From NCBI GenBank assembly GCA_965153355.1, contig OZ231126.1, positions 16,554,001 through 16,618,000 of the forward strand: a stretch of DNA of 64,000 bases, in the 5' to 3' direction. The notes under the pieces are model-generated. The model saw only the letters and a list, made by a program, of their open reading frames with translations, was not told the origin of the DNA and did no database searches. Of this stretch, positions 1 to 64,000 are shown in pieces (positions within the stretch are counted from its first letter, which is position 1; every line of letters begins with the position of its first letter). The DNA is from Flaccisagitta enflata (Eukaryota). A program made the position numbers and the translations under genes.

Positions 1-274
1 ATTGCTTTCATTGGATAAATTTCTAAAAAGATACTTGGTGAGTATGATTTTATGATATTCTCACCTAAAAAGTAATTTGAACTATGCAATTCTTATGAAA
101 ATTGAAAAAAAAGATGAAAATGATGATTTTTAGCAAATTTCTGCTTACACTTTTATCTATTTTCTGAGGTCGAAATTCTAAGAAAGCCAGGCACAGGGAA
201 ATTTTGCATTTTGAAAAACTTAGTTCTCTCCGCAATTGATTTGGGAAGAGAACTATGTTCTTGCTTTTTGTATT

Positions 275-435
275 TTTAGTTGAGGACACGCAACTCTATA
301 AGAGGCTTTGTCTGTCCGTTGGTCGGTTGGTCGGTTGGTCGGTCCGTAGTGGTGATTGAGTCGAAAAGTGGGAAAACGCGCATATCTGCCCCCGCCAACC
401 CGTCCGCAACTGGTGGCCGTGTATCCGGCCTTGTT
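275..435 (+). mobile_element. Short non-autonomous HINE/DINE-1-like interspersed element (representative copy of a high-copy family)
   Basis: Layout TTTTTAG(T/A)(C/T)GCG..ACGC(A/G)ACTCTA, then a (GTCG/GTCC)n microsatellite, CCCTGCCCACCCG, and a 3' end CCGGCCTTGTT in T-rich flanks. Related copies at approximately 7458-7678, 17478-17826, 17897-18030, 20427-20590(-), 24567-24780, 30104-30253, 32342-32506, 43089-43400, 43565-43876, 44875-45190, 52551-52757(-) and 61428-61585(-). The Helentron-type label is inferred from structure only. Confidence 0.7.
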
Positions 436-1474
436 TCATCTTCTATGCAAATTTAGAATTTCGACCAGCCTCCTGTGAGTGACCAAAAATAAAAAAAAAA
501 GGAATTTTCAGAAATTTCTTTTTAGTATCATTGGCTTAACTTGGTCCTCTTGCTAAGTAAATGCAATTTTTTCTTTTTAACACTATATCTGACCCATCTC
601 AATCACTTTTATTCACTTGTTTTTGCATTTTTATTCATTCATTTTTTCCATTTTGACTTTCTTTAAAACACAAATGTTGCCCTTGGGGGGATTCCGTCAT
701 AAGGACATATTAAAAGGGAATGGTCGTTGCAACATTGCCTTAGCTCTAGTAATTACAGGGACTTTAAATCAGACTGACTTATTATAAACCTTTATAGCTG
801 GAAAAATACTTGGAAAAAAGTTTTCAAATTTATAGTGTTTGTTGGTAATATGCTACCATTTTGTTATGCAAAATCTAAATATCAAGCAATCGATGATTGA
901 AAGTCAGCATTACTTTGAATAAAGCTACCATTTTTGTGGCCAAGTCACTTTTCAGTAGTATTTCTTCAGAGTTAGTGTTTTGTCAGCCAGCTATTTTCAA
1001 GGTAATTGACTTAGAATGCATTGGTTGGTCAAATCAAAGATCATTGTTTAAACACCCGATAATCTACAAATGGTCTTTCAATTAAGACCAGTCTCAAGGT
1101 TCTAGGTTTATATGTATGTTTATATGTGTTGTTTGATAGTTTCTCTGTTTATATGTATTGTCAGGTAAGCTTTTTGTTTGTCAGTAGTAAAGGATAGTTG
1201 TGAGCAATCCGGAGTGGGCACCATTGAAGGCTTGCAAGGCTTTCATCCTTTGTATGTTGGAGAATTCTGGCCTCCTTTTATAAGAGCAATGTTGTTTGAA
1301 CTTTCATATGTATGGAAATCATGTGCTGATAAAGAAACAATAAGGACTCAAATGATTTGACTTTGCCTTTTATTCAACCTTTTGCTGATTTCCAACAATA
1401 AAGCACCCAATACTGAAATTTGGCATAACAAAATGGTAGCATATTACAAATATACACCAAAAATTTCAAGAGTT

Positions 1475-2356
1475 TTTGGGCAGCGGCCCCGAAGGGGACG
1501 AAGTCCTGTAGAACACAGGGGGACTTTCGTTCGTCCATCCGTCCGTTCGTTCGTCCGTCTCTCCGTCCGTGTGTCCCCCCCAGGCCCTCTAAGGCCTGAA
1601 ATCTGCCCTCTTAGCCCTCTCATGCCTGAAATCTGCCCTCTCAGGCCTAAAATCTGCCCTCCCAGGCCTGAAATCTGCCCTCTCAGATTCAAGGCCTGAG
1701 AGCGCAGATTTCAGGCCTGAGAGGGCAGGTAACAGGTCTGAAAGGGCAAATTTCAGGTCTGAGAGGGCAGATTCAAGGCCTGAGAGGGCAGATTTCAGCA
1801 AGCCTGTATATTCTTGAGTTTCCCCCCCCCCCCCGGTGGGGGGGGGGAAAAAAATCAAAGGGTCTGGAGATGGGGAAGAAAATCTAAGGGGGAAAAAAGA
1901 GAAAAAAAGGAAATTTGGGGAAAATATAACTTTTTACAGTACCAAATCATAAAACTCAATTAGTAGAACACAATTTAACACTATTCAAACCTTAACTACA
2001 TAGTTTTATTCCTATATGGGGAAGAAAATCATGGATATAAAAACGCGACGCGACGCGTCGCGGGGAAGAAAATCAAAGGCAGGGGGGGGAAAAAAATCAA
2101 AAGCGACTCAAGAATATACACCCCTGGATTTCAGGCCTGAGAGGGAAGATTTTAGGCCTAAGAGGGCAGGTAACAGGTCTGAGAGGGCCTGGGGGGGCAG
2201 ACAGATGGACGGATGGACGGATGGACGAACAAAAATCCTCCTGTGTTCTACAGGACTTCATCCTCTTCGGGGCCGCTGCCCTGCCTCTCATTCCAATTTA
2301 CAACCATGCAAAGCAGGGCAACAGGTATCGCCTAGGGGTGCTAACGCCTTACCTTA
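1475..2356 (+). mobile_element. Minisatellite-carrying non-autonomous element (21-bp AGGCCTGAAATCTGCCCTCTC array) with a nested hAT MITE
   Basis: Starts TTTTGGGCAGCGGCCCCGAAGGGG and has the inverted copy CTCTTCGGGGCCGCTGCCC at about 2263-2281. Central 21-bp tandem units occur in both orientations. A close relative lies at about 50305-50930. Confidence 0.75.
1799..2126. mobile_element. hAT-type MITE
   Basis: TIRs CAAGCCTGTATATTCTTGAGT / ACTCAAGAATATACACCCCTG, with an exact 8-bp TSD GATTTCAG at 1791-1798 and 2127-2134. A second copy is at 24230-24538. Confidence 0.85.
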
Positions 2357-2643
2357 TATTGCCCTTGGGGGACCTGTTATCTAGTTGTTCTATTTACAAA
2401 GGTTTTCAATTTACAAAGGTTAACAATAAGTCAATCCGATTTAAAGAACCTGTAGCTTATCTCTTTGTAAATAATTCATCCTTAGGTGATATGATTTCTC
2501 TTGCAATTTGGATTGTATACTTCTGAGTTTAGGGTTGACATGCGATACTATGAGAGTGGTGATTCAGGGAGGAGAGGGTTTCCGTTGCTTGCTGTTTCTG
2601 GTGTAAGAGGAGCAGGAGAAGGTGCCCAAAAATACAAAATTAC

Positions 2644-2895
2644 CTCTGGCAGGCTGATTGTCGATTGCCTGGTTCTTTGGTGATATCCGAATAATCCAAT
2701 AGCTGATTGAAAAATATCTCAGGAAAGAGGCATCTCCGTCCTCTACGATAGTTGTTTGTGTTTCACGAACCAAGACGTTGCCGTTTTCATCGTACTCTAC
2801 GGCCCGTTCCGTGATTTGAGAAGCTGAGATCGAGCCATCCTCCACAATCGTACCAGAAATCGTCTTAATTTCGCCCGCCATTTCTTTCCCGTCAA
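2644..2895 (-). CDS. Probable internal coding exon, product unknown (xDGKEMAGEIKTISGTIVEDGSISASQITERAVEYDENGNVLVRETQTTIVEDG...)
   Basis: Acceptor tttcag| and donor |GTAATT. 252 nt, phase 1-1, fully open, with non-repetitive protein-like composition. No family recognised. Confidence 0.5.
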
Positions 2896-3206
2896 CTGAA
2901 AATTACAAATAAAATGCTGACATACGAAGAAAAATCATCTTTTAAGGAGGACCATGCGGGTGGGCATGGACCATATTTGAGGTCACCGGAGCATTTGAGC
3001 AGTAGCAGTGAGGCCAAATATCACAACGCATGGGAAAAGTGATAGTCGCAAAAGCGTTAGATGGTCAGCGGTACCCGATGCCCCTAAGTTAGAATATGTG
3101 GGGTTGAGATGGTTAAGTCGTGCTGAAAATTAGCATAGAATTTGCTGCCCATGCCCAATGACTTATGATTTTTATAAAATGAAATTAGATAAAAAAATTT
3201 TCTTAA

Positions 3207-5326
3207 GTGTTTTCAATAAAGTTGTGAATTGATATATTTTGCATGGATAAACTTTCACATGCTAGCTTTGATCTCAAACTTCTCATTTCATGATTGAAAA
3301 ATAGGCAAAAAACATGGAATAATTCAATTTGTTATTCTACCATAATCTACAGTACGATGGGAGCAATGACGACCTAGACTGGAGGATAGATTTTAGGTAA
3401 CTTAATCTTATTTATATTATAAAACATTTGAGATCTACGTTAATTAAAGGTTGCTTTATTGAGTAAAAATGTTTGCGACTCTCAAACTTCAACTTGCGAC
3501 CTGACCTCATCAAGACTTCATTTTTCAAAGTTCTAACCTATCTCAATAGATCGGTTGGAAAATTTTATATAGTTTTGAAAAAAAAATCAGCTCAATCGGT
3601 CCATTTTTACAGGTTTTATGGCCACTTTAAGTTTTGCCCAAAAATTAATTTGCATAACTTTTGTTTATTAAACATAGCCGTAAAACCTGTAAAAATGGTC
3701 CAATTGAGCTGATTTTTTTTTCAAAATTATGTAAAATTTTTTGCCTAATCTAATAAAATTAGTTAGAACCTTGAAAAATAAAGTCTTGATAAGGTCAAGT
3801 CACAAGTTGAAGTTTAAGAGACGCAAATACATTCACTCAATAGAACACTTTTAATTAGCCTAGATCTCAAATATTTTATGATATAAATGAAATTAAGATA
3901 GCTAAAATCTATCCTCCAGTCTAGGTCGTCATTGCTCCCATCGTACTGTACACAGAATTAACAAATTTGCTTAAAAGTTAAAATATCAATAAAATAAGAA
4001 CATCGCATGATTCCTAAATCCTGTTCTGAGCACGCTATTTTCTTATTTTGTTGATATTTTGACTTTCTATGCAAATTTGTAATTCTGTCTAAGCATATAT
4101 GAAATGATTGTGAATAATTTCTTCACCTTTTTGGCACCTTATCATCGAATTTCTCTAAATCATTTTGCATATATCTCATTTGGCGATTACAGAATGGAGA
4201 TCCTTCATAAATTATCATTTCAAGGTTGGATAAAAATGATAGAGATATTTGACTGAAGCATAATCAATGATGGAAATAGTAACTCTGTCCTCTGGGTAAG
4301 TTATTCCGGTTTTAATTTTGAATTTCAGTGCGTCTTAACGTGGCAATGGTCCTGGAGGAACTGGAGAACTATGCTTAAGCGCATGGGGAATGGTATTTGG
4401 GTGATCAGACTGAGTTGGGCTTTCTTGAATTTTGGTCTCAGCATAAGGATTTGTGCCTAGGGGTTGATACTTGGGCCTTGAGGCTGGGATTTGGGCCTCA
4501 TGGATAGCATCTTGGCCTTGAAGGTAGGATTTGCAGCTGGGATTTGAATTTGGCAAATAAGAGATTTATGTGTTTTCAATAAAGTTGTGAATCGATATAT
4601 TTTGCATGGATAAACTTTCACATGCTAGCTTTGACCTCAAACTTTTCATTTCATGATTGAAAAGTAGGCAAAAAACATGGAATAATTCAATTCGTTATTC
4701 TACCATAACCTACACAGAATAAACAAATTTGCATGAAAGTTAAAATATCAATAAAATAAGAACATAGCACGATTCCTAAATCATGTACTGAGCGCGCTAT
4801 TTTCTTATTTTGTCGATATTTTGATTTTCTATGCAAATTTGTAATTCTGTCTAAGCATACATGAAATGATTGTGAATAATTTCTTCACCTTTTTGGCACC
4901 TTATCATCGAATTTCTCTAAATCATTTTGCATTTATCTCATTTGGCGATTACAGAATGGAGATTCTTCATAAATTATCATTTCAAGGTTGGATAAAAATG
5001 ATAGAGATATTTGACAGAAGCATAATCAATGATGAAAATAGTAACTCTGTCCTCTGGGTAAGTTATTCTGGTTTTAATTTTAAATTTCAGTGCGTCTTAA
5101 TGTGGCAATGGTCCTGGAGGAACTGGAGAACTATGCTTAAGCGCATGGGGAATGGTATTTGAGTGATCAGACTGAGTTGGGCTTTCTTGAATTTTGGTCT
5201 CAGCATAAGGATTTGAGCCTAGGGGTTGATACTTGGGCCTTGAGGCTGGGATTTGGGCCTCATGGATAGCATCTTGGCCTTGAAGGTAGGATTTGTGGCT
5301 GGGATTTGAATTTGGCAAATAAGAGA
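3207..5326 (+). repeat. Local tandem duplication of a ~760-bp unit (copy 1 about 3207-4565 with a MITE insertion; copy 2 about 4570-5326)
   Basis: Both copies begin GTGTTTTCAATAAAGTTGTGAAT and end GGCAAATAAGAGAT. Duplicated spurious ORFs 4335..4556 and 5097..5318 are near-identical. Confidence 0.9.
3350..3948. mobile_element. Tc1/mariner-type foldback MITE
   Basis: TIR CAGTACGATGGGAGCAATGACGACCTAGACTGGAGGATAGATTTTAG with arms complementary over most of the element. TA at 3348-3349 and 3949-3950. The empty site (a single TA, ACCTACACAG) is present in duplicate copy 2 near 4711. Confidence 0.9.
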
Positions 5327-5357
5327 TGCGAGAAGAGACTTAAGGTATCTTTAACTA

Positions 5358-5805
5358 CACTTTTTTTATTTTATAAGAGACAACCTTTTTTGAACTCAGC
5401 CTGGATTCTCTTAAACTTTTTGCTGTTTTGAGGCTCAATGTCTCTTAAATTGTTCTTAATTTTTAAATGCGTGAAAAAAGCAAAAAAGCGTATAGATACA
5501 CTATTTAATGATATTCTATGTATCTTTAGAAAAAAGCATGTACATTACAACAGAACATTGAATAACTTGCCTAATTTGACAGGCAAAATCATAAAAAAAG
5601 TAGTCTTTTCCAGAAAAAAACTACCAATTCCACAAAAAAATTAGAATAATTGTCATTTATTTTGATACAACTCTTTTGCTGAATTTCTCAAAAATTTCCA
5701 AAATTGAATCTCAGCCTGGGTATTCTCTTATTTTGTTCTTAAAATTTTGGCAAATCTCAGCCTCATGTCTCTTATAAAAAAGTCTCTTATAAAATGAAAA
5801 AAGTG
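5358..5805. mobile_element. TA-flanked MITE with CACTTTTT...AAAAAGTG ends and internal CTCAGCCT motifs
   Basis: Ends are TA|CACTTTTTTTATTTTATAAGAGAC and GTCTCTTATAAAATGAAAAAAGTG|TA. A related element is at 30291-31038. Confidence 0.75.
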
Positions 5806-6120
5806 TATGACCGAAAAACGGAAAAAAAATATTATTTTGAAAGTCTTTTGTTGAATTAGATATTTTAATTGATAAGTTAATATAATTGACTTGAAATCAC
5901 TAACATAACTTCGCCAACTGTGTTTTCTTGAATGCATTTTTTCCTCTTAATGAAGAAAAACGATGAAAAAACGATGAAACTCCCTCTGATATGCGTGGCA
6001 CTATCCAGGTGAAAAATTCGAGGTTTTGAATGATTTTCTGCACAATCTTATTCTTCTTTTTTTTAATCCTCCGCCAGAGCGAAGCTTTAATTCGAGTAGA
6101 TTCAGACCGTAATACATAAA

Positions 6121-6218
6121 ACCCAGCCAACCCTTAGCCCTAACGCTAACCCAGTTCCAAACCCTAACCCTGAAACCATCCCCAACTCCAACCCTAACCC
6201 TAAACCCACCCCTAACTC
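6121..6218 (+). repeat. Degenerate telomere-like (CCCTAA)n tract
   Basis: Several AACCCTAACCCT units interspersed with variants. Confidence 0.55.
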
Positions 6219-7934
6219 TTATTTAAAACCTCACTTAAAAAGTTTTAAAAACAAGACTTTATAGAACCATTTATTTATACCAAAAAGTTTGGAAGCACCT
6301 TCTATTGAGGATAATTAAGCATCAGAAAAGCTACTTCTAAATATATCTTAATTTGATTTCGAATCTTCAGCATGAGTGCAATTTCGTTCATGTTGCTTTA
6401 ATCATTTGATAGAGGCAAACATATGAGTGAAAACAGTCATTCTTAAAGATAGTGAAAAATTAAAAAAACAAAGTTATAGGCTGCTTCTTCTGAGGATATC
6501 TCAGTTTAAAAAAACAAAAAAACAAACAAATTAAGTCTGTATTTTAATACCTTCCAATTGAGCGAGTTTCTGTTGCTTTATTCATTTAACAATGGCAAGC
6601 AAAATAGTAAAAATTTATCATAGATTGTAAAATATCATCATACCTGGCTGAAAAATATGTTCAACAAATCATTTCTCTAAAGAATGGCCTGAAAATTTTG
6701 CAAAAATATTGATATTATAATTCATTATTTCTCTTAATATAATGATTTTGTAAACCTCCAATATGGCCTCTTGCTCTGCTCATCAGCATGCAACTAGAGA
6801 CGCCAAATATCCGGCCTTGTTATTGATAAATACAATTATTCCCAAAGTGCTTCCAAACTTACTTCCTTGATAGTAGATTTCTCATAAAACGAACAAACGA
6901 GTTTGACTGGTTTCTTTTCTAGATCAAGTTCATACATCATACATCACCGAGTGAACAATGTTAATTTTTCAAGAATAGTCGTGTCCTAATGTAAAGGATC
7001 ATTATGGAATGGTTAACCATTGCTGAAATTAACCTTTTAGATAGTTTAGTTGCTAATATTTGATCTGTAATGAATTCAATTTTTGGGCTCCATTTAGTTT
7101 TTGTTATTTTGAATTAGATGTAACAGCATTTCTTCAACATTCCAGCTGACTATCTGTGGGTGCATGTTATAATCGAGTCTCTAAAACTTTGATTGTACTA
7201 TAATGAATAGTCACTAGTCAGAGCTGATTTACAAATGGTGAAATAAAAATGAAAAGGTGTTGAGTCTCGTGCCCGTGACAAAAGCTTTTTGGACCATTAA
7301 TCATTGTCGGAATATCCGTTGCTACTAGTGTAACATGCCAAAAGAGACGGCCTGTCAGCAACCAAGTCTAACAAGATTTAAAGTTATGCTGACTTCTTTC
7401 CATCAGCATATTTTGATCAAAACGTCCATGGTTTCTAACATTCTTCCAATAAATCATTAGTCGCGTGCTACGCGCCTCTACACCCCGCTTTGTCTGTCCG
7501 TTTGTCCGAATGTCCGTCCGCTGGTCTCTCGGTCGGTCAGTCGGTTTGTCACATTTCATTTTTTTTATTTGTTTTTTTTTCCTTAACCTCACTACATTTG
7601 CCCTAATGCTGTGGCGACCTCAAATATGACCCCTGCCCACCCGCACGCGACCATAGTAGCCGTGACTCCGGCCTTGTTTACTTTAAAATCGTTATCTTCC
7701 TTCGGTCTGTCGGAGTCCCTTACTCCTCCCCCCCAATAGGTACATCCACGAACCCACGATTGTATTTCTCTTAGAGTCGGAATTAGACTGTAAGGAAAGA
7801 TAATTCTCAGCGCTCTTTTCACTCGTTCGACTCTCCCACGCGTTTCCAAAGAATGCAAGAACCCATTTTTTATTCATTCCTGTTTTTCAAAATCAAATTT
7901 CAGGTTTTCGTTGGGAAAGAGGGAATTCCTTCGG

Positions 7935-7935
<1 letters not shown>

Positions 7936-7988
<53 letters not shown>

Positions 7989-8045
7989 AGAAAGAAAGAA
8001 AGAAGTAAGAAGAGAGAAAGAAAGAGAAAGAAAAGAAAGAAAGAA

Positions 8046-8100
<55 letters not shown>
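7936..8100. repeat. (AAAG)n microsatellite
   Basis: Read directly. Similar tracts at about 11180-11460(-), 13530-13790, 20290-20425 and 33985-34100. Confidence 0.95.
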
Positions 8101-8101
<1 letters not shown>

Positions 8102-8549
8102 GTGTAAGTGTGCGCGAAGGCGACTGGAAGGAATGCAGGCAACGTAATCTGACTTGCAAAAATGAGAGGAGCGGCAGCAACTGAAAGCCCTCCCTTGAGA
8201 TGAATTCATCTGGAACCGCGTAAACCGTTTAACTCATTCCGTTTATAAATGGCGCTGAAATAAGTATTTTTCTTTTTTGTTTTATCTTATTGCAATAGTT
8301 TCCTAGTAGATTTGTTTTCAGGAAACATGTTTGGAAAAAATGTTGAGAAATATCTTTCAATCAATTCTAACATTTTGACAGTACAACTTCATAATTGCAC
8401 TTGTGAATAATAACGGTTCCTCCATCTGGAGCAGCCCAACCCACTGTGCAGATCCCTACGTGCGTAAGGAGAGGAAAAAGGCTCAACCCATATTATTTTG
8501 TCATGACTCTCCTTATTGCCCTCTGATGCAACGTTGACATTGGTGTATA

Positions 8550-8785
8550 GTTGTTGTTATCGTTGATAGCATTGTTGCTTTTGCTTTTGTTGTTTTCGTT
8601 TTCACCGTTTTTTTTTTTTGTTTTTTTTTGTGTTTTGTTTTTGTTTTTGTTTTTTTTGTTTTGTTTTTGTTTTTGTTTTTGTTTTTGTTTTTGTTTTTGT
8701 TTTTGTTTTTGTTTTTGTTTTGTTTTTTTGTTTTTTGTAGTTGCTGCTGATGCATGATGTCGTTGTTGACGTCGTTGTTGTTGTT

Positions 8786-8847
<62 letters not shown>

Positions 8848-8923
8848 ATTGTTGTTGTTGTTGTTGTTGTTGTTGTTATTTTTTTTTGTTGTTGTTGTTG
8901 TTGTTGTTGCTTGTTGATATTGT

Positions 8924-9010
<87 letters not shown>
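8550..9010. repeat. Compound (GTTTTT)n/(GTT)n microsatellite
   Basis: Read directly. Similar (GTT)n at 12828-13090. Confidence 0.95.
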
Positions 9011-9632
9011 TGATCGCATAGTGACAACATTGCCGAAAATTTCCATGTACAATACCGAGTCGTTACTGCAGCAGCAGTTTTTTCATTTCGCTCTTGTCCT
9101 TTTTCTTTCTTTCTTTTTTTCTATTTGTTGACATCGACGACGTTGTTTACGTTGATTGCGACAAAACATACACTGGAAGACGATGACTTAGTGGCTGCGC
9201 TGTCTGGAGGGTGACGCACCTGCTGCTCCTTTAACTGTCAACCAAGACAACATAATTTTGACGGCGCGAAAAAATACAAATGGATGGAAAAAAAAAGGAA
9301 AGAAAAGAAAAGGAAAAGAAGAATAAAGAAAAGAAAAAGAAAAGAAGAAAAAAAAATGCCCAGAGGCGAAAATTGCGTTGAGAACTGGGATGTAAATTCG
9401 TAGGCCAAAAATGGCAGAAGAAAGAGGGAAGGAAAGAAGGTGAGAGACACGTTTCCAGTGTGAGGATGACGACGACGTCGATTGCGACGATGGCGATGAC
9501 GACGATGAAGACGATTTGGCGACGACCTCCACAGCGACGACGGCGATGACGATGACGACGATGACGACGAAGAAGTAAGAGACAACGTTTTAGTTTCACG
9601 CGTTTTGCTTCCTTGGCTGGCTCAAAGTCAGT

Positions 9633-9755
<123 letters not shown>

Positions 9756-11372
9756 TCTTTGCCAAAAGACAGTTTAAAGTGGGTTGGACACTATTGTGAC
9801 ATGGACAGTTTGATGACATTGTTATTTAACGTTTAAGGTAGCATTTGTAACACGTAAGTGTTAGTTAGACTATCGTATGACGCTGAATAGTTCATCTGCC
9901 TATTTCATGTAGCAAGTACTCAGTAGTCACAAGTAACTTTCAATAGCTGATTATTCAACACTATTTTGTATACATAGTATCACGTAAATCAAAGATGTTT
10001 ACTCGTTGCACCTTGAACACGTAGAAATAAAATCAGCAGACCAGCTGTTCTGGTAAGACAATGAATTCAACACCCCTTTATTGGAAATTCTAAATCTGCA
10101 AAATGGAGCTGAAACCGTCATTTAAACTTCTTGTGGACGGGTGGGCAGGTGCATACAACCTCCATCCATAATCTTTTCCCAACCCATGCTCACTTACGCG
10201 CACAAACAATCATAACAGCAGCATTATAAATGCGTTTTTACACTTATCGACTTGATTATCATGGATGGATGGAAATACCAACGAATGGGCAAAACCTCTT
10301 AAAGAGTTGCGTGTCCGCGACTGAAAACTTAGTGCGATTGCAGGTAATCTGATGCCCTATGTTCATGTTTTTTTTGATAATACAATTGTCTACGCGAAAT
10401 TGAAAATATTCTAGGCATATGTCATGTGAGAACACCATCACATCATAAAAATTCGATCATTTTTCACCTATATTTGTTTAAGTTTTAAGACAGATGTCTC
10501 CTTTAGGATATTTGCCCATGCAAAGTACGCTTTTTTAGTCGCGTTCACATAACTCTTGCTCTGTCTGTCAGTCCGTCCGTTGGTCCATTGGTCCATCAGT
10601 CCCTCCATATCATTTTTGAGTTAAGGACTTTTTTGGATATCATAAGATCAAATAAGTTATTTCTAAGTATATTTTGTGATTTCTGGTAGGAAAGTGTGGT
10701 GTATTGGGTATTGGGTGAACCTAATACTTATGAATATTTCAAACCCAATTCAATACCCAATACGTATCGCCCGGCCTTGGATGGGAGGAAGGTGGAAAGG
10801 AAGGGATGGAGTGAGGAAGGAATGGAAGGAAGGAAGGAAGGAAGGAAGGAAGGAAGGAAGGGAAGAGAGAGTATGTATGCATATGTATTTAGTTGTGTGA
10901 AACGAAGCACGCGACTGTTGGCCTATAGGGCTTGTTATAGCTTTTAAAATCCCAAACTAAGACAAAAATAATTTCAATGATTAAAGGAAATCATGATAGG
11001 AGCTGGTAAAAAATGCAAAGGTAAGCTTCAATGCGTTGCAATTCCTTTTTTCGGTGTGTCTGTTGGTTCGTCCGTACGTAATGCATTATTTTTCGTCCAC
11101 TGCCATTACAACAATGCTGGGTTAGGCTATTTCTTCACTCCCTCTGTTGGCCAAATTGCGACTTGGAGCCGTGTTTTCTGTCTTTCTTTCTTTCTTCTCT
11201 TTCTTTTCTTTCTTTCTTTCTTTTCTTTCTTTCTTTCTTTCTTTCTTTTCTTTCTTTTTCTTTCTTTCTTTCTTTGTTTTGTTAGTTTGTTTGTTTGTTT
11301 TTGTTTGTTTGTTTGTTTGTTTGTTTGTTTGTTTGTTTGTTTGTTTGTTTTTTTGTTTTGTGTCTTTTATTC

Positions 11373-11408
<36 letters not shown>

Positions 11409-11410
11409 TA

Positions 11411-11453
<43 letters not shown>

Positions 11454-11765
11454 TCCTCCTTTCTTTCTTCCTTTCAGTGTTCCTTTTTGTTTCCTGCTTT
11501 CTTTGTCACAATGTTTCTGTCTTCTTTTTTTTCTTTTCCTGTTGCACATTTTCCTTTCATTCTAGCATTTTTCCCCGCAGTTGCTGATTTGATTCTATTC
11601 GTTTCTCGTTTTCCTTAATAAACGCTTCTTCGCGACGAGAATAATTTTTTTGGAGAGAGAACCAAAAAAATGAATAATTCAAAAGTTGTATCGATACAAC
11701 CGCATCCAACTGACAGGTAAGTTCTTTTATTAAAACCGAGATATCGGGTTCACCTTTTCTGTCAC

Positions 11766-12120
<355 letters not shown>

Positions 12121-12165
12121 GACTGAAAGTCGGCAGGCAGACCAAACAGTGGTTATCATGACTTA

Positions 12166-12378
12166 ACAGGGTGTGCAAAAGAATTTGCACTGGTACTCAA
12201 GCTTACTAAACATAAAAATCATCCTTACAGATGGCTCACTGTAATGAAATTTGAACTGAAGTATCCCTGCAGTAACTATATACTACAATAAAATTTTTGT
12301 AAAACTAAGCCAAGTAGAAGCATGCTTTTTACATCCTGTATACTTCAGCATTTGTGCAAAATTATTTGCACACCCTGT
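12166..12378. mobile_element. Small Tc1-type MITE
   Basis: Ends are TA|ACAGGGTGTGCAAAAGAATTTGCAC and GTGCAAAATTATTTGCACACCCTGT|TA. Confidence 0.8.
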
Positions 12379-12828
12379 TATTCGTAAACAATTTTTTAGG
12401 TAAATTGACAATGTGACAATGAAACTGAAACTGATTTTATTTTGTCACGATCAAAAGGAATATAATAGCAAGTCCAGATTTCTTGATCGCTGAAAATTCA
12501 TTCCCATGTTTTAAAAAAACATGTTCTGAACGGCCTGGGAAAAGCTCAATACTGAGGTGCGCCACTATCAAAAGGAAACAGATATATTTGAAAATGACAA
12601 TTTCTCACCTGAAACATAGTAATCGAAAAAAAGGTGGGGAAAAAAAAGAACATAAATTCAAAAATACTCATAAGACATGATTATCAAAATGGTCTCTGTA
12701 TTTGCCCTGCTAGTGCTTTTGTACATAGACCGTAGAATAGCCACAGTAAGTACGTTAGTATTAAGGCCTTTCGATCGAGGGTCTTTGATGTTCAGATGTT
12801 GTACATAAACTGGTTGTTACGCATACAG

Positions 12829-12893
<65 letters not shown>

Positions 12894-12908
12894 TTATTTA
12901 TTTATTTA

Positions 12909-12968
<60 letters not shown>

Positions 12969-13194
12969 ATCTCGTACTGTCATTATTTCAGTGGTTGTTA
13001 TCGTCTCCGACATCGTTGTTATTGTCGACATTATTGTTGATATGCCTGTCGTTGTTGTTGTTGTTGTTTTTGTTGTTGTTGTTGTTATCATTCCCGCTGT
13101 TGTTGTTAGCGTTGTCGATAAGGCCCCAGTGAAGTCGTAGGTAGATCTTTCCTCAGCTTTGGATTTGTGTTGAGGGCGTTAGAGCACGAGAGCC

Positions 13195-13253
<59 letters not shown>

Positions 13254-13532
13254 GCTTCTCATGCGTTATGTATGAGGGTTCCTCTGAAAGAGAGGCGGTG
13301 GGTAGAAAGTCGCCGAAGAATCGAGGAAAGATGGGAATAAAGAAAGGAAAGAAGAAGAAGAAGAAGAAGAAGAAGAAAAAGAATGGAGGAAAGAAGGAAA
13401 AAGAAAACGAAAGGAAGAATAGAGGAAAAGAAAGAGCGAAAGAAGGAAAGAAAGAAAGGGAAACAAGACAGCGGGATAGAGGTACGGAAGGGAAATGAAG
13501 CAAGAGTAAAGGATGGAAGGAAGTTGATGGAA

Positions 13533-13600
<68 letters not shown>

Positions 13601-13617
13601 GAGAAAGAAAGAAAGAA

Positions 13618-13653
<36 letters not shown>

Positions 13654-13700
13654 AAAACAGAGTAACAAAGCAACAAAGAAGAAAAGAAAAAGAGAAAGAA

Positions 13701-13745
<45 letters not shown>

Positions 13746-16086
13746 AAAAAGAAAGAAAGAAAGAAAAGAAAGACAGAAAGAAAGAAAGAAAAGAAATATT
13801 AGAAGAGATAAACGAAACAAAACAGAAAAAACAATCAAAGAAACAAAGTAAGACGAAAAGAAAGGAGGAAAGAAGGAAATAAACTGATAGCTAGAAAAAA
13901 GGAGGAAAGGGAAACGATACACGTACACGTACGATTTTACTACTACTAATTTGATACCAGTATCCTGATTCGCTTCTTTGAATTAAGTCTCTTCAATCAA
14001 CTTCCTCAACTTATATTTCAAAATATCATTTATCACATGGTGCTGTTTACTTTTGAATAATACATTTTTTGCCTACGTATCTTGTGATGAACTGTTAGAG
14101 AATATCAAAACTGACAGTATGGGGGCATCAAGAGTCGATAAAGAACACCCTTTGGAATGGCACCATGTTGCCATTTATCCATTGTATGAAACGAAATAAA
14201 GCGCGCTGTATCTCATTTGATTGATAATATTATAATGTACTGAATGCTTCGAAATCATTTGACACGATATCTTTCGTTGCGCTTTACAGTCGTTTGTTGA
14301 CTCCGTGACTAATTCTGACCGTTTTCTTACTCGCTATTTTCCTTTCAATGATTCAATGACTAGTTGTTACCCTTTGCTCAAGACACCTTCCCTCCAATCT
14401 CCCACTCTCACCACTTGTACCAAAACACACCTAACACTCCTTTCTCTAGCTTCACTCCGCCAGCGTTCTTGACACTCTGCCATCCATGATCACCCTGGGC
14501 CACTCTACCCTATGAATTCCCTCCACTCCCCAATCACCGTTCCAACCACCATGAGTTACAGAGAGAAAGAGAGAGGAGAACCTTGTCGTCGAAAAAAAAA
14601 GTAGAAAACGCTTTTTCTTTCTCCCCTTCCTCCCCATCACGTCCGTTCCTTCTTCTTCCTCCCTTCAAAAAAGAGAGATATTCTTCTCCTTCTCCTTCTC
14701 TTTTTTGACTTTTCCTCCTCGTCTTCAGTCTCTTCCTCCTCCTCCTCCTCCTCATATTCTGGGTTTCGTTTTGTAATCCTCGTCCTCTTCCTTTCCTGCT
14801 TCGTCCCGCGTCACAAACCAAACGGATTTTAGACTCAAATCTGTGGAACTCGATTCACCGACTCAAACCCGAAGTGAGAAAGAGAGAGACGAAGGAATAG
14901 AGAATTACTTAAAGAAGAAGAGGAGGTGGCCCGAGGAGAGGGAAAACGAAACGCGCGTTTCATTCGGTGGAAATACGAGGTATTTCTGGGAGTGATGTTA
15001 TAGCGTTAGAAAAGTAAGGAATTGGAGAGATAATATTTGTAATGATAAGAGACATAAAATGCGGAAGGCGCTTGAGAATAAGAATAAGGAAAGAGGGTGA
15101 AAAATAGAAAAAGAAAAGAAAGAGATAGAGAAAGATAGAAAGAGGAAGAAAGAGGAAAAAAAAAAGATAAAGAAAAGAACGAAGAGAAGAACAGACAGTC
15201 GCAAAAGCGTCAGATGGTCAGCGGTACCCGTTGCCCCTAGGTTAGTTTTTGTAAGATGGGAAGGTGAGAGGGTCAGTAGCATAACAAGCGTTCATGCAAA
15301 GTCATAGGAAATTTTCAGTTGCTCCCAAGTGTAAGTGGGAATTCATGTTGAGATTGGCAATGGCCTTGAAGGGACCAATAACCTATGCTTAGGCTCATGG
15401 GCGTCATAATGAATCTTTTGGACTTATGGGTCAAATTAAACACCTATGGGCTACAGTCTGGGCCACAAGGCTGTCTGTTATTTGGACCCTAAAACCAAGA
15501 TTGGAGCCCTTAGGCTGAGCCTGAGATTCAGGCCTTGAGGCTGGGATCTTGGCCTTAAGGCAAGAATTTGGGCCTAAAAGCTGGGATCTGGATCTTGAGG
15601 CTGAGATTTGAGTCTCAAGGCTTCATGGGGTGAAGCCTAAAATCCTAGTATTAAGCATAGGTCACCGGGTCCTTCAGGACTTCCTGACCAATAATATCCC
15701 TCGACACCCATATCCCAGCCAATAGGTTCAAATCACACACTTACTTGAGCAGCATAGGTCATCGGCCCTTTTAGGGCCGCTGCCCCTCACACATCCACAT
15801 ACACTTACATAGGGGCAACGGGTACCGCTGACCATCTATGACTTTTGCGAGTATTTTCCTTATCAAAAATTCTGTAACAGTAGAATTCAATAAAGCTGTT
15901 TAAACTTGTTTATAAAGTCGTTACTCTCATGGCGGAAAGAAACACTAGAAGTAGTAATAACTTTGGAGGAGTGCCGCTTTTAACAAATAAGGCCATAGAC
16001 CCCAGATTGGTCTTATTTTGAAGGTCTATGTCAAATCTTTGAAGTCTCTAGCCTCATTCGTTTACGATCACCACTCTTCTAATATT

Positions 16087-17245
16087 CGCGAAAGCGTTAG
16101 ATGGTCAGCGGTGCCCGTTGCCCCTATGTGAGTATTAGTGGATGTGTGATGGTGAGGGGGGCAGCGGCCCCGGGCCAATGACCTATGCTTATCGGGTGAT
16201 CAGCCGGAATGGAGTAAATGTATGATGCTATTACTCTTAAAATACAAAAGAAAATTAGTTGGGGATGGTCTAGAATTGAAGAGAATTGCTGAACGTTTGC
16301 TTATCTAAAAAGAAATAGCCCTAAAATGTTAAAGAAACAGCCTTCTAAGTTATATTTCGGTTTAAGTCAATTTGCAAAAGTGGTGCAGTTTTGCGCGAAA
16401 TCCTTGTCTGATGTCAAGTCATTTCACTTAGAGTAGAGACATATTAGGTATAAAGTTGCGGTTTTCTTCAAAACTGAATTAAAAACTTGTCAATTAGGCA
16501 CAGAAAAACAGATTTAAGCTCCACCCAATCAACAGATATACTCAAAACACCATCGACATTGCGTAAATGGAAAAAAGTCACTTGTCCAAGTTTCTCCAAT
16601 TTTGGCATTAATACCCGATCATGGAAAAAAGCATCTACAGCCATTATTTGCAAGCCTTTTGGGCTGCAATATCTATCTTTAGCTTAAAGTAAACGTTCAT
16701 TAATTTTCTTTATGATAAACTATTGCCCACATTTCAATTATCAGTGGTTCAGTCTCAGCGTCTAAAAAGATTTACTCAGTTCCGGCTGATCACCCGGTAG
16801 TAAATTTAGATGCTCTAGCCTTGAATTATGGAATTAGAGCCCGAGGCTGGGATTTGAGCCCCGAGGCTGTGACTTGAGCCTTGAGGCTGTGATTTGAGCC
16901 TTGAAGCTGTGATTTGAGCCTCGAGGCTGTGACTTTAATCTTGAGGTGGTGATTTTAACCTTGAGGCTGTGATTTGAGTGTTGAGGCTGTGATTTGAGCC
17001 TCAAGGCTGTGATTTGAGCCTTGAGGCTGAGATGTGACCCACTAGGCTAGGATGTAAGCCTTGAGGCTGGGATTTGAGCCTCGAGGCTGAGATTTTAGCC
17101 TTGAGCTTGAGATTTGAGCCTCAAGGCTAGGATTTGGGACTTAAGGCTAGAATTTGGGCCTTGAGACTAGGATTTGGGCCTCAAGACTGGGATTTGAGTC
17201 CCAAGGCTTGGATATGAGTCTCAAGGCTAGGATATGAGCTTCAAA
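16087..17245 (-). mobile_element. Minisatellite-carrying element (20-bp GAGGCTGGGATTTGAGCCTT array), reverse orientation and interrupted
   Basis: Terminal module CGCGAAAGCGTTAGATGGTCAGCGGTGCCCGTTGCCCC at 16087, and a 20-bp array at about 16840-17245. Related modules at 15197-15850. Confidence 0.6.
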
Positions 17246-18173
17246 GGGATCCCATATTGACCATTTATGTACTTTAAAAACTCCCTTCATTTATGAAAAT
17301 TAAGAAATTTAATGGATCTCATTTGATATATCCCTCAGAACAACCACAAAATGGGGAATACAGTTTTATCAAATGCGCAACTAACTAACAAACCAACCGA
17401 GAGACAGACGCGACCTTAAATAGATATGAACAAATGAAAACTTTAAAAAGTCACATTAAAAACATTTGAGTGTCCTTTTTTAGTCGCGTGCACGCGACTC
17501 TACACCTTGCTCTGTCGGTCGGTCCGTCCCTCGTCCGTCCCTCATGTTTATTTTAAAATTTTGATTATTTTTAACGTTTTTAACGATTTTTAACATTTTT
17601 AACATTTTAACATTTTAACATTTACCTTTTAACATTTTCAAGTTTTTAACATTTTTAGAATTTTTAACATTTTTCAACTTTTTCAACTTTTTTTAACATT
17701 TTTTAACATATTTCAACATTCTTTAACAGTTTTTAACATATCTTAATATTCTTAACATTTAAACATGTTTTTGCTCTTTTGTTTTTCATTTCCAGACGCA
17801 TGCGACTGTTGCCCTCTTGGGCTTGTTTTTCTTTTCTTCTTGTCGTGGCTTTCCCTAGCGCATAATGAAATGGCGCTGGCAATGTTCCGGATGCGTTTTT
17901 AGTCGCAGACACGCGACTCTACACCTTGCCGTGTCGGTCGTTAGGTCACATTTTTGAATTTCGAGCGGTTTCGGCATTACAGCTTCAGCCCAACCGTCCG
18001 CGACTGGATTGCTGTGTTTCCGGCCTTGTTTTAGTTCATTTGAACCCGATTTGGTTTTCTGATATGATATTTTGATGTTCCATGACTTGGTCCGTCAATC
18101 CGTCCATCATTCTTGGCTTTTGACTTTTATTTGTTTTTCTTATTAGTAATGATATTATTAGTAATAATATTAC

Positions 18174-18281
18174 CTTTCCACGTTGAGTCCACGAAAGAAG
18201 TTGGCGATATCTTGGTCCGTGCACTGCCAAGGTAATCCTCGAGCTCTCACAACGCAATTGTCATCCACCGGATCATCTTGG
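18174..18281 (-). CDS. ESRP1: ESRP/fusilli exon: N-terminal half of qRRM1 ([37 protein letters not shown])
   Basis: Acceptor attcag| and donor |GTAATA. 108 nt, phase 2-2. Matches the ESRP motif [32 protein letters not shown] recalled from ESRP1. Too short for the ORF track. The symbol denotes the ESRP1/2-fusilli family. Confidence 0.92.
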
Positions 18282-18403
18282 CTGAATCGATGTGAAGACG
18301 AACAATAGTAATTTTGAATACGTTTGGTTGCAACCTATATGTCTACATATTGTGTGTGCGTGTGCGTGTGTTCGTGTGCTCGTGTGCGTGTGCGTGTGTG
18401 TGT

Positions 18404-18501
<98 letters not shown>

Positions 18502-18603
18502 TTAACACAACAAGTAAAAATATGAAATGAAAGGTACATAAATTTAATTTTAGAAAATGAAATTATATAAAATTTAGATATAAACATAAGATTAAATACT
18601 TAC

Positions 18604-18658
18604 CACATTCCAGATTCCAATCTATCCCAAATTAGCTCTCGTTTTCCGAGGACGTGAC
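18604..18658 (-). CDS. ESRP1: ESRP/fusilli micro-exon preceding RRM1 (GHVLGKRELIWDRLESGMC)
   Basis: Acceptor actcag| and donor |GTAAGT. Phase 1-2, joining in frame to 18281. Resembles the ESRP/fusilli segment ending ...(F/L)E(S/P)G(T/I)C just before RRM1. Confidence 0.8.
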
Positions 18659-18663
18659 CTGAG

Positions 18664-18716
<53 letters not shown>

Positions 18717-19043
18717 TATGTGATATGAAAAAACGACTATGACAGCGCGTCATTTGTAATTAGGAAAGCGTCGCGGCTGGATTGTTCCAGTTGAAATTTC
18801 ACTTCACGATACAGCCGCTTTACTTGTGTATAGCCATGGACGTAAAACTATGAGACTTTCCTGCGCCTTGTTTTGATCAACAAAGACTTATCAGAACAAG
18901 GCCATCACCCGGAAATCACGTGCGGCATGTGCGCTTTTGAAATCGGTGTACCACTCAAAATTCATACCTCATAATTCATAAATTACTAAAAAAGCCTCAA
19001 AATTCTATAGCAGAAATGGAATGGACCAACCATCCAGATATCC

Positions 19044-19986
19044 CAGGGTCCTGTAGAGGCCTATACACCCTATACAAAATGTAGGGGCTCGGGCTTCAGG
19101 AAGGCCCGGAGGGCCCTTCAATTATCACAGAAATGAAAAGGAAAGAAAAAGAAAAAGGGATAAAAAAGAAAAAAAGTTTTTTTCTATTTTTGTTACAGAT
19201 CAAACTACTTAGTTCAACACTTGGATTTTCTTTTTCAAAAAATTTGTACAGAGACTGAGAAGTAATCCATGTAAAAACTACAAGTGCTATTATTACAGCC
19301 GGCAATCACGCTAAAACTAGAGGGGCCCGGATTTTTGGATTGTACTATCTTCGCCAAAAGAAACGCGACACCCTGGCAATGATATGATTTATTGACCATA
19401 CTCTGACAAAATTTAGTAACTGAGAGAGTTTGGAGGTCAAGTATGTTGTTTTCATAAGAAATACAAAAGACTGTGAATCTAAAATGCAATATATATCGCA
19501 TTTCTTCATTAACAGGGGTGATAACCTTTTCTCATTTGTCCGCAGTTTTTGCAAGCTTAGGATATTTGATTAAGGTTTACTCTTTTGCTTGTCATTTCTA
19601 AACGGCTTGAGCTACAGAATCCAGATTGCGCCCACCTTCCAGAGTTTTTGATGTAGATTAATTTGCTTTTTTGGAAAAAGTATCTAGCTTCTCCAGAAAC
19701 TAAGATAATAAAAGTTAAAGTTATATCAAATTTAATCTATTTTTTTTTTTACAATCTTTTATCAATTCTGAATATGACTATTTTCCTTCTTCTGCTTGCC
19801 ATTTCTAAAAGCTTTAAGATACAGTTACCAGATTGGACTCATTTTGTAGATCTTTTGATGAAGATTAATTTCTTTTTTTGAAAAAGTATCTAGCCCTTCT
19901 AGAAGCCAAGATATCGTAGATAGAAGGTGTCGCGTTTCTTTTGGCGAAGATAGTATAGGGGCCCAAAATTTCTCTGCTGGCCCCTG
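19044..19986. mobile_element. hAT-type non-autonomous element containing a nested TA-flanked MITE
   Basis: Ends CAGGGTCCTGTAGAG / CTCTGCTGGCCCCTG. 8-bp TSD AGATATCC (19036-19043) versus AGATATTC (19987-19994), one mismatch. Confidence 0.65.
19345..19953. mobile_element. Tc1/mariner-type MITE
   Basis: TIR CTATCTTCGCCAAAAGAAACGCGACACC at both ends, flanked by TA (19343-19344 and 19954-19955). Confidence 0.85.
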
Positions 19987-20149
19987 AGATATTCTTTTCA
20001 AGAAAAATTGTTCTATTTTACATGTCATATGATCTTACTCCCATGCTTACGCATGATTATTGTATATTTTATCCTAAGTCAATGTGTGGTTTGTCGACGA
20101 TGACACAAAGTATATCAAATCAATAAGATAAGGAATTCTTGTCATGATA

Positions 20150-20308
20150 ACATATGCGCCACATTTAGGCGGAAAATGATCTACTAAGTGAGGAACAGAC
20201 ATACACATTATGGAGGAGCGGGGAGCGCCGCTCCTCGGAAGGGATGGAAGCTTGTCGGAAGGAAAGGGAAGGGAAGGAAGGAAGAGAGGGGAAAGAAAGA
20301 AAGAAATA

Positions 20309-20384
<76 letters not shown>

Positions 20385-21660
20385 AGATAAGAAAGAAAGA
20401 AAGAAAGAAGATAAGAAAGAAAGAAAACAAGGCCGGATACACGGGTGGGCAGGGGCGGATATGCGCGTTTTCCCACTTTTCAACTCGATCACCTCTACGG
20501 ACCGACCAACCAACCGACCAACCGACCGACCAACCGACCAACCGACGGACGGACAAAGCCTCTTATAGAGTTGCGTGTCCGCAACTAAAAATGGAGGAAA
20601 CAAGAAACATGCTGATGGGTTGATTAAAGACACAATTGACATGATGCATGGTGCAGGAAAATGGCACTTTGCATAGTTCTGCAGCTTCAAAACTCAAATT
20701 CTATCACATCTCAGGGGCTGTTGATTCACTTCAAAACATCAACCCCACTTGATTAGGTGTAGAACTGTCTTATTGTATGTCTTAAAATGAAAAAAAGTGT
20801 GCATATTTTTTTGCTTTTTTTCTATACAGTTGCGCTTCACTAGAGCGCATGCCAAGGAACTGGGCAAAATCATGCCTTATAGTTATGCTGAAGCTGCCTT
20901 ATTGCCAATATTGAAATAACTACAAAATCTCTCAGCCTATTGTATGCCTTATAGGCGGGCATGGCTTATAAGCGGGTTCGCTCTAGTGGTGCTCCATTGT
21001 ATTTTGATTGCTTTAAGACAGGAAATAGTTAAAAAATCATGTCGGAAACTCTGAGGTTGAAATCCATGCCCCTCGGAAGGTTTGAAAGATGTACATGTCT
21101 GGTGAGGAATGAGTCTAATTTTGTCATCAAAAGTCAAAAAAACCTCCACATTTGAATGGAGAAAGTGTATTACCAAATTTAGGTCACAAAAGGCTTCAAC
21201 AACGTCATAAAGATGTTCCATGAATGTAAGAGCTAAGAAATAGTGTTTTGAATTTAAACCCGCATAAGCTGCATTTTAAAAAATGAATTTCTGCATTTAT
21301 TCATTCTTTGTCTGTTTATCCACTATTGCGCGTTTTAAGGGCCAAAAACTGTGGATTATTCAATCCAATTACTAAGAAATACGCATGGTCACTCTCTGTT
21401 GCTCAAGGTCCTGTATAAGTCTTTTAAAGATGATCAATTTCGATTGATTTCAAAGCGGGAAAAATCAGCAACATTTTGATATTGAAATTTCAACATGTTG
21501 GCTGAAATACCCCATTTATGAATCGAATTATGATTGAATTGTAACACTAGATAAAAATTCTACTAAAAAGCTACCTCCAGTTCAAATTTCATGGTACTGG
21601 AGTTATATTTACTTTGATAACTATGTTCCCACATTTTCCGCCTAAATGTGGCGCATGTGT
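20150..21660. mobile_element. TA-flanked non-autonomous DNA transposon with nested microsatellite and HINE-like copy
   Basis: TIR ACA(T/C)ATGCGCCACATTTAGGCGGAAAATG at both ends. TA at 20148-20149 and 21661-21662. Confidence 0.85.
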
Positions 21661-21711
21661 TAGGCATGTTGGTCTTATCGAGATTTATCGTATATTTGTA
21701 TCGGCTCTACC

Positions 21712-22669
<958 letters not shown>

Positions 22670-22944
22670 GCTCTACCGTGGTATCATCTCCCTTAAGCTG
22701 ATTGAAATGTCCTGATCGTGCATCAAAAAGAAAGATGAGAATGTCATTCTACGACAGGAATCTTCGACTCGGTGTGGCATTTTGATAGACATATTCATGA
22801 TAATCTTGGAGGAACATGTTTCAAATTTCCTTGTGTTGTGACAAATATTGGTTTTTTCTGTAAGTTCCCGACGTTTTGACAGTTATGTATGTAATATTGC
22901 TATGAATTATTAACATCTAATAGCACGTAGATGTGTGCTTGTGC

Positions 22945-23068
<124 letters not shown>

Positions 23069-23082
23069 GTGTGTGTGTGTAT

Positions 23083-23171
<89 letters not shown>

Positions 23172-23981
23172 TGTGTGTTTGGTCCAAAATAATTATTTCT
23201 TTTAAGAAGAGCATTTTTTTATATTCTGACCCCTGCGCTTTTTATATGAGACCTTCAACCCCATTAGTATGCACTCTGTGTGTACATGGGCGTGTTAAAT
23301 CAAAATGAATAACCGCTGGAGTTTGGGGGAAATCGAATGCGGTTTGGTGACTCAAACGTGGCACGCGCGTGCAAATTTGTTTCGCTGTGTGTGTGCATGC
23401 GTGCGTGCGTTGACACACACGGGTGAGGGGGTTCCTGATTACGAATGTGCGCAAGGGCCTAGGAGTTTGTGTTTTTATGATAGAAATGGGGTTATGGTTG
23501 AAGCAGACAGAAACTTGACACCACGTTGACAGGAGTCTTACACAAACAAGGCCGGATACACGGCAATCCAGTCGCGGACGGTTGGGCAGGAGCAGTAACG
23601 CAATTTTATTGTTTTGGCCATTTCTTTCCTCCTTTACCTTTTCCTTCTTCCTTTACCTTTCCTTTTGTCTTTCACTTATTGCTTCTTTCGCCTTTTACTT
23701 CTTCCATTTCTTCTCTTACTTTTTCTTCCATTTCTTCTTTTATTTTTTCTTCAATTTCTTCCTATTTCTTCTTCCATTTCTTTTTTCCATTTCTTCTTTT
23801 CCTTCTTCTTCCTCCATTTCTTCTTTTCTTTGTTGGCCTTGTTCTTTTCTCTATCTTCTCCCTATTTTTCTTTCTTCTTCTTCTTCTTCTTCTTCTTCTT
23901 CTTCTTCTTCTTCTTCTTCTTCTTCTTCTTCTCTGAATTTGGCCATCGCCAAGTATCTATCTCTGTTTATGTGTGTCAGTA

Positions 23982-24018
<37 letters not shown>

Positions 24019-24019
<1 letters not shown>

Positions 24020-24138
24020 TTGATCGTCCCTGATCAACTTGCGAATAAGAATGGGTTTCGTTCCCCCAACCATCAGCCCTCTTTTACGGCACAATTCTTT
24101 CAGTTGCCGAACGTTGAACACCTCGTAGTATTCTTCGT
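24019..24138 (-). CDS. SAP-domain exon (DEEYYEVFNVRQLKELCRKRGLMVGGTKPILIRKLIRDDQ)
   Basis: Matches the SAP consensus (V.QLK..C..RGL...G.K..LI..L). Acceptor acccag| and donor |GTAATG. 120 nt, phase 1-1. Confidence 0.8.
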
Positions 24139-24229
24139 CTGGGTGATCGAAATTTTTTTTTTTGGGGGGGGGGGGGTTATAACGTGAGCTGTCAGTATAA
24201 CTTTGCGGCACATCTGGGTCATCCTACCT

Positions 24230-24538
24230 CAGGCCTGTGTATAATTGAGTTTCCCCCCCCCGGCAAAGGGTTTGGAGATGGGGAAGGGAAAGGGGGAAGG
24301 GGGAAAAAAGAGAAAAAAAAAAGAATATGTGGGGAAAATATAACTTTTGGCAGTACCAAACTATAAAACTTGATAAACAGAACACAATTTATACTATTTA
24401 AATATTAAATTCACAGTTTTATTGCTTTAATAAGAAGAAAATCATAGATTTTGTAAGACAACGCTGTGCATCGCTGAGAAGAAAATCAAAAGCAGGGGGG
24501 AAAAAAAATCAAAAGCCACTCAACTATATACACCCCTG
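24230..24538. mobile_element. hAT-type MITE (same family as 1799-2126)
   Basis: Ends CAGGCCTGTGTATAATTGAGT / ACTCAACTATATACACCCCTG, with an exact 8-bp TSD TCCTACCT. Confidence 0.88.
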
Positions 24539-24845
24539 TCCTACCTTAGTAAAAATCTCATTTCTTTTTAGTTGCGAAGACGCAACTCTATAGGAGGCTT
24601 TGTCCGTCCATCGGTCTGTCAGCATAAACTGAAAAGTGATAAAAACGTTTTTGAATATATATATACGTTTATGAATAGTTTTTGGTTTTGTTTGACTGTG
24701 TGTTGGGGTTTGAGATATGGATAGGGGTTGGACGCCCCTGCCCACCCATTCGCGACAATATTTTGACCCCGCGTCACTTGTTTTTCCATATACGGCAGCA
24801 ATTGGTGTTATTGGTCCACTCATTTTTGTGTCATCTTCCTCCCAC

Positions 24846-24983
24846 CTTTTTCCTCGTCCGTGTCGTCTTGATCATCTTCGAGATTTACAGAATCTTCGTC
24901 TTGGTCTTCGGACAAGTCGGACTCGGAATCTCGCAAATTTTCGGGCGTCGATTGTGATGTTTGGATCTCCCACGCAGGAAAGA
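24846..24983 (-). CDS. Acidic low-complexity exon of the SAP gene (VFPAWEIQTSQSTPENLRDSESDLSEDQDEDSVNLEDDQDDTDEEK)
   Basis: Acceptor tttcatag| and a weaker donor |GTGGGA. 138 nt, phase 1-1, in frame with both neighbours. Confidence 0.62.
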
Positions 24984-25825
24984 CTATGAAAACAAAAAAA
25001 TTGTATGAAAAGTTGTGGGAGTGTGGTTTTTTTTTTAAAGATAGACAAAAGAGGACCTTGGGGCTAAAACGGATCTGGAGTGAGCTGTACAAGATTTAGG
25101 TACAAACTTTGAAAATAAGTACATGACACATCCCCCCTAAGGGAATGAGATGTTTAGAAAATTGTTTAGATTTATTTTCTCGCTGTTTAGATAATTTAGT
25201 TGCAGTAGATGTCATCTAGACTTGGAAATATTGGGGAATTTATAATAAGAACTAAGGAAATCAATAAACTTAAGAGACTGATTTCAAAGATATTTAGATG
25301 TTTAGAATATAAACTAATGAAAAGATGCTTTATTGCTCATGATAATAGGTTACCATGGAAATATTTTATCAGTTTTTTGATATTTTTTTAGAAGAACATT
25401 GCTTAAGATCAACTTTGTTTGAATTTTTCCACAGTATGTTCTGTATGAATATCACTCATTTGGAGTCATTTGGCTATTGCTAGGGTGCCTAACTCTGTGT
25501 GACAGCCCTGGGATAGGAAGTTGCATCAAAGTTGATTTTAAGCAATGATCAAAAAAAAAGTTTAATGAAATATTGTTATCATGGCGAAAATACTGAAAAA
25601 TAGATTTTAGTGGCAACCGATTATCATGGGCAATAAAGTAATCTATAAAATTTAAAATCTGTCCGGGTTCAACATGCTTGGTTAATTTGGTTTTTTTTTA
25701 AATGAATTTCCCTGTATTTCCAGGTCTAGACGACATCTACTGTACACTTGACAAACACGGGACTGCATGCTTATGTAGTGCAAAGCTACCTGTAGCAATT
25801 TAAAGGGCCGATTGACAATAGTTAC

Positions 25826-26059
25826 CGTTAATATCTTTGATCGTGGATTTTTCGTCTGTTTTGCCGCCCTCATCCACTTGGCCGGGTTGAAGCTCCACCG
25901 TCGACGCGTTCACATCTTCATCTACCCCTTCCTTGTCGCATGGCGTTGAAATTCTCTCTCGTCCAGAAAGTAGTTCCAAACAATTGTCGGCCCCAAGCAT
26001 ATCTTGGAAAAGGTTGGGACCGAGCACTTGTGTAGGAAACGGCGTTTCCAAGAGACATT
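25826..26059 (-). CDS. Exon of the SAP gene (ECLLETPFPTQVLGPNLFQDMLGADNCLELLSGRERISTPCDKEG...KDIN)
   Basis: Acceptor atgtcag| and donor |GTAACT. 234 nt, phase 1-1, open. Confidence 0.62.
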
Positions 26060-27056
26060 CTGACATGAAATGAAAGGACATGAAAGGACATAAAAAGACA
26101 ACGATCTAGAATAGAGACGATATGCCAATTTTATCATTCCAATTCGTACTAAAAATTTCAGTTATCATCACATGAGCAATTTCTACCTTCGCCGGGTCCT
26201 TGGTCCCAGAAAATAGGACATAAATAGAAGAAATTCAATTACCATTACTTTTTGTCTTACCGTGTTTCATCAGCCATCCATACTTTTTTCAAAGAATCTC
26301 ATCAATTTGTTCTGCATCGTTTGAATTGATACAAAATGAGTATCTAAATATCAATCTATGCGCCCTAATCACTATCTGATGTATTCAAGAAAGATTACTC
26401 TCTATTAAGTTTCAAAAGTTATGCCTTTGTTGCAAAGCGATGCATTCTATACCTTGACTTTGAATTTGCGACTTTATGCAAATAAGCATTTTGTGCTTTC
26501 CCACAACTTCCTGTCAGCGGCACTAAAATTGATACTATCTTTCGACAAAAACCCCCAGAATATAATCGTAGCTTGCTCCTCTTCATTCAAGAGAAAATGC
26601 GCCACATATTGGTGGCAAATCGTGATATGCTCAAAATAAGAGGTTTTTTAAGCTTTGAAGAAGACGCAAATGTTTCAATAAGCAATTCATTGGATTTCAA
26701 TAAAACGACTCAAACAGTATGATGATATGCGAAGCGATTCAAGGGGGGGGAGGGAACATGATAATTGAGAACACTAGTTGCCCCTGCAGCTTTTGGAAAA
26801 TTACGAAAGTTTCAAACCACATTCCTTGAGTCAAGTCTATTGATTCATTAGATCCACCGTTCAGCGTAGATCTGTCGGTAGAAAATGAGGGAGTCAATGA
26901 CTTAGTTGCTGCCTTCTTTACTGCTTCTCCCGCAGCATAGAGAGACAGAGAGAGAGAGAGACAACGACAGAGACAGAGAGGGAGATGTGATCTGATATTC
27001 GAAGACGCATCATTTGCCGGCTACAATGCATCCCACCTCTCTCTCTCTCTCTCTCT

Positions 27057-27093
<37 letters not shown>

Positions 27094-27654
27094 AAATGCT
27101 ACTCTTGCATACCATTGCCAGACATGTCTTGGTAGATTCTGCGTAATTCCGTTAGCGTCAAAGAGGCTCGGGAGTCCGTGAACATGTCCGTCGCCGCTTC
27201 CATTTGCGATTCTTCTGCGCCGATACCCAACCTGACATCCCTGTTTCGCAGGCTTTTCCGCATTTTGTAAAGGAGCCCTTAGTTTCCGTGATCGTACCGC
27301 CACTTCTCTTTTCTTGTGTATCAATGCCGCTGCCTGTATGTCCTGCATGTTTGTCTGACAATGGTATGTCACTTCAGAGTAAAAGAGGAAAAACCGCGAA
27401 ATTATGTTGCATGGATATAACGATATAAGCCGAAATAGGAAATTGATTAGGTTAAACCCCGAAACACAAAACTGAGGCGCGCCTCGCTGATTGGGAATAT
27501 GCGATTGAATGTTTAATCAATGAATGATTGAATGAATGAACACCTGAATGAATAGAGACTGAATGAGAATGAATATGGCAAAACAGATGGGGGAACAGGA
27601 ATTATGTTTTACTTGTCCTCTTCCTTTCCTTATTCCTGTCTATCCGTCTTTCTG

Positions 27655-27690
<36 letters not shown>

Positions 27691-28771
27691 TTCTCTCTTT
27701 TTAGTCGCATGCACACAACTCTATAACCCGCTATGTTGGTCGCAGGGGTTCATATTTTGAAGGTACGAGGCACGCAGTGCCTTGGATAAAGAGGGAGCTA
27801 GTCGGAAGGAAAGGAAGGAGAAGAACGGGAAAGGGGAAAAATAAAGAAAGAAAAGGAAGAAAATAAAAAAAAAGAAAAAAGAAAAAAGAAAAAAGAAAAA
27901 AGAAAAAAGAAAGAGAAAGAGAGAAAGAGAGAGAGAGACAGAGATGAACTCGAATTGTTAAGTATTTCAATTGTGTGACTATCATCCAAGCGGCATGGGT
28001 CTGTCTATTCTATTTTGGTACCTGTAAAGCATATTTTACTCTTCAATTTCTGTGTCTTTTTCTTTCATTTTGATTCCTTCGAGATTTGTGAAGGATGGAC
28101 AATTTGCGATTGACCGACAGAGCGACTGACAGAAAAACTGTCTGAATAACAAGTGCATTTGGTTGCCTTAAAAACATTAAATTTGTCCTTAAACCATTAA
28201 AAATGCATTAAAAACAACTTTGTGGCCGATCGAGGGACCTGCCAATCAACGGACGGTCAATCAACCAAAAATCACTTAAGGAACTACTCAGCACTAAAAA
28301 TTGATGAGCATGTCGGAAACTTGATGAGAGAAAATTGTGTGCCTCGAAAGATTTTCAAAATATGAACGCCTGGTTGGTCGGTCGATCAGTCCATCGGTCA
28401 ATAACACTTTGCTTTTTTTGGCGTTTCGGTTTTAGCATTTCCGCTCCTGCTCAAATGCTTGGTTAGCTTTTTTTATCACTGCCCCTGCCCACCCGCACGC
28501 AACTTCGTTAGCTGTGTTTACAGCCTTTTTATTTATATCGAGCTTTCTTTCAATTTCTTCCTTTCTCTTTTTTTCAGTCGCGTACACACGACTCTACACC
28601 TTACCGTATCGGTTAGTCAGTCCGTCTGTCGGTCTGTCAGTTTTCAATCAAGTTTTCAATCACTATTGGCCTTTTCTCTCATCCTCATTCATTGTCATTC
28701 TGATCAAATACGGTGAAATACCTCTCATCATTAATTCCTTCCTACTACATGATGACTTTAAAAAGTCATAC

Positions 28772-28861
28772 AAACTTCGTCGGTGACGATGTCATCCTCG
28801 AACACAGAGTCGGTGACGGAGATGGTTGATGTCGACGCTAACGATATGTCACTTGACGCTC
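28772..28861 (-). CDS. Probable second exon of the SAP gene (GASSDISLASTSTISVTDSVFEDDIVTDEV)
   Basis: Acceptor gaacag| and donor |GTATGA. 90 nt, phase 1-1. Confidence 0.5.
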
Positions 28862-29614
28862 CTGTTCATGTTTAAATTGTTCATGTTTTAATTGAAAGTT
28901 TAGTGGTGGACGCGAAAAAAAAAGTTGAGTAGCTTTTAGTGGTAAGCGATAAAATGTAGGTTCATGTCACTTACGTGGAATCTTTATGATGAGATTCTCC
29001 AAGGAAGTCTTTTTGACTCGTACGCGTCAACAAACGTACTAACATTACAGATTCTTGTTCGTAACAAAAAAAAATGTAATTCTGAAGACCAAATTTTTAG
29101 CGTCGCTAGAGAATATAGTTGACGGATTGCACTACGCAATTGTTCTAGCTGGAAATTTGACTAAAAATTTCAGTTATCATCAATATACCGCACATACTAG
29201 AAAATAACTTGAATAATTTAAAAACAATCTCAGCCTGGATTTTTTCTAAATTGGTCCTAAAAACTGACTAATCTCTGTCTCCCAAGAGCGTCTTTTAAAA
29301 GAAAAGTGTGAGGGGTACGAGGGACGGATGGACCGATAAAGTACGGTAAAGAGTCGCGTAGCACGCGATTTAAAAGTGTTTTCTCTGATGCTCACGATTT
29401 TGAAGATTTGTAATTATGTTGACGTTTCTACAGCCCAATTATCGTAAGTATTCCATCACTTCTCCATGATAGTAGAATATATTTGAAAAGAAGGTGATTA
29501 GATACAAGGGGGCGATACATGTATCTCAACATGTTTTCCATCCACTTTCTGCGACGGCTGAACGGGTTGGTGATTAATAGAAAATAGTGAAACCCTTAAT
29601 GCGCAACAACTTAC

Positions 29615-29753
29615 CTGACGACTCGACTCGAGCACACTCTTCGAGAAGGCCCTCATGAATGTCACCGTCGTCGTCGGTATGGTCTGGCCATCGTGCGTAT
29701 TCGTCCCAGCGCTTAGGAGTCTTTTGCTTTCGACCTTTTCTCGTCATTGACAT
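29615..29753 (-). CDS. Probable first coding exon of the SAP gene (MSMTRKGRKQKTPKRWDEYARWPDHTDDDGDIHEGLLEECARVESS)
   Basis: AAAAATG start and a perfect donor CAG|GTAAGT, phase 1. Confidence 0.55.
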
Positions 29754-29976
29754 TTTTCGAAGTATTGAGCCAAACAGCCAAAGCAGTCGAGCTAGCGTAG
29801 TACCAACATGTAAGCGGGTCAACCTAAACGATTGTTTTGACTACGCTGAAATTTCGACTGAGCTGTATCCTCGTCGCGTCATACAGTGACTGTGTTGCGT
29901 CGAGACTGCAAAGACTGATGGGGCCGAACCCGGGAGCCGAACGATAAAGAATGTTTTTTTTTTAAAAGAAAGTGAC

Positions 29977-30048
<72 letters not shown>

Positions 30049-30290
30049 CTCGTCCGTCCATGTTTTTCGTTTGTTTTATCTTGCTGTCTCACTGCGTTGT
30101 CGTTTTTAGTCGCGGACAAGCGACTTGTTAAGAGGCTTTGTCTGTCCGTCGGTCCGTTTGTCCGTCGGTGAGCACGAGTTGAAAAGTGGGGAAAACGCAT
30201 TTCGGCCCCTGCCCACCTGTCCGCGACTGGTATTGGCCGTGTATCTGGCCTTTGTTGTTTTATTCATCGTACAACATTCGAACCTTTGTA

Positions 30291-31038
30291 CACTCTTTTT
30301 TTTTTTTTTTATAAGCACTCGTTTATAAGCACGCCCAGCCTCAGATATTGAGAAAATTTAAGCACATTGCTAAGCACGCTCCAGGCTGAGATTTTGCATT
30401 CGAAAAAAAATATTGATGATTTTTCAAAAATATGCCAATTTATACATTTTTGGTCGGAATTTCACAAAATTAAATGGAAACTTTGATAGAATTTGAGATC
30501 ATCTATAATATCAGTCTTTCAGTACATTCAGGATTTTGATACTGATAGAAATAATTGAATTTCTAATTATATTTAAGAATAAAATTGCTTAGATACTATT
30601 GTTGATAAGAATTTATTGCTGTAAAAAGCACCACCACAAAAGAAAAATATAGCATGATACTAAATAACACAAAAAATCTAAAACAAATTTATATCAGGTC
30701 ATGATACTAATCTCATCCCATGGTTTATATGCAAGTAGAACATCGCCAGTGAGAGATACTGTATATTTTCTTATAAAAAATACATTCATTGCTGTGTTTT
30801 ATATTATACTTTATTCTATACTATACAATACTCTATGCTTTACTGTTTTCTATACCCTACTGTGTACTTTGTTCTATACTGTTTTTGTTCTACGCTGTGT
30901 ACTCTGTTCTATACTTAATAGGATAAATACTTACTGATAATTGATAAGCACGCACTTAAGCACATTTCAGCCTCAAAAATAAGATTTTGCTAAGCACGCT
31001 CAGCCTCAGCCAAAAAAGGAGCAAGCAAAAAAAGAGTG
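30291..31038. mobile_element. TA-flanked MITE (CACTCTTTT...AAAAGAGTG) with TAAGCAC/CAGCCTCAG subterminal repeats
   Basis: Terminal inverted repeats and TA dinucleotides on both sides. Related to 5358-5805. Confidence 0.75.
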
Positions 31039-31560
31039 TATTTTATTTGTTGTTTTTCTTCCTCTCTCCTCCAGAAAGAAAAATTCGTTCTTAGTTTCTT
31101 CCAGAAAACCTTTCCATAATGTTTCATAATGTTTATCTTTCATTTGGCTGTGATTACTACCTAGCTCATATTCCTTCCATCCTTACTACCTAGCTCATAT
31201 GTTTATCACCTCACTTATTGAACAATATCTCCATTTCAAATGATAATTTCTAAGCAAAATCTGTGAGATTCTGAAACTAGAATGAATTTCCGATTAAATG
31301 CCGCAAACCGCGCTAAATTATCTCTAAGTGTTTAGAAATGACATGCAAAACAAAATTGCTTCTCCAATTCAAAATGGTGAAAATAGATTCATCCAATTTT
31401 CCATCGTTCTGTCTTTAAAACTGGAAGCACTATGCATCATTTTCTTCATTATAGTTGCTATACCTTTTCAATTTTTTTGTACTTTGTACAATGGGACGTG
31501 CAAGTAAAAAGATTTTTGTTGATAAGGGTGCAATTGTCACTCTTAGAGACAAGAGCCTGA

Positions 31561-31716
31561 CACACACTTGCTCAACTATCTGGTGCGGGACTGAAAAGGA
31601 TCGCCTGCATGGCCTGTAGGAAGATCATGCCATCTTACCTCAAATTTCTTTAAGCAAGTATGCCGAGGCTTATGAAGGCAGTGGTTGATGCCTAAGATGG
31701 TCACACTAAGTATTGA
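31561..31716 (+). pseudogene. Tc1 transposase C-terminal remnant
   Basis: Translates ...RKIMPSYLKFL*ASMPRLMKAVVDA*DGHTKY*, matching the Tc1-family terminus SMPRR..AVI.A.GG.TKY, with two internal stops. Confidence 0.8.
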
Positions 31717-32605
31717 ATATGTTCCTTACATGTATTTGTCTTATCTATCGAATAAATCAACTCATTGCATTGGAGATAGTTTTGGCCGGTGGTTTCCATG
31801 GCATCCTGAGCCTTAACTTTTTTGGTAAACATGGCTCTTCCATGAGTTTTTAAGAAAGCTATACATAGAAAAGTCTGCTAAAAAAAATTAAAAAAAAGAG
31901 CGCAAAAAGAGCTCACCGAGGAAACTGTCAACAATTATTTTCTGTCTTTTCTTCTGCTTGAAAATTGAAAAAATGCTTGACCTAAAAAATTGTGGAAGTG
32001 AAGGGTATTACCCCAATCCTAAGCTCTTGCAGTGAAACAAGTTTTTGCTGATGCTCTCAAGAAGGTGATAAACTTTTGAGCTAGATAGTATTTCCCGTTT
32101 TTATGAATTAGTTTTTTAGGTATTCTTAAAGCTCTGTGATAATTTGTATTTGTTTCTCAGAGTCCGGCATTTCAACATCGCAGTCTGGACTGTTAAAAAT
32201 TTCGCTTTTTGGTCGTTATTTGATCAAAATATTTAAAAATGTCTTTTCTCTCCTTTTCTCAACGGAATAATCCCTTCCCTTTGTAAAGGGTAAAAAGAAA
32301 TAACGTAAAAACACATCAACTGTGTTCGATGAACTGTATCATTTTTAGTCGCGGACACGCGACTCTACAACTTGCCGTGTCGGTCGGTAGGTCCGTCCGT
32401 CCGTCGGTCTGTCCGTCTGTCCGTCACATTTTTGATTTCCGAGTTGCTTGCGTTACTGCTCCTGCCCATCCGTCCGCGACTGGATTGCCGTGTATCCGGC
32501 CTTGTTTTACTTGATTTTAGAAATTGTCACGAACGATAAAGAACAAGAAATATACCGGCGTTTGTCATCAAGTCAATCCGTAATAACTCGTTTTCTTCCT
32601 TGCAG

Positions 32606-32778
32606 GTGGTTCATTGGGACAAATATCTTCACATTCCTCCGGAAGCGCAACTGACGAAAGCCGCGGAAGATCTTATTCTGCGTCTATGTTGTGATCAAAA
32701 CGAACGGCTTGGCGCCGAAGGAACGGAAACAGTTAAAAAACACGCTTTCTTCGATGGCATCGATTTTGTTCACCTAAG
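32606..32778 (+). CDS. LATS1: LATS/Warts Ser/Thr kinase exon, subdomains X-XI (VVHWDKYLHIPPEAQLTKAAEDLILRLCCDQNERLGAEGTETVKKHAFFDGIDFVHLR)
   Basis: Acceptor ttcttccttgcag| and donor |GTAGGT, phase 0-2. Matches the LATS/Warts signature VINW..TLHIP.QA.LS.EA.DLI..LC....RLG.....K.H.FF..IDF. The symbol denotes the family (LATS1/2, wts). Confidence 0.88.
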
Positions 32779-33145
32779 GTAGGTGTGGTGGGAGGGAGGG
32801 GTCAAAATTTTTAACACCCGTAAAACCCAAAGTATGGGTCCGAGAGCAAAAATTTTCGCGATTAACTCCTCAATGAGTACCTTTACACCAAAAAAGAGCA
32901 AATTCGATTTTTGAGGGTTTCAGTTTTACTGATCTGTGCAGGTTATTTTACCTTAGAATAAAAAAGTCCATATTTTGAAAATGTTACGGACGGACGGACA
33001 GATGGATGGAGGGACGGACGGACGGACGGACAGATAGAGAAACATGAAGAGTTGCGTGCAAGCGTCTACAAACTTAAAACCCATTAAGCTTTCGAACGAA
33101 TAAATGAAGACGCAAGACTCTTGCGACAAGAGTTAAATGCCTAAC

Positions 33146-33929
33146 GGCAGTTTCTCCTATAAACCGGCCTGGCCAAAATCAAGCGCCTGATTGAGTTAAC
33201 ATTGAAGTGTGATAACATAATTCACTGATAGTTGCATCTATTAGCTTAAAATTTTGGTTGCAGGCTCAGAATTTGATACTCTTTCAATTCATACTGAAAA
33301 ATCACTAAAGTTCTGGAGCTTGTTTTCAATTATATAAATTCTGTGAAAAACAGTGTGACATAGTGTGACAAGATGTTAACTCGATAGGACATTTTCTTAA
33401 AAAATCAATATAACCAGCTAGAAATGACATAAAGTTCTGAAATTTGGCATGTAACCTGGGTTATGCCTTTACTAAACAGGGGAAAAAAAGAAATTTAACA
33501 TCATACTTAAAGATATGTTTCTTTATGTATTGCATATTACTACATCAAGATAAGATATTTTATCATTTTTGACATATCAACTATGAATGAAATTTTTGCA
33601 TAGTAAATGTCCACCAGTCACCATCAAATTTTTGATGCTTCTTTAGGGATGGCAATGATACAAAAATAACCTATCGTTGGAAAGGCTTTACAATTTTTTG
33701 ATGTTTTTATCATAGTAGATACAAAGTGAAAATAGGTTATTTTGGCTCTACTTTTGGCCACCTAACCTATCAAAATATTGAGTTGGAAGGATGTATGTTG
33801 AGAACTTTGTCCCAAGGGATGTCTAAAAACAGCTTTCATCATCAACAGAATAATTGGTGGAAGAAAACAGTGTTTTTATTGTCACCGAATCATGTTTTTC
33901 AGCCGGCCCACTTTATAGGAGAAATTGCC
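33146..33929. mobile_element. Non-autonomous TIR element
   Basis: Imperfect TIRs GGCAGTTTCTCCTATAAACCGGCC / GGCCCACTTTATAGGAGAAATTGCC. TSD not resolved. Confidence 0.6.
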
Positions 33930-33991
33930 TTATGCTGCCTAACGCAACTATCAAAAAGAAAAGAAGATCGAGATGGGAGTAGAGAAGAAGG

Positions 33992-34023
<32 letters not shown>

Positions 34024-34028
34024 AAGAA

Positions 34029-34097
<69 letters not shown>

Positions 34098-34099
<2 letters not shown>

Positions 34100-34326
34100 G
34101 AAAAAGAAGGAAAAAGAAGGAAAAAGAAGGAAAAAGAAGGAAAAAGAAGGAAAAAGAAGGAAAAAGAAGGAAAAAGAAGGAAAAAGAAGGAAAAAGAAGG
34201 AAAAAGAAGGAAAAAGAAGGAAAAAGAAGGAAAAAGAAGGAAAAAGAAGGAAAAAGAAGGAAAAAGAAGGAAAAAGAAGGAAAAAGAAGGAAAAAGAAGG
34301 AAAAAGAAGGAAAAAGAAGGAAAAAG
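34098..34326. repeat. (AAAAAGAAGG)n 10-bp tandem repeat
   Basis: Read directly; abuts the 122-bp satellite. Confidence 0.95.
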
Positions 34327-37300
34327 CCAAATACCCCCTTTATCACCACCTCGGGCACCCCTACAACGACCCAACCCCCAAAATCACCATCACATAGCGA
34401 GATTTGGATATACCAGAGGAAAGTTTAACCTAAAAAATACAAAATCACCCCAAACACCCCCTTTATCACCACCTCGGGCACCCCTACAACGACCCAACCC
34501 CCAAAATCACCATCACATAGCGAGATTTGGATATACCAGAGGAAAGTTTAACCTAAAAAATACAAAATCACCCCAAATACCCCCTTTATCACCACCTCGA
34601 GCACCCCTACAACGACCCAACCCCCAAAATCACACTATCACATAGCGAGATTTGATATACCAGAGGAAAGTTTAACCTAAAATACAAATCACCAAATACC
34701 CCCTTTATCACCACCTCGGGCACCCCTACAACGACCCAACCCCCAAAATCACCATCACATAGCTAGATTTGGATATACCAGAGGAAAGTTTAACCTAAAA
34801 AATACAAAATCACCCCAAATACCCCCTTTATCACCACCTCGGGCACCCCTACAACGACCCAACCCCCAAAATCACCATCACATAGCGAGATTTGGATATA
34901 CCAGAGGAAAGTTTAACCTAAAAAATACAAAATCACCCCAAATACCCCTTTATCACCACTCGAGCACCCCTACAATGACCAACCCACAAACACCATCACA
35001 TAGCGAGATTTGGATATACCAGAGGAAAGTTTAACCTAAAAATACAAAATCACCCAAATACCCCCTTTATCACCACCTCTGGCACCCCTACAACGACCCA
35101 ACCCCAAAAATCACTTTATCATATAGCGAGATTTGGGATATAACAGAGGAAAGTTTAACCTAAAAATACACAAAATCACCCCAAATACCCCCTTTATCAC
35201 CACCTCGAGCACCCCTACAACCACCCAACCCCCAAATCACCATCACATAGCTAGATTTGATATACCAGAGAAAGCAACCTAAAAAATACAAAATCACCCC
35301 AAATACTCCCTTTATCACCACCGGCACCCTACAACGACCCAACCCCAAAATCACTATCAAGATATGAGATTTGGATATACCAGAGGAAAGTTTAACCTAA
35401 AGGTTGTGTGTAATCATTCCCAAATACCCCCTTTATCACCACTCGAGCACCCCTACAACGACCCAACCCCAAAAATCACCATCACATAGCGAGATTTGGA
35501 TATACCAGAGGAAAGTTTAACCTAAAAATACAAAATCACCCCAAATACCCCCTTTATCACCACCTCGGGCACCCCTACAACCACCCAACCCCCAAAATCA
35601 CCATCACATAGCGAGATTTGGATATACCAGAGGAAAGTTTAACCTAAAAATACAAAATCACCCCAAATACCACCCTTTATCACCACCTCGCACCCCTACA
35701 ACGACCCAACCCCAAAAATCACCATCAAGACAGCGAGATTTGGATATACCAGAGGAAAGTTTAACCTAAAAATACAAAAATCACCCCAAATACCCCTTTA
35801 TCACCACTTCGGCACCCTTATAACGACCCAACCCCCAAAATCACCATCACATAGCGAGATTTGATATACCAGAGGAAAGTTTAACCTAAAAATACAAAAT
35901 CACCCCAATACCCTTTATCACCACCTCGGCACCCTTACAACGACCCAACCCCCAAAATCACCATCACATAGCGAGATTTGGATATACCAGAGGAAAGTTT
36001 AACCTAAAAATACAAAATCACCCCAAATACCCCCTTTATCACCACCTCGAGCACCCCTACAACGACCCAACCCCCAAAATCACCATCACATAGCGAGATT
36101 TGGATATACCAGAGGAAAGTTTAACCTAAAAATACAAAATCACCCCAAATACCCCCTTTATCACCACCTCGGGCACCCCTACAACGACCCAACCCCCAAA
36201 ATCACCATCACATAGCGAGATTTGGATATACCAGAGGAAAGTTTAACCTAAAAATACAAAATCACCCCAAATACCCCCTTTATCACCACCTCCAGCACCC
36301 CTACAACGACCCAACCCCCAAAATCACCATCACATAGCGAGATTTGGATATACCAGAGGAAAGTTTAACCTAAAAATACAAAATCACCCCAAATACCCCC
36401 TTTATCACCACCTCGGGCACCCCTACAACGACCCAACCCCCAAAATCACCATCACATAGCGAGATTTGGATATACCAGAGGAAAGTTTAACCTAAAAAAT
36501 ACAAAATCACCCCAAATACCCCCTTTATCACCACTCGAGCACCCCTACAACGACCCAACCCCCAAAATCACCATCACATAGCGAGATTTGGATATACCAG
36601 AGGAAAGTTTAACCTAAAAATACAAAATCACCCCAAATACCCCCTTTATCACCACCTCGGGCACCCCTACAACGACCCAACCCCCAAAATCACCATCACA
36701 TAGCGAGATTTGGATATACCAGAGGAAAGTTTAACCTAAAAAATACAAAATCACCCCAAATACCCCCTTTATCACCACCTCGGGCACCCCTACAACGACC
36801 CAACCCCCAAAATCACCATCACATAGCGAGATTTGGATATACCAGAGGAAAGTTTAACCTAAAAATACAAAATCACCCCAAATACCCCTTTATCACCACC
36901 TCGGGCACCCCTACACCCACCTCCAACCCCTGTAATCATCAAGAGCAGTTGGGATTGATATACCTAGAGAAAGTTTAACCTAAAAATACAAAATCACCCC
37001 AAATACCCCTTTATCAACAATTCTGGCACCCCTACAACGAACCAACCCCTGAAATCACCATCACATAGCGAGATTTGGATGACACTGAGGAAAGTTTAAC
37101 CTAAAATAAATCACCCCAATAATTCTCTTCTTTATCACCACCTCCTATACCCTATAATTGACCAACCCCCAAAATCACCATCACATAGCGAGATTTGGAT
37201 ATACTAGAGGAAAGTTTTACCTAAAAATACAAAATCACCCCAAATACCCCCTTTATCACCACCTCGGGCACCCCTACAACGACCCAACCCCCAAAATCAC

Positions 37301-37737
37301 CATCACATAGCGAGATTTGGATATACCAGAGGAAAGTTTTAACCTAAAAATACAAAATCACCTAAATACCCCTTTATCACATTCCTGGGCACCCTTACAA
37401 CTACCCAACCCCAAAATCACCATCACATAGCAAGATTCGATATACCAGAGAAAGTTTAACCTAAAAATACAAAATCACCCCAAATACTCCCTTATCACCA
37501 CCTCGAGCACCCTACAACCACCCAACCCCCAAAATCACCATCACATAGCCGGAGATTTGGATATACCAGAGGAAAGTTTAACCTAAAAATACAAAATCAC
37601 CCCAAATACCCCCTTTATCACCACCTCGGGCACCCCTACAACGACCCAACCCCCAAAATCACCATCACATAGCGAGATTTGGATATACCAGAGGAAAGTT
37701 TAACCTAAAAATACAAAATCACCCCAAATACCCCCTT
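34327..37737 (+). repeat. ~122-bp satellite array, left part (about 28 units)
   Basis: Unit CCCCCTTTATCACCACCTCGGGCACCCCTACAACGACCCAACCCCCAAAATCACCATCACATAGCGAGATTTGGATATACCAGAGGAAAGTTTAACCTAAAAATACAAAATCACCCCAAATA. Many units carry homopolymer indels. Confidence 0.95.
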
Positions 37738-39207
37738 CACCGTGGTAGTTGATCAAGCAAAAATGATTTCGAGATTTCTTTTTTGTTGGGTAGGTATGTG
37801 TGTAACTTAGCCCCAGACATGATCTCAGACATGGCGGACGCATAGGAGAGGCGGTGTGCTGCCAAAAAGCCAAAATTGACATTGTGCGTTACGGCCCAAA
37901 GGAGGCCTCTGCGTACCAAGTTAGCATGCCCAAATGTTAAGAATACCTTTATATCATCATTGTATGTGTTGTCATGGTCGACCATGGGCACACGGCGTGA
38001 CAGTGTCAACTTTTCTTTTTTTGTCTTTTAGCGATTTTGTCGCGGTTCGTCGCAATGACTCAACAAGACAGATAACATTTTTTTGTTGCTTCGAGGCATT
38101 AGTTTGTTTCCACGTGTGGCGATCGGTGGCGGTTTTGAAAAACGCGCGTATTTTTCTTTTTAAATTTGGGTTTGCTCTTAATTCGGTGTTAGTGAAATCA
38201 TACAAAGGCGGTAAGGCCTCCATCCTATAACTCAATTGAACAAAAATATAGATTTCAGCATTGGTCTCACTATTGGAAGTACAGACTGACTTGAACAAGC
38301 AAGGATATGCTTTGACCGTTCAGCTGTGAATCTCATAATGTATGCATTCTTAGCTTTATAACTCATTCTTTTTTCATCTGTCCTCGAGTTGGAAAAAAAC
38401 AACGAAGACAGATCAATAGACTGATGAGCGAACCGATGCAGGGGGCCTCGAAAAAGGGAAGAGAAAAAAAAAATGATAGAAAAAAAAACCAAAGAAACGG
38501 GTGGGTAGTTATAAAAAGAAACATAGAAACAAAAAACAACGCCGTATTCACTCCCCCAGTCACGGACGGGTGGGTAAGGGCAGTATAGAAAAAACCGCTT
38601 GCATTTCAAAAAAAGTTACCGCCCAATGGACCAACCAACTAACCAACGGACCAACATGATAAGGATCCACGGTTAAAAAAATGAAAAAATAAAGGAACAA
38701 GGCCGGATTCACGGGCCAAGACAGTGCGCCGGGCGTTACTAATTCTTAGACCTATCCCTAGCTCCATCAGACCTATCCCTAGCTCCATCAGACCTATCCC
38801 TAGCTCTATCAGACGAAGGAAAGAAAGAGAGAAGGAAAGAAAGAGAGAAGGAAAGATAGAGAGATGGAAAGGAAGAGAGACGGGAAGGAAGAGAGACGGG
38901 AAGGAAGAAAGAAAGAATGAAACGGGGAAAGCGAGAGAGGAAGAGCAGGAGCAGCAAGGCCAAAAATCCCATAAACACAAACGCCCAAAAGGAAAACCGA
39001 CAGACGGACAGACTGACGGGCTGATGGATGGACCGATAGAGCGGGGTGTAAAGTCGCGTAGCACCCGACTAAAAACGAAAAAGTATCGGTTGTTGTTGTT
39101 GTTAACCGGAGAAGTAACGGTCGAAGAAAATAAGAGAAATGATAAGAAAATCAGGAAGAAGCCAAAATGAAAGTAAAGATGAAGGTTTTTGGACCAATAC
39201 GCGCAGC

Positions 39208-39278
<71 letters not shown>

Positions 39279-41193
39279 CGCAAATGACCATTTCTAGCGC
39301 GATTTTGGCGAGCACCTTATCCGCCATGTGATCATTAAAACAGTTAGCATATTGTACTTGAGAATGAATCTAAAAACTTTTATAATTGAGAAAACATAAC
39401 CTATAAGTCGGGTTTCAGATACTTTTTTTTGATATTTGAAAGAAAAAAAATGATGTAAAAAATTCCAAGCTGATTTTGATTTCAGGATGTTAGGAAACAT
39501 TTTGCCTTCAATAATAGCATCATGAAAGTTTTTCTTTGAACCGATAATGCTGAATTTGAACCTTGGAGGTGGGTGGGATGCAGGACTACATCCCGCTGGT
39601 GAGATGAATCAACGGGCTTAGGTGGTTGAGGTGGCCTGGGTGAAATATGCTTCGTCGTTGCTCGATAACTACCACTGTGTAGCTGATTTGGGTGGTTTTA
39701 GGTGGTTGAGGTGGCCTGGGTGAAATATGCTTCGTCGTTGCTCGATAACTACCACTGTGTAGCTGATTTGGGTGGTTTTAGGTGGTTGAGGTGGCCTGGG
39801 TGAAATATGCTTCGTCGTTGCTCGATAACTACCACTGTGTAGCTGATTTGGGTGGTTTTAGGTGGTTGAGGTGGCCTGGGTGAAATATGCTTCGTCGTTG
39901 CTCGATAACTACCACTGTGTAGCTGATTTGGGTGGTTTTAGGTGGTTGAGGTGGCCTGGGTGAAATATGCTTCGTCGTTGCTCGATAACTACCACTGTGT
40001 AGCTGATTTGGGTGGTTTTAGGTGGTTGAGGTCCACTGGGCGCTTCCGCCTCGTCGTTGCTCGATAACTACCACTGTGTAGCTGATTTGGGTGGTTTTAG
40101 GTGGTTGAGGTGGCCTGGGTGAAATATGCTTCGTCGTTGCTCGATAACTACCACTGTGTAGCTGATTTGGGTGGTTTTAGGTGGTTGAGGTGGCCTGGGT
40201 GAAATATGCTTCGTCGTTGCTCGATAACTACCACTGTGTAGCTGATTTGGGTGGTTTTAGGTGGTTGAGGTGGCCTGGGTGAAATATGCTTCGTCGTTGC
40301 TCGATAACTACCACTGTGTAGCTGATTTGGGTGGTTTTAGGTGGTTGAGGTGGCCTGGGTGAAATATGCTTCGTCGTTGCTCGATAACTACCACTGTGTA
40401 GCTGATTTGGGTGGTTTTAGGTGGTTGAGGTGGCCTGGGTGAAATATGCTTCGTCGTTGCTCGATAACTACCACTGTGTAGCTGATTTGGGTGGTTTTAG
40501 GTGGTTGAGGTGGCCTGGGTGAAATATGCTTCGTTGTTGCTCGATAACTACCACTGTGTAGCTGATTTGGGTGGTTTTAGGTGGTTGAGGTGGCCTGGGT
40601 GAAATATGCTTCGTCGTTGCTCGATAACTACCACTGTGTAGCTGATTTGGGTGGTTTTAGGCTGAGGTGGCCTGGGTGAAATATGCTTTGTCGTTGCTCG
40701 ATAACTACCACTGTGTAGCTGATTTGGGTGGTTTTAGGTGGTTGAGGTGGCCTGGGTGAAATATGCTTGTTGTTCTCGATAACTACCACTGTGTAGCTGA
40801 TTTGGGTGGTTTTAGGTGGGTGAGGTGGCCTGGGAGAAACATGCTTCGTCGTTGCTCGATAACTACCACTGTGTAGCTGATTTGGGTGGTTTTAGGTGGT
40901 TGAGGTGGCCTGGGTGAAATATGCTTCGTCGTTGCTCGATAACTACCACTGTGTAGCTGATTTGGGTGGTTTTAGGTGGTTGAGGTGGCCTGGGTGAAAT
41001 ATGCTTCGTCGTTGCTCGATAACTACCACTGTGTAGCTGATTTGGGTGGTTTTAGGTGGTTGAGGTGGCCTGGGTGAAATATGCTTCGTCGTTGCTCGAT
41101 AACTACCACTGTGTAGCTGATTTGGGTGGTTTTAGGTGGTTGAGGTGGCCTGGGTGAAATATGCTTCGTCGTTGCTCGATAACTACCACTGTG
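37738..41193. mobile_element. Non-autonomous Transib-type (RAG-related superfamily) element with RSS-like termini
   Basis: Left end CACCGTGGTAGTTGATCAAGCAA; right end (reverse complement) CACAGTGGTAGTTATCGAGCAA. 5-bp TSD CCCTT at 37733-37737 and 41194-41198, and the satellite resumes in register. No transposase ORF inside. Confidence 0.8.
39618..41193 (+). repeat. 80-bp tandem array (about 20 units), each containing the element's right terminus CACTGTG
   Basis: Unit GTGGTTGAGGTGGCCTGGGTGAAATATGCTTCGTCGTTGCTCGATAACTACCACTGTGTAGCTGATTTGGGTGGTTTTAG. Confidence 0.95.
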
Positions 41194-42571
41194 CCCTTTA
41201 TCACCACCTCGAGCACCCCTACAACGACCCAACCCCCAAAATCACCATCACATAGCGAGATTTGGATATACCAGAGGAAAGTTTAACCTAAAAATACAAA
41301 ATCACCCCAAATACCCCCTTTATCACCACCTCGGGCACCCCTACAACGACCCAACCCCCAAAATCACCATCACATAGCGAGATTTGGATATACCAGAGGA
41401 AAGTTTAACCTAAAAAATACAAAATCACCCCAAATACCCCCTTTATCACCACCTCGGGCACCCCTACAACGACCCAACCCCCAAAATCACCATCACATAG
41501 CGAGATTTGGATATACCAGAGGAAAGTTTAACCTAAAAATACAAAATCACCCCAAATACCCCTTTATCACCACCTGGCACCCTTTACAACGACCCAACCC
41601 CAAAACACCACATAGCGAGATTTGATATACCAGGAGGAAAAGTTTAACCTAAAAATACAAAATCACCCTAAATACCCCTTTATCACCACCTCGAGCACCC
41701 CTACAACGACCCAACCCCAAAATCACCATCACATAGCGAGATTTGGATATACCAGAGGAAAGTTTAACCTAAAAATACAAAATCACCCCAAATACCCCCT
41801 TTATCACCACCTCGGGCACCCCTACAACGACCCAACCCCCAAAATCACCATCACATAGCGAGATTTGGATATACCAGAGGAAAGTTTAACCTAAAAATAC
41901 AAAATCACCCCAAATACCCCCTTTATCACCACCTCGAGCACCCCTACAACGACCCAACCCCCAAACTCACCATCACATAGCGAGATTTGGATATACCAGA
42001 GGAAAGTTTAACCTAAAAATACAAAATCACCCCAAATACCCCCTTTATCACCACGGGCACCCCTACAACGACCCAACCCCAAAATCACCATCACATAGCG
42101 AGATTTGATATACCAGAGGAAAGTTTAACCTAAAAATACAAAATCACCCCAAATACCCCCTTTATCACCACCTCGAGCACCCCTACAACGACCCAACCCC
42201 CAAAATCACCATCACATAGCGAGATTTGGATATACCAGAGGAAAGTTTAACCTAAAAATACAAAATCACCCCAAATACCCAGACTCGTTATCACCACCTC
42301 GGGCACCCCTACAACGACCCAACCCCCAAAATCACCATCACATAGCGAGATTTGGATATACCAGAGGAAAGTTTAACCTAAAAATACAAAATCACCCCAA
42401 ATACCCCCTTTATCACCACCTCGAGCACCCCTACAACGACCCAACCCCCAAAATCACCATCACATAGCGAGATTTGGATATACCAGAGGAAAGTTTAACC
42501 TAAAAATACAAAATCACCCCAAATACCCCCTTTATCACCACCTCGGGCACCCCTACAACGACCCAACCCCC
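41194..42571 (+). repeat. ~122-bp satellite array, right part (about 11 units)
   Basis: Same unit and orientation as 34327-37737. Confidence 0.95.
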
Positions 42572-45500
42572 TAAGTCAAAGTTTCCTAGCTTTTGAGGCA
42601 AGGCTTTTCCCCTGATAACCGGTCAACATCCCTCCCACCTCCACCGTTCATATTTCGATTCATTCAAATGTTTGAATATCATATAGCGTATAGGTTTACA
42701 TTTTTAGGAAATCTTAAAAGCTCCTTCAATCGCAACCCTATTGTATATAGTAGCAGATATGCAAAACTTAAAAGTTTTTTTTCAGTTTTTCACTGAAATT
42801 GTTGATTTCTCTCTCTCAGAGGTGGGTTCTTAATTTCATTTTATATCTGTGACAATATGCAAAAAGCTTTCATAAACCTCCAACAATTATGAGTTTTTTT
42901 AAACGCGACTCTATGACCCACTGTCTTTCTGTCTGTCTATCCGTCCGTCGGTTGGTCTGTCTGTTTGTCGGTTTGTCACACCTTTTTTTTTTTTTGCTGT
43001 TTTACATCGTTTAAAGTCATTTTAAGTCATTTTACATTCTGTCTTTTAGTCTTGATGACCGCACGCGACTTAGAGGCGTTGGCCTTGTTTTTAGATGCGT
43101 CCGTCAGGAACGCATCTCTATAAGAGGGTCTGTCCGTCCGTCCGTCGGTCCGTCCGTCGGTCCGTCCGTCCGTCCGTATGTCCGTCCGTTACGCAAGTGC
43201 AAAAACCGCGTTTCTCGCCTGTTTTTGGCCATAATGAGATCCTATAATGAATCAAATGATCGACTAACGCGTTTTGAGAGCCTCCTTCACTACCCTTGTC
43301 GTTTCATCTGTCTGTTTGTCCATCTGTCTCTCCATATATGTCACATGTTCAATACACGCAGAGACACAGCCTGGACGCATCTTTGCCCGGTCGGGCTTGT
43401 TCTTTAATGGCATGAAACCCTACTTGATGAATTTCAGTGATAATTTGGAGACTGACAGAAACAGGTGACGCAATATTGTTGCGGACGGGTGGGCAGGGGC
43501 AACCGACCCCGATCAACTCCCCTTGCCCCCCAACCTCAACCACACACAAACACCATAAACGCTGTTTTTAGTTGCAGACTAGCGACTCTATAAGAGGCTT
43601 TATCCGTTCATCGGTTGGTCGGTTGGTCGGTCCGTTGAGGTCATCGAGCTGCGAAAATGAGCATTTCCGCTTCGCCCACCCATCTGCGGCTGGTATTGGC
43701 CGTGTATCAGGTATTGTTCCACTTTTTAGTCACAGACATGCGACTCTACACCTTGCCGTGTAGGCCGGTCCGTCTGTCGGTCCGCCCGTCCATCACATTT
43801 CTGAATTCTGAGCAGTTTTTGCGGTACTGCTCCTGCCCAACCTTCCTCAACTGGATTGCCGTGTATCCGGCCTTGTTGACTCATGCTAACGGCCGGACGG
43901 AGCAACGGACGGACGGAGCAACGGAGGATGGACCAACGGACGGACGGACAAAGCCCGCAACTAAAAACAACTGTGAGATGCTCCCAGACACAAGTTGACC
44001 AGCGTATAGTCGCATGCACGCAACTGAAGATGTCACATTAAGGTATGAACATATACACTTTGACATAGACGTAATGACAATTGCGTTATTCAAAAGAATC
44101 AGATTAACATGAGGCGGCCGTGAATTCCGTGACAAATTTTTATGAGCCACGTGGCCCGCTCTTGCGCTCTGCCGCGCCTCGCTCGCTCGTTCTATTTTTT
44201 TGACAGGATTGCTTAATCACTTCGCTCACTTGCTCGTGTAGACATAAACCTACGCTCGTCTTCGCCGGTCCAGCGGAATTTTCCGATTCAACTTTTTATG
44301 GCGGCCGGTCCGAAGACAGTTACCGCGTTGCCATTTTTTAAAAATATTGCTATCAAATTTTACATCATTACAAAGCCTAGCATTTAAGCTTTCCTCTGTT
44401 CGTTTTATCTTTATATTACTCCTATTCGTTTAGACGTAGTGATCAAAAGAAGAAACACTGTTCATGATTTCATGAGTCTGAGAACGAAACATGATTAAGA
44501 TTTTTTTTTCTTCTGAGTAGTGGAATCCATCGCGACTTTTTTTACCAAAACTTTGAAAGCTCATATCTCCTGAACGGATTGACCGATTGACTTGATTTTT
44601 TGTATGGTAACATCATATTACCTAGTCTACTGATGTGTGAAGTTTCAAGAAATTTCAGTATGTACAACCACCCGAACCAGCCTACCTACCCAAAAATTTC
44701 AAAAAAGCGTAGGTCTAAAAGTATTCACTAAAATTTTCTTAAATTTTGCATAAAGAACCATCAAACCCTTGGACAAATCCTGGGTAAGTTGTACGGCAAT
44801 CATGTAATTTCTTTGGCCGTAATCGCATAAAGCATTATTTTCACGTTGTCAAAAACATGAAATTCATCGAAGTTTTTAGATGCGTCCTCGCATCTCTATA
44901 AGAGGGTTTGTCCGTCCGTCCGTCGGTCGGTCCGTCGGTCGGTCGGTCGGTCCGTCCGTCCGTCCGTCGGTCGGACCGTTACGCCTGTGCAAAAACCGCG
45001 TTTCTCGGCTGTTTTTGGCCACGGTGAGATCCTACACTGAAACAAATGATCAACCAGCATGTTTTGAGAGCCTCCTCTATTACTCAATCATTTCACCCGT
45101 CTGTTCGTCCATCTGTCTCTCCGTATATGTCACATGATCAATACACGCAGAGACACAGTCCGGACGCATCTTTGCCCTTTCGGGCTTGTTTGATATGATT
45201 GCCTGTCATGACTACCTTGAATAATTGTCAGTGAGCGGTCTCATGTATGAATATTACATGTTTAAAAGTTCACACAGATATCTCTTACCGTTCAAAATAT
45301 ATAAACATTTTTAATAAGTGTGAAAATAGAAACCGCGCAGCGATCTTTCGGCCCCGCGCAGTTCGCAACTTAGTTTTCTGAACTTACGCGATCAACACGA
45401 GACAAACACTTTGGCTGAAACAAATTAACAACATGCGGCCATGTTTTACAAAAAAGCCGACCATTCTCTCGGACATTATTGAAGTCATGATTTAATAAAA

Positions 45501-45732
45501 AAATATTCATAACTAACAAACTATTAATGATAGAATCATGAGATTTTACACATACCATGTTTTCCAACATAGTGCCTACCCATGAAAAAAATCAAGTTCA
45601 TAGAACAAACAGAGCAGATTCTATGTCAAAGTCTACGCTCGTGGGCACCCCATGGTGTGGGTCATGGGCAGGGGCCGATATTTCCCCCGTTTTGTGGCCC
45701 ATAAAGCACCATAAAGTAGCTCGTTTCGTTGA

Positions 45733-45777
<45 letters not shown>

Positions 45778-45779
<2 letters not shown>

Positions 45780-45787
45780 TTGTTGTT

Positions 45788-45847
<60 letters not shown>

Positions 45848-45900
45848 ATCGTTGTCGTCCTCGCCCTCGTCTTCGTCTTCGTCGTCATCCTCTTCGTCAT
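45778..45900. repeat. (GTT)/(GTC)n trinucleotide repeat
   Basis: Read directly. A similar ACG/ACA-rich tract is at 58795-58945. Confidence 0.85.
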
Positions 45901-47114
45901 CATCGGTCTTAGTAACATGGTCATCATCGACAAAATCGTCATCGTTTTTTGTCATTTTTCGTTCTGATACGATAAAAAAATAAAAATGGAAGAAAAAGAA
46001 AGAAAAAGTAAGAAAAAAGTACATAAGACTTAAAAACAACTGAGTAAATCTGGGCTATAAAGTGTTTACTGCCATGTACCAAGTCAGCTGGAAAAAGACG
46101 CAAGATTATATTTAAAATAAAAAAAGGAATATTGTTTAAAAGAAAAACAACGCTTATGACCAGGAACTATGGCCAAGTTTACGACGCATTTAAATCAGTT
46201 CGTCGCACAATTTTTCGGAGAAGAATCAACATGAAAAAGATTGTTAACTTATTTGCTACGTGAAAGACTGTCATCAGGTTGTCAGCAAGCCTCATGTAAC
46301 AATAGACACTGTATCAAGGTATAATTATCTGCCGACAGATTGCAACTATACATTGGGCCTAATGTCCATGACCATAAGTCGTCCGTTTTCCTCAAATCAA
46401 AGATTTTCAGGGCATTTAACCTTGCCGTAAAAAATGTATTTTTGTTCATTTTTTCTAGCCCATTCCCTCTCCCCTAGGCCAAAAACAATGTAAAAACACC
46501 GCCAGTAAAAAACCGGTATCAATTGACCGAGATGAACACAGTCGGAATTCAGTAGGGAAAGATTGAAGCGAAGCATTAGGAGGAGATTTCTTATGAAAAT
46601 GCAACAAATCAAAGTGAGCCTGTACCTGGTCATCGTCATTTCACTATGAGTGAAAATCAAACCCTTACACTAAAGAACGGGGAATTTCGGGAGGTTGCCC
46701 GGCTTAGGTGTTGTAGTGCTCAGTGTAAGCTACAACATCGTGGGTTTATTGGAAAAAAGTCGAATTACGTTATTCGACTTTTTGGAACGTAGGGGAGAAA
46801 TCGGGTTTTCCATTTTTGATTTGGGGAACTTTAGGAAGTTGAGCCATTTCCTGCCTGGGATGATACATTTTTTCATATTCACAGCTAAGAAAGAGCTAAT
46901 TTTTTTCTTTCAAATGGCGCAAACTAGAAGTCTCTAGGATCAATATTTTTGGCGCTATGAATTTTTTAATCTTTTTTAATTTTTCGCATTTTCGCAAAGA
47001 TTGATATATTTCATTGATCCCAAATTTTTCCACTAATGTAACAACAGAGAATAGTCAAGATGTTACGCAAATTTACTCCAACTTTTATGACGCTAGCTTC
47101 AGCATTTTACTCTG

Positions 47115-47219
<105 letters not shown>

Positions 47220-47249
47220 AAGAGAGAGAGACAGAGAGAGAGACAGAGA

Positions 47250-47350
<101 letters not shown>

Positions 47351-47861
47351 ACACACGCACGCACACGCACAAAGACAAAGGAAGATGGAAAAGCAAAGAG
47401 AGACAGAGATTGAATAACAAAAACTGACAAGCAATCAACCAGACATCATGACATGCACACACAGATAAACATGCACTGAAAAAAAGAGACTCCCACTTAC
47501 GACTTTTTTTCGGCCGGCGATTAGCCGCCTTTATTGGTATTTCCCATACTGAGGTGACGTTTTGTGACGTTTTGAAAAAACTGAAAGAGAGGTAAGGTGA
47601 TGTTCTACAACACATTTTACTCATTTCAAATTTTTTTCCTCTAATCTCGCACTGTGCACCGGAGACAAGCCCGACCGGGCAACGATACGTCCGGACAGTA
47701 TCTCTGCGTGTATTGATCATGTGACGTATATATGGAGTGACAGATGGACGAACAGACGGGTAAAACGACTGAGTAGTAAAGGAGGCTCTCAAATCATGTT
47801 GGTTGATCATTTGTTTCAGTATAGGATCTCACCGTGGCTAAAGACAGTCTAAAAACGCGGT

Positions 47862-48484
47862 TTTTGGGCAGCGGCCCCGAAGGGGCCGATGACCTATGCT
47901 TCCACACAGGAGAAATTTCTCCTCCTTCTCCTCCGTCCGTCCACCCCCTTATGAGGCCTTAATCCCAGCCTTGAGGCTCAAATCCCAGCCTCGAGGCTCA
48001 AATCCCAGCCTCAAGGCTCAAATCCCAGTCTTCAGGGCTCAAATCCCAGTCTTCAGGGCTCAAATCTCAGTCTCGTAGCTCAAATCCTAGCCAGGGGGCT
48101 TTAATCCCAGCCTGGATGCTCGAAACCCAGCCTGGATGCTCGAAACCCAGCTTGGATGCTCAGATCCCAGCCTGGAAGCTCAAATCCCAGCCTCAAGGCT
48201 CAAATCCCAGACTCAAGGCTCAAATCCCAGCCTAAAGGCTCAAATTCCAACCTTGAGGCTCAAATCCCATTCTTAAGGCTCAAATCCCATTCTTAAGGCT
48301 CAAATCCCAGCCTTAAGGCTCAAATTCAAGCCTTAAGGCTCAAATCCCAGCCTTGAAGCTCCAAACTTGCTAAGCATAGGTCATCGGCCCCTTCGGGGCC
48401 GCTGCCCCTCTTACCACCATACATTCACAAAAACTCACATGGGGGCAACGGGAACCGCTGACCATCTAACGCTTTTGCGACTAT
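47862..48484 (+). mobile_element. Minisatellite-carrying element (20-bp GGCTCAAATCCCAGCCTTGA array) nested in a HINE-like copy (47665-48592, minus)
   Basis: 5' TTTTGGGCAGCGGCCCCGAAGGGGCCGATGACCTATGCT, its inverted copy GCATAGGTCATCGGCCCCTTCGGGGCCGCTGCCC after the array, and a 3' module GCAACGGG(A/T)ACCGCTGACCATCTAACGCTTTTGCGACTA. Confidence 0.8.
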
Positions 48485-49790
48485 TACACTTGCATAACGG
48501 ACAGACGGACGGACGGACGGACGGACGGACGAACGCACGGACCGACGGTCGGACACACCCTCTTATAGAGATCCTGACGGACGCATCTAAAAACCAGCAG
48601 GCACGGTTGCGGGACAGAAATCAAGCGGGCATATAAAAGAGTACATGGAAGACTTATAACTTATACTTGCAGGAAGAGCGACACTGATGGTCATGGATTG
48701 GGAAATCAGAGAATCTCGTCGGCGTTTTTGGAAAGTTAGGAAATTTGCATTCAGTTACAGTTTTGTATACAATATAATAAGATCTTTTTGCCTAAATTTG
48801 TGTGAAATTTTGTTTTTAATGGTGTTGCCAAACCCTTTGGTTATATCCCCAAAAGTTCAGAAAATCATTACCACATACATATCAAATTTACGCTTTTTGA
48901 CTATGAATGATAATATCTCAACTTTTAATGAAATTACCGAAAATCATGGCTCCAAAAAACTATTAAAATTTTTTTTTTTTTTTTTTTGAATATACCAAAA
49001 TTTTTAGTAGCAATGTTTCAGCTTAATAAAGTTAAATTGCTGAAATTTGAGATAGAAAACTGGCTGAAACAGTTTTGCAGCACTTCTAAAATAGCCATGC
49101 AGTTTTTTTTTCTAATAGCTAATCCCTTATTGTTCAACCTTAAAACAAATTTTCAACCTTTGCTTCAAATACGCCAATATGATTTGATTTGGCCCATAAG
49201 GAACTGGCCTACCAGAAAGAGTGAAGGTGTGGCGGGGAGAGCCAGAGGCACAAACGGGAAAAGAGACAAAAACATTCCTCGGTAGAGAGCAGATAGTGGA
49301 GACGGATACAGGCAGACAGGCAGGGCCAAGTACTGGCTGAGACGAAGACAAAGGGGTTGAAAGAAAGAATCGAAAATTATTAACGGACAGACGGACAGGG
49401 ATCAGGGGAAGCGAGCAGATAAATGACGGCCACAAAAGACAGCAACACCCGCTGGTGAACAATAACTGTGAACAAATTCGGCCTTAAAATCGCCGTGAGG
49501 GAAGCACAAAGCGACGATAACGAGAGGGAACGGCTTTAGAACTTAGTACACAGGCACCCATAAAAGAACACACGTACATGTACGCGTCTTTCCAAAAGGC
49601 AGCCAAAAATATGACAAACCGAAAGCCTGTTCACATCCAATTGGCAACTTATTGCAGTGCCATTGGTTATATCCAGTCAACGATGTAAGACTCACAAGAT
49701 TTTAATCTTTTATATAAATAGCCTCTCCATCTTTCTCTTTCTCCCTCTTATTGCCGAAGTTGGAGAGGCGGAAAGATGGATTGGCGGAGA

Positions 49791-50281
49791 GATGGAGAGG
49801 CGGAATGATGGAGAGGCGGAATGATGGAGAGGCGGAATGATGGAGAGGCGGAATGATGGAGAGGCGGAATGATGGAGAGGCGGAATGATGGAGAGGCGGA
49901 AAGATGGAGAGGCGGAAAGATGGAGAGGCGGAAAGATGGAGAGGCGGAAAGATGGAGAGGCGGAAAGATGGAGAGGCGGAAAGATGGAGAGGCGGAAAGA
50001 TGGAGAGGCGGAAAGATGGAGAGGCGGAAAGATGGAGAGGCGGAAAGATGGAGAGGCGGAAAGATGGAGAGGCGGAAAGATGGAGAGGCGGAAAGATGGA
50101 GAGGCGGAAAGATGGAGAGGCGGAAAGATGGAGAGGCGGAAAGATGGAGAGGCGGAAAGATGGAGAGGCGGAAAGATGGAGAGGCGGAAAGATGGAGAGG
50201 CGGAAAGATGGAGAGGCGGAAAGATGGAGAGGCGGAAAGATGGAGAGGCGGAAAGATGGAGAGGCGGAAAGATGGAGAGGC
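49791..50281. repeat. 16-bp minisatellite (GATGGAGAGGCGGAAA)n, about 30 units
   Basis: Read directly; explains the six repetitive-type ORFs at 49.7-50.5 kb. Confidence 0.95.
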
Positions 50282-50304
50282 AATTTCTATAAAAGACTAA
50301 CACC

Positions 50305-50930
50305 TTTTGGGCAGCGGCCCCGAAGGGGACAAAGTCCTTTAGAACACAGGGGGACTTTCGTTTGTCAGTCCTTCCTTCCGTCCTTCCATTCGTCCCCCCA
50401 TTTGCCCTCTCAGGCCATAAATCTGTCCTCACAGGCCTGAAATCTGCCCTCTCAGGCCTGAAATCTGCCATCTCATGCCTGAAATATGCCCTCTCAAGCC
50501 TAAAATCTGCCATCTAATGCCTGAAATCTACCCTCTCAGGCCTGAAATCTGCCATCTCAGGCCCAAAATCTGTCCTTAGACCTGAAATCAGCCCTTTCAG
50601 ACCTGAAATTGGCTTCCTCAGGCCTGAAACTAGCCCGCTCAGTCCTGAAGTTGGCCCCCTCAGACTTGAAATCCACCCTCCTAAGCTTCTCAGGCATCAA
50701 CTCAGCCCTAAGGCCTTAAATCTGCTATCTCTGGCCTCAAATTAACCATTTCAGGCCATCAATCTACCCTCACAGGCCATTTGCCATCTCAGGACTAACG
50801 AAAGTCCCCCTGTGTTCTACAGGACTTCGTTCCCTTTGGAGCAGCTGCCCTGCTTCCCCTCACTGCAATTCGCAATCATGAAAAGCAGGGCAACGGGTAT
50901 CGCTGACCACATATTGCCCTTGGGCGACCT
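50305..50930 (+). mobile_element. Minisatellite-carrying element (21-bp array), same family as 1475-2356
   Basis: Same termini (GGGCAGCGGCCCCGAAGGGGAC...GAACACAGGGGGACTTTCG) and CAGGCCTGAAATCTGCCCTCT units. Confidence 0.75.
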
Positions 50931-51012
50931 TTTGATCTTTCTGCCTCTCCATCTTGTCTTTCCATAAAGCTATGGCCTATATGGTGCTTATTTGACTCAC
51001 ACATTAACTAAC

Positions 51013-51197
51013 CTGAGCATTGAACACCATATGGACGCCCTGAGGAAGGATGTGTGAAGAATGAACGATGCCGAGAAACTCGAGAATGTGCTCAATCTTG
51101 GCTTCGTACGGCAGACCTCGAAGGCGAATGCAATCCTTTTTGTGCGTAGCGGTGGCCAGAATGGTCGGAACTGCCAACGTCGGTGGCAGCATCGCGA
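51013..51197 (-). CDS. ESRP1: ESRP/fusilli exon: N-terminal half of qRRM3 (...[46 protein letters not shown])
   Basis: [10 protein letters not shown] and GVHMV.N.Q are ESRP RRM3 signatures. Acceptor gtctcag| (alternative in-frame acceptor giving start 51218) and donor |GTTAGT. Phase 1-0. Confidence 0.92.
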
Positions 51198-51551
51198 CTG
51201 AGACGGACAAAATGGGAACTAGGCTAAATCATGCTTGCCTCTTAATCAGCCCAAATTTTTTCTGCCTCGAACTTTAAGCATAGCTGTGAAACTCCTTCCT
51301 AAAAGAGTCTATACGAAATAAGGCATATGATTCATCATATACAATTTATACATGTATGGCAAAGAAAAGCAATCGTTCAAACAACTATACACAAAGCACT
51401 GGGGCAACATCCAACGTACCAACAACTAGAGCGGCGCGCACAAGATGAAATCGGTTTAATCAGCTGCAGCCTGTTAACCTCCAATGGCCCAACACTCAAA
51501 GAGGCATGTAAACTTAAAATGGCCCAAGTCCAATAACCCATCAGTACTCAC

Positions 51552-51713
51552 TCGAATTTGCGACGTTGGGGATAAGATAGGGCGAGTGGGGGCTGGCGGC
51601 CACTTGACTGACCGCAGACATGACTGTATTCGGAGGCGGCATCGACGGCAGGGTCGGTGACAGAAGGGAAGCGCCGACGGAAGGCAACGATAGAGGACCC
51701 AATGACTGGGAGG
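51552..51713 (-). CDS. ESRP1: ESRP/fusilli Pro/Ser-rich linker exon (ASQSLGPLSLPSVGASLLSPTLPSMPPPNTVMSAVSQVAASPHSPYLIPNVANS)
   Basis: Acceptor tgttcag| and donor |GTGAGT. 162 nt, phase 1-1, in frame with both neighbours. Confidence 0.75.
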
Positions 51714-51923
51714 CTGAACAGATGAATATCGGGGAAAAACTTGACCGTTGATATTTCCTTGCGCCCTTAGTCCAAACGTATGTCGGTCAGTCAATCAGAA
51801 CCTCCCACCCTCTCAGTTGCTTAACTTCTTGAAATCAGTCGCCTGGCTCTTTGCTTTTTGCTTCGATACTGTTTTCGGTGTCAATACACTCGCAGGAAAA
51901 AATCTTCATTTGTTTGTAGTTAC

Positions 51924-52008
51924 CTTCGGTGGTGACCTGATTGTAGTTGGTGTCTTTTGTGGCACTTGGCTGGCTGCTCTTCAACGTCACTGAGGACCTT
52001 TTGCAAAC
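51924..52008 (-). CDS. ESRP1: ESRP/fusilli exon after RRM2 (VCKRSSVTLKSSQPSATKDTNYNQVTTE)
   Basis: Acceptor cctacag| and donor |GTAACT, phase 0-1. Continues ...AEVQQ|V..R as in ESRP. Confidence 0.75.
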
Positions 52009-53352
52009 CTGTAGGTAGACGAAAGAGATAAAAATGAAACAGTAGATGTCGTCAAGACCTAGAGTTATGGAGGAATTCACGAGAAAAAAATAAATGAAAC
52101 AGAGATTTATAATATAATACTTTGAATCTCGACTTAAACAAAACAAAATAAAACAATGGTAGTGCACTATTCGACTATAAGTCTTGGGCCGCCTAGTGAG
52201 TAGGTAATCATATTCTGACATCGCATTTTTACTGGCGTCTTTGGAAAGTTGCGTCATGGTTACTTCCCTACTAAAAACTATTTCATCGAAATGTTATTAT
52301 CTCAGTGGGAACGCAAGAAAATGTGTTTCTAAATCAATTGATGTCCATCATCAATAGAGCATTTTCTTATTAATTTATATTTCAAATTAGTCTCTATATC
52401 CATCTTTAATATCTGTTTTTTTTTTAGTGTGAATACCCCTGTATTTCCAAGCAAAATGACATCTACTGTAGTATTCAGAAAGGCAAACAGAGTGACTAAC
52501 GGAAAGACAAAGGTGTGACAAACACAGTGTCGCGACTGACGGGTAGAAAAAACAAGCCCGGATACATGGCTACCTTAGTCGCGTGCGGGTGGGCAGGGGC
52601 AGTATTTGAGTTACTAAAGCACTTGGGCAAGTGCAGTGAGGCCAAAGACCGCAAAAACATAAAAAAAGTAAAATGGGGACCGACCGACCGACCAACCAAC
52701 CAACTGACCGACGAACAGATAAAGCGGGGTGTAGTGTCGCGTAGCACGCGACTAAAAAGTGATCACATGGATGGACACTGCCCATTGGACAGACAGAAAA
52801 GCACTTAGTTAGTATTATACTTTCATAGTAGGAGACTAAGAAAAAGGCAAAAGGCGTGTATAATAAAGATGAGGAAAAAGAAGATTTTTGAAAATTTGAA
52901 CTTCGAAAAAAGTTGGTGATCTTCGAAGTTGAAAGTAGCCACAAAGTGACAAACACAACTCTCGAAGATGTATACTGCAGAAGTGCCAAAACCAGCATAG
53001 ATAACGGATGAGCCAATAAAACAAAGATAATCCAATATTTCCCACTTTGCCACAGGAAGGCTTAGTAACAAGCAACATCGACGAGAACAATGAGGGATAT
53101 TATTTCAAGGCTAAAAATCAATATCAACATATTTTTCCAGTTGTTAATCTTTTAGCAATGGAAACCATCTTGAGTGCATTTATAGATAGTACACGGTCAC
53201 TAAGAACTCGCTTACGGGTGGGCTGGGGCAATAATGCTAGTGGGCAGGGGCAACGATGCTAGTAGGCAGGGGCAGTAATGAGAATGGGCACTGGGCAGGG
53301 ACATTATTATGGCGGCAGGGGCTGTAACGTGAAAATAGAATGTGGAACTAAC

Positions 53353-53568
53353 CTGTTGCACCTCTGCCGTGGTAGATCGAAAGAGTTCGATGTATCGCGT
53401 GCCGATAGTTTCCTTGTTCCTTTTCAAAGCGATTTCCGCGTCGCGGTCGTGTTCAAACATGACGAAGGCGTCTCCAGTGGCGCGGCCGTCTCCCATACGA
53501 ACGAACAAAATGCCATCTTCACCGTCCAAAATCTGCGTCGTCGGATCCCCCTCGCAGAAGAACTCGTT
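53353..53568 (-). CDS. ESRP1: ESRP/fusilli exon: C-terminal part of qRRM2 ([72 protein letters not shown])
   Basis: GILFV...DGR.TGDAFV.F and [14 protein letters not shown] are diagnostic. 216 nt, phase 0-0, acceptor atgtag| and donor |GTTAGT. Confidence 0.95.
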
Positions 53569-54349
53569 CTACATTCATTCAACGTGGAAGGAGAACAAAC
53601 AGAAAAAAAAACAAAAGGGAGGGAAAGAAATAGAAGAGGGAAACAAGAGGGAAGCCAAAGACCGAATGAGAACAAAAAAAGAAAAAAAAAAAGATATGGA
53701 AAAACATGGGAAAGTAAGGACGAGCCAAGAATAGAGGAAAGAATTTCAGGGAACGGCAGGAATGGCAGGAATGGAGAGAAGGAAAGAAGGGAACAACGAT
53801 ACCAATAGCAAAAGGACTTAAAAATGAGAATTGATAGGAGGAAATGAAGGAAGGGTGAAAAGCACCGAGGGAAGGACGAAGGCATGGATTTGAAAGAATT
53901 GAATGAGATGGAAAGGATTCAAAAAGGTGTTGAGTAGCAAGTGAGAGAGCTTAGAAAGGATGGGCGGGAGACAGAAGATACGAAATAAGAGTAGGAAGTG
54001 TAGAAAGAAAGCAAAAGGGAAAAAGGTGAAAGGAAAGAAAAGAAAAGATATTTGGGGATGAAGCTGAGGGAAACATGGTAAATAGAATGGAAGGTAAACG
54101 TGAGCAGAGCGTAAAGGAAAGAAAGGGATATAGAAGCGAATGTCAATAGGATTTGAAAACAAGACACGGTTGTTGAGATGGGAGAAGAAAAGTAAGATGA
54201 ATGGGGCATTAAATGGAAAGAAAAATGGGTCGTTAAAAGGTAAAGATAAGGGAGGAACGAGAAAAATAGAGGCGAGTGGAGGAAAAGAATTGAGAAAGGA
54301 GAAAGAGAGAGAGGAGTTGGAAGAAAAAGTGAGAGGAGAGGGGAGAGGA

Positions 54350-54675
54350 GAAAAAGTGAGAGTGGAGGGGAGAAATAATGAGAGGGGAGGGAGAAAGAAA
54401 AAGAGGGGAGGGGAGAAAGAGTGAGAGGAGAGGGGAGAATGAGTGAGAGGGAAGGGAGAAAGAGTTAGAGGGGAGGGGAGAAAGGGTGAGAGGGGAGGGG
54501 AGAAAGAGTGATAGGAGAGGGGAGAAAGAGTTAGTGTGGAGGGGAGAAAGAGTGAGAGGGAAGGGGAGAAAGAGTGAGAGGGAAGGGGAGAAAGAGTGAG
54601 AGGGAAGGGGAGAAAGAGTGAGAGGGAAGGGGAGAAAGAGTGAGAGTGGAGGGGAGAGAGAGTTAGAGGGGAGGA
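54350..54675. repeat. Purine-rich ~22-bp minisatellite (GAGTGAGAGGGAAGGGGAGAAA)n
   Basis: Read directly; lies in an ESRP intron. Confidence 0.85.
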
Positions 54676-55258
54676 GAGAATCAGTAAATGAAAACTCAAC
54701 TGCATCGGATATGCAGGACCAATCTATGAACCAGTCTCCCAGTAGTAGGTGAGTATCATCGGCATGGCAATCAAGTTCGGAAAGCGGTGCGTTCTTTTTT
54801 TTCACATCGTAGCCTAATCTCGACGCTAGCCGGTTAAAGTAGTCTTATTTCGGCCTGCGGAGAGATTTGGCCAAAACGTGTCTCTCATCGATTTAACCAA
54901 TCACTACAAAATTATTCCACCGAGGACTATCATCATAAATAATAACACGCTAGCTGAACAGGGGTGGAGAGGACGAAAGGGATCGCAAATGAGAAGATAA
55001 GAGTAATATCAGTATTCGCGTCGGAAGTATTCGATGACAATTTTTTCAATTAAGGTCGTTGACCGAAAAAACACGTGGGTCGAAATGAGAAAATAATGAA
55101 CAAAACCTCTTCACTGAAACCTCACGGTAGTCATAGACGAAACAAAAGAGCCCACACGTGGTCCACTCCAACAAAACTAGACAGGTAGAGACACAAAGCA
55201 CGCGTGATTGAAGTTGCCGCGTGTTTGCGAAAATGATTGTCGCAATGCAACAGTCGGA

Positions 55259-56051
55259 GGTGCCGATTCGATCAGGCTGCCGCGTAGCATAAAAAATCTG
55301 GCAAAAGCTGCCGCACTTTTGTTAAATTCTTAGGCTTTTTACCATATGAAGGCTTTTCCCCTCCCAAAAGTCTCTTCCCCTTATGTCTACAAACTGCTCA
55401 CTTTTAAGGGGCGGCATTCGCAATCCCCTCCACAATCCACATTCCAAAGAAAATTCTCAGCTCTCTTAACAACTTCTAGTTGCTAGCTTAGTGATGACAT
55501 AAAAAGTCCGAGCCGGGGCCTGGTGCCGGGGTCCTTCACCCAGTCGGTGGTCTTGGCCTCAGGGCTGCCAACACGCATCCTCTGCCACAGAGGTAAGAGC
55601 GTTGTATCCATTCCGAATTCTTCTCAAAATTTTTTTGTATGTTCATCCCTTCTGACAAAATGAGGCTGTGCTAAGAAGTTGGATATTTTTTAAATATATT
55701 CGTTCATACTTGCTTACTCGTAAGGTTAATACGTTTTTTCTTTAGTCATCAGAATGGCGAAATTTTTGAGACTGAGAAAGGTTCTTTTTTTGTTTAAAGA
55801 AGATTTTGGCGTGCATATTTAAAAAAACTGCAATATGCAAATGAGGTTTTTATCCACTGAGACTAGAAATGAAATAGTAGTGATTCGAGGAATATGCAAT
55901 TACCTGTGCAAGTGTTGGTTCCTCTCTTCCTTCCTTCCTTTCTGGCCCTTTTACCTTCACTACCCCCCCCCCCCCCGACTGGCCGTAACTGCCGCACATT
56001 GGCGATTATCTGCCGCGTAGCATTGCTACGATGCTACACAGAATCGGCACC
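55259..56051. mobile_element. Non-autonomous TIR element with TGCCGC/GTAGCA subterminal motifs
   Basis: Ends GGTGCCGATTC / GAATCGGCACC, flanked by the direct repeat TCGGA (55254-55258 and 56052-56056). Superfamily unresolved. Confidence 0.7.
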
Positions 56052-56672
56052 TCGGATTAATTTATTGCAACTGTAGCAAAACCCAGTACCATTATATTGA
56101 ATACAAGCCTCGATAAAAGTCACCATGTAGGCCATTGTAGAGGCAAAGGACAGATCATACAAAGCAGGTACTAATAAAGTTACGATATTAATTCAGTCCA
56201 TCCAGCGATTAGATAACTTATGACTGAAAGACATGCTCATTTATTCATCCATGAGAAAGTCCATTTAAAACCAGATGTGACAAACCATGAACAAAGTGGT
56301 GGGGGAAGAGGTGACCGTTGCTTAGAGAAAGCATCTTTTATCGGATGTGACAAACTATGAGTATGAACAAAGAGAGTAAATAGACCGGAGATAAAGAGAG
56401 GCAGGGAGAAAGTCTCTTGGGGAAAAACCTTTAATATAAGAGATGGAAAACCATGAACTAAGCGAATAAATGGAGGATCAATACAAGCGGAGAGTGAGAG
56501 GGACAGGATGGAAGACGGCTAGGAGTCGCTTGAGGGAAAACGGCATGAGAAGTAAATGCGCTTGGTTTCCCTTCACCTAGTGTTGCCTCTCTGGCGTTAA
56601 AACGGTGACAAGTCAGGGTCAAAGATTAGAGCAAACAGAAACGTGTGAACCCAAACACACTGCTGGCCAGTA

Positions 56673-57279
56673 ACCTTGGGGAAATAAAAAATGGCGGATT
56701 TTGGAAAACTATTCTTATGTACCTTAAATTGAAAAAAAACTATAAAAAATCGGTGACCAATGTAAAGCTCTGCGAATGATCTTTAAAATGAGACGTTGCT
56801 GGTTGTCCTAACTTTATCCGTTTAGAAATGGCATTGGAAAGAAGACAGGTTGTCACGAATTTGAGAAATTCACTCCAGATATGCGTGTTTTATGTTTGTT
56901 GTTACATAGAAACTAAACGCATTGAGTAAAAAATTCGTTCTTGGCGCCATTTTGAAGAAAATTCGAAGCTCTTTAATTTGCTCATGGATATCATGTAGCT
57001 GTGACAATTCTGAATTGCATTATTGAGAAAAACGTTGAGACAATAATTACTAGTAGAAAAAAAGACGATATTTGTCCTTTTTCCAATCAGTGATATTTTT
57101 CTTCAAACTTATGCCATTTCTATACGAATAAAGCTAGGAATGCCAGAAACGACTCAAATGAAAGATCTTTCGAAGGGCTTTCCGGGCATCACCAATTTCA
57201 ATCCATTTTTCTTATGCTATGGTTCAAAAGAAAGCTTTTAATCTTTTTAAAAATCCGCCATTTTTTATTTCCCCAAGGT
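56673..57279. mobile_element. TA-flanked MITE
   Basis: TIR ACCTTGGGGAAATAAAAAATGGCGGATTTT at both ends. Confidence 0.85.
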
Positions 57280-57887
57280 TACACACAACACGGAGGACTA
57301 ATTAAATTACTGCCACTCATTTCAACGCGAATGGCTCGTGGAAAGGCACAAGGAGTCACCACAAACCGACCGGCAATGTCATTTGAATTCAATAGCTACT
57401 TCTAATCCAGGTTGTATTTAACTAGACACATTTACTCATCAACAATGGAACGTGGCAATGAATCTTATAAAAGATGGACGATTGAAAATCACCATCATCT
57501 GAAGCCCCAGTGCGAGTACCCATACGAGTGGGCAGGAGCAAGAAAATTCGCTCTGAAAGATATGGACAGAAAGATAAGCTGAACTTGTTGTACAACTTAG
57601 TGAAAGAGAAACGGAAAAAAATGAAAGCGATTTTTCGTCTATTTCATCAGGCTTTCATTTTTTTCCCCGTTTCTTTTTCACCACGTTGTACAACGAGTTC
57701 AGCTTATCAACATGCCCCAATCAGGTGTGCCAATATGTATAAGGTCTTTTGATCAAACCGTCAACATTAGGGAATGAAAATCAAATTTTAAAACCTTAAA
57801 CATTTTTGTTTTTTTAAAACTTCATTTATCATTTATTTTTAGTTGCGTGCTACCAGACTACCCCGCTATGTCCTTTGGTTGGTCCCC

Positions 57888-58523
57888 TTTTGGGCAGCGG
57901 CCCCGAAGGGGCCGATGACCTATGCTTTCACACATAGGGGAAATTTCTCCTCCTCCTCCTCCTTCTCCTCCTCCTTCTCCCCCCCCCCCCCGCTCAAGGC
58001 CCAAATCCTAGTCTCGAGACCCAAATCCTAGCTTCGAGGCTCAAATCCCCGCTTCAAAGCTCAAATCCCAGCCTTGAGGCTCAAATCCCAGCCTCGAGGC
58101 TCAAATCCCAGCCTTGAGGCTCAAATCCAAGCCTTGAGGCTCAAATCCAAGCCTTGAGGCTCAAATCCCAGTCTCAGGGCACAAATCCCAGCTTTGAAGC
58201 TCAAATCCTAGCCTCAAAGCTCAAATACCAGCTTCCAAGCTCAAATCCCAGCTTCCAAGCTCAAATCCCTGCCCCGAAGCTCAAATCCCAACCTCAAAGC
58301 TCAAATCCCAGCCTTGAAGCTCAAATATCTGCCTTGAAGCTGAAATCCCAGCCTCGGAGCTCAAATCCCAGCCTCAAGGCCCTAATCCAAGCCTCAAGGC
58401 CCAAATAAAAACTGCATAGGTCATCGGCCCCTTCAGGGCCGCTGCCCCTCTAACCACCTCACACCCACATACACTCACATAAGGGCAACGGGTACCGCTG
58501 ACCATCTAACGCTTTTGCGACTA
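57888..58523 (+). mobile_element. Minisatellite-carrying element (20-bp array), same family as 47862-48484
   Basis: Same terminal modules and (GCCTTGAGGCTCAAATCCCA)n. Confidence 0.8.
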
Positions 58524-61500
58524 TTTACTTTTTTTGACCAAACGCTCGAATGACCTTCTCCATCACTGCCCCTGCCCACCTGCTCCACGGCAGGCATATT
58601 GACGAAGTAGAATAAAAAAAATGTCTTCTTACATGGTATACGTTGTTTAAACCGATCTCTACGATTGCCTTGTACAGCAAATAAAAGATTTAAACGTTTG
58701 AACCGATTTTGATTTCTTACTTTTTTTTAGAATTTCTCTTTTTTGTTTCAGAAGCTTGTTCTGCAATCAAAGTCTGTTGAGGTTGAACGTTACTGACAAC
58801 GATGACAACAACAACAACAACGACAACGACGACGATGACGGCGACACCGACACCGACACCGACACCGACGATGACAACGAAGACACACCAACGACGTAAC
58901 ACCGACGACAACAACAACAACAACGACAACAACAACGACAACGATTAAAAGGACGAGGGCGATCTTGACAAAAACGATGAAACCGATCAATCAAAGAGCT
59001 AGAAATTAAGGATGATTGAATGAACTAGTTTTAAGATGAATGAAAGTGTGAACCAATGAATGGATATAATAGTGAATAATGAACGAGTAAGCGCAATGTT
59101 GAAAGATCTCTGTGCACTAACTGTATCTATTTCCTTGATACTATCGGTCTATTCTGCACTACTTGAATGACGTTTTCATCTTTCAAGAGTGCTCATGCTA
59201 GAAATTGAGCAAAGAATCATCGACTAAGTTGACATCGGTGGTAAAAACGTAAATTTGATCCCATTTCGTAAAAGACATATGAATATGGCTGCCGTGGCTC
59301 GCAACTAGGGTAGCCATGTATCCAGCCTTGTTTTTTTAACCTCCATATAGCCCTTAACTTATATATTGCAGAGTTATGATCAAATATTAGAGTAATTAGT
59401 CATAAAGATGCTTATACTTATATTTAATTCAATTCTAAACTTGAAAAAAACTATCTATTTTAGATAATTTAAAAATATACTAAAAAATTTAAAAGTTTTT
59501 AAGTTTTTTTTAAACAAAAACGGGTGCAATCCTCAAAGTATATATTTTTGTCAATCTTCAATTGCGCTTAAAAAAATTAGAAGATCAATCAATCAAAAAA
59601 GATAAAAAAATAGTTTTCAAAATCAATTTTTCTATACTCCTTAAAATTGAACTTTTGCATATTGACACACTCGAATGCCTCAATTATTACAACATTGCAA
59701 TATCCATCGGACTGGAAGATGGCATGTAGAGAAACTTACAAGCGACTGAACAGAATTATTGCTCCAGGGGAGACGAAAAAAGCAACCTTGGCTCCTGCTA
59801 GTTACTTCTGCTAAAACTAGACCGTTTTGTCGCGTGTCGTTGACAGCAATGGTTTGCTTCAGCGTCTCAAAGAAGAAGCTTCCTTTGGTTTAATTTTCTT
59901 TCTTTTTTTTTTTTTGCGGGGGGAAGAATTAAGACCAAGGGATTTTGCATCAGTTGGCGAAAATACTTGAGAGAGGTTTCTGTTAATTACCGACTCAGTG
60001 TCATTTAGTTCAAATTAAACGATTTTGTGTCTGGAAAATTTTTAAAACGAAGCCAACTAGGGAGCTATCTACTGCTTTTATCGTTGTCGGTGGATCAAAC
60101 AATTTTTAATGAAAAAGAGATGGCGGGTGAAAAAGGTTTATCAAACAAACGCCCATTTCTGATATCATACCACGCTTTCAATCAAAATCTGAGTGAAGAA
60201 TCATATAACAGTGGGTTTCTCCGCATTTTTGTGTAGTGTTGGGGTGTGATAACATGTAACTAGCCACACCCCAACCCTACACAACAATGCGGAGAAACCC
60301 ACTGTTATATGATTTTTCACTCAGATTTTGATTGAAACCGCAGTGTCCACTTAAATACTAACAAAGACTTATTCAGGGACATATTGAAAGAAACCATCTT
60401 TCAAATATTGAACAACTATATCCTTTCTACAGATACAACGATTGTAACCAGATGCAATGAAGATTACTATCTCACAAAAGAAAATATATTCCGACCTAAA
60501 GACAAATCCAGAAACATACTGCATATTTTTAAACTTACATTCATAAACAAAACAAATTGAAAAGTTTTTTTAGAGAAAATAATACAATCAATTTAATATC
60601 TGTAGCTTCACCTTAAGGCTGCCTTCCAGCGGATTTTTTTTCTCAGGTTAGAAGATGTTTTCTCAGATAGTAAATTGAACGACATTCAGTGAAGAGAGAC
60701 CTTGTTTTCTTAACGAGATCATTATCCCATTCCCGTTGGTGCAATGCCGCCCGGATGAGATAGGAAGCAGACATGTGCCCGGATGAGATAGGAAGCAGAC
60801 ATGGCTCATATCATTAGGACCATTTTTCTTTTGCCGAGGCACGAGGTTTCCGAGCAAGTAATTAAAAAGAAGTGGAAGCAACCAAATTTGGTCTACCAGG
60901 TTTACCAAAATCTACTCTGTTTGATACATCCTGAGAAAAAAAAATATGAGAATCTAAGATAAAAACCCATGACCAAGTGGATGTGCCCACATCCAACAAC
61001 ACCTCAGCCAGTTTCTCCCAAATCCCAACAACACACTTTTTTTTACCAACACCCTTTTTTTTGGTTTTGCCCGTTTTGCCAAATATATCAACCGATGAAA
61101 AATTTACATGTCTAACCTTAGACGTATCTTCTTCATTTGTCTCTCGATCTCACCACGGTTCTGCAAACCGCGGAAATTATCCAGACACTTGGCAGAGAGC
61201 GAAAAGAATATTTTCTTTCAATGATAAATTGTCAAAGCTTTCCGTCAAATTTCAAAACATTTTCTTTATCAATAGGCTAATAACTATACGCTATGATAAA
61301 TACGAATGGAAGTAGAAAATGGAATTGGAACTCCGCTCCAACGCTCAGAATGTTCGCCCCTTGAAAATACTCCCGTGCAGTTACTTTCCTCCAGAACATT
61401 AGAGAAATCAGAAGCCACTCTTGAAAAACAAGGCCGGATACACGGCAATCCAGTCGCGGACAGTTGGGCAGGAGCAGTAATGCGATGACCGCTTGGAATT

Positions 61501-62717
61501 CAAAAATGTGACGGACCGACGGACCGACCTACCGACCTACCGACCAACACGGCAAGGTGTAGAGTCGCGTGTCCGCGACTAAAAATTGGTCTATTCATGC
61601 AAGTTATCAATTTTGCTCTCATACGCGGTTCAACTTTAAAGATTAAATCTTTCATTAATTTCTTTTTTAGAAACAAAGCTGAAACAAATATGGACCGCCA
61701 AAATAATGATAAAGGAGGATAAAAACTGTTGGCGGTTTTTTGTTTGTCCAAGTTATATATGTATTTTTTGACTATTATCACGGGAATTGATAACACTGAA
61801 AGAGTGGCTTCTGATTTCTCTAATGCAATATGCACATGATTGAAATGAACGAACAAATGGTTATTTTTACGATTGTGAGCTGACATATTATCTGAATATT
61901 GTTGGAGCGAAGCTCAGCAGGTGACGAAGTGATAGTAACAAATCGGTAGCAAAATAGAATCATGGGAAAGATGCCATAAAAAGAAACATCAGCATGAAAT
62001 TTCATATTTCTGCTCACCGTGGGCAAAAAAAAAACCGTTAATGGCGTTTTTTTGTACCTTTGACCATTTTGATTTCAATAGAATCACAAAAATTAAAAGA
62101 TATTTAAAAGTTCATCAAATCTAGACTAGGCAGAAAGTTGCTGATCAACTCGTTAAAAACTGGCAACAGTAGTATCACCAGAAGTATCACCATAATCTGT
62201 TTGTTGAAGGGATTTTGTACTTTCAATTTTGTCTTTATAGTAAATGAAAACATGATTTATAACCTACAAAATAGCGCCAAGCAGCTCTTTTTAAACAATG
62301 ATATTTAGTCCATGAATACACATAAAAATATAATATCTTGCAGACTTCAGTCAAAATTTTGTCCATTGACTTAAATCAGATTTTTTAAACTTAAAGTAAT
62401 TCAAATGGTCACAGATTTTATATATTTTCTAAAAAGGCTTTGCCAATTCATAGTAGAAATAGGCTATATACGGTTTTTCTTGCCCATGGTTACTTTTTCA
62501 ACTGGGTTTTACCAACTGCATCACACTGCATTACGTAAGGCTTAATCAACAATGAAGAAACCCATTATACAATTGACATTCGACCATCATTTTCATTCAA
62601 ATATCAACAACGCTCACACAATCAATACAGAGCTTTGTTAGAGCACCCTCCATAAAGTAAGCAAAGGTTAATATAATCAATTGTGGGTTCTATAGAGTGC
62701 ACAAGAGAAAAACTTAC

Positions 62718-62818
62718 AATTTGTCGTGCCGTAGTATCGAAGGGCAAACCGCGCATGCGTACGATGACCTGATTTCCGTCACCGCGGTCCAAAAACGCCT
62801 TCGTCTCCTCGTCCGTCC
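62718..62818 (-). CDS. ESRP1: ESRP/fusilli exon: N-terminal part of qRRM2 (GTDEETKAFLDRGDGNQVIVRMRGLPFDTTARQI)
   Basis: QVIVRMRGLPF is diagnostic. Acceptor caacag| (phase 1) and donor |GTAAGT (phase 0), in frame with 53568. Can be extended upstream in frame to an ATG at 62936. Confidence 0.93.
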
Positions 62819-64000
62819 CTGTTGTCAGTTTCGACGAGGATGACAACGAGGACGACAACGAGGACGACGACGAGGACGAGGGAGATGATATGGATGGCGC
62901 CAGAGAAGGAGGTGCGATCGCGGAAGGCGTCGACATTTTGATCAGAATTAAAGAGGGAAACGTCGCGGAAGATGGCGTTATTGTTGCCGCCGTTATTTTT
63001 TTCAAAGGGTTGGGGGAGGATAAAAATGAAGAGTTGGAAGAAGATCAAATAGGACAGGGTAAATAAAAGTATCAACGAAAGTTCGAGAAAGGGGGAGGAA
63101 GAAAGGAAAGTTGGAGGTTAAAAAAAAAAACCTGAAAAACTACTCAACTCCCGAGAGGCCGCACGAGATACGACACACAGCGCCTCTTTAACAGATGATC
63201 GTGATGAAGGTCCATTCAATTTACGTTTGCAAGTGAACGCGAATGACGATCGTGAGACCGACGAGCAAACTTTTTGGCAAACTTTCGGCAGTCGATTTTG
63301 AAAAAAAATAAAGACGAGGGAAATTTGTCAAGTTCCGTGTAAAATTTCTAGAATCGAGAAAGAGTTTGCCTGAAGCGTTGCTCGTCCTTGAAGAGTCCCC
63401 CTAAAATTTAACGTCTCAATTATCCACTCTCGCTCTTTCTCTCTCCTTTTCGTTCAAAAGGATTCAGTTTCAGAATTTCACCGACGGCGACTGTCAACCT
63501 CGTTGGTCTCTAGTCGACCTCTTCCCAGTTTCGTCGCCAATTAAACTCACGTGAACTTTCGCTATCTCTCCGTTTCTGTCTCCTTCTCTGTCTCTTTCTC
63601 TCTCTTTCTCTCGCTCGCTCTCTCACTCGCGCTCGTAACTTGGTTATTCAGCCTTCCTATTTGTAGAAAAGAGGAAGAAACTAAAAACAACATTGTTAAA
63701 TAGGTTATGGAAACAAGAGAACCTTATAAAAGAAACACAACAAAAACGAAGATATTTTACGCGGACGAGGTAATCCAGTTATTACGAGGTGACACGGGTT
63801 GTCGGCTGTTGTCAGATGAAGAAAATGAGGAGCAATTGGCAATCCATCCAATATAAAGGAAAGCCACTTAACGTTTCTCTTTTGTATTTGATAACGAAAC
63901 CTCGTAAATAACGTTATATCATACAAGGATTGAGGTCAATCGATGTTGATTTCACGTTCTTTTGCTCTCATAGCTTAAATGCATAAAAGAGTCTCTCTCT

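Follow-up and report, generated by a model that had tools for sequence, protein, structure and literature searches.

The segment that interrupts a 122-bp satellite at positions 37738-41193 of the window (the whole 64-kb stretch of DNA analysed) is probably a non-autonomous cut-and-paste transposon of a marine eukaryote. It would belong to the Transib superfamily, taken broadly so as to include RAG-like elements, and its right end would have seeded a satellite. The 80-bp monomer found at this end is a major genome-wide satellite, as known from contig depth and tandem joints, and the array seen in the window is a local piece of that satellite whose monomer holds a transposon terminus. The case is one of a known kind of transposon-to-satellite transition and not an antigen-receptor-like system. 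The insertion and its surroundings comprise the following features.

37738-41193, plus strand: non-autonomous element with terminal inverted repeats (TIRs), 3456 bp, recognised by its target site duplication (TSD), its TIRs and its lack of coding capacity
34327-37737, no strand assigned: host 122-bp satellite, left part (TRF: 28.1 copies, 90% matches)
41194-42578, no strand assigned: host 122-bp satellite, right part (TRF: 11.4 copies, 95% matches; also a 487-bp higher-order period)
37733-37737, no strand assigned: left TSD copy, CCCTT (empty-site rebuild)
41194-41198, no strand assigned: right TSD copy, CCCTT (empty-site rebuild)

Both tracts of the 122-bp satellite directly adjoin the borders of the element as delimited by TRF, and intact satellite continuing past 37737 was present in 41, 21 and 3 contigs of sequencing runs X1, X2 and X3, respectively. 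The empty site was rebuilt by script, the insert being deleted and 0 to 8 bases being taken off at the right junction. Only with 5 bases removed did the rebuilt unit match an intact unit of the right satellite array at 122 of 122 positions (119/122 against the left array), any other removal within this range scoring lower against the satellite unit, so that the 5-bp TSD can be regarded as proved. A reading previously made from the sequence only, which described a satellite interrupted in register and a 5-bp CCCTT duplication, is thereby confirmed on both counts. Transib elements prefer GC-rich targets, and the target at this single insertion site has G or C at three of its five positions.

The two ends of the element were defined by alignment to each other.

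37738-37760, plus strand: left TIR, CACCGTGGTAGTTGATCAAGCAA (end alignment; a contig match of run X3 stops exactly at 37738)
41172-41193, minus strand: right TIR used at the present insertion, CACAGTGGTAGTTATCGAGCAA (end alignment)

Given as its reverse complement, the right end is CACAGTGGTAGTT-ATCGAGCAA, and the left and right TIRs are identical in 20 of 23 aligned columns (two mismatches and one gap), past which the alignment detected no similarity between the ends. Both TIRs start with CAC, the heptamers being CACCGTG at the left and CACAGTG, the exact RSS heptamer, at the right, just as the sequence-only reading had it. The 13-mer CACWGTGGTAGTT occurs 21 times in the window when up to one mismatch is allowed, once on the plus strand at 37738 and 20 times on the minus strand from 39667 to 41193; the expectation from shuffled sequence is 0.11, and none of 100 shuffles reached 21. 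The left heptamer is followed by 12 nt and by GCAAAAATG, which agrees with ACAAAAACC at six of nine positions and has A at nonamer positions 5-6. These are the letters that had been taken for a heptamer/12-spacer/nonamer signal and they are indeed present, but a score of 6/9 is attained by 2.5% of the window's 9-mers and, with 12 eligible positions, about 26% of such tests would yield at least one match, so that the putative nonamer is not significant. The A-rich nonamer of Transib, with A at its positions 5 and 6, is expected 23 (or 12) bp away from the heptamer. At the right end no nonamer was found at spacers of 11-13 or 22-24 nt, in agreement with the earlier remark that none was convincing at 23 nt.

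The right terminus is repeated in tandem towards the interior of the element.

39618-41193, plus strand: right-end array, a first unit of 62 bp followed by 19 units of about 80 bp (TRF, heptamer scan)

TRF rendered a period of 80 bp, 19.8 copies and 97% matches for this array, in which 20 heptamer ends, all in direct orientation, fall between 39679 and 41193; the terminus had been estimated to occur about 20 times at 80-bp spacing, which is what the count gave. Every unit terminates in TTGCTCGATAACTACCACTGTG, the inner units open with the 18-bp segment TAGCTGATTTGGGTGGTT, and 15 of the 20 are identical over the shared part, while three deviate in length (79, 77 and 78 bp). The full 22-bp TIR is kept in 19/20 units, and its terminal 16 bp, GATAACTACCACTGTG, in 20/20. 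The first unit is devoid of the 18-bp segment and is joined to unique interior, and the last one stops at the heptamer beside the TSD, an anatomy to be expected if a segment reaching across the terminus had been duplicated in tandem.

A weak interior match to the 18-bp segment at ca. 39468, sharing AGCTGATTT (score 20), would fit an internal origin of this segment and not a captured flank; 11 of 200 shuffles scored as well, and as a sign of degenerate units upstream of the array the match is unconvincing. A GGTGGTT microhomology considered as the source of the period was dropped because the two motifs lie 70 bp apart, not 80, and the idea that the unit is a complete mini-element inserted repeatedly into itself was rejected because the units do not start with CAC.

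Abundance was assessed with the contigs (k=31) of runs X1 and X2 and of the metagenome X3, matched to the stretch ending 21 nt after the first heptamer; as X1 and X2 may be the source sample of the window itself, only X3 is independent. Other marine metagenome runs, with small shares, were not counted as evidence of habitat. The summed k-mer depth, which is not a copy number, reached 1.37-1.64 million over the 80-bp unit in X1, as compared with 1.47 million over the 122-bp satellite and ca. 0.45-7.7 thousand over the unique interior bins, with similar proportions in X2 and X3. The 80-bp unit has ca. 200-3600 times the summed depth of the interior and about the same depth as the host satellite, and for this reason the array is regarded as a piece of a major satellite. 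Tandem joints, at which a contig goes back 80 bp, were found in 22 (X1), 24 (X2) and 3 (X3) contigs. The monomer contains the 22-bp TIR and is abundantly repeated in tandem, as depth and joints both indicate, which qualifies it as a transposon-derived satellite; no long array standing by itself was observed directly. The description of a heptamer terminus amplified within the element was correct with regard to the 20-unit array, but fell short of the extent of the phenomenon, the monomer being at satellite level in the reads.

The interior of the element is also present in multiple copies. Contigs of the three runs cover 30/30 bins of the compared stretch; single interior sites are represented by as many as 16 variant contigs, and the window copy carries a minority letter at several sites (for instance G at 37836, where 10 X1 contigs have A). 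One X3 contig of 159 nt matches positions 37738-37866 and continues with 30 nt unlike the satellite flank, the match stopping at the left CAC; it is the only contig reaching the left terminus among the matches listed (24 of ca. 19,200). The evidence of insertion elsewhere is this one contig at one end, and no further complete copy, bearing both ends and flanked by a TSD, was seen. Within the 64-kb window, a BLAST of the element against the remaining sequence rendered four partial matches, all to the nested repeat described below, and no second copy of the ends or of the unique interior. An exact scan of metagenomes for the 16-mer GATAACTACCACTGTG gave 111 loci, which are attributed to chance matches of a short word because, in a BLAST of the whole element against all of them, nothing but an (AC)n match in L041 came up; the 22-mer TIR had no match in the genome contig collection and none in the viral contig collection.

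The nested repeat lies in the middle part of the element.

38696-39075, plus strand: very abundant dispersed repeat inside the element (contig depth, loose ends)

It is composed of 21-bp repeats, a GA-rich tract, a (GTCY)n-like tract and an A-rich tail, has a depth of 0.2-2 million against 0.45-7.7 thousand in its surroundings, and shows loose ends before 38696 and behind 39075 with diverse A-rich flanks; it is probably a nested retroposon-like insertion. No transposase appears to be encoded, as had been stated before: the longest stop-to-stop ORF in the window has 301 aa, and none of the 196 ORF translations of the window matched a transposase or RAG1 Pfam family, a search that may miss Transib transposases, one of which has no InterProScan match according to the available part of a 2026 preprint. 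RNA genes were found in the window neither with Rfam at gathering thresholds nor with ARAGORN. In the poly-A RNA run X24, one read of ca. 12.2 million (ca. 6% of the run) matched the stretch, which gives no sign of expression in what is a weak test.

These observations are consistent with the following order of events. The inverted ends of ca. 22 bp, beginning with CACMGTGGTAGTT, would be recognised by a transposase supplied from another place in the genome, which would cleave at the CAC borders and integrate the element by a 5-bp staggered cut, producing the CCCTT duplication in the 122-bp satellite. The right end would then seed the satellite: an 80-bp segment, comprising the terminal 62 bp of the element and 18 bp more, would be tandemly duplicated, after which unequal exchange or replication slippage would expand and homogenise the repeats, with the outermost copy of the right end serving as the working terminus at the present insertion. 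The end would thus have come first and the satellite second, and the expansion of the array may have preceded or followed the insertion.

It could also be the case, although we consider it unlikely, that the array is functional as a whole, a possibility raised by the sequence-only reading. A transposase would pair the one left end with whichever of the 20 right ends and thereby generate length variants and orphan end-arrays at donor sites; such events would help to spread the 80-bp satellite. The conservation of the 16 terminal bp in all units and of the 22-bp TIR in all but one, with every copy oriented as required to face the left end, speaks for such a function, and so does a ratio of monomer to interior depth that far exceeds the 20:1 of the window copy and implies that most monomers lie outside elements like this one; ordinary satellite expansion, however, explains the excess of monomers equally well. 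Two long loose-end consensuses before 39618 show AGCTGATTTGGGTGGTT after non-array letters and might mark array starts just after the heptamer, each of them probably representing very few contigs. On the other hand, neither a junction between an internal heptamer and foreign flank nor an excision footprint nor a length series was seen in the k=31 contigs, which cannot resolve such junctions; no active transposase is known, and the single matching read among ca. 12 million RNA reads does not favour one. The ends being intact, a transposase might in principle select any one of the 20. The further proposal that an abundant satellite is propagated by a RAG/Transib-type transposase, with end choice moving variable numbers of monomers and leaving orphan cleavable arrays behind, seems distinctly unlikely.

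The opposite order of events, in which an 80-bp satellite already held or had acquired a right-end-like sequence and a nearby left end mobilised the chimera up to one of the monomers, is quite unlikely as well. It would account for a monomer that is a major satellite and far commoner than the interior, it has a precedent in the capture of pre-existing tandem repeats by a MITE proposed for miDNA4 in the available part of PMC12628747, and the two ends have only 22-23 bp in common. Nevertheless, with 20 of 23 columns identical and one mismatch among the 13 terminal bases, the two ends agree too well for a cryptic site arisen by chance, of which 0.11 are expected per window; moreover, the first unit, devoid of the 18-bp segment and continuous with unique interior sequence, is consistent with outgrowth of one terminal copy, and the interior is itself multi-copy along its length.

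With regard to classification, Transib/RAG-like is the superfamily that best fits the combination of a 5-bp TSD with TIRs that start with CAC and carry a CACAATG/CACAGTG-like heptamer; Kapitonov & Jurka characterised Transib as the superfamily having 5-bp TSDs and gave CACAATG as the heptamer consensus, the RSS having CACAGTG (PMC1131882, available part). Since no transposase was seen, the assignment to Transib is based on the length of the TSD and on 7-13 bases at the termini. The sequence-only reading of a Transib-like element is therefore retained as to the 5-bp TSD, the CAC ends, the non-autonomous nature and the best fit, with the superfamily itself put forward on these hallmarks as a probable assignment. 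It is very improbable that the element belongs to another superfamily with 5-bp duplications, such as hAT5, and that its likeness to RSS and Transib heptamers is convergent. A group of hAT elements defined by 5-bp TSDs does exist (title of a reference cited in PMC12730594), TDD-4/5 also make 5-bp TSDs (PMC2836005), and classification from termini only is unreliable, the TSD length and termini of Transib being variable (2026 preprint), as far as the available parts of these sources go. However, hAT termini invariably have G, not C, at their third position in the accessible text of PMC1131882, whereas both ends have C here; the TGTNR termini of Ginger/TDD (PMC2836005, in part) and of Ginger2/TDD and LTR-type (TG...CA) elements do not correspond to CAC...GTG, and neither LTR-type TG...CA ends nor direct LTRs were found at the element. 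CACTA/Mirage/Chapaev (CMC) elements have TSDs of 2-4 bp in what is available of the 2026 preprint, not of 5 bp as found here, and Helitron, LTR and foldback readings were ruled out by the termini and the TSD.

That a satellite contig was wrongly joined to unrelated repeats during assembly, so that the whole structure is a chimeric artefact, is barely conceivable: repeats, which are difficult to assemble, make up the flanks and much of the insert, and no contig or read bridging either junction was among the matches listed (24 of ca. 19,200), but a misjoin would not yield a perfect 5-bp duplication that restores a 122/122 unit together with inverted repeats exactly at the borders, and contigs of the independent metagenome X3 match most of the interior at 90-99%.

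Taken as a Transib-like element, the insert can be compared with known systems within the accessible portions of the sources cited. It has in common with non-autonomous Transib elements (Transib-N, Hopper/Kodama) and RAG-like elements the 5-bp TSD, the CAC TIRs, the RSS-like heptamer, the lack of a transposase gene and the kilobase size, and with Hztransib TIRs that are heptamer-like without a clear nonamer (PMC1131882, PMC4840297, PMC7204232, 2026 preprint). It differs from Transib in its heptamers, CACCGTG and CACAGTG against the consensus CACAATG, in having no significant nonamer, in a common TIR of only ca. 22 bp against 37-38 bp, and in a right end repeated 20 times; past CAC, its termini also depart from the protostome RAGL consensus CACTWMCAAACKTYKBB. 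In the available parts of the literature on Transib and satellite DNA, neither a repeated right end nor a link between the two was found.

Transposon-borne and TIR-derived satellites are already known, as in Tetris TIR-220, Xstir and miDNA4. Tetris/TIR-220 of Drosophila virilis (PMC4079207, available part) resembles the present element in being non-autonomous, in having tandem repeats in its termini and in forming long satellite arrays elsewhere. Its tandem repeats, however, lie within long TIRs on both sides, with the outermost part of the TIR as a separate module, whereas here one side is expanded, the monomer includes the terminus and cleavage site, and the superfamily is a different one. 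Tandem repeats on or from TIR elements are likewise found in Xmix/Xstir and miDNA4 of Xenopus and in pearl/BIV160 of bivalves, and MITE-associated tandem repeats, whose copy number varies, can expand beyond the element and become classical satellite DNA (PMC9659126, PMC12628747, as available). These are Tc1/mariner-type or unclassified MITEs with monomers from the TIR or from internal parts; complete, correctly oriented Transib-like termini as monomers were not found in the portion of the literature covered.

The likeness to V(D)J RSS consists of the CAC heptamers, one of them an exact CACAGTG, and of many signals in the same orientation facing one opposite signal. Unlike in V(D)J loci, there is here no significant nonamer, no 12/23 pair, no coding segment beside the signals and no evidence of a recombinase, and the signals lie 80 bp apart inside a satellite. 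The likening to antigen-receptor loci in the sequence-only reading finds no support here. The resemblance indicates at most common descent of the type of end, and the two systems are not comparable.

The element adds a Transib-like case to the satellite-generating transposons, one in which the monomer holds a complete cleavage terminus instead of an internal or subterminal piece. Should there be an active cognate transposase, such arrays of equivalent ends would offer a natural test bed for RAG1-like end choice; if the reading based on end choice were true, satellite dispersal and the seeding of arrays would be driven by that choice, and the locus would represent a natural one-to-many substrate for a RAG1-like enzyme. 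At present, the main use of the finding lies in repeat annotation, in which the two satellites, of 80 and 122 bp, and the element family should be treated as related layers.

The window is repeat-rich, non-coding eukaryotic DNA of ca. 40% G+C, in which an insert of 3456 bp (hereafter the element) interrupts a tandem satellite, as a reading of the sequence alone had proposed.

Features of the insertion site, the element and its nested repeat
34327-37737, 122-bp satellite, left part (tandem-repeat finding)
37733-37737 and 41194-41198, CCCTT on both flanks of the insert
37738-41193, insert between the satellite parts, 3456 bp
38696-39075, nested repeat inside the element, with three 21-bp repeats (AGACCTATCCCTAGCTCCATC), a GA-rich tract, a (GTCY)n-like tract and an A-rich 3' side
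39618-39679, first unit of the right-end array, with an array-homologous part of 62 bp, adjoining unique interior sequence
41194-42578, 122-bp satellite, right part (tandem-repeat finding)
52627-52758, 32333-32471, 29323-29375, 7457-7533 and 17477-17539, partial copies of the 38696-39075 repeat

The empty site was rebuilt by a script that took 0 to 8 bases off the right junction and compared the product with intact satellite units. Only when exactly 5 bases were removed did the product agree with an intact right-array unit at every position (122/122); it then matched the left array at 119 of 122 positions. The CCCTT pair is a genuine 5-bp target-site duplication (TSD), as had been claimed, and an assembly misjoin is ruled out as its source because only the 5-base removal restores a perfect unit. 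The satellite continues unbroken past 37737 in 41, 21 and 3 contigs of two DNA sequencing runs (X1 and X2) and a marine metagenome run (X3), respectively. The left part of this satellite is more diverged (90%) than the right, which at 41194-42570 has an additional period of 487 bp (97% identity vs 95% at period 122), that is, a higher-order repeat of about 4 units.

The left end of the element and the reverse-complemented right end are identical in 20 of 23 columns, with two mismatches and one gap, and the likeness stops there; the heptamers are CACCGTG (left) and CACAGTG (right), so that the inverted-repeat ends described from the sequence are confirmed. Integration took place at inverted CAC ends through a cut staggered by 5 bp. 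With at most one mismatch, the 13-mer CACWGTGGTAGTT has 21 matches in the window (0.11 expected): one is on the + strand, at 37738, and the other 20 are on the - strand, from 39667 to 41193. Inside the element, ACGGGTGGGTA is found twice in direct orientation (38497-38507 and 38563-38573), and its first copy extends into GGTAGTTAT, a 9-mer common to the right terminal inverted repeat (TIR), which could be due to chance (roughly 0.2 for one such 9-mer) or be a degenerate internal end.

The two structural hallmarks of Transib that the sequence allows to be tested, the 5-bp TSD and the CAC-heptamer TIRs, are present in the element. Duplications of 5 bp are also made by LTR-type integrases, with TG...CA ends. 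They are made as well by the hAT5 group and, with TGTNR ends, by TDD-4/5 (PMC2836005), the third base of hAT termini being always G (PMC1131882). These three origins are disfavoured by the CAC...GTG termini. Transib makes 5-bp TSDs, and its TIR consensus reads CACAATG, a 23-bp spacer and AAAAAAATC, with CAC invariant (Kapitonov & Jurka 2005, PMC1131882). RAG-like transposons of protostomes and deuterostomes share the 5-bp TSD and the initial CAC; past CAC, however, their consensus, CACTWMCAAACKTYKBB, does not fit the ends of the element (PMC7204232). The element is probably Transib/RAG-like, an assignment that rests on the termini and the TSD; that it is a non-autonomous cut-and-paste TIR element is nearly certain. 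The Transib-like part of the sequence-only reading is therefore reasonable, whereas the V(D)J signal that it saw at the left end, a heptamer, a 12-nt spacer and a nonamer, is present but not significant: of the window's 9-mers, 2.5% agree with ACAAAAACC at 6 or more of 9 positions, so that with two ends and six spacer lengths one or more matches of this quality would arise by chance in ~26% of cases. In Hztransib, too, the TIRs are heptamer-like and hardly nonamer-like (PMC4840297). The analogy drawn between antigen-receptor loci and one left end facing 20 right ends is unsupported.

No transposase was matched in a Pfam scan of 196 ORF translations of the window (29 + 102 + 65, including 24 ORFs of at least 35 aa from the element interior), in agreement with the earlier claim, Pfam being a weak detector of Transib transposases; a 2026 preprint reports one without any InterProScan domain match. 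The scan left aside 66 of 265 ORFs of at least 70 aa (low entropy) and ~16 ORFs within the 122-bp satellite. The longest stop-to-stop ORF of the window has 301 aa and is of low complexity. Only one match passed a curated cut-off, that of a SAP domain on the - strand at 23960-24223 (30.5 vs 23.9 bits), probably a host gene exon.

The right end of the element is an array (39618-41193) of the 20 copies at 80-bp spacing that had been reported. When units are cut after each CACTGTG, the first is followed by 19 of ~80 bp, each with an extra 18 bp (TAGCTGATTTGGGTGGTT) at its start and the 22-bp TIR at its end, and the last stops at the heptamer adjoining the TSD. The shared part is identical in 15/20 units, the full TIR is kept in 19/20 and its terminal 16 bp in all 20. 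In one variant monomer (40000-40078), ca. 20 bp are exchanged, with GGTCCACTGGGCGCTTCCGCC instead of GGTGGCCTGGGTGAAATATGCTT; it retains the TIR and the 18-bp segment, and the array is otherwise uniform. This 62 + 19x80 anatomy is the expected remnant of a tandem duplication across the right terminus, by which the monomer would have been born, after which the outermost terminus was either used for transposition or kept during expansion of the array in place. The 18-bp segment, which weakly matches the interior near 39468, would derive from DNA that once flanked the element or from inside it. Growth and homogenisation of the array could have occurred by unequal exchange or slippage. Since the units are nearly identical, whereas the interior diverges several percent from other family members, the sequences suggest that expansion or homogenisation was recent, and it may be later than the insertion.

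Runs sharing parts of the stretch include two DNA runs (shares 0.42), which may be the assembly's own source data, and several marine metagenomes (0.27-0.33 and lower). X1, X2, X3 and a poly-A RNA run (X24) were compared, at a likeness of at least 90%, with 37660-39700, chosen to avoid long repeats; this part extends 21 nt past the first array heptamer, and the contigs were built at k=31. The element interior exists in multiple copies: contigs of X1, X2 and X3 each cover all 30 bins, and alternative letters appear at many positions in up to 16 contigs, the window copy often having the minority letter. Among the 24 pieces listed, of about 19,200, the left terminus is reached by a single contig (159 nt; record 17 of X3); it matches 37738-37866 with 4 differences and continues into 30 letters unlike the satellite flank, which reveals a further insertion sharing this left border. 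In X24, one read in ~12 million matched 37660-39700, which gives no indication that the element is expressed.

Within the element, bins at 38695-38832 and 39040-39108 reach summed depths of 0.2-2 million, and loose ends gather at 38696 (before) and 39075 (behind), continuing into diverse A-rich sequence. The segment 38696-39075 is most likely a very abundant retroposon-like repeat unrelated to the element; its features resemble those of a SINE- or retroposon-like family in which microsatellites are embedded, and they recall the (GTCY)n 'mobile microsatellites' that PMC9659126 lists. Elsewhere in the window, a 20-bp unit (rotations of CTCGAGGCTCAAATCCCAGC) forms arrays of ~20 copies at 16829-17239, 47961-48361 and 57993-58406, one of the three in opposite orientation. 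These may be arrays inside members of another dispersed element family.

In this organism the 80-bp repeat is a major satellite. Its summed k-mer depth in X1, a measure that is not copy number, is 1.37-1.64 million, as compared with ~0.45-7.7 thousand in unique interior bins (45 in one bin) and 1.47 million for the 122-bp satellite; X2 (0.91-1.35 million) and X3 (22-45 thousand vs 10-60 in most interior bins) agree. Joints going back 80 bp were found in 22 (X1), 24 (X2) and 3 (X3) contigs, with many small junction variants among those listed. Because the ratio of unit to interior depth is hundreds to thousands, vs 20:1 in the window copy, most monomers are located elsewhere than in elements of this kind, and the array in the window is a 20-unit sample of the satellite.

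The element lacks coding capacity, its array monomer includes the terminus, and this monomer is abundant genome-wide. Mobilisation in trans would be carried out by a predicted RAG1-like DDE transposase acting through the nick-hairpin chemistry that is cited for Hztransib (PMC4840297); that such an enzyme picks among the tandem ends, thereby spreading the satellite, is improbable. Satellites born from or riding on DNA transposons are well documented, among them Tetris and TIR-220 of Drosophila virilis (PMC4079207) and those linked to Xmix/Xstir, miDNA4, pearl-type MITEs and others (PMC9659126; PMC12628747). No published link between Transib and a satellite was found: in three of the four library papers that mention both Transib and satDNA, Transib is confined to a reference or a census table, the review PMC9659126 having it only in the reference list. 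The element and its 80-bp satellite represent a transposon-derived satellite like Tetris/TIR-220, Xmix/Xstir and miDNA4, its distinctive feature being that the monomer holds a complete, correctly oriented transposon terminus.
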